Assembly (NCBI RefSeq): GCF_009914755.1
Contig: NC_060936.1
Source of the DNA: the human T2T-CHM13v2.0 reference genome, Homo sapiens
DNA: 64,000 bases
Strand: one strand, 5' to 3'
Shown here: piece after piece, positions 1 through 64,000 of the stretch
Numbering within the stretch: position 1 is the first letter of the stretch
Layout of the letters: every line of letters starts with the position of its first letter
Made by a program: the position numbers and the translations under genes
Notes under the pieces: generated by a model
Seen by the model: the letters and a program-made list of their open reading frames with translations, nothing else
Databases searched by the model: none
What the model was told of the DNA's origin: nothing

Positions 1-129
1 AGATGGTAATGCAAGTGATGGGGAGTGGCTGTAAATACAGATAAAGCTTCACTGGCTCACCTGCTGCTTACCTCCTGCTGTGTGTGGCCCGGTTCCTAAT
101 AGGCCACAGACCAGGGTTGGGGAGCCCTG
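1..129. mobile_element. MER1-type (hAT-Charlie) DNA transposon fragment, cut by window edge
   Basis: gatggggagtggctgtaaatacagat...cccggttcctaataggccacagaccagggttggggagccctg resembles the MER1B terminus. Confidence 0.7.
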
Positions 130-2273
130 CACTAGAAGTTTCATTTGATCTATGTGCTCACATCATCACAGAGAGTCAAAAAGACAGAGAAATAATCATT
201 TCCCTAATCAAAAACTGTAAGGTCCCTTCCTTTAGTCTGATTGAGGCAACTCAGGACATGTGTTTACCCTTGGATCAAACATTGTCATCAACAGGATCCT
301 GGGTTTATGCATCTTGGAGCTGGCAATTAGGTCAGCTTTTCTGAAGTACAAGGAAAAAGAGAAGAAATCTTAAATCAAATTAATGTTCTCTTGGGAATGA
401 GAAAGGGATTTGTATGTTTGTTTTCCAGGAGATTATTTTATTCTTTTTCTTCTCAGCATCTTGCTTCACCTTCTTTCTCTCCTAACCTGGCTCTCCCACT
501 CTGTGGTCCATGTTTCAGGACCCCGTATCTGACCAGTTTCCAACTCATCTTCACTTGGGAGTTGGCTGTGAAGAGACAGGCAAGTCTCTTCATCAAGCAG
601 GAGGAAAACATACAGCGGGAAGGAAATATGAAACGACCTCATTTCTAGTTTAACCCTTTGGATCTCCTTTGTACCACGTCTCCTTGGATGAGAAGAGTCT
701 CCCTCTCATCAGCACATTAAGGAATCTACCATACAACTTCAGTCTTCAGTATTGCCAAAGACTAGTAACCTATGCTCCAAGAGTTAATGACTATAAGTGC
801 ATCACTGAAGCCTGTAGAAAAAGGCCCTGATGCCTCCTGCCCTAATAATTTGTATGTGTTTATTTTTTTCCATTTGCAAGATAGAAAACAAACTGGTCTG
901 GTTACAACTAACCATAGATTTGCACCAACTATTAGAAATGGATTTTTTTATCATCAGTTTTTTTTCATGTTGTGTTCATGCTCATCCCTCAGATATTTAT
1001 GTTTCAGTCTTGGGTAATTTATTTCTATTTACTTTAAATTTCCTTATGAAATAGTTTCAATTATATCACAGGTTGTTATAAATAGTTGGTGTTAAATTAT
1101 ATAGAGGTATTACATTGCTACTTAATGCCTGCATTTGATGTGGTTATTACAATGGTGAAGCTATAGATCACCGTAGCAACAAAAACAAGAATTCATAGCC
1201 TGTTTCAAACATAAGAGGCTGAAAATATTTCATAGTTATTGAAAGCTGAGGTATGAAGCAATTTAAACATTTAGCTGCTGAGTAATTGGGATCTAGAAAT
1301 ACAGCAACCTAGATACTGAATTTTTAGAAGAGTCAATATTGAATAATAGCACAGGTCATTTACTTTTAATTGTCTAGCCATCTGAATGCTTGAGCATGTG
1401 AACAGTAACTTCACCCATGTAGCTTATTTATCTATGTTTCATAAACAGGCTACCTTCTGAGAGTTAATTGTGTGAACAGGAAAAGTCACTACCTAATAAA
1501 TTGATGTTCACTTTTACTGATAAATTTCCATAAGCATTGCCCAGGGCAGTGTTATCTTTGTCTCTATGGTAACCAATGCTATAAAGAGATAAAAGAATCA
1601 AAAGAGGGAATATCACCAGTATCATACATAAAATATATGCCTAGAATTATAGGAGATACCAGAAGATTATGCATTTTGGGGGGGATTCTTGTTTGACAGG
1701 ACACATAAATCACTTGTTGCTTTACTCATTCATAGAGCTAAAAATGTGAGATAGCACCTGTGTTCTCCTGCAAATATGTGTAAGACCAATTGATGACTAT
1801 GTGCTTCGAGAAGCTTCTTTGTACCATGTCTCCCTAGATAGGACGGGCGCCCTCTCTGATCAGCATGTTAAGGAATCTACCCTAACAAAAGGTTTGAAAA
1901 AGTTGGTTGGATTGGCTACATGCATAACTCGGGATCAGTTCTCTTCATGCATCTGCTAATACTCATGGTTCCTGAAAAAGACTTGATATGCTTGCTCTTT
2001 GGAAGAGGGGATTAGCTTTGACCCTTCTTCCACAGCTGTTCCAGTTCTGCTCCCAACTTTTTGAAAAATTATCTTCTGCAAATATGCCTCTTGTCATTAC
2101 CATTTTAGCTTCTCTCCTCCTGATTCTCTTCTGAGAAAGTACAAAGAAGAACATCTGTTGAGGCAGGAACACTCAGGAATGTTAGAAACATTGGAAACTT
2201 GGCAAGACATGCAGGAATGTTGAGTTAGGGGTAGGAGGAAGACTGGAAACACTCATATAGTGAAAAAAAAAAA

Positions 2274-2295
2274 ATATATATATATATATATATAT
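2274..2295. repeat. (TA)n microsatellite following an A run
   Basis: Direct read. Confidence 0.9.
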
Positions 2296-3084
2296 GATCT
2301 ATGTATAGATGGATGCAATTGCACCGTTATAAGGAGATGGTTAAGTGGTTTCACCTGTAGGAGTAAGGAATTTCCAAATAGAACAGAGTACCTCATTGCC
2401 TCTGTTGCAGAGATCCTCTGAGGAGGCATTATAGATATTTGGGCTGACATGACTCTACTGTCTGGGACTGTTCATTCACTTTAGTGTATTCAAAATCCCC
2501 TATCCCTATTCATGAAGTGCCAAAAGTGCTCTTGGGTTAGTGTAAAAATCACAAACTTCCCCAAGGACTTCCAAAACTTTCTGGGAGTTGAAATACTACC
2601 ATGGGGATGAGAACCAATAAAGGCAATTTAATAATTTAAACATGTCCTAAGAATCCAATATATCACTGACTTTTGGAGTGAAACATACGTTTGTCTAACT
2701 TATGTTTATCTGAGTATTTGAAAATCATCTTGCTATAATTCATCTCCACATAATCCCCATTTACCTAACCTGTGGGGCAGATGTGCTTAAAGAGCTGCAT
2801 TTGTCAAACTCTTGGGTGATCAAGACTTATCCTGCTTAGATTGAGGTCTGGTAGTCAGTCAAGGTCATGGTCAGTGTGTGTGTCTCCTGGTCCTGGCCAT
2901 CACTCATCTCTGCATGGAAAACTTGCTGGGAACGTATTGGTCACATGGCTTACCTGTGTTCTCAGCTCCAAGAAAAAGGAGATGTATCACAAAATAGACT
3001 TTGTCGAATTGAACATGTGTTTTCATTTTTTTTACTACAGTCAAGGCAGAAAGTGTTGGCAATAGAAGACTTACACACAGGCAG

Positions 3085-3086
<2 letters not shown>

Positions 3087-3114
<28 letters not shown>
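3087..3114. repeat. (CA)n microsatellite
   Basis: Direct read. Confidence 0.95.
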
Positions 3115-3116
<2 letters not shown>

Positions 3117-3249
3117 ACACAAAACATGCTGCCTTCCTGAAAACACATTTACACATTTGCATCATTTCTGGAGGAAGGTAGAGTAACACCAACCAGCTGC
3201 ATCTTCTTTGCTTCCAGTTGCTTCCCTTTAGATCAGCTCCACTGCAAAC

Positions 3250-3455
3250 TAGGTTCCAGTCCTGGCTTTGCTACTTAACCTGCTGTGGAACCTTGGTTAA
3301 ATGGTCAGCCTCTCTAAACCTTAGTTTTTTAAATCTGTGAATTGGGAATTAAAAATTTCTATGCAATAGACTTCATTCTAGGGAGAAAGTGATGAGATTT
3401 ATGCAAAACTCTTATCATAATAAAGTTTCAGTAATTGCTAACTATTATCATTAAT
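3250..3455 (+). mobile_element. MIR SINE remnant
   Basis: ggttccagtcctggctttgctactta...ccttggttaaat...cctctctaaaccttagttttttaaatctgtgaattggg resembles the MIR core. Confidence 0.6.
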
Positions 3456-3484
3456 ATTGTTATTTGAGGGGAATTCAAAAGAAA

Positions 3485-4080
3485 CTGAACTGTTTTAACT
3501 GAAGTGTAACATTCATATATTAACATGCCCAAATCTTGAGACTATACCTAGACGAAGATTTGTATAATGCTGTGCACCTATGTAACCCCTTCCAGAATAC
3601 TTAATTATTCAGAATATAGAATGTGAACAGAATATCAGAATGTTTCCCCATGCCTTCCCCACGAATTCCCAACTTCTACCTCTCCCTTCAGAGAAGGGGT
3701 GAGGATAATTAATCTCCAATAATTTTAGGTATTTTTGGAATTCATCTGGAGGGAATAATTCACTATAGATTATTTTGTGTTTGGCTTCTCCTGCTCTTTT
3801 TTTAATGTTTGGGAGATTTATGCATACTGCTCTTTGTAGAAATACTTCATTTCTATTGCTATATTCAGTTTTTGCTTTATTGCAATATTCAATAGTGTGA
3901 ACACTCTGTGATGTGTTCATTTGTTTTCTTATTTGTGGGCATTTTTGCTGTTTCCAGATGTGCCTTTTATGAAGAAATCACATTTTTTTTGAAGAACAAA
4001 TTTATCTTGGGGGTACACCTAGAAGGTGGACTTCTGAGTCAACAGATTGGTGTTGACTTGGATTTACTAGATGATATTGC
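3485..4080 (-). mobile_element. Old L1M (L1ME-like) 3' fragments
   Basis: T-rich degenerate antisense L1 3' sequence (tttgggagatttatgcatactg...gcaatattcaatagtgtga). Confidence 0.45.
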
Positions 4081-5939
4081 CACAAGTTGTTGGACATCCA
4101 AGGTAATTATATCTCAATTCAACAGTGACTTTCCACCTTCGAATTTTGTTTCTGCCAAAGGTGTTTTCTGGCTTTAAGTAGAAGAAACCATGATATTTGG
4201 CCTAGTTTTATATTCTTGGCCATCAGAGAAACCCATGGATACCTACTGTACTATAATAATCAATGAATATACAAATCAATTCATCTATCCTCTTTCTTTT
4301 CTTTCATGAAAAATCCTGCTTATAATGTTTGAACAACTGTTCCTCTTTATTACTTTACTTCCCGCTCTTCTAATATTTTGACATCTCCTAACATCCACTT
4401 TACTTCAGTCACTTTGCTGCAGAAAAGAAAACCTGTTGAAGGAAAAAAGAAATAATGAAAAAAAAGGCAACTTATGAACTCATTGTGCTGTGTTTCAGTC
4501 TCACCTTTCAAAGTCTCAATCAAACAACACCATTAAAATTTTCATGTTCATTGTTGTGATTGCTTTCACACCCCCTCCCGGAAGGCTGCAGTTTCAGAAA
4601 GTGTAATCCTTGCCTTGCAACCTCCACACCCACCTACGTTAGCCTTCTCCTGTAATAAAGCAAAACAAGTTCTGACAGCTTGTCCTTTATCCCAGTGGCT
4701 GAATCAGGGCTCTCAATCGGTTCTGAAACATTCAAATTAGGAACTGCTGTGTCTTTGCTCTGGAGATCAATCGAAACACTTTCACAGAAGTGTAAAAATG
4801 AACCTCAGAATGGATAAACTCTAACAGAAGTCATAACCTTATCTTCTAGCAGCTCAAATTACTTTGTTTCTAAATCTCTGGACAAGAAAAACTATATTCT
4901 GGTTTAACAGAAGCATGAAATATGCCAACACATGTGCAAAAGTTTGAACTGATGGAGGGACAGAAAGAGAGTGGAAAGAGAGATGGATTCCCTGCAAGGG
5001 GTGTTAAAAATGTGTCGGGTTGGACACTGGAGTCTGGAAGACCTGTTATTATTTTTATTCCCTGCGCAAGTGGCAGCAGGTGAACTGTAGGACGCTGTCT
5101 CTTGTGCCGAGCTGATGGGTTGCAAAATTAAGAATCAGCGCCAGGCAGCCCATAGCAGAATTACAGATGGGTTTTTGGTGCTTCTCACAAAATGGAAACT
5201 ATGTAGATGGTTCCTGAAGACAGGATAGGAGCTGGTCTGATTATTAGCCGTTGCTTTTCTGAGCACCATACTCTAAGGGAAGATCATTAACAGCAGCAGA
5301 GATTTGGGGGCAGTTTTGTATTTTGCTTTTCTTAAACTTGAGTAACTATTAGGTAGGAGATTTCTAATCATGACAAAAACCTTGAAAATGAAATAAAACA
5401 CCCATATATTTCTCAATTTGAAAAGGATTTGGGAGTCAAATGTGAGCTACTGGAGGAGGAAGAGCAGAAGTTGCTTTTATTTTACCTGATGGTGCTTCTG
5501 TGACCTGCAGGATGTCTGTCATCTCATTCCACCCACAGTGACACTGAGTCACTGTAATGACTGAGAATGCTCTGGTTAGACAGGCATCAAGCATGTGCTG
5601 CAGCTGCACATGGACAGGCAGATCAGGGCACACAGGGATGAGCCCAGGTGAGAGGAATAGGAAAATTCTCTGAAGTCAGCACTGCCTGGTGGAGGACAGC
5701 ACGTGTTCTAGACAGAGTCTGGCCTGGGGAAATACACATTCTGCAGTGTTCTGGTTGAGGTGGGGCAGGGGCGGGGGTGTTACAGGAAAAAAAAAGCTCA
5801 CCATAGCTTTTTAAACCAATGGATTTCATGTGCCCCTGGGATGGAGCTGTCATGAGCTTTGTGGATTGTCTTTGCTCAGGACTCAGTAAAACTGAATCAG
5901 GGTTTGGTACTGACTGGCTGGCATCAGGACAAGGCAGCA

Positions 5940-6160
5940 GGGTGCAGTGGTGATGAGCGCCTGCTCTGAAAACAGACAGGCCTGGGCTCCGGCGCCAGCA
6001 CTGCCCTGTGACCTGTGTCATCCAGTGTGCTATGTAACCAGTCTGGGCCTCACCATCCTGAGCTGTAACTTGTAAGTACCTCATAAGATTGGTGCAATGG
6101 TTAAATTGGGAAGTGAGTGTAAAGTGCTTCTTAGAATGCCTGGAACATAGTGAATCCTCC
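5940..6160 (+). mobile_element. MIR SINE remnant
   Basis: cctgggctccggcgccagcactgccctgtgacc...taaagtgcttcttagaatgcctggaacatagt. Confidence 0.55.
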
Positions 6161-6676
6161 AAAGACTGCCCGTTTGGTGGATAGACATTGCTTGTTTTGA
6201 CTGAAAGATGTCATAGATCAGAAACACCCCTGACAGCAGGGATGCTCAGGCTGGAACACGATTGATCCTCCAGCAACCCAGGCAGCTGAACTGAAGTTAG
6301 AGGTGGAGAAACAGAGCCTTGATGTCCAGGTAAAAAGTGAAGGAAAGCTCCTCTGATGAAGGGGCCATGGAAGGAGTGCCGCTTGCTGCCTGTTCTAATT
6401 GGAAAAGCCACCGATGACTAGAAAGACTTTGCTTTTTGAGTCTAGTGATTTCATCTTGTCCATAATACAGCCGTCAATTTATCTAGGTCTGCGTGCTTAG
6501 ATTTCTTTTCGTTGAGTCCTTTGCTACAAAGTAAATTTGACTGTAATGTGTAGAGTTGACTTCTTTTCATTTTTCTCAGGTCTCTTCTCTTGCTGTTCCT
6601 GATGGCTTCTGATTAAGGCTGTCATCTTTTAGGGATGACTCAAGGTCACTGTATATTCTTCAAAAAACAAACCAAA

Positions 6677-6978
6677 GGCCGGGAGCGGTAGCTCACGCCT
6701 GTAATCCCAGCACTTTGGGAGGTCGAGGTGGGCAGATCACAAGGTCAGCAGTTCTAGACCAGCCTGACCAACATGGTGAAACCCCGTCTCTCTAAAAACA
6801 CAAAAATTAGCCAGGCGTGGTGGCATGCACCTGTAATCCCAGCTACTCAGGAGGCTGAGGCAGGAGAATCACTTGAACCCATGCGGCAGAGGTTGCAGTG
6901 AGCCAAGATCGTACCACTACACTCCAGCCTGGGTGACAGAGCAAGACTCCATCTAAAGAAAAAAAAAAAAAAAAAAAA
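6677..6978 (+). mobile_element. Alu (AluS, Sg/Sc-like), full length
   Basis: ggccgggagcggtagctcacgcctgtaatcccagc... two arms and poly(A) tail. Confidence 0.95.
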
Positions 6979-6984
6979 CAGAAA

Positions 6985-7240
6985 AATAAACTTTTGGATA
7001 CAATTGTAAGTTAATGCGCAGTTGTGAGAAATAATACAGAAAGATCCCATCTACCTTTTCATCCTACTTTCTCCAGTGATAATATCTTTCCTAACTATAC
7101 TACAATTAATAACACAACCAGAAATTGTCATTGATACTATTTCTCTAACTTATGCAGATTTCATCAGGTTTACTTTCACATGTGTAGACGTCTATGTGTC
7201 ATTCTGTAAGATTTTGTCACAGGTGTAGATTTTTGTACTG
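6985..7240 (-). mobile_element. Old L1M 3' end fragment
   Basis: gcagttgtgagaaataatacagaaagatccc...cacaaccagaaattgtcattgatac is typical of an antisense L1MC/MD 3' end. Confidence 0.5.
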
Positions 7241-7745
7241 TCTTTTAAGATTGTACCTTTTTTTAATGAGTGAAAAAATGTGCCTCAGAAAGGGATCTAT
7301 TCAAATACAAGAATTATTGCCTACGTCATTATCTCCAAAGAAAATCTGTAATAATGAAAACCTTGTCTTACGGTTTCAGCTGCTACAATCTCTCATATAG
7401 CTTCTCTAAGAGAAGCCTGAAACACAACTCCAAGGCAATCTACAAGCCCTCTGTGGTCTGGAGGTCACCACAGAAATATCCCTGGCTGCCACTGTCTTGG
7501 GAGTTATATAATAAGCCATGTAGGTCAACTTCAGCAATCCACTCAGACCCCAGCATGCTCCTGGCAATCTGGAGAGAGGAGAGGCACGATTAAGGAGAAA
7601 TGTATCCACATTTACTACACTATGCTCCTAGTATCCTTTAAGTTTTTTAATCTTCATTTAAAGCTTTGTTGAAGTACAATTGACATTAAAAATGCAAATA
7701 TTTAAAATAAAGTGTACAATTTGATGAGGGTGGACATATGCATAT

Positions 7746-8327
7746 TGATACAGGATTTTCTTCTCAGTCATTTAGCAAGCCAAGGACCTCTGGCTGGCCA
7801 TGATCCGCCCCCAGGCCTCACTTGATCAAGCTACCTGCTGTAGGAGACAGCCCACCCACTCAGCCTGCCCCGCTGAGTGTGGCTTGTGCAACAGTAACTG
7901 AGTTCTTGTCCCACGCCCAAGATGAATGAGGATGCACTGACAATCAAAGAGTGAACAAGGCGGGGAGTTTTATTGAGTGATAAAAGAGCTTTCAGTGGAG
8001 AGGGAATGCAGGGGTGGTGCCCCTACCCGAAGGTGGGAAAGTCTACCCAATATGGCTGAATCCAGGGTTTTTTATGGACTCAGAAAGGGGAAGGGGCAGG
8101 CCATAGGTAGTATTGGAAGAGGCAACATTCAATGGGTTAAAAGGCATTAATCAGAAAGAATCAATTGGGCAAGGGTGGGCAAATAGGAACAGAAGTTCTC
8201 ACTCTGGGTTACAGGTTTCATCCAAATCTGGTCCTTTAGCCTTCATGCTGTTGTTGGCCTGAGGGTGGGGTTTCACCAGGGATCCACCCCATCTGTGTAG
8301 GCATTTGGTTCCCTCTTGTTGCTATCA
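7746..8327 (-). mobile_element. ERV1 solo LTR (MER52/LTR27/LTR28-related family)
   Basis: TG...CA termini; minus strand starts tgatagcaacaagagggaaccaaatgcct...ggtgaaaccccacc; 4-bp TSD ATAT at 7742-7745 and 8328-8331; subfamily uncertain. Confidence 0.8.
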
Positions 8328-9164
8328 ATATGGCTATAATGAATATATTGTTTTTGTTTTTTATGTAATGTTTTATGTCATCAAATTGATTACATAATTT
8401 AAGTAACTGTTGATTGAGAAACCTACTACAATAAAGTGTGAGTAGTTTTTACATTTAATAGTCTTCAATGTTACCAATAGATGATATATTTAATAGAGCC
8501 ATTTATCCCCAAAGATAATTTATCAAATAATAGCAGATAGTGATGGATAAAGCTCTCCAGAAGATGTTTTTATGCAACTGAGTTTTCCACCATGCTAGGT
8601 ATTTTTATTAGTTCAGGGGAAAGAACTGGGCAGTGGAAACTGTATTCACTTGGACTAAACAGAGACGTTGTAGGCTATTGAAGACTGGCCAGGATGGAGG
8701 AGTTGAACTTCTGATAAAACTAATATGTAGACTTTTACAAACAATATTCACTAGAATAAAGTGAGTGCAAGGTTGTTTAATGAAAAAGTGACCTGTCAGT
8801 ATCCTATTTCACCATAATGAATGTATTAACTAGCTTTATGTAAAATGTGGCACCAGACAGCTCACATCAGCAGGCAGTCAGTCTGCTTTCTCTGAGGTTT
8901 CTAATACCAAAGACACAACTAAATAGGAGCCAGATCTTCTGTATCCCCTTCCTATCCAGGGAAAGAAGGGGGAGATGCAGCCAAAGAACCTTCCAATATA
9001 TCTTAAAATAATGACTTACCAGGTTAAACTTTGGACCTTTACTCCACTAAATAAACCTGAAATCAGTTCCTGGAGTTTGACAAAAGCACCAGGTCCAGGG
9101 CCGACTCATTGAGAATTGATCCTCTGATTGATGATAATTTTACCATCAATGCTCTAAAAATCAG

Positions 9165-9746
9165 TGAAACTGCCTTTGCAATAATTATAACAGAGAGAAA
9201 ATTTAAACAGTGGGGCAGATCTGATCATCCAAACTCCCTCTTGCTTTTGGCCTTCAAGCTGCCTTAATTATTCCTGGGTTTAGGCTGGGCTAGCTTTGGT
9301 AGACATTTAGTTTATAGTTTAAATGATAATAGCCTTTCCCTAAAATTCAACTGCCTTTGGAAAACTAATGAGAAACCACCAGTCTAGGAGAATAGCGGGA
9401 ACTGAATTCTGCTAAGTGTAGACATAAATGATTGCCAGCCATTATTCCAGAGGGCACAAGATATGCAACTTCCCCAATTACTCCTACAGATAACATCCCT
9501 ACCGTAGAAGCTAAGATTGGCATTTTGAGATATCTTTGCAGATTTTTTTGCATGTCTGACACTGATGATGGCTCCACCTGGACCCACCAACCACTCCTGT
9601 AGCCCCACCTAGAAGTGATTCAGCCACAGGGGGATCAATGAGTCCCTGCTGCTGATTGCTTGGGGGTGCAATTATAGGGTGATTACACTCCCAATCAATC
9701 AGCAGTAAGCACCCACTGCCTAGCCACTCCTACCCCTTCCCCAAAC
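9165..9746 (+). mobile_element. LTR8-family (LTR8B-like) solo LTR, 5' part, split by MER61 provirus
   Basis: Starts tgaaactgcctttgca; left TSD TCAG at 9161-9164 matches TCAG at 24522-24525. Confidence 0.8.
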
Positions 9747-10100
9747 TGTTAGTGGTGGAGGCTGTGAGGTTCTTGGCATCTTGAACAAAGAATTGGACAA
9801 AACACCAAAACAAAGCAAGGAAGGAACGAAGGGTTTTCTTGAAAATGAAAGTACACTACACAGTGTGGGAGCAGCCTGAGAATAGGGGCTCAAAGGCCCC
9901 ATTACAGAATTTTGGGGAGCTTAAATACCCCCTAGAGGATTCCACTGATTATTTTGGGTACTCCCTATGTAAATGGAGAGGATGAAGTAAAGTAACAAAG
10001 ACATTTACTGTATATATGCTATGGAGAGGGCATTTCCGTTATAGCTGAAGTGTGAATCAGCCTTATGTTCCCTGCCTCCAGACCCTATTTTCCTGCCTCA
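9747..10100 (-). mobile_element. MER61 3' LTR
   Basis: Minus strand tgaggcaggaaaatagggtctggaggcagggaacataagg...ccaccactaaca; poly(A) signal reads AAGAAA in this copy. Confidence 0.9.
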
Positions 10101-10903
10101 TTTCCCCCTGAGAGTTGTGATCCCCACAAATCTTTATGGGAGGCAGAGGCACCTATGGTCTTTTTTCTGTAACTGCTTCATGCTGACTTGGGGTGTAGTC
10201 CCTACCTATTGGGGACCATGGAACACTTGCTCTGCTCTGTCTAGTGGAGGCAGGGTAGCTTCTTGATGGCCAGGGGTGGTGTCTTCAACTGGAACTGCCT
10301 AGAGCCTTTGTTGCATGATCATCTGAAGCTTGATGGTCTCTAGGCGAGAGGGAATGAATTTGGTGAAAAGATTTAATGGGAACTTCAGGGGATGGATACC
10401 TATACAGTCAGAAATGTTTGTTACAGAGATTTGCAGGAGAAAAAACAAAACCTGGTCTGTTCTAGAATCTATGTGTTTCCTTAAAGCCTTAGCACGAATG
10501 ACTCCATTTTGTTTGGCTTGGTTTGTTGGGGCCTAGTGCATGAGCTCAGTCCAAAACAATGGCCTCCCATATTTTGTTTAAAAAATATCTCTTCTTTTTG
10601 GTCAGGCTCTCACTTAGGTGAGAGTGTAACCAATACTTAGGGCCTTAGCACCACTCTCAATTACCATCATTTTGGGTTTCCGGTCTCAGCACGTCATTTA
10701 TAGGTTACGGTGTCCTCATGGTTGCACACTTCTTTCAGCTCCTGTTATTCCAGGTGAAGAGAAACCGTATGACATTCTAGAGATGGCTGCATGCAAACAT
10801 TCACAACCTTTGAGAGAATATAATGCGCCTTGGAGACTATTGTTATGAATATTAGGAGGGTAATAGCAAGAGTTTGGAGTATGTTCCTTATCCAAGGTCC
10901 CCA

Positions 10904-11410
10904 TTTTAGAAATAACCCTCAAAATCCTAAGGAAATTGAACACTCAAACAAAGGATTCTTAGCAAAGCAATTTTACTTCTGTGCAGAGGGGTGCCCCCTT
11001 GGCCAGTCGCCATGAGAACACACCTGAACAAAGGGGCACGAGAGCCTTTATTCCTAATGCAATTCCTGCCCCTGTACCCTTTCCCCATTGGCTAGGGTTG
11101 GTTTGTATAATCTAAACTAATCCCGGTTGGGTAAATATTTGATTTTTTTTAGATAAGGTGGGCACATAAAAGAAAGCAGAGAGGAAAGGGGAAGGGGTGT
11201 CTGTAATGAGCTAGGAAGTTAGTCGTCTTTCCAAATAAGGAAAGGAATGTGAGCTGCTACTGATAATGCCTGTTACTGTGGTGTGCCTGGGCATCTAACA
11301 AAGGCAAAAAGGAAATAAAAAAGGAGAAAAAGGTAAAAGGGGGGTTACTATGAATTAAAGAATAAAAGATTGATCGGGTTATTTGAAGAGAAATCTCATC
11401 ATATCCCACA
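10904..11410 (-). mobile_element. LTR10F-like (HERV-I/HERVIP10) solo LTR nested in MER61 internal region
   Basis: Minus strand starts tgtgggatatgatgagatttctcttcaaataa; 4-bp TSD CCCA at 10900-10903 and 11411-11414. Confidence 0.8.
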
Positions 11411-12605
11411 CCCATAAATTAAACCTCCTAAAATCAAATGGATCAAAGAATGAACTAGATAAAGAGTTTACTCACTTAACTAAGCAGTCTCTTTGTTAAT
11501 CCCCTACCACTGAATTTCTATAATCTTCATTTGATGTATTTCTCCATAGGCCACAAGTGCCAGCAGCTGCACACATACTCTTTGTTCAGCCAATTCTATC
11601 ATAACTTTCACCTAAGAATTTAGAGTTTGTTGTGTAACTGTAGCCTTTACAGTAGAATTTTCTATAGAGCCTACCATGAGGGATATATTTCTAATCATTG
11701 CTTCTTTTACTTTAAACCATGGAAAAGGACCTAAAAAATGATGTCCTTTTAGAAGAGTGAAGGCCTTCTGTTAATGTTGTTTTTAACCCATGATGTGGGT
11801 TAAGAGGAGTGAATCAATGTTTTGGTTTTGACTGATTATGAGGCAACATATGTACATATGAGGCAACATTAAAGTTTCTTATTTACATTGTGCCTTCATC
11901 ATTTATCTATCAAAGTTTAAGGTTATCCATGTATAAGGATGGCTGCAAACTCCTTCACAAAAGTACACCCCATTAGTGCACATAACAGACCCCGTTTCCA
12001 CTTCTATTGTTCATAGAGGCATAAGCAAGAAAAAACATTCAAAGATCAGAGTTTTGTGACAGTAGAAGTCTTAATCTGTGAACTTGGGAAAAGCTGTTCA
12101 CATCAAGGATGCCATCTTCTTCTTGGGAGAAATTTCCCTGGTTAGCTTTACCTCAAGGGTTCCAATGGGTGCACAGTTCCAAAACGGTGGATGAACCCTT
12201 CTCAGTTGTGAAACCATGAACCCGAAGCCCAAAGTCCTGAAGTTTTGTTATAGTATGGATGGCAAGGACAGTCTTTCTCTGATGTTTCCAGAAGATTCAA
12301 ACCATAGAAAGCTTTCTTCACCTGGTGAAAATACACTGTAGCATAATAATCTACCATTATAACACCAGCCCTCTTGCAGGAGAAATCTATTAGACAACCA
12401 GAAAACATGCACTGAAAATTACAATTGAATGAAATATCTTTATAAAATGTTTAATGGCCCACCTGGTGACCAAATGCACCTGAAGCTTTAATTGTTTTCC
12501 CAGGAATATGGGGTCAAGCATTGGTTATAAACTATTTTAAACAATTCTGGTATTAGCTGGTTTAACAGTATTTTCTTGATATTTAATAATTTTTGGTTTT
12601 ACTTG

Positions 12606-13573
12606 TGAAGGGGTGGGTTGCCCCTCCACACCTGTGGGTGTTTCTCGTAAGATGGAACGAGAGACTTGGAAAAGAAAAAGACACAGAGACAAAGTATAGA
12701 GAAAGAAATAAGGGGACCTGGGGAACCAGCGTTCAGCATATGGAGGATCCCGCCAGCCTCTGAGTTCCCTTAGTATTTATTGATCATTCGTGGGTGTTTC
12801 TCGAAGACGGGGATGTGTCAGGGTCACAAGACAATCGTGGGGAGAGGGTCAGCAGACAAACACGTGAACAAAGGTCTTTGCATCATAGACAAGGTAAAGG
12901 ATTAAGTGCTGTGCTTTTAGATATGCATACACATAAACATCTCAATGCTTTACAAAGCAGTATTGCTGCCCGCAGGTCCCACCTCCAGCCCTAAGGCGGT
13001 TTTTCCCTATCTCAGTAGATGGAACATACAATCGGGTTTTATACCGAGACATTCCATTGCCCAGGGACGGGCAGGAGACAGATGCCTTCCTCTTGTCTCA
13101 ACTGCAAGAGGCATGCCTTCCTCTTATACTAATCCTCCTCAGCACAGACCCTTTACAGGTGTCGGGCTGGGGGATGGTCAGGTCTTTCCCTTCCCACGAG
13201 GCCATATTTCAGACTATCACATGGGGAGAAACCTTGGACAATACCTGGCTTTCCTAGGCAGAGGTCCCTGCGGCCTTCCGCAGTTTTTGTGTCCCTGGGT
13301 ACTTGAGATTAGGGAGTGGTGATGACTCTTAAGGAGCGTGCTGCCTTCAAGCATCTGTTTAACAAAGCACATCTTGCACCGCCCTTAATCCATTCAACTC
13401 TGAGTTGACATAGCACATGTTTCAGAGAGCACGGGGTTGGGGGTAAGGTTATAGATTAACAGAATCTCAAGGCAGAAGAATTTTTCTTAGTACAGAACAA
13501 AATGGAGTCTCCTATGTCTACTTCTTTCTACACAGACACAGTAACAATCTGATCTCTCTTGCTTTTCCCCACA
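12606..13573 (-). mobile_element. HERV-K(HML-2) LTR5_Hs solo LTR, 968 bp
   Basis: Minus strand tgtggggaaaagcaagagagatcagattgttactgtgtc...ggggcaacccaccccttca; perfect 6-bp TSD TACTTG at 12600-12605 and 13574-13579; many CpGs retained. Confidence 0.97.
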
Positions 13574-14429
13574 TACTTGGGTTAGTAGAATTATACAAGG
13601 AAATTCGGTTGTTTCTGTGGTTTACAATAACTTAACATAATAACTATAATTGTGATTGGTAGCATATATTAGACATTAGAATTTTAGAAATCCCATATAA
13701 TTTCAAAATATATATAAGTACCATTCACAACAATATAACCTAAAGAATATTGAACATCATTTTGGCAATCCCATGTACCTAAACACATCAAATAATCCTG
13801 TTTACCTCTTTTCTCGATGTTTTCATGGGCCCTGTGATCCATCCAGAAAGCCAGGCATTAGGAAAGACAATTTTGAAACTGAAGTTTGGTTCTGAAATTC
13901 CAGATTATCGTAAATTATTTATTTTGCCAAAATGATGACTCAGAAATTTTAAAGAAGCAAAAATTTTTTATAACCTTAAAAAAATTAAAAACACATTCTA
14001 TTATTTGTACACACTTTGCATGTAAAACTGTTTCTAATAGTCTTAACTGCATGTTACAATGTCAACTCTTAGCAATTTTAACTTTAATGTAATACCTGGT
14101 AAGTTATGTTCTGATAAAGTTTGACTGTTTCCAGCATAGCTAGGTCGTGGTCAACTCCACATATCCCCAGGACTTACGTGGCTGGAAGGCAGGCAAGTTA
14201 AACAATTTTCAAAAGCCAAAGAAGCAGTTTATAACCTTAAAGCATTTAGAAAATCTAATATTTGAACATAATTTAGAACACGCTTACATTTTGAAGACAA
14301 TTGTAATTTTACCAATGATCTTTAAAACTGTCTTTATTTCCCAAAGATCGCTAAACTCATGTGAACTAAAAGGCATTACACTTTCTACTTTTCTGACAAA
14401 ATATTTACATTCTTATTATTAATCCAATT

Positions 14430-14899
14430 TGTCAGGCCTCTGAGCTGAAGCTCAGCCATTGTAACCCCTGTGACCTGCACATATACGTCCAGATGGCCTG
14501 CAGGAGCCAGTAAGTCTGGAGCAACCCAAAACTACAAAAAAAAAAGTGAAACAGCCAGCTCCTGTCTTAACTGATTGACCAACCTTATGATATTCCATTA
14601 TAACTTGTTCCTGCCCTGTCCCAACTGATTGATCGACCTTGTGACATTCTTCTTCTGGACAATGAGTCTTATGATCTCCCCACCATGTACCTTGTGACCC
14701 CCTCCTCTGCTGACAATAGATAACCACCTCTAACTGTAACTTTCCAGTGCTTACCCTAGTCCTATAAAACTGCCCCACCCCATCTCCCTTTGCTGACTCT
14801 CTTTTCAGACTCAGCCCACTTGCACCCAAGTGAAATAAACAGCCTTGTTGCTCACACAAAGCCTGTTGGTGGACTCTCTTCACACAGACGCATGTGACA
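14430..14899 (+). promoter_or_regulatory. HERV-H 5' LTR (LTR7C-like) with TATA (cctataaaa ~14761) and AATAAA (~14834)
   Basis: tgtcaggcctctgagctgaagctcagccattgtaacc...catgtgaca. Confidence 0.93.
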
Positions 14900-14901
14900 T
14901 T

Positions 14902-14919
14902 TGGTGCTATGACTTGGAC
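14902..14919 (+). other. Degenerate tRNA-His primer binding site
   Basis: tggtgctatgacttggac versus canonical TGGTGCCGTGACTCGGAT; differences are mostly CpG decay. Confidence 0.85.
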
Positions 14920-15429
14920 CTGGGGACCTCCCTTGGGAGATCAATCACCTGTCCCCCTGCTCTTTGCTCTGTGAGAAGATCCAACTATGACCTCGGGTCC
15001 TCAGACCAGCCCAAGAAACACCTCACTAATTTTAAATTGGGTAAGCGGCCTCTTTTTACTCTCCTCTCCAACCTCTCTCAGTATCCCTCAACCTCTTTCT
15101 CCTTTCAATTTCGGTGCCACCCTTCAATCTCTCCCTTCCCTTAATTTCAGATTGTTTCCTTTTCTGGTAGAGACAGAGGAGATGTGTTTTATCCATGAAC
15201 CCAAAACTCCAGCGCCAGTCACTGACTCATGAAGACAGTCTTCCCTTGGGTCTAATCACTGCAGGGACACCTGCCTGATTATTCACCCACATTCCAGTGG
15301 TGTTCAATCACCTCAAGGATGCCTGCCTTGATCCTCCACCTTGGTGGCAAGTACCACCTCCTCTGGGTGGCAAGTACCACCCCCCCTCCATGTCTCTACC
15401 CCTCTTTTCTCTAAACTTATCTTTTTACT

Positions 15430-16990
15430 ATGGGCAACCTTCCACCCTACATTCCTCCTTCTTCCCCTTTAGCCTGTGTTCTTAAAAATTTGAAACCTCT
15501 TCAACTCTCACCTGATCTAAAGCCTAATAAGCATCTTATTTTCTTCTGCAACACCACTTGGCCCCAGTACAAACTTGATAATGGCTCTAAATGGCCAGAG
15601 AATGGCACTTTCGATTTCTCCATCCTACAAGATCTAAATAATTTTTGTCATAAAGTGGGAAAATGGTCTGAGGTGCCCTATGTTCAGGCATTTTTTTATA
15701 CTTCATTCCCTCCCTAATCTTTGTTCCCAATGTGACTTGTCCCAAATCTTCCTTCTTTCCATCCCGCCTGTCCCTTTGGTCCCAACCCCAAGCTCTGCTG
15801 AGTCTTCTGAATCCTCCCTTTCTGCAGACCCCTCTGACCTCTCTCCCCCTCCCCAGGCCACTCCTCAGCAGGCTGAATCAAGTCCCAATTCTTCCTCAGC
15901 CCCGGCTCCTCCACCTTACAACCCTTCTGTCACCTCCCCTCCCCACACTGGGTCTGGGTTACAATTTTGTTCTGCGGCAAATACTCCCCCACCTGCCCAA
16001 AAATTTCCTCTTCGAGAGGTGGCTGGAGCTGAGGGCATCATCAGAGTGCATGTACTATTTTCTCTATGAGACCTTTCCCAAATTAATCAATGCTTAGGCT
16101 CCTTCTCATCAGACCCCACTAAATATATACAGGAATTCCAGTATTTAACCCAGTCCTACAATTTAACCTGGAGTGATTTAAATGTCATCCTAACTTGTAC
16201 CCTTTCCCCAGATGAGCGGGATAGAGTTTATACCCTAGCCCAATCTCACGCTGACACCCACTGGCATCATGAGCCAGACCTTCAGGAAGGCATCAGGGCA
16301 GTTCCCCGAGAAGATCCCCGATGGGAATACCAGACAGGCTCCCTAGGTATAGCTAGGCGAGATTACATGGTCTCTTGCCTAGTTGAAGGGCTTAAAAAGG
16401 CAGCTTCCAAAGCTGTTAATTATGACAAACTTACATAAACTACCCAAGGTAAAGACGAAAACCCAGCCCAGTTCCTGGCTTGTTTGGCAGCAACCCTGAG
16501 GCTCTTTACAGCCCTAGACCCTGAAGGGCCAGAAGGCCGTCTTATTCTCAGTATGTATTTTATCACCCAGTCAGCTCTTGACATTAGAAAAAAGCTTCAA
16601 AAACTGGAATCTGGCCCTCAAACCCCACAACAGGAATTAATCAACTTCGCCTTCAAGGTGTACAATAATAGAGAGGAGGCAGCCAAGTGACAACACATTT
16701 CTGAGTTACAGTTACTTGCCTCTGTTCTGAGACAAAACCCAGCCAGACCTCCAGCACCCAAGAACTTCAAAACGCCTAAGCCGCAGTGGTCAGGCATTTC
16801 TACGGGACCTCCTCCATCAGGATCTTGCTTCAAGTGCCAGAAATCTGGCCACTGGGCCAAGGAATGCCCACTGCCCATGATTCCCCCCCAAGCCCTGTCC
16901 CATCTGTGCAGGGACCCACTGGAAATCCGACTGCCCAGCTCGCCCGGCAGCCACTCCTAGAGCCCCTAAAGCTCTGGCCCGAGGCTCTCT
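15430..16990 (+). pseudogene. gag: HERV-H gag remnant
   Basis: Starts MGNLPP; WPQY...KWPENGT matrix motif; PPPY late domain; CFKCQKSGHWAKEC zinc knuckle near 16826; broken by stops and frameshifts. Confidence 0.9.
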
Positions 16991-17084
16991 GACCGACTCC
17001 TTCCCAGATCTGCTCGGCTTAGTGGCTGAAGACTAACACTGCCCGATCACCTTGGAAGCCCCCTGGACCATCACAGACGCCGAG

Positions 17085-17375
17085 CCTCGGGAAACTCTCA
17101 CAGTGGAGGGTAAGTCCATCCCCTGTTTAATCGATATGGAGGCTACCCACTCCACATTACCTTCTTTTCAAGGGCCTGTTTCCCTTGTCCCCATAACTGT
17201 TGTGGTATTGACAGTGAAGCTTCAAAACCTCTTAAAACTCCCCAACTTTGGTGCCAACTTGGACAACATTCTTTTTTGCACTCCTTTTTAGTTATCCCCA
17301 CCTGCCCAGTTCCCTTATTAGGTCGAGACATTTTAACTAAATTATCCGCTTCCCTGACTATTCCTGGGCTACAGC
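17085..17375 (+). pseudogene. pro: HERV-H protease remnant
   Basis: LTVEGKSIPCLIDMEATHS (degenerate DTGA) and PVPLLGRDILTKL. Confidence 0.85.
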
Positions 17376-19200
17376 CAAACCTCACTGCCACCCTTTTCCC
17401 CAGTTCAAAGCCTCCTTCACATCCCCCTCTTATGTCTCCCTACCTTAATCCACAAGTATGGGATACCTCTACGCCCTCCTTGGCAACCGATCATGCACCC
17501 CTTATCATCCCACTAAAACCTAATCACCCTTACCCCGCTCAGTGCCAATATGCCATCTCACAGCAGGCTTTAAAAAGGTCAAAGCCTGTTATCACCCACC
17601 TGTTACAACATGGCCTCTTAAAGCCTACAAACTCTCCTTACAACTCTCCTATCCTACTTGTCCAAAAACCAGACAAGTCTTACAGGCTGGTCCAGGATCT
17701 GTGCCTTATCAACCAAATTGCCTTGCCTATCCACCCAGTGGTGCCAAACCCATATACTCTCCTATTCTCAATGCCTCCCTCCACAACCCATTATTCTGTT
17801 ATGGATCTCAAACATGCTTCCTTTACTGTTCCTTTGCACCCTTCATTCTAGGCTCTCTTCGCTTTCACTTGGACTGACTCTGACACCCATCAGTCTCAGC
17901 AACTTACCTGGGCTGTACTGCCACAAGGCTTCAGGGGCAGCCCCCATTACTTCAGTCAAACCCTTTCTCATGATTTACTTTCTTTCTGCCCATCTGCTTC
18001 TCGTCTTATTCGATATTTTCACGACCTTCTACTTTATAGCCCCTCCTACATATCTTCCCAACAAGACACTCTCCTGCTCCTCCAACATCTATTCACAAAG
18101 GGATATCACGTATCCCCCTCCAAAGCCCAAATTTCTTCCTCATCCATTACGTATCTCAGCATAATTCTTCATAAAAACACACGTGCTCTCCCTGCTGATC
18201 ATGTCTGGCTAATCTCCCAAACCCCAACCCCTTCTACAAAGCAACAACTCCTTTCCTTCCTAGGCACATTTAGGTACTTTTGCCTTTGGATATCCGGTTT
18301 TTCCATCCTGACTAAACCATTATATAAACTCACAAAAGAAAACCTAGCTGACCCCATGGATCCTAAATCCTTTCCCCACTCCTCTGTCCATTCCTTAAAA
18401 ACAGCACTAGAACTACTCCCACACTAGCTCTCCCTAACTTATCCCAACCCTTTTTATTACACACAGCTGAAGTGCAGGGCTGTGTGGTCAGAATTCTTAC
18501 ACAAGAGCTGGGACTGCACCCTGTAGCCTTTCTGTCCAAACAACTTGACCTTACTGTTTTAGGCTGGCCCCCACATTATTCTTGATACCACACCTGACCC
18601 CCATGACTGTATGTCTCTGATCCACCTGACATTCACTTCATTTCCCCGTATTTCCTTCTTTCCTGTTCCTCACCCTGATCACACTTGGTTTATTGATGGC
18701 AGTTCCACCAGGCCTAATTGCCACTCACCAGCAAAGGCAGGCTATGCTATAGTATCTTCCACATCTATCATTGAGGCTACCACTTTATCCCCCTCCACTA
18801 CCTCTCAGCAAGCTGAACTCATTGCCTTAACTCGAGCCCTCACTCTTGCAAAAGGACTGTGTGTCAATATTTATACTGACTCTCAACATGCCTTCCATAT
18901 CCTGCACCACCATGCTGTTATGTGGACAGAAAGAGGTTTTCTCACTACACAAGGGTCCTCTATCATTAATTCCTCTTTAATAAAAACTCTTCTCAAGGCC
19001 GCTTTACTTCCAAAGGAAGCTGGAGTCCTTCACTGCAAAGGCAATCAAAGGGCCTCAGACCCCACTGCTCAAGGTAACACTTATGCTGATAAGACGGCTA
19101 AAGAAGCAGCCAGTATTCCTACTTCTGTCCCTCATGGCCAGTTTTTCACCTTCTCGTCAGTCACTCCTACTTACTCTCCAACTGAAAATTCCTCCTTCCA
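17376..19200 (+). pseudogene. pol: HERV-H pol remnant (RT and RNase H; integrase largely deleted)
   Basis: NSPYNSPILLVQKPDKSYRLVQDL, LPQGF motif, YxDD read as YFHD near 18014; RNase H WFIDGSS...QQAELIAL...NIYTDS in ORF 18611-19267. Confidence 0.9.
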
Positions 19201-19299
19201 GCCTGACAGGCTCATTCCATTCTATCATCCTTTCATAACCTCTTCCACGTGGGTTACAAGCCACTAGTCCACCACTTAGAACCTCTCATTTCCTTTAAG

Positions 19300-20220
19300 A
19301 CATTTGCCCTGCATTTCACTCCATCCTTGGCTACCTTCCTCTTGTTCTTCAGACTGTCCTCCCAGCCTCCCAGCCCCCTTTCTTGTTTACTTATACCCAG
19401 CCCCATGAATAGCAATGAAAGGTTGCTTACAGACACTGTGCGCTTTCTCATACACCATAAAAATCAAATCTCCCCCTTTATCCAGTTGCCTCATCAATCC
19501 CCATTACAACCTCTAACGGCTGCTGTGCTTGCTAAATCCCTAAGAGTCTGGGTGCAAGACACCTCTTTTGCTGCTCCCTCTCATCTTTTCACTTTACATT
19601 TCCAGTTTTGCCTTAGAAAAGTCTCTTCTTCCTCTGTGGCTTCTCCACCTACATGTGTCTACCTATCAATTGCACAGGCACATGTACACGAGTTTTCCTT
19701 ACCCCCAAAAATCAATTCGCAAACAGGACCGAACAGCTTCCTGTTCCCCTCATGACACCAACACTTCACTACTATTTTGTTTTGTTTTTCTTATTATTAA
19801 TATAAGAAGACAGGAATAGGCCTCGACTTACTCACTGCTGAAAAAGGAGGACTCTGTATATTTTTAAATGAAGAGTGTTGTTTTTACCTAAATCAATCTG
19901 GCCTGGTATATGACAACATAAAAAAAAACTCAAGGATAGAGCCCAAAAACTCGCCAATCAAGTAAATAATTACTTTGAACCCCTTTGGGCACTCTTTAAT
20001 TGGATGTCCTGGGTCCTCCCAATTCTTAGTCCTTTAATACCTGTTTTTTTTCCTTCTGTTATTTGGGCCTTGTGTCTTCAGTTTGGTTTCTCAATTTATA
20101 CAAAACCGCATTCCGACCATCACCAATCATTCTATAAGACAAATGCTACTTTTAACAACCCCACAGTACCATCCTCTGCCCCAAGATCTCCCCACTACCT
20201 AAATTCCTATGCCTTGTAAC
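19300..20220 (+). pseudogene. env: HERV-H env fragments including TM immunosuppressive-domain region
   Basis: From 19819 reads [34 protein letters not shown] (partial CKS-17-like ISD plus CX6CC); start boundary approximate. Confidence 0.8.
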
Positions 20221-20375
20221 TCATTATAAAATTTTCTTTAAGGTGTCCATGCAGTCCCTGGTCATGCTTGAAGCAGTCCCGAGAAACATCACCCCTACCC
20301 TAATAATCCCCAGTAAAACTTATATTTCTTTATCTTTTCTTATAACTTTATATTTTATAAGTAAAAAGACAGGAA

Positions 20376-20843
20376 TGTCAGGCCTCTGAGCTGAAGCTCA
20401 GCCATTGTAACCCCTGTGACCTGCACATATATGTCCAGATGGCCTGCAGGAGCCAAGAAGTCTGAGGCAACCCAAAACTACAAAAAAAGTGAAACAGCCA
20501 GCTCCTGTCTTAACTGATTGACCAGCCTTATGACATTCCATTATAACTTGTTCCTGCCCTGCCCCAACTGATTGATCGACCTCATGACATTCTTCTTCTG
20601 GACAATGAGTCTTATGATCTCCCCACCATGCACCTTGTGACCCCCTCCTCTGCTGACAACAGATAACCACCTCTAACTGTAACTTTCCACTGCTTACCCC
20701 AGTCCTATAAAGCGGCCCCTCTCCTATCTCCCTTTGCTGACTCTCTTTTCAGACTCAGCCCACTTGCACCCAAGTGAAATAAACAGCCTTGTTGCTCACA
20801 CAAAGCCTGTTGGTGGACTCTCTTAACACGGACTCGCGTGACA
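20376..20843 (+). mobile_element. HERV-H 3' LTR (LTR7C-like), preceded by PPT aaaaagacaggaa
   Basis: Direct repeat of 14430-14899, about 25 differences by hand count. Confidence 0.95.
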
Positions 20844-22265
20844 CAATTAATTTAAAACTTAACAGTGGCGATTAACCAGTTTGCACAGAGAGAAAGAGAC
20901 CAGAGACTGATGTAAGAAATTCTTACCCTTCTGCCTGCATGCCGGGTTTCTGGGTTCTCTCTCCCTGAGCACCCCTGGTGACCCTGCCTGACTGTATACA
21001 AACAAACACATTGCCATGAATCAAGAATATTCACAAACACTTTACAAATTTTGAAGAAACTAGGCAGAGAGAGAGATAAATATGACTCAAATTCTATTTG
21101 TGAGAGTACACTCAACACACTTCAAGTATCAGGAAACCTAAAATCCAAAGTTTGTTTAAAGATAAAAACCTGGTGTATTCCATTAATTCCTGTAGCCCAA
21201 CAAAGGTAGCTTTAGGAATTCCAGATAAATGGAATGAATGACCACTTGCTAGAAATGCATAGGAAACAAAATAACTATTCACAGAACCAAATAAAAGCCT
21301 TCCACTAGCATGGGTTTATATTATATAGAGAGACACACAAGCAAACCAAAGGAGAATAACAGCAAACCAATGAAAACTAGAAGAGAAAACAAATAAACCA
21401 AAAAACAAACCTAAATTTTCATACTCAACTTACCCTGGAAACTACAGTGTTACCTAGGGCCCCCCAAAACCCATATAATGAACATTTTATTCCTGATATA
21501 CAATTCAATATCCTTAAGTTCACCAATATCATTAGACATTCTGTGCAATCAAGAAATCCACTTCAGGCAGATGACCAATAAGTGCTCCAGCACTATTCAC
21601 GGAAAATGGTGAACAGAGTGAAGTGATGCAAGCATGTGTGTGAACATTGGTTTTACGCTAAATTCAGCTTCATGCTTAACTATAGTAAAAAAAGAATTGC
21701 GAAACTGCCGATGCATTTTTACAATACTTCTTACCTTAATCAACACTAAGAGTTTTAACTATGAAAATGTTAATTAGCCAAATGTTTCCAATTCTTTATC
21801 ATGTTTTGAGGAATATTTTATTATTTAAACTTTTTCCACTCCTTTCTCCCCTACTTAATGATTCCTTACTACACTGATTCATAAATAACCTTTTCAAATC
21901 TGTAATTTGAACTAACTTTTATACAACTTCAGAATTAGACAAAATTATTCTTTTTTCCACCAATAAGCCTTTCTGGCACATTTTGTATACAGAATTATGT
22001 GCTAACTAGAATTTTATATTTAGTAACCTAAAACTTTAGTGAAACCCTAAAAAGCAAACCCTGAACTATTAGATATGGGCATTTATAGACAGGAATAATT
22101 CCACAATTTTAGCAACATGCTTCTCCATATTACTACCCATTTTTAATTGGAAATGACCCAGATATCAAATGAGCATTAAAAATAACTTTAAGATTTTAAT
22201 TTACACAAAAAGTTTACTTAAAATAATTATCCTCTTCACTGTACTCAATTTTTTATTTTTAACAA

Positions 22266-22501
22266 GGGAGATGTCAATCAACATATGTCAAATGAACGTT
22301 GGTTTGGCCCAGAAAGGTGGGACAACTCAAGGAGAGGAGGGGGCTTGGGGCTTTCAGATCATGGGTGGGAGACAAATGGTTGCATTCCTTTGACTTTCTG
22401 ATTAGCCTTTCCAAAGGAAGCAATCATATATGCATTTATCTCAGTGACACTTTGAATAGAATGGGAGGCAGGCTCGCCCCTAGCAGCTCCCAGCTTGGAC
22501 T
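22266..22501 (-). mobile_element. MER4A-like LTR fragment within MER61 internal region
   Basis: tcaatcaacatatgt...gacaaatggttgcattc...gaatagaatgggaggcagg resembles MER4A; no termini or TSD seen, may be a constitutive part of the internal consensus. Confidence 0.55.
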
Positions 22502-24006
22502 AACACTAACATTTTCAAATATCTAGCAAAGACAAACATAAAATTCAGACAAAATGTATGCTGACAATTCTGATGGCATTTCTCTTTTTATTCCACCAAT
22601 AATTGTAAAGCCAGCTTGTTTAATAAAGTTATACTTAAGTCATGTGAACTTGAAAATTGCTCAGACTTATTTACTTAATTTATGAGCATTCTTTTACTTA
22701 TAACCAATTTGGAAGACACAATATATAACAATAAGTGTATATACAAATAATCACATCTAGACATGTATACACACACATAAACGAAGATCCAATAGCTTGG
22801 AACCTTGGCCGTGAGATAGCAATACAAGCTTGCCAGTTTTACTTTGCCCCAATAGATAATCCAAGGAAGGCTGAGAACCAAAATTTTGGGTAAATCAGTC
22901 TCCATGGCAGTTTGATTTTTAAAGGCTAAACCTCCCCAGACTCCAAGGAGCACTGGGGCCAAACAGTACCAAAGGAGGGCGTCACACGTTAACCAGGCTC
23001 CCTGCTTAGAACAGCAGCACAAAAGCCTGAATACATGCAATGCCATCCCACTTTCCAATTCGACAGCAAACTTCAGATTCTAAGCAATTTTGGGGCCAAG
23101 CAGCATTGCAACTGTGAGAGAAAATTCCAAAGAGGTCTTATTACTAGATCTCAGAACCTCTGCCAGGAGCATCCTCTTTGGAGAGTTTGAGGTCTGGAGG
23201 ATCCCCAGGAGTGTCCACTTGTGGGGTCTAATCTTAGCGCTCCAGAGGTCTCTGGCCTTAGGTGGGCACTGGTGCCACTTTGCAAGCATTCCCTCCAGAG
23301 CCTACTATGAGCTTTCCTTTGGTACCTGGGTGTAATCCCCAAATTTTAGCATCCTTATAATTTGATAATGCCTTATAATTAGAGACGCTTTTCCATGCTT
23401 CTCATTCCATGAACTTTAATGATAGGAACTGGAGGCTGGGTGGGTTTCCTTCACCCTTAGCCAGTTGAATAGGGGAAGGGAAGAATTTAGCATAGGAAAA
23501 GAAGGTTTAAGTCACCTGAAACATGTGCGGGTTTGCTCTGAGCTGTGCCACATATAGGGATCAGGGACCACACACCGAAAATACATTAAAAAGAGCCTTC
23601 CCCCTTCGGGGCAGGCCAATTATTCCCATTCATTCTTAGGCCTTCGGGCAATACCAGGGAGTGACCCCAGCCAATTGCCCTCAATTTCCAAGGAAGTACT
23701 AGGAGACAGCCATTGAAAGACTGAAAATGAAAGTGGAAAAAAAATGAAAGAGATCCACATTCCTTAAGTGAACCGGGTGGTGGGGGTCAGGCTTCTCCAC
23801 ATGGAAACCCCTTAGTTTCACTGACCATGGCCAGAAATTTGAAGTTGCTTCCATGTTTAGACGCTGCCCACCAAGGGTCCCGGGTTGGAAAGGAAAGGAG
23901 AGAGAAAGAGATTCCCCTGTATGGAGCAGAAAAGAAAAGGAGAAAGGAGAAGAATAAATCCCAAATTTTGGGCTTACCTCTTCCTCCTTCCCGGGTCACC
24001 AAAATA

Positions 24007-24344
24007 TGTTAACGGCAGAGGTTGTTCAGGTTCTTGGGGATATTTAAACTCCCCAAAATTCTACAATGGGGCCTTTGAGCCCCTCTGCTCAGGCCCACTC
24101 CCACACTGTGGAGTGTACTTTCATTTTCAATAAAACCCTTCATTCCTTCTTGCTTTGTTTGTGCGTTTTGTCCAATTCTTTGTTCCATTGGTTGCTTTGG
24201 GTACACCCTATATAAATGGGGAGGAGGAAGTAAAGTTACAAAGTCATTTACCGCATACACCCTACGGAGAGGATATTTCCTATTATAGCTGAAGTGTGAA
24301 TCAGCCTTATGCTCCCTGCCTCCAGACCCTATTTTCCTGCCTCA
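24007..24344 (-). mobile_element. MER61 5' LTR with internal inversion (~24036-24185)
   Basis: Ends match 9747-10100 directly; the middle matches its reverse complement. Confidence 0.9.
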
Positions 24345-24521
24345 AAATGAGCTTTGAAAAACCCCCAGTCTACCAGCCTTTGATGAGATTGATTTAAGTA
24401 ATAACTCTCTCCCATGTGGCATGGCTGGCCTCATGTCAATTACATTTTCTTTGCTGCAATGCCGTGCTGTGAATTGATTTTGTTTGTGCAGCAGGCAGGA
24501 AGAACAGGTTGGGTGGTTATA
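24345..24521 (+). mobile_element. LTR8-family solo LTR, 3' part
   Basis: ctttgaaaaacccc...gatttaagtaataactc...tgtgcagcaggcaggaagaac...gggtggttata, then TSD TCAG. Confidence 0.8.
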
Positions 24522-26499
24522 TCAGCCTTTCCACAAACAGATAAACAAACCAATGGGCCAAGACACCCAGTATTTATCACTTTTTTTTCTCTTAAAATGT
24601 GGAGTTGAGTCCTCAGCAGTGAAACATTGGTATACCATTTATAAACATTACAAAATCTTTCAAATGGTATTTTAAGGGCACCCTTATATTTTCTGCACCT
24701 CTTCTACACTTACAATGTTGTAAACAATGGGTGGGTAATGAAACAGTTTTCTGAGCCAGCTAGTGTTCTCCTCCAAGAAGGCATCATTGTTTCTGTGAAT
24801 GCTTCAACGTTTTATTTTCATTACAGAGAAAACAAAGCAGAGTAAAATAAAACAAAATGAAAACAAACACACATGCACTGTGCAGAACTATTTACCTGCC
24901 CTGCATTCATCCTACTTTTTCTCTCTAGAACACGCATTTCTGCAGATTTCTATCTGACTCAATGCCTCACATTGGGAAAAATTTCATTGCATATAAACAC
25001 AAGATAGCAAAAAACTACTTAGTGACTGCCTGCTTGCAGTAGGCAACTGTGACTTGCTGTTTTTGTTTTGTTTCTATTCTCTCTCTTACCACAATTAATC
25101 CCCCTTTTGAAATTAGCACTTGATTTTTTTTTTTTTTTTTTTTTTGTAGATTCACCTTCTCCCTTGTCACCCTCCATCCCTGCAGCTCCATGCGTCTCCT
25201 TCATATGGGGCTGACTTCAACCTCAGGATGCAGGGAAGTCACCTAACCCAGGCCTGACCAATCAGGGCGTCACACCTCTTAGAGAGTATTTAAAGGGCAG
25301 GCTTGATGGCCAATGAGATCTGTTCCTGGGGCTTTGCTGAGAATACTGAGGGAAGTTGTCCTTCCTTCCATCAGTTTTCTCTGCTGATAGATGAATAGCT
25401 TGGAGCTGCCGGTGTTTATCTTGTGTTATTTGGGAAGCATCTACCTGAAAATTACAGAATAAAATAGAACCAAATATGAAAATTGCATTACCTGAAGACA
25501 TTTTTGATAACCTGGTCCTCTCTTGTACCTTTCAGCTGCATAAGAAAATGCATTGCCTTATTTGTGTGTTCATGTATGTCTTTCTTTACAGGCTTCATCA
25601 CAGTGGAGCTAGGTCTTGGTCACTTTCATCTGAGACCTGACAAGTACGCTCATCACACACTCTGCACCTTACTGTGTTCACCCCATTCTATCCATTCTGC
25701 CTCTGTGTTTTGAAAACTTGCTTCTTATTCTCAAGATACCTTCCCCTTTTTTCAGACTGGTAGCATCACAGCTATTCAAATAAATGCTCCCTCTTCTACC
25801 ACTCTCCCTGGATGGGCCAATGGTCTGCCCTTTAGCTTTCACAGCTTTGGTGTACTGCACTAGACTATGAGTGACCTGGGGTGGAGACTGTGTCTGAGTC
25901 ATCTTTGCAGCACCCACCACAAAATGTTCGTGCTGAACAAGCAGAGGAGGCTCCACATCCTGTTCTTTACAGATTTTGATTACTGTCAGGTGCCTGGCTG
26001 GCTGAAAAAAAAAATTCTTCCATTTTCCTGGCTTTCTGAGTGTCTTTCTTTTCTGGATGTTCATTAGGACATGGGCTCAGCCACACCAAGCTCATGCAGT
26101 CCTGTTGCTTCAGGGGATGTTCAGCATCAAGGTAGCTGCAAAAAAAGGAAGGCAGATAGTTATGAATCTACCTTTTAGTCTCTTTCTGCCTTAACATACC
26201 ATAATTTTGAAGAGGTTTTGTATGCCCTTTACTTCAATGTGCTTGTGTCTGAGGGAAATATTGAGATACAGACATCCGGCAGAAAATGTTTCCTGGCATT
26301 GGAATCCTGCAAACATCCACCTCTTCTGTTTACCCCAATGCTGCTGTTAGTGAGGGGAACAGGGAGAGACCCTGAGACAGCCTGAGAGTCACCTACAGGA
26401 AGAGACAGGGCTTCTCCTGAAGAGGAAGTCACTGGGGTCTGGCAAGCAGGTCAGCTCACTTCATTACCACCTGGGGCCCAGGTCTCTTTCTATCCCTCA

Positions 26500-26662
26500 T
26501 GGAGTGGTTCCCAGCTCTAATAATGAAAACACTTAAGGAGCTTTCTAAAACAAAGATTCCTGAGTCCTATCCCAGATTTAGAGGTCTGAAGATCTAGCAG
26601 TAGTCACCTGGGGAGTTCATTTTTTTTTTTTACAAAGCTCTGCAAGTTTGACAACCACTACC
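26500..26662. mobile_element. MER5-like DNA transposon remnant
   Basis: agtggttcccag...ttctaaaacaaagattcctgagtcc...gcaagtttgacaaccact. Confidence 0.45.
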
Positions 26663-27129
26663 TTAAAACACACACTTCTACCATTTCAGTCAATTAAAGA
26701 TGCAATATTAAGATATTCTCTGCACCTCACAGAAAACCAGAGCACGAAGGCCTTTAATTTCCCAGGATTGGCCCATGTTACAGAAAGGAATCCTAACAGA
26801 TTTGAACATCTTCTGTTGTACCATACTAGGGTGCTTGGAAAATATGTTGTTTTCTGTCTCTCTCCAGGCATACACGTAAGAGAGCACTTCACAAAATTAT
26901 TGACTGAGAAGTGGTCATGTGTCTTGTTTTGGCCAATTAAATGTGAGCAGAAATCATGTGGGTCACTTCCAGGTGTAAGATATTAGAGGCCTGCATGCTT
27001 CATCTTACTCGTTTGTCTCTCTTTGCCATGACAGCCAACAATCTTCCGGAAAGGCAATGCCTAGTAAGTCTGGCTCAGAGGTCAGGACAAGCAATGTCAT
27101 TGTGGAGCAGCCTCCTGAGGTTAATGAGA

Positions 27130-27800
27130 AGCCTGAAAATCCTAAGTAATCTCCAAAAACCTTCTAGAATTAATGCGTGAATTTAGCAAGGTCTCAGAAT
27201 ACAAGGTTAACCCCCAAATCTACCAAATTTCTATATCTTACCAGTGTATAATTAGAAACTCAAATTAAAACACACACACACCCCACTGCTATGTAGAATA
27301 GCTCCCCTAAAGTGAAATACATTGATATAGATTTAACAAGACATGTAAAGGTTGGTATGTTGGAAATTACAAATGCTGATAACAGAATCAGTGACTACCT
27401 ACATAAAATGAGAACTAATTCATGTCAACATAGTAAAGATGTTACTTTTCCCCAAATGGATCTTTAAATTTAATGCAATACTACTTAAAATCCCACCAGG
27501 ATTTTTATAGTTATAGATATGCTAATTCTATAATATATATGGAAAACAAAATGAATTAGAAGACCAAAACAATGTCGAAAATCAAAAAAGTAGTTGGAAG
27601 AAGCCATACCCAATTTTAAGACTTACTATTAATTGATAGTAATCAAGACATTGGTGCACTAAGGAAGAGATGGCTACTCCCAGGACCCAGACTGTGATCT
27701 CTAAATGCTATTGACCAGTAAAGAGAACCAGAGCCCCAAAAGGAAATGGCTGATTCCAAATATTGGTCTGAAAAGGTACAAAATGAACCTGTATATCTTG
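27130..27800 (+). mobile_element. Old L1M ORF2 fragment
   Basis: ctagaattaatgcgtgaatttagcaaggtctcagaatacaagg...tttaatgcaatactacttaaaatccc...gtaatcaagaca. Confidence 0.7.
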
Positions 27801-28024
27801 TTATGATTGAAAGCAAGGACATTGTCAACTATTAATGCAATTTAGTCAAAAAAGATACAGGGATCTGACCATCCCTTTATACAGGCCATCCCTCTGGATA
27901 AAGAAGTGACCATCTGAGGATTAAAAAAAAAAGATACTGGCAATGCTTTGTAACACACAAAACATAGCCAACACGAGTAACGTTTTGAGCTTACTAGATT
28001 ACCATGTTACCATTTTGACTTTCA

Positions 28025-28351
<327 letters not shown>

Positions 28352-28633
28352 TTATATTGTTTTTAGCCACTACATTTGTTACAACTTATTAGGGTAACGT
28401 TAAGAAACTTTTCTATTTTCCGTAGAGGCCCCGGAGCTCCTTAGCTTTGGGATAAACTGGTGCTTACCCCAACTGTGGGGTCAGAGCGTGGAAGTGAGAG
28501 AAGGGAAAGACCATCATGGTCTGCTGTGGTCAGGGAAGGCTTCCTGGAGGAGGAGAAAGTGGAGGAAGCAGCTGAGCCTGGAGGGATGGGGTCACTACCT
28601 TTAAAGCATCTGTCAGCCATGGGGATCTGATGG

Positions 28634-29275
28634 TTTTTTTATTTTTTATTTTTTATTTTTATTATTATTATTATTTTTTTACAAACCCTTGTGTGGAGAT
28701 CTGACTTTCAATAGATCGCAGCGAGGGAGCTGCTCTGCTACGTACGAAACCCCGACCCAGAAGCAAGTCGTCTACGAATGGTTTAGCGCCAGGTTCCCCA
28801 CGAACGTGCGTTGCGTGACGGGCGAGAGGGCGGCCGCCTTTCCGGCCGCGCCCCGTTTCCCAGGACAAAGGGCACTCCGCACCGGACCCTGGTCCCAGCG
28901 CGGGGCGGGGCGGCCCGCCGGCGGGGACCGGCTATCCGAGGTATCCGAGGCCATCCGAGGCCAACCGAGCCGACCGAGGCCAACCGAGGCCATCCGAGGC
29001 CGACCGAGGCCGACCGAGGCCGACCGAGGCCGACCGAGGCCATCCGAGGCCGACCGAGGCCGACCGAGGCCGACCGAGGCCGACCGAGGCCATCCGAGGC
29101 CGACCGAGGCCGACCGAGGCCGACCGAGGCCGACCGAGGCCATCCGAGGCCGACCGAGGCCAACCGAGGCGCCGCGGGGCTGCCGTATCGTTCCGCCTGG
29201 GCGGGATTCTGACTTAAGAGGCGTTCAGTCATAATCCCACAGATGGTAGCTTCGCCCCATTGGCTCCTCAGCCAA
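28634..29275 (-). pseudogene. Retrotransposed 3' fragment of 28S rRNA (SINE28/LSU-rRNA-type) with poly(A) tail
   Basis: 28681-29275 is the reverse complement of the 28S 3' end (ttggctgaggagccaatggggcgaagctacc...cacaagggtttgt); T-rich tail 28634-28680; TSD core gggatctgat at 28622 and 29277; right flank tttttt/aa fits an L1 endonuclease site. Confidence 0.95.
28933..29170. repeat. 10-bp GC-rich minisatellite (C[GA/AT/AA]CCGAGGC) x24 inside the rRNA retrocopy
   Basis: Units counted by hand; (CAT unit + 4 CGA units) repeated three times at 28991-29140. Confidence 0.97.
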
Positions 29276-29503
29276 TGGGATCTGATTTTTTAAGCAGTCA
29301 CAACACTAGACTTTTAATTGAGAAAGCTCTGTAAGCAATTAAAAGCCGCTGTTGTTTTAAACTCTTCTTGTGTCACCTGCTGGCAATGAGGAAAATGATA
29401 CATCACCTCAACAAAATGCCTCAGTGAGTTGGTACACATTTTTTATTTGCATTTTTATTTGCACATATTCTAAGATACAACCATGTCAAAGCTTCCAATT
29501 ATC

Positions 29504-29986
<483 letters not shown>

Positions 29987-30750
29987 TAATTATGTTTGAC
30001 CTCACAAATTTACTTTCAAATATATGGTGAGGGTTAGACCCTTGCTACATAGCAGGAGGCACTCAGGAAAGCAGGTATGGTGCCTGCATTGACTGACGTT
30101 GAAACCTAAGGGAAGTGACAGGCAGCAAAGAGTTGCCCTATAATAAATGAGTGGTCTTGCAATAACTCTGTTGTGAGATAATGTCAGTGGAGGCCCCTGT
30201 TGAATTATGCAGCCCAATGTGGGATAGGGTGGAAGAAGGAAGGGGAGAGACATCCAGAGATGGGGTTTCGCATCATCTCTCAGAGGCTGGGAGAGACCCA
30301 GTCCAAGCCCACATGCTCAGCCATCTTAATTTATTGACAAATGGAAAAAAAAATGTACAATGTATTATACTTTAAATGCTTCCATTAAAAAGATTCTTAT
30401 TTCTGATAGGTGCATGCAAGTATAACTGTCTTTCAAAATATTAACAAATACATTTATCTGTGGCTGTGGGTCAGTTAGAAACCTGCATCTAATGTGTTTT
30501 CTTCCTACTTTCTCTCTGCCCCACTCCATAATCGGCTGTGGATCTTAAATGGCATGACTGAGCCTCAGATTGGGTGATTTAGACAGTAGAGATGCCAATT
30601 TTTAAAAATGAAATGAACCTTGAGTACAGAAGGATAGATTTCTTGTAAAACCAAAATGGTACTATCTTCTACCAAAGAATTAAGGCTGCAAAGATATATT
30701 GTTCCTCTGTACATCAGTCATGATTGACTTATAGATTAGGAAATAGAGCC

Positions 30751-31114
<364 letters not shown>

Positions 31115-32365
31115 TTATGCCATTACCCAACTTGGTGGGCAGTTTCAGGAATGCCCCTGGAACCTATTAACAGTGAATTATTTATCTTAACAGCTGCTAT
31201 GAAGCGCATTCCAGCAGTTGCTCCATGAAGGACATCTCACAGTTTTTGAACTTTGCTGAAGGCCCATGTAAGAAACAAAATTCATCATCAGATGAAAGAG
31301 ATTTCTTTCCTCGTTTTCAAATATAAAAACATAGTCACACACAGAGTTCTTCCACAGGGAAAGCCAAAATTCCAATCTTAGCTATGTTTGCAAGATAGCA
31401 CTCTCATTGCCACTGTGTTCCGTGCAATATTTAGTCTAATGTGGAAACAGAAGTGGTAGGTTCTGCCCACCACAATGGCAGACACTCCGAGTTTCAGTCA
31501 TATGTTAGGATTCATCGCTTTAAACAGAAGAAATCTCAGGCAATGTCCCTCCAGTACCAGTCTGCCTCCCTTTATTTCTAAAATGCTGTGTATGAACATG
31601 CATACTTTAATATTAACCAAGGAAAACTTTACTAGAAAGTCAAAATAATGAAAACTTCAAAAGAAACGACTTCAGATACTTTGGATTTCTTTTTTTTTTT
31701 TTTTGCCCCTTTCCACATCAAAATATATCCATTCAGTGTGTCACTTCCTCAATACCCCTCTCTGTCATTTCCAAGATAAAAGCTCCATAATGGAAAAACT
31801 GATTTGAAATAATATGTTCAATAATTGTTAGCAGATTGACCAAATTCAGATGTCAGTTTCCATTTTAATGGGAGCTTTTTGGGAACATAAGGGGGACTGT
31901 GTTGGTGGAAATTTTAGGAACAGTCACAAATATGGTAGTAAGAAATATGGTCTGGATAGTGCTATATTTCCTGACAACTTCAGTAAAAAGCAACCATCTG
32001 AAGTTCTTTGTTTTAATAGTTGTGTTCCATCTTTTTTTTGGTACCATCTCAGGAGATGGAAGTTGAAGTTGATATACCCCTTCAGATGTCAAGATCTTTT
32101 TAACCAAACAATGTTTTTCTAACACTTTCACGCCTTCCTCATCCTACATTCAGTTGGTGAGTAGTGGGAGCAGGAGAGAGGAAAGCACATGAGATGATAA
32201 TGCTTCTTCAATTTCCATGGGCGTTTCCTGCTCCGAGAACAAGGGCATATCTGCATGAGAAGGTCAGAGTAACTCAGCCTCCACCCACACCTGCACAAAC
32301 ACGTGCACACTATTCCACAGAGAGCCAAACATCAGTCAATGAGGATGTTTAAAGCGCTGAATCTC

Positions 32366-32630
<265 letters not shown>

Positions 32631-33516
32631 GCTGACACTAGTGAAATTCCTGTGGGCAGGCATGGATCTTAAGTTGTCTTCCATTGAATTCCATTTAGGA
32701 ATGTGGAGCTGTAGACACGTGAACACAGAGAGAAATCTCCAGATGAATAATACATGCACCTAAGCCCCTGCATAAATACACAAGAATGGCAGTTACTTAA
32801 ATTTCTGATATATTGAGGAAATAAAAAGTTAATACCAATTTGCATTACCAGAGCCTTGGCTATTGCTAGTTCTGGAAAAAAAAAAGATAAAAAGAGTGGA
32901 GTGATGAGATGATAAATTGCACTTTCAACCACTGCAAAGCATTGAATGCGGCTTGTCCTGGCTGCTCTACAGTTACATATTCACCTAGCAAATATGTATC
33001 CAGAATTTGCAAAGTACACTGTTAGCCCCATGCTTTAGATGAGTTGGATGCATTTGCATCAGATCAATAGGTTAATGAGGGAATCTCTGACTTTGCACCA
33101 TGGTGCCCGTAATGAATGTCTGCCTTGTTTCCTGCAGCCAAGCCCCATCCTCTGGTCCTCCAACCATCTTTGAGCAGGGGCTCCTTGCCTGCCCTTTCAG
33201 CTTCCCGAGGTCTAGGCTTCTTCTCAGACCCTCATTCTCTCCTCCCAGGTCTGAACCTCAGTCTGAACATCAAGGCTCTGATGCCACACAGGGACCATAT
33301 AGACACCCACTGGCTGGCACTGCCCCTCAACTCCTCCTGCGGGGACTCCCTTGGTTCCTGTCCTGTCCCCAGGGGTCTGGTCTCTGGGTCCTTTCTGCCC
33401 AAATGCAGCTCCCCCCACCACCAGCCAGGGCAAGCAGAAAAGAAGAGATTAGGCAACTCTATTTTGTTTTCCAATCTGTGGTGAGCAGTCAGTTGTTGCT
33501 ACTTCATTCTTAGCAT

Positions 33517-34025
33517 ATGTCTTAGTTGGAATTCTTCCCAAAGCAGACACTGATACAGGGACTTAGGTTGAGGTGAAAGTGGACCCAAGAAATCACAAGT
33601 GAGAGAATGGGGGAAGTGAGATGGGGGAAAGAGGAAGTCAACAGGTATGTGTCAAAGGGTGTCTGCTCCTATGTCGCTGGGGCCCACATTCCACTGGGAA
33701 CCTTCTAAGGAATGATGCATGATGTGCCTCAGAAAAGACGCTCTGTGGGACAGAGACACTGGGCTGTCTGTCCAGGACTCGTCCCTCCCTTTGGCTGAGA
33801 GTTGCTTTTGGCAGCATTTCCAAGCTATCTTGCACCAGGCTGAGCATCTTCTGCAAGGCTGGAGAAAGCTCCCAGGCAAAGATGTACAAGGATCCAGGAA
33901 GCTTCCAGAGTGCAAAGAAACTGCCCTCCATGGCTCTGGATGGAATCGAAACTCCACAGCTCTGGATGGATTTGAAAGTGGGCTCAGCAGCTGTGGGGCA
34001 GGGCACTACCGATAACTGTGACAGC
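33517..34025 (-). mobile_element. MLT1-type (ERVL-MaLR) LTR remnant
   Basis: tgtcttagttggaattcttcccaaagcagacactgatacaggga resembles an antisense MLT1 end. Confidence 0.5.
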
Positions 34026-34236
34026 ACAAGTTCCCGTCTCACACCTGCTGTTGCCTCTGCCAGAAATGTTCTTCCCTCACATCTGAAAGAGCCTCCCCTT
34101 TAACTGCAGGCATCTGCTCAAATGTCCCCTCCCAGTGGCATCTTCTCTAACCATCCTGTTGAAAATAATATGCCTTAAACCCCAGAAAAACATCCCATCA
34201 TTTCTACTCATCTTGTAAATGATACACATGTGATAG

Positions 34237-34237
<1 letters not shown>

Positions 34238-34277
<40 letters not shown>
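34238..34277. repeat. (GT)n microsatellite
   Basis: Direct read. Confidence 0.95.
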
Positions 34278-34278
<1 letters not shown>

Positions 34279-34545
34279 TCTCTCCCTCTCCAGCAATGTT
34301 AGTTCCGAGAGGGCAGGGACCAAACACACAAAGCCTCCTCTACTTGTAGGGTTTCTATTCTGAGGACTGGAGAAAGGGAGAACAGAAATAAAGGAGAAGA
34401 TAATCATGTGGCTTGTTATAAAGAGATGCGTACTGTGGAGCAAAGGAAAGAGTAGAATAAGGCGACTGAGAATGCATGCAGGCTGGGCAGGGCTGTGGCT
34501 TCAATTTTAAACCATGCTGTGAGGGTAAACCATGGGACATGTGAC

Positions 34546-34864
<319 letters not shown>

Positions 34865-35073
34865 TGACTTGTTGAGCTAGACCATGTGCCTGGCAGAGGG
34901 AATGGACACTGCCCAGGCCCTGAGTGGGGAGCAGGCCCAGTGTGTTCCCAGAAAGGCCAGGCCGGGAAGTCAGTGTGGGCAGAACACAGTCAGGAAGAGA
35001 GTAGGAGGAGAGATGCTCAAAAAGGCCTGGGAGGAGATCATGTGTAGCTTTGAAATATATTAAAAGAGATACG

Positions 35074-35160
35074 GAGCCGAGATCCCGCCACTGCACTCCA
35101 GCCTTGGCGACAGAGCGAGACTCCGTCTCAAAAAAAAAAAAAAAAGAGAGAGAGAGAGAG
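35074..35160 (+). mobile_element. Severely 5'-truncated AluY-type fragment with A/(GA)n tail
   Basis: gagccgagatcccgccactgcactccagccttggcgacagagcgagactccgtctcaaaa, CpGs intact. Confidence 0.9.
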
Positions 35161-35439
35161 AGGTACAGTCTCTTGGGATCTACCAGAGCTTGCTTCCAGG
35201 AACTCCAGCAGATACTGACATCTGGGGATGCTCACATCCACTCTCCAAATTTACAATCTTTGCATCCAGCAAATACCGTTTTTGAATTTGAGATGCAAAA
35301 CCTGTGGGTACGGAGGGCTCACTGTAAAATGACACTGAGCTTTACTCTGAGTGTAATGGGATGGCACTGCCTCATGTTCTCTCTAGGAGGGGCCCCCTGG
35401 CTGCTGCCACACCCTTGAGTGTGCATGGGGGGATGGGGG

Positions 35440-35953
35440 ATGATATGTTAACTACATTTGTCAACTTGACTGGGCTCAGGGGTGCCCAGATAGCTGGTAA
35501 ACATTATTTCTGGGTGTGTCTGGAGGATGTTTCTGGAAGACATTAGCATTTGAGTTGGTGGGCTGAGTTAAGAGGATTTACCCTCACCAATGTGGGTGAA
35601 CATCATCTAATTTTTTGAAAGCCTAAAAAAAACCAAAATAGCAGAGGAAGAGTGAGTTCTCTTCTCTCTCTTTTTGAGCTGGGATATCCATCTTCTCCTG
35701 CGCTGGGATGTCAGAGTTCCTGGTTTTTGGGCCTTCAGACTTCTGGACTCTGGAATACAACAGAGCTCTCCTGGTTCCCAGACTTTCAGACTCAGACTAA
35801 ATCAAAGCATCTGCTTTCTTCATTCTTCAGCTCACAGATCATGGGACTTCTCAGCCTCCATAATACTGTGAGCTAATCCCCATAATAAATCTCCTTTGAT
35901 GCATCTAGGCCTGTCCTATCTGTGCTGCTTCTCTGGAGTACCCTGACTCATCA
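35440..35953 (+). mobile_element. MLT2 (ERVL) LTR
   Basis: tgtcaacttgactgggctcaggggtgcccagatagctggtaaacattatttctgggtgtgtc...tctctggagtaccctgact. Confidence 0.8.
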
Positions 35954-35954
35954 A

Positions 35955-36200
35955 GGGGTCAAGGGTTGAAGCAGGGAGACCATCATGGGTGCACTGCAGA
36001 ATCCAGGGGAAAGGCCATGGTGGATGAGAACCGGGAGTAGCAGGGCGGCGGTGAGAAGTGGTCAGAATCTGTGTATATTTGGAGGAGGTGGCAAGAGGAT
36101 TTCCTGACAGATTGGATAGACAGATTGGATAGAAATGAATGGGGCAAAAGTGAGTTAGAGGCTTTGACCTGGAAGGACAGAGATGCCATCAACTGAGATG
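35955..36200 (-). mobile_element. L2 remnant
   Basis: ggtgagaagtggtcagaatctgtgtatatttggaggagg...ggatttcctgacagattgga. Confidence 0.55.
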
Positions 36201-36742
36201 AACTGGCTGCCAGGGACCCCAGATGTGACTGTGGTTAGAGTGGGGAGGGGCCAGTGCTTATAACTCTGTTTCTGCAGGGATCCCCAGTTCTACTCTGGCA
36301 CCCCAGTGGTCCACGGCTGAGGAACATCATAAGAAAACACCTTTGGCATGACCATTAGTGCGTAAGTGGCTGACATCTTCAGTAGGGTTCGTGCTGGGGC
36401 TCCTCCAAGCAATCTCTCCAGGAACAGACTTTGCAGGACCTGAGATGGTAGTATGGAGGTTGTTAAGGGTCGCAGATGTTCAGGTTTCATTCTGCAGCTG
36501 TGTGCCACCAAAACCAATGGGTTACCCAGCAGGCAGGTCACCAGGCAGCCTCTGCTCACCTTCCAAAGCCCAGTAACGTCATGTGATATCAAAGCAATAA
36601 GTTAATAATTGTATCTTAATTTGTATACTTTAAATAGGCTTTAAATCTTCCCTTACATATAATAAGATATTAAAATCATCAAAGATAGATTGCAAATTAG
36701 TCCACACATCTCTATGTCCACTGCCAGCTTCCTATTCCTCAC

Positions 36743-37123
36743 TGAATTAGTCCATTCTCATATTGCTATAAAGAACTACCTGAGACTGGGTAATTTATAA
36801 ATAAAAGGGGTTTAATTGACTCACAGTTCTGCAGGTTGTACAGAAAGCATGACTGCGGAGACCTCAGGAAACTTACAATCATGGTGGAAGGTGAAGGGGA
36901 AGCAGGCACATCTTACATGGTCAGAGAAGGAGGAAGAGAGTGAAGGGGGATGGGCTACATACTTTTAAACAACCAGATCTGAGAACTTACTCATTATCAT
37001 GAGAACAGCAAGAAGGAAATCCACCCTCATGACCCAATCACCTCCCACCAGGCCCCTCCTCCAACACTGGGGATTGCAACTTAACATAAGATTTGGGCAG
37101 GGACACAGATCCAAACCATATCA
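36743..37123 (-). mobile_element. MSTA/THE1D-like (MaLR) solo LTR
   Basis: tgaattagtccattctcatattgctataaagaactacctgagactggg...ggacacagatccaaaccatatca. Confidence 0.88.
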
Positions 37124-38197
37124 CATACTGTGATCTACCCTTTCCTGGATGTTTATCACAATTTCCTAGTATGTCTCTATGATGTTCTTTCTGCCCTAGG
37201 CCAGAAAGATCCTTTTAAATATTAAATTGTGTCATGACACTCTGTCTCTTCAGAGCTTTCAGTTCCATCTCATTACACTTAGAATTTAAATCTCTCTCTC
37301 TCTCTCTCGTCTCTCAAGAATGGTTGAAGAGGCTCTGCGTGGTATGACCCCAGCTCATGCACCTTCATCTCATGGTCCTTTCTCTTCCTCCCTGTGCGCC
37401 AGCCACCCTGGTGTCCATCACTGGCTATAAAGCAACTTTTATCTTTCAAAAAAGGGAATTTAGTTTTAGGGCACCTCCATCTAATAAAGCCTAAAAACCT
37501 AATTGAATACCTGGAGGTTAATGACTAATTAACTTTGTTGATCAACATTGGGTAAAAAGCAACATTTGAAGAGAAAGTTTGTTTTTGGCCATCTCAGAAA
37601 GACACATGTGGGTCACAGGTGGTACGGCAGTGGCAGCTGCCAGCTCACATGGCACTAGGAGCCACCAACCTGTGATGCCCCTGAGCCATTCATCACTCTT
37701 GGCAGCAGGACTTTGATATTGATTAAGCAGCGGGCACGGGGGAAGGAGAAAAGAAGCTCTTGCCACTTCGTCTCGGCGTTTGTCTTTTCTCCAAACGTCA
37801 GGGCAGGGGAGCATCTGCTGCCAAGACATGAATTATAAACAGATGAAGAAACTCACTTTATGGGCCAATTCTCATCTTTTTCCTCTCCACCTATTCCCCC
37901 TATGCTATAAAACCCAATATATCCTCTGCTTAGTAAACTCTTAATCATGTAAAGGATCATAGACAGGGCCCCCTGTGACTCACACCATGGCCAGGAACAA
38001 TTTCCAACACTTGTCACCTCCCATCTGCTGGGTTTATTAACGTGAGAAGCACCAAATAATGTTCAGCAACAGCCTCATCCTTTTCTCTTTTGTCCTCTGC
38101 CAAGGCATGAATCTAAAGAAACTCTTTAGGTACTTGGTTTTGCATTAGTTATTCATTGATTTTGTCAATTGATAAATATCTAACAAGCATTGATTAG

Positions 38198-38610
<413 letters not shown>

Positions 38611-38803
38611 TAATATTTTAATCTGAACAATTTAGAATAGAATATAGAGAAAACATAAAGAGGAAGAGATATGAATTTAAGTGGGTATATTTCATTGGAC
38701 GAGTAAAAACTCATTGCTTCAGGTCAGTGGACATCGTACCTATCATCACAGATTTCTTGGTCAAAGTGGCACCCACCCCAAGACTTACGTAAGTGTTTCT
38801 ATT

Positions 38804-39116
38804 GGTCAAGTGCAGTAGTTCACACCTGTATTCCCAATATTTTGGGAGGCCAAGTTAGGAGAATCACTTGAGGCCAGGAATTTGAGACGAGTATAGGCAA
38901 CATAACAAGACCCCATCTCTAAAAAAAAAAAGAAAATAGCAAAATTAGCTGGACAAGGTGGTTCATGCCTATAGCCTCAGCTACTCTGCAGGCTGAGGTG
39001 GGAAGATTGCTTGAGCCTAGAAGTTCAAGGCTGCAGTAAGCTGTGATTATACCACTGCACCCCAGCCTGGGTGACAGAGTAAGGCCTTGTCTCAATAAAT
39101 AAATAGATAAATAAAT
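38804..39116 (+). mobile_element. Alu (AluJ)
   Basis: gaagttcaaggctgcagtaagctgtgat J-type diagnostics; AAAT tail. Confidence 0.9.
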
Positions 39117-39459
39117 ACTTCTATCTTTTGGGTTGCAGAGTCCCTCTTTGTACAAGGAAGGAATGGGAGATAATTCATGGGGCAAAGATGCATTCTTGAG
39201 GGTAATAGCCTGTGATACAGCACAAGACACAGGCTGCAGAGGACACGCAGGTGGAATCTGAGACCCTGAGAGTCAACCACCCTTCCCCCACTAGCTGGCT
39301 CCCCATTGGTCAGGTAGAGAAGTGAGGTGAGGTATATGACAAACGCTTCTCCACCATAACACCATTACATTAGTGTAAAAAGCACTTGATAATTTGTTAA
39401 CAGTATTTGATTAATGTCTGGAGTCCTGATTTTGATAATCGCATTGTGGTTAGGAAGCA

Positions 39460-39577
39460 GGATTGCAGACGGGTAGCACCCTTTCTGCCAAAAGTAAAAT
39501 TACCTTGCTGAGAAAAGTTTTTGTCTGAATGCTGATTCTTCCTTGCAGCACAGAAGAATAAGCAGTTAATTCCAACA
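39460..39577 (+). mobile_element. LTR10-like 3' terminal fragment
   Basis: cacc ctttctgccaaaagtaaaattaccttgctgagaaa...ttccaaca resembles LTR10 R/U5. Confidence 0.45.
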
Positions 39578-41381
39578 TTTTCCCATCAAATGGAGACCTG
39601 CGTGGCCTTTGGTTTAGCTTAAGGGATGATGTCTCCTCAAGCATGCAAGCAGGAACCAGTGTTTCCATTGCTTCTCTCCATCATCTCCATATCCTCCTAG
39701 TCCACATGGTGCTGCTGGTGTGTCATGGGCCTACTTCTGCACCCCATAACTTCCTCTGCCCCCTTGCATGGCTGCTGCAAGCAGCTCCTACTTGCTTTCC
39801 TGGACTTCCATTTTACCTCCTTTCAGCTCCTCCAAATCCCCAGCAGAAAACCATGTGTAAGACACTAATCTAATCATATTGCTTATCTGATTATTTCCAT
39901 AAAACATTTTCCTACCATTTTAAGAATAAATCCAAATACCCTACTGTATCTGAAGCCCAACCTGACCTCTGGGCACTCACTGTCCACATCCCATATCCCA
40001 GCTGTAAGTGGGTATGTTGTTCTTACACGGGCAGTGTCTGCTACTTATCTCAGTGTTCACCTCCAGCTTTGGTTCTTCCAGAAACAGACCCTGAGGCACA
40101 GGTTCAAGTGATGAGTGTTTATTTGAGAAGTTCAGGAAAGACTAGACAAGAAGTGGGAACCTGGTAGAATAAGAGAAAGAGATGTCAGAGGGTGCTCTCT
40201 CTGGCCAGCAACCACAGGGATCACCAGATCTTTGGGTGAGGAAGTGTCAGGAAAAACTGCAGCAGACTTGTCTCAGAATTTTCCCATCTGAGCTGTGAGG
40301 GACCTGGGGTACTTATACTCCACCCACTAAGAGTGATTCATGAGGGGCTGCTCCTAGGGACAGGTTCCTATTATTCTTCAGATGTCTCACCCACCCAACA
40401 GTCAGATAGTTGACTTTTTCACAGTTGTGGGTAGGAGGGCAGACGTAAGGCACAGAAGCACATGTATGAGAAGTTATAAGTTCATAGTAGAGTCGAATAT
40501 TCACATGGAATGTTTCAAAAGCTATAGATAGGGTGGCCCACTGGGAATATCTGATATACCTTCTGTCCCTGTTCTCTCAAGACCCATCTTCAGCTCCTTT
40601 GCCTGGCCTATTTTTTATTGTCTTTTGTGCCTCATTTTGTGTGTTAACTCCTGAGGGCAGACTTCTCTGGCCTCCAGCATCCTGGCTTAGCTGCCACTGC
40701 TGTAGTGTCTCAAGCGCTCACTGCTGTCTCTCCCTCACAGCCCTGACTGCACTGCATTGTGACTGTCTGTGAATGTGGTGGTGGTTCCGCCAGACTACAT
40801 ACCGACTGAGGGCTAGGGCTGCCAGATTCGCATAGATGCCTAAATCTGAATTTCACACAAACAATGAATATATTTTTAGTCTACAGCACGCCCTGTGTAT
40901 ATGCTATACATGTGGCACCTATTGAGAGTCTTATGGTATCTGACAGAAAACAGGTACTAATTTTAATGAATGATTAAACAGAACATGCAAAGCAGCATAT
41001 AGCTAATGTAACTGAAAACAGATGTACATCTGATCCTATGGCAAGCCTCTGTTACCCCAGCCAAAGTGAAGCCTGCACAACTATCATTTTTTTTGCAGAG
41101 TGACAAGACATTTAATGTGCGCTAACTTCAGGCAACACATTGGCTATCTGTCAGGTGCCATAGTCCTCTATCAGGGCATTCAAATGGAACCTGTACAGCA
41201 GCCAAGGCAATGAAACTGCAAAAAGCTGATGGGATGAGGAGATTGAGATCTAAACATCCACATGTTTCATGACCCTTTGTATTAAATCATTTATGGGAAT
41301 GACTGTGTTGCTAAATTTAACAGAGTGTAACAATAGTCAGTAGTCTCATAATGATTATTTCCCTCCTCACTTGATTGGTTA

Positions 41382-41681
<300 letters not shown>

Positions 41682-41979
41682 TTATTAGGAGACAGTTCAC
41701 GAGAGTATCTGGTGCAGGCTCCTGCTTTGACAAAACGCAATAGAGGACACAGAAGTGGAGGAAATTAAACAGACAAACACGGACAATGTGAGACCAGAAA
41801 ATGAACTGTTTCCACTGTCTGATCATTTCATTAGGGAATTGACTTCATCCCCAAGCCTGAAGCCGTTTTACTCATCTCCCATTTTCCCAGTCTCTCTCAT
41901 ACACAGACACACCCTATGCCACAGTCTCTTGCCAAAGAGTTACAAATCCATTTGGCTTCCAGGCCACGAAGACAACTGA

Positions 41980-42703
<724 letters not shown>

Positions 42704-43010
42704 AACTATTCACAGCAAAATTGAGTGGAAGGTACAGAGATTCCCCATATCCCTCCTCTCCCCGCACAGGCACAGCCTCCCTCATTCTCAGCATCCCTCA
42801 CCAGAGTAGTCTACTTGTTACAATGGATAAGCTTATATTAACAAGTCATTATGACCCAACCTCCATAACTGCCATTAGGGTTCACTCCTGGTGGTGTCCA
42901 TTCTGTGGATTTGGAGAAATTTATAGTGTATCCACCAGTGTAGTAACATACAGACTACCTTCACTGTCCTAAAAATCCTCTGTGCACTGCCTATTCATTT
43001 CTCTCTCTAG
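42704..43010 (-). mobile_element. L1MD-like 3' end
   Basis: ttcacagcaaaattgagtggaaggtacagagattccc...actgtcctaaaaatcctctgtgc. Confidence 0.7.
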
Positions 43011-43926
43011 TTTTTACTGCATCCAAAGATGGATAAGACGTAGCCATATTTTCTCACTTTCGGAGAAAATCCTGGGACCTAAAAGTGAAATCCCACAATT
43101 TTTGAATCTCTCGAGCCCAGACCTGTGCTCACAGCAGTCCCCATGACATCCTACCTGACACCCAGCTCCTGCTTAATCCCCACTTAAAACTTGGCCTAGC
43201 CCACTCTAGCCAGTTCAGCCCTCAGGGAACCCCCCTGCCTCTGTTTTCCAAACTACCCCATGCACCAGTCATGGGGAATTTATCCCAGATTCTCATCACC
43301 ACGAATGGCAACTATCCGTATCAGTCATTGTACAGACACTGCCTCATATATATTTATACATTTACTTAGTTATGTATGTCATATTTCAAAAGATTATGAT
43401 GATTTAAAAATAATATCCAAACAACATGCTTTGTCTATAGAGTTTAATTTGAACAGAACAATTGGAGAGGATAATTATCAGGAGTGTTTCTGTTAAGACC
43501 TAAGCTAAGGGCTTTCTTTTCTTTTTCACTTAATCCAACCTCATCATAATCCCAGGAGGAAGTTACCACTACAATCCTTATTCTTTGGGGAAACTGAGTC
43601 CAAGGGAAGTGACACCTCAAGTGGCTACACAGGTAGTGAATATCAGAGCTTGAGTTTAAATCCAGGTTGTGGGGAATTCTAAAAAAATGTCCTTAAGAAG
43701 CATTTGGGTGAAAGGATAACTTGTGGAGTGCTGAGACTTTCTCAGATCCAACATAAGGCTCCAAAAACCGTGAACATGTCCCAGAATCTAGAAACGGGAG
43801 AAGCCAGTGGTTTGCAGTGAGCCTTCCTCAGGTATACTTACGGTGCCTATAGGCTAAATCAATACCAACATCTCTTTTCAGGAACATCCTTGGCTCTTTT
43901 CACTTATTTGTTAAGTATCTTCTTCC

Positions 43927-44445
<519 letters not shown>

Positions 44446-44541
44446 TAAACCTAAACTCAATCCTTCATGAGGGGAAGTATCAGGTATCATGATAACATAA
44501 TAATCTTGATTGAAGTATAACAAACACACATGAAAACACTG

Positions 44542-45074
44542 TGTATTAATCAGGGTTCCCTAATAGGATAGATGTATATATGGAAGGGAGTTTATTAAGT
44601 ATTGACTCACACGATCACAAGGTGAAGTCCCACCATAGGCCGTCTGCAAGCTGAGAAGCCAGGAAGCCAGTCCAAGTCCCAAAACCTCAAAAACTGGGAA
44701 GCCGACAGTGCAGCCTTCAGTCTGCGGCCAAAGGCCCGAGAGCCCCTGGCAAACCACGGGTGTTAAGTTCAAGAGTCCAAAAGCTGAAGAAGTTGGAGTC
44801 TGATGTTCAAGGGCAGGAAGCATCCAGCAGAGGAGAAAGATGAAGGCTGGAAGACTCAGCAAGTCAAGTCCTTCCAACTTCTTCTGCCTGCTGTATTCTA
44901 GCCACACTGGCAGCTGATTGGATGGTGCCCATCCAGATTGAGGGTGGGTCCGCCTCTCCCAGTCCACTGACTCAAATGTCAGCCTCTTTTGGTGACACCC
45001 TCACAGACACACCCAGGAACAATACTTTGCGTCCTTCAGTCCAATCAAGTTCACACTCAGTATTCACCATCAGA
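44542..45074 (-). mobile_element. MLT2A (HERV-L) solo LTR
   Basis: tgtattaatcagggttc...cacccaggaacaatactttgc...ccatcaga; 5-bp TSD CACTG at 44537-44541 and 45075-45079. Confidence 0.9.
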
Positions 45075-45809
45075 CACTGTGGTAAGTGTTCTTGCCTTAA
45101 TCACAGTTTCACATTACGATGCACAGGGGCCATAACCTGGACTAATGTGACCACAGAGAGCTTTGTCTGGCCCAATTCATGTTTAATGTCTTCACGAAGA
45201 GAGCCCATGCTCTTCAGGCACCGCAAGCCTCACCAGCTCATCATGCACTTGCAGTCACTTGGGTTGCGCACTTGGTACCAGTAGGTATTTGCTTTTGGAA
45301 TGCCTGGAACTTTTGTGAGGACTGTGTATTTTCTGTCTCTCTCTATATAGAGGTGCTAATATCTGATTAGCACCTCTATATGTATATAGAGGCAGAAATA
45401 TCTGATTAGGTTTTTTATTTCTAATCTGAGGATTGAATTTAAATATCCTTCAAGAAAGAGCAGACAGATATAAGTTATCAGTGACTCGTAGTTATTTGTA
45501 GCTATTGGGAAGACTCATTCTTTGATGGTTCAGAGAAGGCACTGTGCCTTTTTCAGAACTCGGCTGCTGAGTTAAGTTCTCATGTGGAGGCTGACATCTG
45601 GTGAAAGATGTCACACCCGTGGGAAGGAGATACATATACCAAACTCAAGCCCACCATCTGTTAAGTGCAGAAGTGGCTTCAGTGCATTAAGGAGACTTCA
45701 CCTATGCGTCTTTCTACAGAAGGAAAGTGAGCCTGATGCTAAACAATGGTATGTATGATACAGGGTGCTACAAATGGAAGCTTCAGCTGGGCATCAAGAG
45801 TGTAGGTAG

Positions 45810-46153
<344 letters not shown>

Positions 46154-47385
46154 TCACAGGCCATCTCTTTACAACCACTTAATATTTACAAGTGTGTCCC
46201 AGTTTCCAGAGTATGAAAGAAGGGTCCTAAGAACCAGTCTCAATAAGGAAAATTAGATTAGATTTAGCTCATTTGATGCATCTCTACTTTGTTCCTGCTT
46301 CTGGGAAGAGAGGGACTTATTAAAGTCTAGCATAAATCTGGTAAGAGCTGGCATATTCAATTTAGTAATTATTATTAATATAAATGATTATTAATAAATG
46401 AGAGTTTTGTAACTTAGTAAGAAGGTAGGAAACCATTTGTTTCCTATTGAGGATAATTAACCATGAAGGGAATAATTATAGACCTCATAAGTGAAAATCA
46501 AATTAATTTTATATAATTTTTATTTTGTATAGTTTTATGCTCAGAGAAGTATAAAATTTCTACTTATTAGTTTTTTGTAAATAAGAACAAGAAACCTGAA
46601 ACTGTTCAATAATATAATAATGTTATAAAGATTACATTTAATCTTTTATTTAAATTCTACATTATGGACAGTTGGGAAGAAAATGAGGATAAAAGATTCA
46701 GAGACTCAGAGAATCAGGATGGGGTTTACAGAAGAGCTGGGAGTCTGGAGATTTGGGTCCATCTAGTCTGGGCTCCATGATGAGAAATCTTCATGGAGTC
46801 ATTCCTACTGCGCAAAAAGAGTTTTAAACTCGTTGGCCGCTTTGGTATCATCTATCTGTGAATTAGAATCAGAAGGGAGAGAGGAAGAGTTAGTTTAATG
46901 ACACTCTCTCAATTATTGATACAAATAGAAAATAAACAAAAGTATAACAAACTTGAACAACTCAATTAAATTGGACTCAAATGATCGTTATTGGACCCTC
47001 CACCTAACAAGATCAGCGCACATATTCTTCTCAAGTACTCATGAATCATTTCCCAATATAGAACATATTCTGGCCCGTAATAAAGCTTCAAGAAATTTAA
47101 AAGGATTTGAATAATATAAATTTTATTATCTGACCAACATGGACATAAATTAGAAATCAGTAACAGAAAGACCTACAAAAAACTTCCAGATATTTGGAAA
47201 TCAAACAGCACAATTTTAAGAAACTTAAATCAGAAACTGGAAAGCATTTTGAATTAAATGGAATGAAATGGAAATGAAATGCAACATATCAATATTCGTA
47301 GGACATGGCTAAAACATTACTTGGGAAAAGTTGTTTCATGAAAATTTGTGTGACTCTGCCAAAATCAGAAAAGTTGTTTTTGTTT

Positions 47386-47694
47386 CTTTTTTTTTTTTTT
47401 TTTTTTGAGATAGGATCTTGGTCTGCTTCCCAGGCTGGAATGCAGTGGCATGGTCACAGCTCACTGCAGCCTCAATTCCTGGGCTCAAGTGATCCTCCCA
47501 CTTCAGCCTCCAGAGTAGCTGGGACCACAAGCATGTGCCACCATGCACAGCTATTTTTTGAATTTTTATTTCTGTAGGAACAGGGCCTTGATATGTTGCC
47601 TAGGCTGATCTCCAACTCTTGGCCTCAAGTGATTCTCCTGCCTCAGTCTCCCAAAATGCTGGGATTATAGGCATGAGCTATTGCAGTACCTGGG
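47386..47694 (-). mobile_element. Alu (AluJ)
   Basis: gctcactgcagcctcaattcctgggctcaagtgatcctccc. Confidence 0.9.
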
Positions 47695-48164
47695 CAAAAT
47701 TTACTGGAAAAAAAGTCTGTGTTAGAAAAGAAGTAGGGCCGGGTGCAAATTAATGACCTAAACTTTCACCTTCAGAAATAATCCCAAACAGAGAAAGGGA
47801 AATAAGAAAGAAGGGCGAATAAAACCCAAAGTAAGCAGAAGAAAAGAAAGAAAAAAGATCAAAGTGAAAACAAATAAAATTGAAGAGAAAAGCAATAGAT
47901 AAAAATTAAAGAAAAAAAACCTAGTTCTTTAAGAAAAATTGAAAGCCCTCAGTCAGATTTACCAAGAAGCAAAGAGAGAGAGAGAAGACAGAACTTGGCA
48001 ATGTGCAGGACTAGAGAGGTCATTTCGCTGCAGATTCTACAGACGGTAAAATAATAAAAATGAAACATGGTGAACCCCAAGCCTATAAATGCACGCACTT
48101 AGTTGTAATACGTAAATTCTTTGAAAGACAAACTACCAAAGCACACTCAAAAATAAATGTATTA

Positions 48165-48471
<307 letters not shown>

Positions 48472-49644
48472 TTAATATCTGAGTTTATTAAAGAAATTTA
48501 AGATAAACCTTCCCACAAAGCAGCCAGATGGCTCCACTGGTGAATTCTACCATATGTTAAGAATGTTAAGAATAAATAAATATACAAATAAATAATAGCA
48601 ATTCTACTCAATGTCTTCTAGAAAACTGAAGAGGAGAAGACATTTACTGGCCAATGAATTCCATGAGAGCAGCATTATTTTTATACCAAAATCTGCCATA
48701 GATAAAATAAGAATGACAGCTGTAGATTCATATCCTTAATATAGATGCAAAAGTTCTGAACAAAATGTAATTCAATAATATATATAAGCAATATATAATT
48801 TATCATGGCCTAGTATGGTTTACTCCAGTAATACAAGGTGTTTTTTAACTTCTGAATATCAATCAGGGATAAATTTATTAACAGACTGAAAAACAGAAAC
48901 AAATATAACTATTTTTTTAAAAAGTAGGAATTGCATTTGGCAAAATCCAACATCTATTTCTGTTAAAAAGCAAATGAACAAACAAGAAATACTCAGTAAA
49001 CTTGTAATAGGAAATAAATGATTTCCCAAGTGAGTAAAGAATATTTACAGAAATACTCCAGCTAATATCATCCTTACAGGTAAAAGACAGTTTTACTTAG
49101 CGGTAGTTTTTACTCAGAGATAAAAGACCCTTAAGGTGGTGAGCAAGTCAATGATGCCAGCTCTGACTAATAGTTTATTCAACATTGTCCAGGAGATTCT
49201 ACTCAGAGAAATAAGGCAAGAAAACAGAAGGAAAAGACTTGAAAATATGTCTTTATTTCACAAAAGATCTCCTGGAACTCATCAGTGAGTTTTAAAATGT
49301 TGCCAGATACAATATTTTGAAAATCCATTGTATGTCTATTAGCAATAGACAATTCAAATTTAAAGAAACGGCTAGCATTTAAAATGGAATAAAAATATGT
49401 GTAAGAGAGGAATAAACCTGACAAAAGATGCATAAATTCTGTACAGCATGTGAAACACCACACAGAACCAGCCTCCTCTGTGGCACCTGCCAGAGTGAAC
49501 ACAGCTTGTCACTTGCCTCCTCTGATTCCAGATCTTGCCTGCTCCTCAGACCCTGAGAATTAATCAAGGTTCTCCAGAAATGAGCCCCTATGAGCCTCTG
49601 AAGGCCTCACTCTGGTCTTCCTGGTCCATACCCTTTCACCTTCC

Positions 49645-50060
49645 GTTAGACTCCAGGGGCTGCCTTAACAACATACCACAAATAAAGTGGCTTCAAAGAA
49701 CAGATCTTCATTTTCTCACAGTTCTTGAGGCCAAAACTCTGAAATCAGTGTTGGTTCCTGCTGAGGCTGTGCTGGGAACCTTCTCTAGGTCTGTTGTAGC
49801 CTCCGGGGAGTGCTGGAGACCCTTGACCTTCCTTGGCTTGGAGATGTGTCACTCCAATTTCTGCTTTCATCTTCACCAGACCTTCTCCCTGGGTCTTCCC
49901 ACGACTGTCTTCTTATGAAGGACACCAGGCATATTGGATTAGGGGCTCCTCCTACTCTAGTGTGACTACATCAGAACAAATTATATGTGAAAGGACTCTA
50001 TTTCCAAATAAAGTCACATTCTGGGGTACTGGATTTAGAACTTTAACAGTTTTTTTTTTC
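49645..50060 (-). mobile_element. MLT1 (MaLR) LTR
   Basis: ggggctgccttaaacaacataccac...ctatttccaaataaagtcacattctggggtactgg. Confidence 0.75.
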
Positions 50061-52464
50061 TTTTTTTGCGGATACAATCCAAGGCATGACACCTTCCATA
50101 CACCAATGATATCGTGGGGTTTCACTTGACCACTTCCACTGGGCATGGTTGGACAGTCTGGGGCAGCAGTGGCCTGGGTTTGAGTGACTTCTTGTTCTGC
50201 CTCTTACAGGTTTAGTGAATCTAGACAGATCATTATTCTTCTCTGGGCCCTCTTTCCTGACGTCTATGAAATGGGTGTGAACGCTGTTTCATCCTTCTAG
50301 GATTGTTATAGTGATGAAGTAATGAAGTCACTTCATGGGCAATTCCTATAATCCTATCCCAATGAGTGTTATTAATTCTAGTCATTATCCATCAAGACAC
50401 TGTTCAGATTTATGTCTAGTTTTTACTTTCCATGATAACCTGCCTTTTCTAATTTATTGATCGTTTCAAAAGGCATCTATGGCAATGTGTGTTCAACTGT
50501 CCTATAGCCTCATTGTCACTGGTCTATGAATCTGTCGCTGAGGGCATTCTCGAAACTCTCAAAAACAGGATCTAAACCTTGCTCTACCATACCTACCCAG
50601 AACCTTGTATTTGGCAGCTTTAGCAAGGGTTTGGCAAATTAAGTTCAGAAAATGTACGGACAAATTCTAGAGAGATTATTTCAAAAGCCAACATCGAACA
50701 AGACAGGCAATGGTTCCATGGCTTCCCGCTGACTTAGGAAAAAGACAAAGCTCTTTGATATAGCTGACAAAAATCCATGTAGCCCAATTCCCACTTTTCT
50801 CTCTGGTTAAGGTCCCCAAGTTCCCATTCACACTCATCTTTGTGCATCGCTGGCCTTGCCTTGTCTTTCATACTCACTATGCTCTCTCCTTTCCCAGGAC
50901 GTTGGCATAGGTTGCTCCCTCTGTTCTGAACCCTCAACTCCTGCTTTCACCTGGTAAATGCTTCTGTATCCTTCAGGCTCCAAGTCAAATGTGAGGTCCT
51001 CAGAAGCCATCCCAACATCCTGGAGTGTGTCAATTCCACCATTTCATGGTCCTCCTCTGCATAGACTTGTAGGTGCTGTAATTTTCCATATGGTTATGGG
51101 ACTATCTCTCTCCCGTAGCCTGCACAGGCAGAGAGGCAGGGACTGGCTTCCTTATTCCACACTGTGCCCCTCTGTGACCATTACATATTAAAAAAAGGTT
51201 TCATTTGTTAATTAATTAGCACCAGAACACATGTGAGCATATTTTACTTTAATATTACCCTTTAGTGGATTACATTAAAAAAGTTTTAGAAACAAATAAA
51301 AAAATGTAAATAATTCCTGATTTTATGTGACACCTAAGGAGATGCATCTATGCTCAAGAATATGTTGCTAAATATTATAAAAGAATAATGAAAAATGTGC
51401 CCTTTTTTCTAATTATACATATATCACATAAAATATATAAACATACATATTTTCTAATTATATTTATGTATATATACACCATTCATACGGTCATGCATAT
51501 ATGTATGTATATATGAAAGAAAAAGATAAAAGACATTTTTATAAGTTATCTTAAGGAAAGGGTTATTTGAACTAGATAGCCAACAAGGTTTTGTAAGACC
51601 ATGAAAACCATCAAATATATGCCTTCTTTTGAAGATTACACATCTCTGTTTTTTATCTTGTCTCATCATTTTAACTTAATGTTGTGGTCCTAGTCAATAT
51701 TTATTGTCTATTAAATATGTATCTCACACAAAGACAATCTTAGCTCACACCAAGTACATATCAAATTTAATAAGGGGCTACTGGTAGCTGGGGATTCATT
51801 ACCATGGCATGAGTTTTTATATCCAGATGTGGGAAACACAATCATTAAAAATAAATCATCATATGTATTTACATTAAATGGCAACTAAAATACCTAAAAA
51901 TATAGTTTTCTCATAAAGATTAAATGAGATAATAAGGGAACTATCTTATTAATTTGGGTCACCAACATTTTAACGTAATGTAACACTATGTACACTAAAC
52001 TAATCATGAGCCATTAATGGTGTGGAATTTTAAAATGCTACACCATCCTATTAAACATTACTGGTAACACTGATAGAACCAGACACAGCTTGAACTTCTG
52101 CTCTAACACTTCTTATGCCTGCATGACAATGTCATTATAGTAAAGATAGTTTTATAGGATTGATTTTATACAAATGTGAAGCCTCATAAGGCCCCAGGCT
52201 GCAATCATCAGTATGAAGAGTTTACCACAATGCTTCTGTTATATTTTAATATAGATAAGTCGTTGTCACACTGTGTTCCATGGACCCATAGTTTCCACAG
52301 CAGACCTGCTTTTTTTAGGGGAAGAACAAAATGGGTGGTGAAGGGTGAGCATCAGGTTGAGTTGGGTTCATGAGTTCCTGCCTGGAGCAGCTACCCTTTT
52401 GTCTGGGGATTCAGATAAAAGAGGAATGCAATTGGTAGAATGTCATCTATGACAGACGAGGTAT

Positions 52465-52900
52465 ATCTTCTAGGCTGTGTTTGACTATAAACAACAGAAA
52501 ACCTAAGTCTGAGTGATTTAAAACAAAAAGACATTTGTTCTTCACTTAATGAAATGTCCGGTAGTGGCTACCTCATGGTTGGCTTAGTAATAATTAAAAG
52601 ATGTTATTAGAAATGCAGGCTCCTTCCACTGTTTCACTCTAACATGCTCAACTTGTTATTTCCTCTCTAATGCTCAATGCCTCACAGTCCCAAAGGGGTT
52701 GCCTCAGCTCCAGGCATCACATCATCACAGACAGCATACAATGCAGTACTGAATGTGATACAGGAGAAAAAGATAGCCTATGCATTAAAAAAAATAAGTG
52801 AAGGATTTTTCTCCAGAGCTCCCAGTTCTGACTTATGTCCCATTGTCCAGAAATAAGTCAGATGTGGCCCCACAGTCACTGGGAACAGCACTGCAGTAAC
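52465..52900 (-). mobile_element. Old MLT1-type LTR remnant
   Basis: gactataaaacaacagaaaacctaagtctgagtgatttaaaacaaaaag...ctccaggcatcacatc. Confidence 0.5.
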
Positions 52901-55862
52901 GATCAGACCAGTCTTGTTAGATCCTCTGGGTTGGGAATATGACTGGCCCAATAACATCAGGTTTAGGAAACTGGGAGACAGTGAGAATGGCTGCTGGTGT
53001 TGGCCAAAGGAGGATAACAGCTTTGGGCACAAGTTGGTTTTCTGCTGGGTGGGAGATAATGAAGAAAGTGCTCGTCTGGGAGTTTTGACTGTGAAAAGGT
53101 CCTATTAATGAGCACCAGTGAATTATTTTTAAAATTACCGCGGTTATCCTTTTTCCCTTACAAAGAAAAGCAATACAGGTGAAAATTAGCTACTTTCTTA
53201 ATCTAAACTTGAGATTTCCCAGAGATTCACCTTCTGGTCACCTCTAACCTAAAAATTGGCTCTTTGTATTAAACATGACTACCATAATGCCACATTGCTC
53301 TGTTAGCTGCCAAAGGGAGATGTTTAGAAGTGAAATGATAAGAATATTTTTTAATAAACTTTAATTTCAAAGTGTGGACAAATAGAATTCTTTCAAGATC
53401 CCCTGTGCAAATCAAGAACCTGGAAGGCAGTTTTAGGTAGAAGGAGGAAATTTTCTTTTACATTGAAAACAAAAAAAGCAAAAGCAAATGTAATTTTACT
53501 ACAATTTCTGTTGAGTTTTCCAGATTAAATCAATCATTTAGTGACAAATTATTTTTCGTAGTCATTTTTCATAGTCATTTAAGTCATTGATTGGGGTGGT
53601 TCACTGAAGTGCTGCCACAATTAAATATTTCACAATCAAGTCAAATAGATCCTTAACAATGATATGCAAAACCCACGTATTGTAGTGGTACTAACTTTGC
53701 AAAAACTGCATTCATTTATCATGGATGACTCAGACATGATGTGGAATTCGCTCATGTGCAATCAAGCCTACATGAGCTTATTTTGGTTACATTAATAGCT
53801 GAATCTCTGATGAGAGACACCAGGAAATAATAATCAAACTCATTCAGACTTTTCTGCTGTATATGTGAAGCTGCTCAGCAATGATTCATGCATTTGCAAC
53901 TTTTAGGAGAATAAAAAATATGATGTCATGTGAGGCATGAACCAATAAGGGTGGATAGAAATGGACACAAACTAATTACAGCAGTGAAGAGCAGGCTTTT
54001 CCATCAGCTTCCATTCCAATAAGCCAGAGGTTTGATATATGAGCAATTATGTTACTAGCTGGTGGAACTTCAACTTCTCCTCTGCAAATTAGTGAGCACT
54101 ATTCTTTTGCAAAACATTTTTATTCATTTGAAAATATTTTAATACATAGATATTTTTAAGTAAAAAAGTAGAAAATACAGATGAGATTAAAAATGGAATG
54201 TGATGAAATTTCTACCATCCAGGGAAATAATGTTCTTTACAAATAGCATTTCCAAAATATATCAAAAATACAAAATAGTCAGATGTAGTTTCTCTGCTTT
54301 CCTGCTGATTGGTCCTACTCCTGAGTTGACGTGATAAATGTATATTTTACAGACTGATGCCTCTGATGTGAGCTCAACCACAACCCTGTAGATACAACTT
54401 TAAAGCTTAGGACTCACTGTAGCTCTGTTCCTCTCTCATTCAGCATCATACACCATTCTGTAATTAGTCACAGGCCAAATCAACAACTTATAAATGTGCC
54501 GCTGGATTGAAATCAATAATCCATTAGCACAATGGATTCTCCAGCTTTCTCTAAATCTGGACAATGGTGGTGTTACTTTAAATGGTATCAGCTGGACACG
54601 TTTTGACCCCGAAAGCTGACCACTTGCAGGTGACCTCCTGCTGTTCACACAGAACATGGCTGGGCAAGGTTAGTGGTAAGAAACACTAGTTAAAGCTTGA
54701 GCAGCAAAGACTGCAACAACGCTTATTCAAAGAAATTGATTTATACTTCACAAAATCATTTCCTTTGGAAATAGGCAAGCAGGTGGCTGCAATTTATATT
54801 TGTTAAGTTTTCCCCTGCTGCTTTTATTTTTTTTTATCCTTACGGACAGCTTTTTAACAAAACTGCTAATGTACAAGTATTTATCCTTCTTGTTTTTTTT
54901 TTCTTCTATGTCCATTTCCTTCTCTGCCTTCATCATGGAAAGTTTTAATCAAAAATGTAAGCACTATCTACCAGAAACGAAATGAGCAAAATAATCAATG
55001 TATTTCCTTTTTTAAAATGTATATCTAAATAGATCACTTGTGGAAAATTATGAGTAAGGACCGATTATGATTCCACATTGTGGAGTTGTGCAATGTTTTC
55101 CTGCCAGGCCCTGAGCAATCATTATAATCAAAATTCTTTTTTTTTTTTTGAAAAACGGAAATGAAATTTCAAACTTTCTAAACAGTGCAAGATGGTGGCA
55201 GATAGTAGCTAATGCAAAAAGTTAATGGAAACTTAGATCCATAGATCACACTGAATAATTAGAAAAGAGGATGTGATCTCCCATTGCCTAGTAACTTTAT
55301 CACATCTTCTCCTCTTTCAGAGATATTGAAGAACCTAAGTTAGTGTTTGCAAAAGTAATGGCAAGATGAGAGCAGAATTAGTTGCTTTGCCTATACTTCT
55401 GAGGACAGCAGGAATGGACACCTCCCCTACCCTCATGCGGGTGGGACATCTTTGTGAAGCTTATATTTTCAAGGAAGAATCTTGAAAAAATATCTACGGC
55501 ACCCCAGCACCGTCATCACTCCTTCCTCAGATTTCACCCAGCTGCCCGCCTAAGCTAGCACATCTGCAGAGGTAACACTGACCCCAGCATGAATATAGAC
55601 CTCCAAGTGTGCTTCCTCTCAGCTGTATCTAGCCACACTGTTCTTCTACTGTTGGACTAGAGTCTCAACTACTGCCTGCAAGACTTCCCTGCTCCTGTCT
55701 TTCAGTCTGAACCCTGCTTACCACCAAGTGTCTACAGGGCATTAGGCAGGTCACCCAACTCCTTGTGCCTCCATCTCTGTATTCAGGATCCTGGAGTAGC
55801 TAATCTGTCAGTTCCTTCCACCTGGAGATGCCTGCTTATCATTTCAATAAGGCCATACCTTA

Positions 55863-56080
55863 CAGGTGGGGTTTCTCAACCTTGGCACTATTGCTATTTA
55901 GGGTTGGATAATTCTTTATAGCAGGAAGCTGTGCTGTACACTGTAGAATACAGCATCCCTGACCTCTGCTAACTAGATGACAGTCATGCCTTCTCCTAAG
56001 CTTGGACAATAAAAAATGTTGCCAAGTATTGCCAAATGTTCCCTGGGGAGCAAATGGCCTCAGGTTGAGACTTGCTGCTG
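55863..56080. mobile_element. MER20 DNA transposon
   Basis: ggtttctcaaccttggcactattg...attgccaaatgttccctgggg...ggttgaga. Confidence 0.8.
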
Positions 56081-57572
56081 TAGATAACCACATTATCATT
56101 TGAGAGTTTTAACAGGGGGCGTTGTGATTCCTTACCTTACAACAACAACTTGGAACAGTAGGTTAAGCCTTGACCGCAGACAATTACAAGACAATTATAA
56201 AGGCTTTCCCTGCTAGGCCTCACTGGGGTGGGGGAAGCTGCTCCCCTCAAACCAGCTTTAGGGCATAGCTAGTGCTTTGCAGACTCTGAAGGGAGCTGCA
56301 CTCCAGTCCTCAGACCTCCCTGGCTCACCATGCCTTTTCATGGTTCCATTCCCAGCCCGAGTGACTCCATGTTTAGGTCTCGATCTGAGGCAATGGGCCC
56401 AGGTCTTCTTCAGAGGCCTCTGCCTGGTCCTCCTTATGAGGGTCAGAGAGGCAGGGAAATGGTGAGATGCTTCCATTCTGACTCAGTGCCCAGCTGTTTC
56501 CCACTCCTATACCTCCTCCTCCTCCACAGGCCCCAGGGTCCATAACACTTCAGGAGCCTTTTGTGGGGGGCTCCCTCAACAGGGGTATGTAGTCTTCCTG
56601 CACTCTACTCTGAAGTTCCATGGGGGAAAATTACACAGAGGGAGTAGGCATTTTCTTTGGTTTTAGACTTTTGCTTATACCCTGGCAGTAAGTGATTGAA
56701 GGCTTAATGCTTCCATTTCTGGCTTGTGTCTTTGATTGGCTGCTCTTACCCCCCAAGAAACGGAAAGAGCTCAGGACACTTGCATGCCTGCACTTCTATG
56801 GGCATGCACACATGTTCTCTCTCTCCCTCCCCCAACCTTCCCTCCTTCCCTCCTTCCCCCTGTCTCCAGCTCAGCTAAGGTATGCTTGGCTAAGCACTTA
56901 GGAGAAACCACACACTGGATGCCTGGAACTGCTAATTACCTTGCCGAGAGAATAGAAGTCCAGGCTAGGTTTTAAGGAGAAGCTGGATCTTTGTTCTCTT
57001 TTTAAAAACATTACCCTCTTGGTGAATATTGGCCCTTGTATTGTACAGCTCTCCCGGACCTAAAGCCCAGTGGCCTATCCAGCCTGAAGCCTGCAGTTCA
57101 GCCCCTCTGAGCACTGCAGAAGTAAACTCCTGCTGCCCAGGGCTTTCAGGCATTCTGGCCCTAATGCCTCTTCCTTTTGCACACCCCACCCTGCTCAAGG
57201 TCAAAGCCTGGGCCATGAGTCAAGGGCAGCTGTCCCAGTCTTATTCATTAGACTACCTGTGTCTGAATAGCCTGTTAGTCAAGTGATAGGTTAAATCCAT
57301 TGAGAAAGGTGGACTGTAAAAGAACTTAATTAAGATGACCAAACACTTTATCATTCAAACTGGGATGTCTTTGAAAATGAAAGGGCTAGAGTTAATAACT
57401 ATAGCAAGACAGTGATTGCAAATTGGCCAGGCCATAGAATCCCCTGGTGACAATGACATTTTCTGCAGAAAAGAGACTACTCTATGGATTCTTAGATATC
57501 AATAGTGTGTGTGCTAAAGTGAGGTGGACCAATTTCCCCCAAAATCCTTACAAAGAGTCAAGAAAGCCAAAA

Positions 57573-58980
57573 TTTGAGGATAAACAAGTTGATAAACCAC
57601 TAACTAAATTAACAAAGAAAAATGGAGAGAAGATCCAAGTAAGCACAATCAGAAATGACAAAGGTGAAATTACAACCAATCCCACAGAAATACAAAAGAG
57701 CCTCAGAGACTATTATGAACATCTCTATGCACACAAAATAGAAAATCTAGAGGAAATGGGTAAATTCCTGGAAACATGCAAACTCCCAAGATTGAATCAG
57801 GAAAACATAGAAACCCTGAACAGACCAATATCGAGTTTCAAAATTGAAGCAGTAATTTTTAAAAAAGCCCTATCAACCAAGAGAAAGCCCCACAATAGAT
57901 GAATTCACAGCCAAATTCTACTGGACATACGAAAAAGAGCTGCTACCAATCTTCTGAAATTATTCCAAAAAAGAGGAGAGGGACTCCTCCTGAACTTTCT
58001 GTGAAGCCGGCATCATCTTGATACCAAAACGTGGTAAAGACATAATGAGATATTTGAAACTATACATCCAACAAAAGTCTAATACCCAGAATTTGGAGGG
58101 CACTTAAAAAATCAACAGCCAAAAACAAATAACCCCATTTAGAAATGGGCAAAGAACACAAACAGGCACTTCTCAAAAGAAGATATACAAGTGAATAACA
58201 AACATGTGAAAAAATGCTCCACATCAGTAATCATCAGAGAAATGCAAATCAAAACCACAATGAGATATCATCTCACACCAGTCAAATTGGTGGTTATTAA
58301 AAAGTCAAAAAACAACCGATGCTGGTAAGGCTCCAGAGAAAAGAAAGGGAATGCTTATAGACTATTGGTGGGAATGTAAATGACTTCAGCCACTGTGAAA
58401 AGCAGTTTGGATATTTCTCACATAACTAAAAACAGAACTACCATTCAACTCAGCAATTCCATTACTGGGTATATACCCAAAATAATATAAATCATTTTAT
58501 CAAAAAGACACATGCATTTGTAGGTTCACCACAGCACTATTCACAATAGCAAAGACATGGAACCAACCTATGTGCCCATAATTGGTGGTTTAGATAAAGA
58601 AAATGTACATATACATCATGGAATACTAAACAGCCATAAAAAAGAATGAAATTATGTCCCTTATGGCAACATGGATGTAGCTGGAAGCCATGATCCTAAG
58701 CAAATTAACACAAGAATAGAAAACCAAATACCACATGTTCTCAATGATAAGTGGGAGTTAAGCATTAGGTACACACAGACACAAAGATGGCAACAATAGA
58801 CATTGGGGAGAGGGAGGGAGACAGGTAGAGGTTGAAAAACTTATTATTGGGTACTATGCTCACTACATAAGTGATGAGATTTGTACCCCAGACCTCAACA
58901 TCACACAATATACCCAGGTAACAAACCTGCATATATACTATCTGAATCTAAAACAAAAGTTTAAAAAATAAAAATAGAAA
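57573..58980 (+). mobile_element. L1 (old L1PA/L1PB), 5' truncated, with internal deletion near 58048
   Basis: ORF 57447-57902 contains L1 ORF2 peptide DKPL...[17 protein letters not shown]...[12 protein letters not shown]...LPRLNQE; 3' UTR and A-rich tail follow. Confidence 0.9.
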
Positions 58981-59027
58981 TGTTTTTTAAAAACCCCTGT
59001 AATTAACATGTAAAAATGTATATTTCA

Positions 59028-59340
<313 letters not shown>

Positions 59341-60621
59341 TTAAAAAGAAGAAACATGTAGTAACTCCAAGCTCATGTTCCCAATCTGAGCTGTGTGTGC
59401 AGCTGCTCCAGCCAGCCAAAGGATCTGCTCTGCTGACACCACAGTCGCTATTCCTGTCATTCCACTTGTCTCACCTAAGTAATTTAAGTCTCCTCTCTGG
59501 TGGCTGTTGGTGTTTATTTGGAACTTGTTATACTCTTCTGCCCTGATATCTCTCCTGTGAGCTTCTTTACTTCCTAAAGTCTCATCCCACAATCTCTCCC
59601 AGACTCTTAATGCAGATTCTCAGCTTGTGCCTGCAAACGAGCTGCCATCCGTCCTGAGCAGAATGAGAAGAGCCAGGGGCCCAAAGAGGAGAGGAGAGGA
59701 CAGGGCAGCCTGCCAGGGGACCTCTGAGGAGCTGACAATGTGGCCAAGGGGGCAAGGGTCTTTCTATCCTTTCTCCATGGATTTTCCTACCTTGTCCTCT
59801 TCTCTGACTAGTGCCTGCTGAGGGCAAAATGGGGACATCATTTGTGTTGTGCTGGGCTTGTCAGTCGTTCTACCGGCCATTCTTCCAACTTCAGTCACAG
59901 TCCTGGGGTCTGGGAGTCCTTATAATTTTGTGGCATGGAATTCCTCCACACTCCTTCCTCTGTGCATCCACAGCACGTCTTGAAGGTCCCTTTAGTTTTA
60001 TTCTGCCACTTGCTAGTTTGTCTGTGTGTCATCCTTCAGTCTTGCAATTTCCTTACCCTCATATCCAATGCTGGAACAAGTTTTATTATTCCAGCCACTA
60101 AATGCCCTCCTCTCTCCACCTAATTTCCACCACCCTACTCCTTGCTCACCTATTCTTATGCTTGGACTATTGCAGTAGCTTCTTAAGTTCACCACAAGTC
60201 TACTCTTGTCCTGGCAATCCATTATCCACACAGGATTTATGGTGACTTTTTAAACTACATTACCTCACTCTCTTGCATAAAAACCTACCCATGAGTTTCT
60301 CAATGCATATAACACCATCAACTGTAGTCAGCCTCTCCAGTCTACTCCATCCATCTTCATCTCTTTCACCTTCCAAAAAATGGGTTTCTTCACCTTTCTC
60401 AAACACTCCAGGCAATGCCTTTGCATTTCCTGTTCCCTGTTTCTGGAATTATTTTCCTTTAGGTTAGCACATCTGGCTTTTACATTCTCCTGGTCTCTGT
60501 TACATGTCCATTCTTCAGAGAGCCCTTCTTGGAAGACTCTCAATTAAAGCAGCACCATAACTTCACTTTATGAAGTTAAAAGTGATGTTATGAAGTAAAA
60601 AGTGATTTTTTTACTTCATAA

Positions 60622-61010
<389 letters not shown>

Positions 61011-61224
61011 GTTTTTTTTTTTTAACCCTCTGAAGCCATCTTATTTTTTCATTTACCCATGCCCAGTTGACCACTCCCACAGAATATCAGCTCCATATCA
61101 GCAGAGATCTTGCCCCTCGTACACAACTGTATTCCCAATGACTAATTAGTAGAAAGTGACCCTCACAAATATTTGTGGGATGGTGAATGTTTTGCAGTAA
61201 CTATAAGTTGTCTCAAGAATTACT

Positions 61225-61991
<767 letters not shown>

Positions 61992-63330
61992 TGATATCAC
62001 ACGTATTTGTGGAGGCAAATGCTGGCTGCCTAAAAACACTTTATATTTACTCATGGCCATGAAACTGTCTCTGGCCAATGAAATGTGAGAATTAACTCAC
62101 ATACAAACCAGTTCTGGGGCTTGACTCTCTACCCTACTCTTCCCTAACTCTGTACACATTGGATCTCATGGTGAGATTGAGCCTCTGGTCAATGTGGGTC
62201 CCTACAGTAAGGATGCTTCCCTCCAAATAACAAAAACCCCAGGTTGGATATGTGGCAGAAACATGAAATAATCTCTTGTGATGTTGTTTATATTTTATGG
62301 TGCTGAGATTGTGGAGCTGTTTGTTACAAGGGCATAACCTAGCCCATCCTTACTAATGTAGCATATCCACCTACTAGACACTATCTTAGAAGTGACTGAC
62401 ACAAAATGTACAAGACAGCCTCTTCCTCTGAGGAAATTAAGGCTGGTGAGAATGACTGATAGAAATTAAATGAGGTGCCTAGATGATTGATGCAGTCAGT
62501 GAACAGCATAACTTAACACACTTGCACTCCCTACTCAAAATACATTTCTCTAACTGCACATTTATGTTTCTTTTCCACAGCATTGGGTTGCTGTTGAACA
62601 CCTCCCATACAATACATTATAAAACTATTTCATCTTTTTGTATGTTTATGTTGTTTGATCACCGTCATCAACCACAGAAGTTGTTGGAATGAAAATCACT
62701 AGAACCCTCTCCAATGTGTCCTTAGCTCCTATCATCCCATAGACTTAGTTTCCTCATCCATGGATATAAATTAGAAAACAGCAAGAAAAATTGTAGCCAG
62801 CCGAATGCCCAGCACTTGAAAAATTTACACACAACTTTCTAAAATCAACCTTGACTTGGAAAGATACCCAGGTTCTCTTCACCCTTACTTCTGAAAGTAT
62901 CTGAAGGTAATAAGATACCAAAAGTCTACAACCGTCGCAGGAAGTTAGCAAGTTTATAAAAGTTTATATACATGCACATGGCATATGTATTGGCATATGT
63001 GTGTGCATGTGTGTTTGTGTGTGTGTGTTTATATTCTGTGGTACCATTCTTTTTATGTATTTACTTGGCCACGGCTGACCTCTCCCACAGGAGGACCAGC
63101 TACATAGCAGCAGACAGCTTGCACCTTGTTAGCCCCTATACCCCAACTGGGAGAAAGGACACTAAGCTGGCAGCAGTAGGTTTATGATGGGATTAAATGC
63201 ACCAGGTAATTTTTGTTGATATTTTTAAACAAAAATATGTTACTATTGCATTTTTAAGAGAAATTATACTAAAGGAACTGTTTTACCTTAATGTGTTCTG
63301 AGCCTCCTATTTGGGAAATTTTACATCTTT

Positions 63331-63453
63331 TTAATTTTTCTTTCACCTTTTAGAGATGGAGTCTGTCAGCCAGGCTGGAATGCAGTGGCGTGGCCATGGC
63401 TCACTGCAGCCTCCACCTCCTAGGTCTAAGTGAGCTCCGCACTATGCCTGGCC
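63331..63453 (-). mobile_element. Partial, internally deleted Alu (J-like)
   Basis: agagatggagtc...caggctggaatgcagtggcgtggccatggctcactgcagcctcc. Confidence 0.75.
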
Positions 63454-64000
63454 AGATTTTATAGCTTTCACACTGAGTTGTCTAAGACAGAGCAAGCCAT
63501 CTGTGCAGGACTGTCTGAGATCAGAAGCACATATCAGGGTGAGCTCCCCTGCATAGTCTTATCTCCTTGTTGTGGCATCCTGGGGCAAGAGAAGGAGAGG
63601 AATTCTGAGAGCACGTTTTACCTCAAACAGTGATAGGATTGCTTGAGAGTGCCTGTCAGGGCCATCAGCAGGATAAACAGTAGCACTGTATTATGAAGTT
63701 TTAACTCAAGTTTAGAATACTATGATGGCATTTCTAGAGCTAATAGCATTGACGTTATCACTGTTGCTTCCCAAATATGCATATTTTGAGAAGTTAATGA
63801 AATATTTCTTATTCTATACCAATTTTTAATGCTAACAAGATTACCAATGTTATTCACAGTTGTTCATATATGAAAGCCGCATTTCTAGATAACTAATAGG
63901 AAAAACTTGTCTATCCAACCCCAAGGCAACAATTACACAAATTAGTTTGCTTTGCTTTTAAGCAACAAGCAGACTATCAAAATATTAATCTGATAAACTA

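What the first reader, a model, noticed from the sequence alone, without database searches (positions are those of the whole stretch)
28933..29170. Minisatellite born inside a 28S rRNA retrocopy: 24 x 10 bp with a 50-bp higher-order period
Seen: 24 units of C(GA/AT/AA)CCGAGGC, with (CAT unit + 4 CGA units) repeated exactly three times at 28991-29140. From recalled 28S sequence, the native antisense strand has only a doublet here (tatccgaggc-caaccgaggc), so that doublet seems to be the seed. The dominant CGA unit is a new variant that adds a CpG. Inference: homogeneous, undecayed CpG units imply recent or ongoing expansion, so the array is probably length-polymorphic. The overall layout (RNA-derived body, GC-rich VNTR, poly(A), TSD) parallels SVA. 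If other genomic copies share the array, this would be an undescribed rRNA-derived composite retroelement; if not, it is a locus-specific CpG-island VNTR.
Basis: partly seen in the sequence, partly recalled or inferred. Interest (0 to 1): 0.85.

Follow-up and report, generated by a model that had tools for sequence, protein, structure and literature searches.

The report
Tandem repeat grown inside 28S retrocopy
A stray, reverse-transcribed copy of the end of the 28S ribosomal RNA on chromosome 12 has grown a 10-base tandem repeat from two units to 24 on the spot; it is a tidy but ordinary single-locus repeat, not a new mobile element.

Summary
Window 28933-29170 holds 24 head-to-tail units of about 10 bp, including three identical 50-bp blocks.

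It lies in a minus-strand, 5'-truncated retrocopy of the last ~424 nt of 28S rRNA (28681-29275). The retrocopy has an A-rich tail, target-site duplications and a TT/AAAA nick site.

The rDNA unit aligned from this genome has only the two-unit seed. So do three other 28S retrocopies, on chr4, chr9 and chr22. A fourth, on chr17, has a decayed three-unit form.

The dominant CGA unit in tandem occurs nowhere else in this assembly: 9 of 9 exact hits are in this array. The SVA-like mobile-family idea therefore fails, and the locus-specific VNTR reading stands.

The retrocopy is already in print as "SINE28 12q24.32" (Longo 2015, PMC4994717). My searches of that paper for tandem, minisatellite, expansion or polymorphism found nothing.

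Its hg19 span is 535 bp against 595 bp here. That is exactly six units, a hint of length polymorphism, but I did not see the hg19 sequence.

Verdict: an in-situ slippage or unequal-exchange minisatellite in a known rRNA retropseudogene. Interest is low to moderate.

The parts
28622..28637 (-). Target-site duplication, copy next to the tail (+ strand GGGATCTGATGGTTTT; in element orientation AAAACCATCAGATCCC)
   Evidence: Read directly. The same 16-nt TSD pair is given for this locus in Longo 2015 Table 1.
28638..28680 (-). A-rich tail of the retrocopy, now an (AAAAAT)n/(AAT)n microsatellite. It starts directly after the mature 28S 3' end ...GGGTTTGT. The first T's overlap the TSD.
   Evidence: TRF periods 6, 7 and 9 at 28634-28680; rDNA continues with CGCGCGC... 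(3' spacer) where this copy has the A-tail.
28681..28932 (-). 28S rRNA 3' block, from the repeat site to LSU position 5034
   Evidence: query 1-231 is 96% identical to the 40 chr13 rDNA units scored. Rfam LSU_rRNA_eukarya at 28683-28785, minus strand, 37.4 bits, E 5e-07, model 3297-3399 of 3401 (below the 50-bit gathering score because it is a fragment). Alignment.
28933..29170 (-). The minisatellite: 24 units of 10 bp (two of 9 bp). In sense orientation the order is TTG, TCG, ATG, (TCGx4, ATG)x3, TTG, TCG, TTG, ATG, ATA, ATA. The native units are kept at both ends.
   Evidence: alignment to rDNA.
28991..29140 (-). Three identical 50-bp higher-order blocks (one CAT unit plus four CGA units), 30 CpGs with no change
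   Evidence: three identical 50-mers; period-50 row.
29171..29275 (-). 28S rRNA 5' block of the retrocopy, from about LSU 4611 to the repeat site; the 5' truncation point is at 29275
   Evidence: query 474-595 is 98% identical to rDNA units. Rfam hit at 29202-29313, minus strand, 35.1 bits, E 2.1e-06. Alignment.
29277..29291 (-). [quoted passage not shown] TTTTAA at 29288-29293 is the complement of the TT/AAAA L1 endonuclease-type site.
   Evidence: Read. Longo 2015 Table 1 lists EN site TTAAAA for this locus.

Best explanation
This is a locus-specific minisatellite that arose in place, inside an old L1-type retrocopy of the 3' end of 28S rRNA.

Step 1 (shown). A 5'-truncated, A-tailed copy of 28S nt ~4611-5034 was inserted on the minus strand by target-primed reverse transcription. 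It has a TSD, a TT/AAAA site, and a tail that begins exactly at the mature 3' end.

Step 2 (shown as to start and end states, inferred as to process). The copy carried the native direct doublet of expansion segment ES39, GCCTCGGTTG-GCCTCGGATA. Replication slippage or unequal exchange between the two 7-bp GCCTCGG cores first produced the hybrid ATG unit. A 10-bp in-register duplication of the native doublet gives TTG-ATG-ATA automatically. Further units followed, and a T>C change created the TCG unit (+ strand CGA).

Step 3 (inferred). A block of one ATG and four TCG units was later amplified as a 50-bp higher-order unit to three identical copies. This is much more recent than the insertion. 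The array is probably still unstable and variable in length among people.

The array does nothing known. It lies in intron 1 of a predicted lncRNA, and with the rest of the retrocopy it forms a 596-bp CpG-island-like patch.
For: Retrocopy anatomy. The rDNA 3' spacer is replaced by an A-tail, the copy is 5' truncated, and TSDs are present. The same TSD and EN site are published for this locus.

Seed: the chr13 rDNA unit aligned shows only the doublet. Three independent retrocopies that cover the site (chr4 L076, chr9 L002, chr22 L059) also keep only the doublet.

Uniqueness:
- The CGA-CGA 20-mer has 9 of 9 genome hits in this array and 0 in the reversed control.
- The three-unit pattern at <=1 mismatch has 22 hits. 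Nineteen are in this array. The other 3 (C5, C6, C11) have different spacers, and the control gives 4.
- The CAT-then-CAA pattern at <=2 mismatches has 8 hits: 7 here and 1 on chr17.

Native units survive at both edges of the array, and the degenerate 9-bp units are outer units. This is as expected for internal growth.

Recency: outside the repeat and ES39 zone the copy is 96% identical to rDNA over 336 sites, about 3-4% diverged. The central 150 bp with 30 CpGs has no difference among its three blocks. At 3.4% per site, my own arithmetic gives the chance of no change in 150 bp as about exp(-5.1) = 0.006.

Slippage-prone site:
- The chr17 copy has an independent or shared triplet.
- The chr4 copy has a 25-bp duplication next to the doublet.
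- The chr12 copy has an 11-nt deletion between TCCCC repeats.

Polymorphism hint: Longo Supplementary Table S1 aligns LSU 4611-5034 to hg19 chr12:127650452-127650987, which is 535 bp. The same LSU span is 28681-29275 here, 595 bp. The difference is 60 bp, or six units.
Against: I saw only one human haplotype. The 60-bp difference rests on published BLAT coordinates, not on hg19 sequence.

No reads were available, so assembly support and methylation are untested.

The CHM13 rDNA arrays are, as I recall, built from major unit types. If so, a rare rDNA variant with extra units is not excluded.

The chr17 copy has the same hybrid CAT/ATG middle unit and a 5' end only 7 nt away. The first duplication may therefore have been in the source RNA rather than made at this locus.

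Neither strand of the array folds better than shuffled sequence. The z-scores are +2.27 and +1.85, and 198 of 200 shuffles fold at least as well on each strand. There is thus no structural explanation for why this copy, and not the others, expanded.
Confidence: 0.85

Rival explanations
1. The first duplication (triplet TTG-ATG-ATA) was already present in the RNA that was copied. That RNA would be a variant 28S allele, or a transcribed source copy shared with the chr17 retrocopy. Only the later growth from 3 to 24 units happened at chr12.
For: The chr17 copy (L080) has different flanks and so is an independent insertion. It carries three units with the same hybrid middle unit. The sense 3' end of the chr12 array reads TTG-ATG-ATA(-ATA), the same order. 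The 5' ends are at LSU 4610 and 4617, with a third copy at 4613, in Longo Table 1.
Against: Outside the repeat, chr12 and chr17 share only 1 derived site in 314. That site is shared by all six copies compared, so it is a change on the rDNA side. By my own enumeration, any in-register 10-bp slippage starting at positions 1-2 of the spacer (2 of 10 registers) gives the same hybrid unit. The chr9 copy, of similar divergence to chr12 (94% against 96% identity to rDNA), has the plain doublet. No triplet was found in CHM13 rDNA.
Confidence: 0.3
2. The whole array was made in one step at insertion, by reverse-transcriptase stuttering on the doublet, or was inherited from an rDNA variant that already had about 24 units. 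On this view it is as old as the retrocopy.
For: None directly. The array is flanked seamlessly by 28S sequence. The retrocopy as a whole keeps CpGs well: 38 of 46 rDNA CpGs are kept. Low decay alone could therefore preserve some homogeneity.
Against: Three 50-bp blocks are identical while the flanks are 3-4% diverged. The outer units are degenerate and the inner ones identical. No rDNA unit in the assembly has more than two units. The published hg19 span differs by six units.
Confidence: 0.05
3. It is a member of a mobile, SVA-like composite retroelement family (rRNA body + VNTR + poly(A)) that spreads with its array.
For: Only the superficial layout: an RNA-derived body, a GC-rich tandem array, an A-tail and a TSD.
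Against: There is no second copy of the array in 3.1 Gb. Of the 14 other 28S 3'-end retrocopies found plus the chr17 copy, the four that reach the site have 2 or 3 units. Each copy compared is nearest to rDNA, not to another copy.
Confidence: 0.02
4. The array length or structure is an assembly artefact.
For: Not testable here; no reads were available.
Against: A 238-bp array is far shorter than the long reads that I recall were used for this assembly. An independent reference (hg19) also has about 110 bp more than the 424-nt LSU span at this locus, so an expanded array exists there too.
Confidence: 0.02

Closest known systems
SINE28 / LSU-rRNA_Hsa 3'-end retrocopies (Longo et al. 2015, Genome Biol Evol 7:775, PMC4994717)
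   Same: This very locus is listed there as 12q24.32, hg19 chr12:127650453-127650987. The entry gives LSU 4610-5034, minus strand, an (AAAAAT)n tail, a 16-nt TSD, EN site TTAAAA and 93.84% identity. The text notes that it is unusually well conserved for its length (I read passages, Table 1 text and Supplementary Table S1 text).
   Different: My term searches of that paper's main text returned 0 hits for tandem, minisatellite, expansion, repeat unit, CpG, methylat and polymorphi, so the internal array is not described. Supplement file 1 was not searchable, and the figures are not held. In my comparison the copies look like independent retropseudogenes of rRNA rather than descendants of a master SINE.
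Processed retropseudogenes of non-coding RNAs made by L1 (e.g. the human 28S retropseudogene of Wang, Pirtle & Pirtle 1997, cited; reference list only, paper not read)
   Same: 5' truncation, an A-tail at the RNA 3' end, TSDs and a TT/AAAA site.
   Different: This copy has secondarily grown a minisatellite from an internal direct repeat.
SVA composite retrotransposon (layout recalled from general knowledge)
   Same: A GC-rich VNTR between an RNA-derived part and a poly(A) tail, flanked by TSDs.
   Different: The SVA VNTR is part of the mobile unit and is shared by thousands of copies. This array is in one copy only. The element has a single source module and shows no sign of further mobilisation.
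Ordinary GC-rich human minisatellites / VNTRs with higher-order periodicity (general knowledge)
   Same: A 10-bp unit, variant units interspersed, homogeneous centre and degenerate edges, a higher-order 50-bp period, and a likely length difference between two haplotypes.
   Different: Here the ancestral two-unit state is known exactly, because the parent gene (rDNA) and sister retrocopies preserve it.

Membership tests
L1-mediated (target-primed) retropseudogene of 28S rRNA | Homology to the mature RNA only; no rDNA spacer beyond the RNA 3' end | tested here: met
   96% and 98% identity to rDNA units in two blocks. After ...GGGTTTGT the rDNA continues CGCGCGC..., while the copy has the A-tail.
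L1-mediated (target-primed) retropseudogene of 28S rRNA | A-rich tail, 5' truncation, target-site duplication, TT/AAAA-type nick site | tested here: met
   tail at 28638-28680, TSDs at 28622-28637 and 29277-29291, TTTTAA at 29288-29293. The truncation is at about LSU 4611.
SINE28 as defined by Longo et al. 2015 | 3'-LSU head under 700 bp with a simple-repeat tail and TSD; listed by the authors | tested here: met
   the 12q24.32 row of Table 1 and Supplementary Table S1. The anatomy was re-read.
SINE28 as defined by Longo et al. 2015 | Internal Pol III promoter motifs and Pol III-dependent transcription | not tested
   Claimed in the paper for the family. There are no expression data here, and I did not scan for the motifs.
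SINE28 as a true SINE family (copies descend from source copies rather than from rRNA itself) | Copies share derived changes with each other and are closer to each other than to rDNA | tested here: not met
   all six copies compared have rDNA as their nearest or joint-nearest sequence (chr12 is 96% to rDNA and <=90% to other copies; chr22 ties at 72-73%). chr12 and chr17 share 1 derived site of 314, and all copies have it.
SVA-like composite retrotransposon | The VNTR is carried by many dispersed copies with different TSDs | tested here: not met
   9 of 9 hits here; 19 of 22 hits here, and the other 3 are unrelated; 7 of 8 hits here, and 1 is the chr17 triplet.
Minisatellite / VNTR | Tandem units of about 10-100 bp, head to tail, many copies | tested here: met
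   24 units, period 10, with a higher-order period of 50.
Minisatellite / VNTR | Copy number varies among individuals | tested here: inconclusive
   The hg19 span is 535 bp against 595 bp in CHM13, a difference of 60 bp. These are coordinates only; the hg19 sequence was not seen and there are no population data.
CpG island (criteria recalled: >200 bp, G+C >50%, observed/expected CpG >0.6) | Composition thresholds | tested here: met
   28681-29276 is 596 bp with G+C 0.69, 77 CpG and o/e 1.10. The whole window has o/e 0.21. Methylation state is not testable here.

The most novel reading that the evidence does not exclude
The array may be a young, hominid- or human-specific, still-unstable CpG-dense VNTR. 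On this reading it sits in a germline-hypomethylated rRNA retrocopy, two reference haplotypes already differ by six units, and its seed was a three-unit 28S variant that no longer exists in human rDNA. That variant would be shared with the chr17 copy and would be a fossil of an extinct ES39 allele or of a real SINE28 source gene. If so, the locus gives a fully polarised, datable series for the birth of a minisatellite (2 -> 3 -> 24 units). It would also be a marker whose length and methylation might affect the host lncRNA or mis-assign rRNA reads.
Probability: 0.15. Interest if true: 0.4.

Novelty: new member of a known kind. Interest (0 to 1): 0.25.

Why it matters
It is a clean textbook case of how a minisatellite is born. 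The parent gene and four sister retrocopies preserve the two- and three-unit starting states, and the one expanded copy shows the later stages: a hybrid unit, a new CpG-creating variant, and 50-bp higher-order amplification.

On the practical side, a 600-bp, 96%-identical 28S look-alike with a variable array can attract rRNA-derived reads and confuse variant or methylation calls. I recall, but could not verify (one search found nothing), that this locus is on an ENCODE blacklist.

It does not reveal a new kind of element or a function.

Tried and rejected
1. SVA-like family. Rejected by whole-genome pattern searches.

2. chr17 as a DNA-level duplicate of the chr12 locus. I suspected this because Longo's Table 1 prints chr12's flanks as the TSD of the 17q25.2 row. 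The chr17 flanks are unrelated, so the table row appears to be a slip and chr17 is an independent insertion.

3. Hairpin-driven expansion. Both strands of the 150-bp core fold no better than shuffles.

4. Listing all non-rDNA copies that cover the site. A 25-mer search gave 236 hits, but only the first 100 are shown, and all of those are perfect matches in rDNA plus chr4. The census of site-covering copies is therefore incomplete.

5. The 8q12.1 copy (LSU 4613-4982 in Longo's table). I dropped the step, so that copy's unit number is unknown.

7. A scan of prokaryote genome contigs for a 30-mer of the array, in case of stray human contigs, found nothing.

8. Print searches. I found no paper describing the array in these searches:
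- LSU-rRNA_Hsa + chr12
- SINE28
- LSU-rRNA + VNTR
- minisatellite / retropseudogene / 28S
- es39l + 28S + variant + repeat (the passages of PMC11480859 read mention no 10-nt repeat variant in rDNA)

9. The Rfam hits are below the gathering score (37.4 and 35.1 against 50 bits). The 28S identity rests on the rDNA alignment, not on Rfam.

Full report
**What is there.**
Window 28933-29170 is a head-to-tail array. Tandem Repeats Finder gives two rows: period 10 (22.7 copies, 90% matches, score 354) and period 50 (4.7 copies, 95% matches, score 414).

My parse finds 24 CCGAG cores, spaced 10 bp apart in 21 of 23 intervals and 9 bp apart in 2. On the + strand the units are:
- 14 x CGACCGAGGC
- 5 x CATCCGAGGC
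- 3 CAA units
- 2 TAT units

The 50-mers at 28991, 29041 and 29091 are identical.

**What it sits in.**
The surrounding 28681-29275 is the reverse complement of the last ~424 nt of 28S rRNA. A search of the window's own assembly (3.1 Gb, 24 contigs) aligned query 1-231 at 96% and query 474-595 at 98% to each rDNA unit scored on contig 13. Only about 77 bp of rDNA lie between those two blocks, where this locus has 242 bp. The search scored 40 of 293 first-look candidates.

Rfam's eukaryotic LSU model hits both blocks on the minus strand, at 37.4 and 35.1 bits. Both are below the 50-bit gathering score because they are fragments.

After the mature 3' end ...GGGTTTGT the rDNA continues into spacer, whereas this copy has an A-rich tail at 28638-28680. 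The tail has since become an (AAAAAT)n/(AAT)n microsatellite.

The element is flanked by GGGATCTGAT(GG)TTTT at 28622-28637 and GGGATCTGATTTTTT at 29277-29291. A TTTTAA follows at 29288-29293. These are the marks of an L1-type target-primed insertion of a 5'-truncated rRNA fragment.

**The seed.**
In sense orientation the aligned chr13 rDNA unit reads ...GCGGAG-CCTCGGTTG-GCCTCGGATA-GCCGG..., which is a doublet.

To find sister copies I searched for the junction of the 28S end with an A-tail. It gave 70 hits at <=2 mismatches against 117 for the reversed control, so only the 11 hits at <=1 mismatch are credible on their own.

I then BLASTed 31 fetched loci against the rDNA 3' end. Sixteen loci matched, representing 15 places: this locus and 14 others. 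Three of the others reach the repeat site (chr4 L076, chr9 L002, chr22 L059), and all three keep the doublet.

A fourth copy, on chr17 (L080, fetched), has unrelated flanks. It carries a decayed triplet, sense TTG-ATG-ACA.

In the chr12 array the native TTG unit is the first unit and the native ATA unit the last before GCCGG. The growth was therefore internal.

**Uniqueness.**
- Two CGA units in tandem (a 20-mer) occur 9 times in the assembly, all in this array. The reversed control gives 0.
- Three units with any spacer, at <=1 mismatch, give 22 hits. Nineteen are here. The other three (C5, C6, C11) have one mismatch and different spacers. The control gives 4.
- A CAT unit followed by a CAA unit, at <=2 mismatches, gives 8 hits: 7 here and 1 on chr17. 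The control gives 0.

So no rDNA unit in this assembly and no other genomic copy carries the array.

One caveat, from recall: the CHM13 rDNA arrays are built from major unit types, so rare rDNA variants are not excluded.

**Relation among copies.**
I compared 337 alignment columns outside the repeat and ES39 zone.
- All six copies have rDNA as their nearest or joint-nearest sequence.
- chr12 is 96% identical to rDNA and at most 90% identical to any other copy.
- chr12 and chr17 share one derived site of 314. All six copies have that site, so it is a change on the rDNA side.

This is the pattern of independent retropseudogenes of rRNA, not of a SINE lineage with source copies.

**Age and recency.**
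The flanks are about 3-4% diverged from rDNA.

Longo et al. 2015 (passages read) state that all 27 of their loci are present in chimpanzee, and that only 18q23 and Xq25 are absent from orangutan. By implication this locus predates the orangutan split, which they date at 16 Myr. Their Figure 4, which would show this directly, is not held.

Against that age, three 50-bp blocks with 30 CpGs are identical. At 3.4% per site, my own arithmetic gives the chance of no change in 150 bp as about 0.006. The outer units are the degenerate ones. The higher-order amplification is therefore much younger than the insertion.

The retrocopy keeps 38 of 46 rDNA CpGs, with only 3 TG/CA changes. The chr10 copy has similar non-CpG divergence (5.2% against 4.1%) but keeps only 15 of 31. 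The 596-bp element has G+C 0.69 and CpG o/e 1.10, against 0.21 for the whole window. This suggests, but does not show, low germline methylation.

**Polymorphism hint.**
Longo's Supplementary Table S1 aligns LSU 4611-5034 to hg19 chr12:127650452-127650987, a span of 535 bp. The same LSU span is 28681-29275 here, 595 bp. The 60-bp difference equals six units. I did not see the hg19 sequence, so this is a lead and not a genotype.

**Mechanism.**
- By my own enumeration, an in-register 10-bp duplication of the native doublet gives TTG-ATG-ATA when the breakpoints fall in 2 of the 10 registers. This explains the hybrid ATG (+ strand CAT) unit both here and on chr17.
- A T>C change gives TCG (+ strand CGA), which adds a CpG. 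It did not arise by CpG decay, because rDNA and all four other retrocopies that reach the site have TTG at the native unit.
- Unequal exchange or slippage in 50-bp register then made the three identical blocks.
- The site is generally slippage-prone. The chr4 copy has a 25-bp duplication beside the doublet, and chr12 has an 11-nt deletion between TCCCC repeats.
- Neither strand of the core folds better than shuffles, with z-scores of +2.27 and +1.85. I found no structural driver.

**What is known.**
The retrocopy is in print as SINE28 12q24.32, with the same tail, TSD and EN site. It is described there as the second longest SINE28 yet 94% identical to LSU.

My term searches of that paper's main text returned no hits for tandem, minisatellite, expansion, repeat unit, CpG, methylat or polymorphi. 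One supplementary file could not be searched.

Four further searches found no description of the array. A paper on rDNA variation, of which I read passages only, mentions no such repeat in ES39.

**Verdict.**
This is a real, well-polarised, single-locus minisatellite inside a known 28S retropseudogene. It is very probably young in its core and probably variable in length. It is not a new retroelement family, and no function is indicated. It lies in intron 1 of predicted lncRNA LOC105370062, on the same strand (hub annotation).

**Left open.**
The unit number in other humans and apes, read support, methylation, and the state of the 8q12.1 copy are all untested.

Noticed in passing
window 28860-28932 (minus strand); L002, L056, L080; rDNA L003: Four retrocopies that span this part of ES39 and align cleanly there (chr12, chr9, chr10, chr17) lack about 40-46 nt that CHM13 rDNA has (GGGCCGCCCC[...]GCCCCGCC). 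The chr12 and chr9 junctions are the same. Either this part of ES39 grew in rDNA after the copies were made, or reverse transcriptase repeatedly skipped a GC hairpin between GCCCC repeats.
   Followed up: partly
window ~28810 (sense CGCAAC); alignment position 298: All six retrocopies compared have A where CHM13 rDNA has C. This is a substitution fixed in rDNA after the copies formed.
   Followed up: partly
L080:2283-2311 (G000:C17:78055785-78055809): The chr17 28S retrocopy has a three-unit form with the same hybrid middle unit as chr12. Its 5' end is at LSU 4617, against 4610 here. Longo's table lists a third copy (8q12.1) starting at 4613. The clustered 5' ends suggest a preferred stop or fragment end.
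   Followed up: partly
L076 ~1195-1250 (G000:C4:792266xx-792267xx): The chr4 (sd28alu) copy has a ~25-bp tandem duplication, GGCCTCGGATAGCCAGTCTCC..., immediately after the doublet. This is an independent slippage at the same site.
   Followed up: no
Longo et al. 2015 Table 1, row 17q25.2: The 25-nt 'TSD' printed for 17q25.2 is the + strand flank of the chr12 locus (window 28613-28637 and 29269-29291), not of chr17. The chr17 flanks are a CT-rich microsatellite. The same row gives the tail as (AAAAAT)n, whereas the tail region aligned from L080 is T-rich with interspersed C's.
   Followed up: yes
window 28634-28680: The poly(A) tail has turned into a compound microsatellite, (TTTTTA)n then (TTA)n on the + strand.
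   Followed up: no
window 28905-28925 (minus strand): chr12 lacks 11 nt (CGCCTGTCCCC) that rDNA and chr9 have between two TCCCC repeats, just 3' of the array in sense orientation.
   Followed up: no
window 28030-28340 and 29493-29985: Alu elements flank the retrocopy on both sides at a few hundred bp. They match Alus near the chr17 copy in BLAST but are unrelated to the finding.
   Followed up: no
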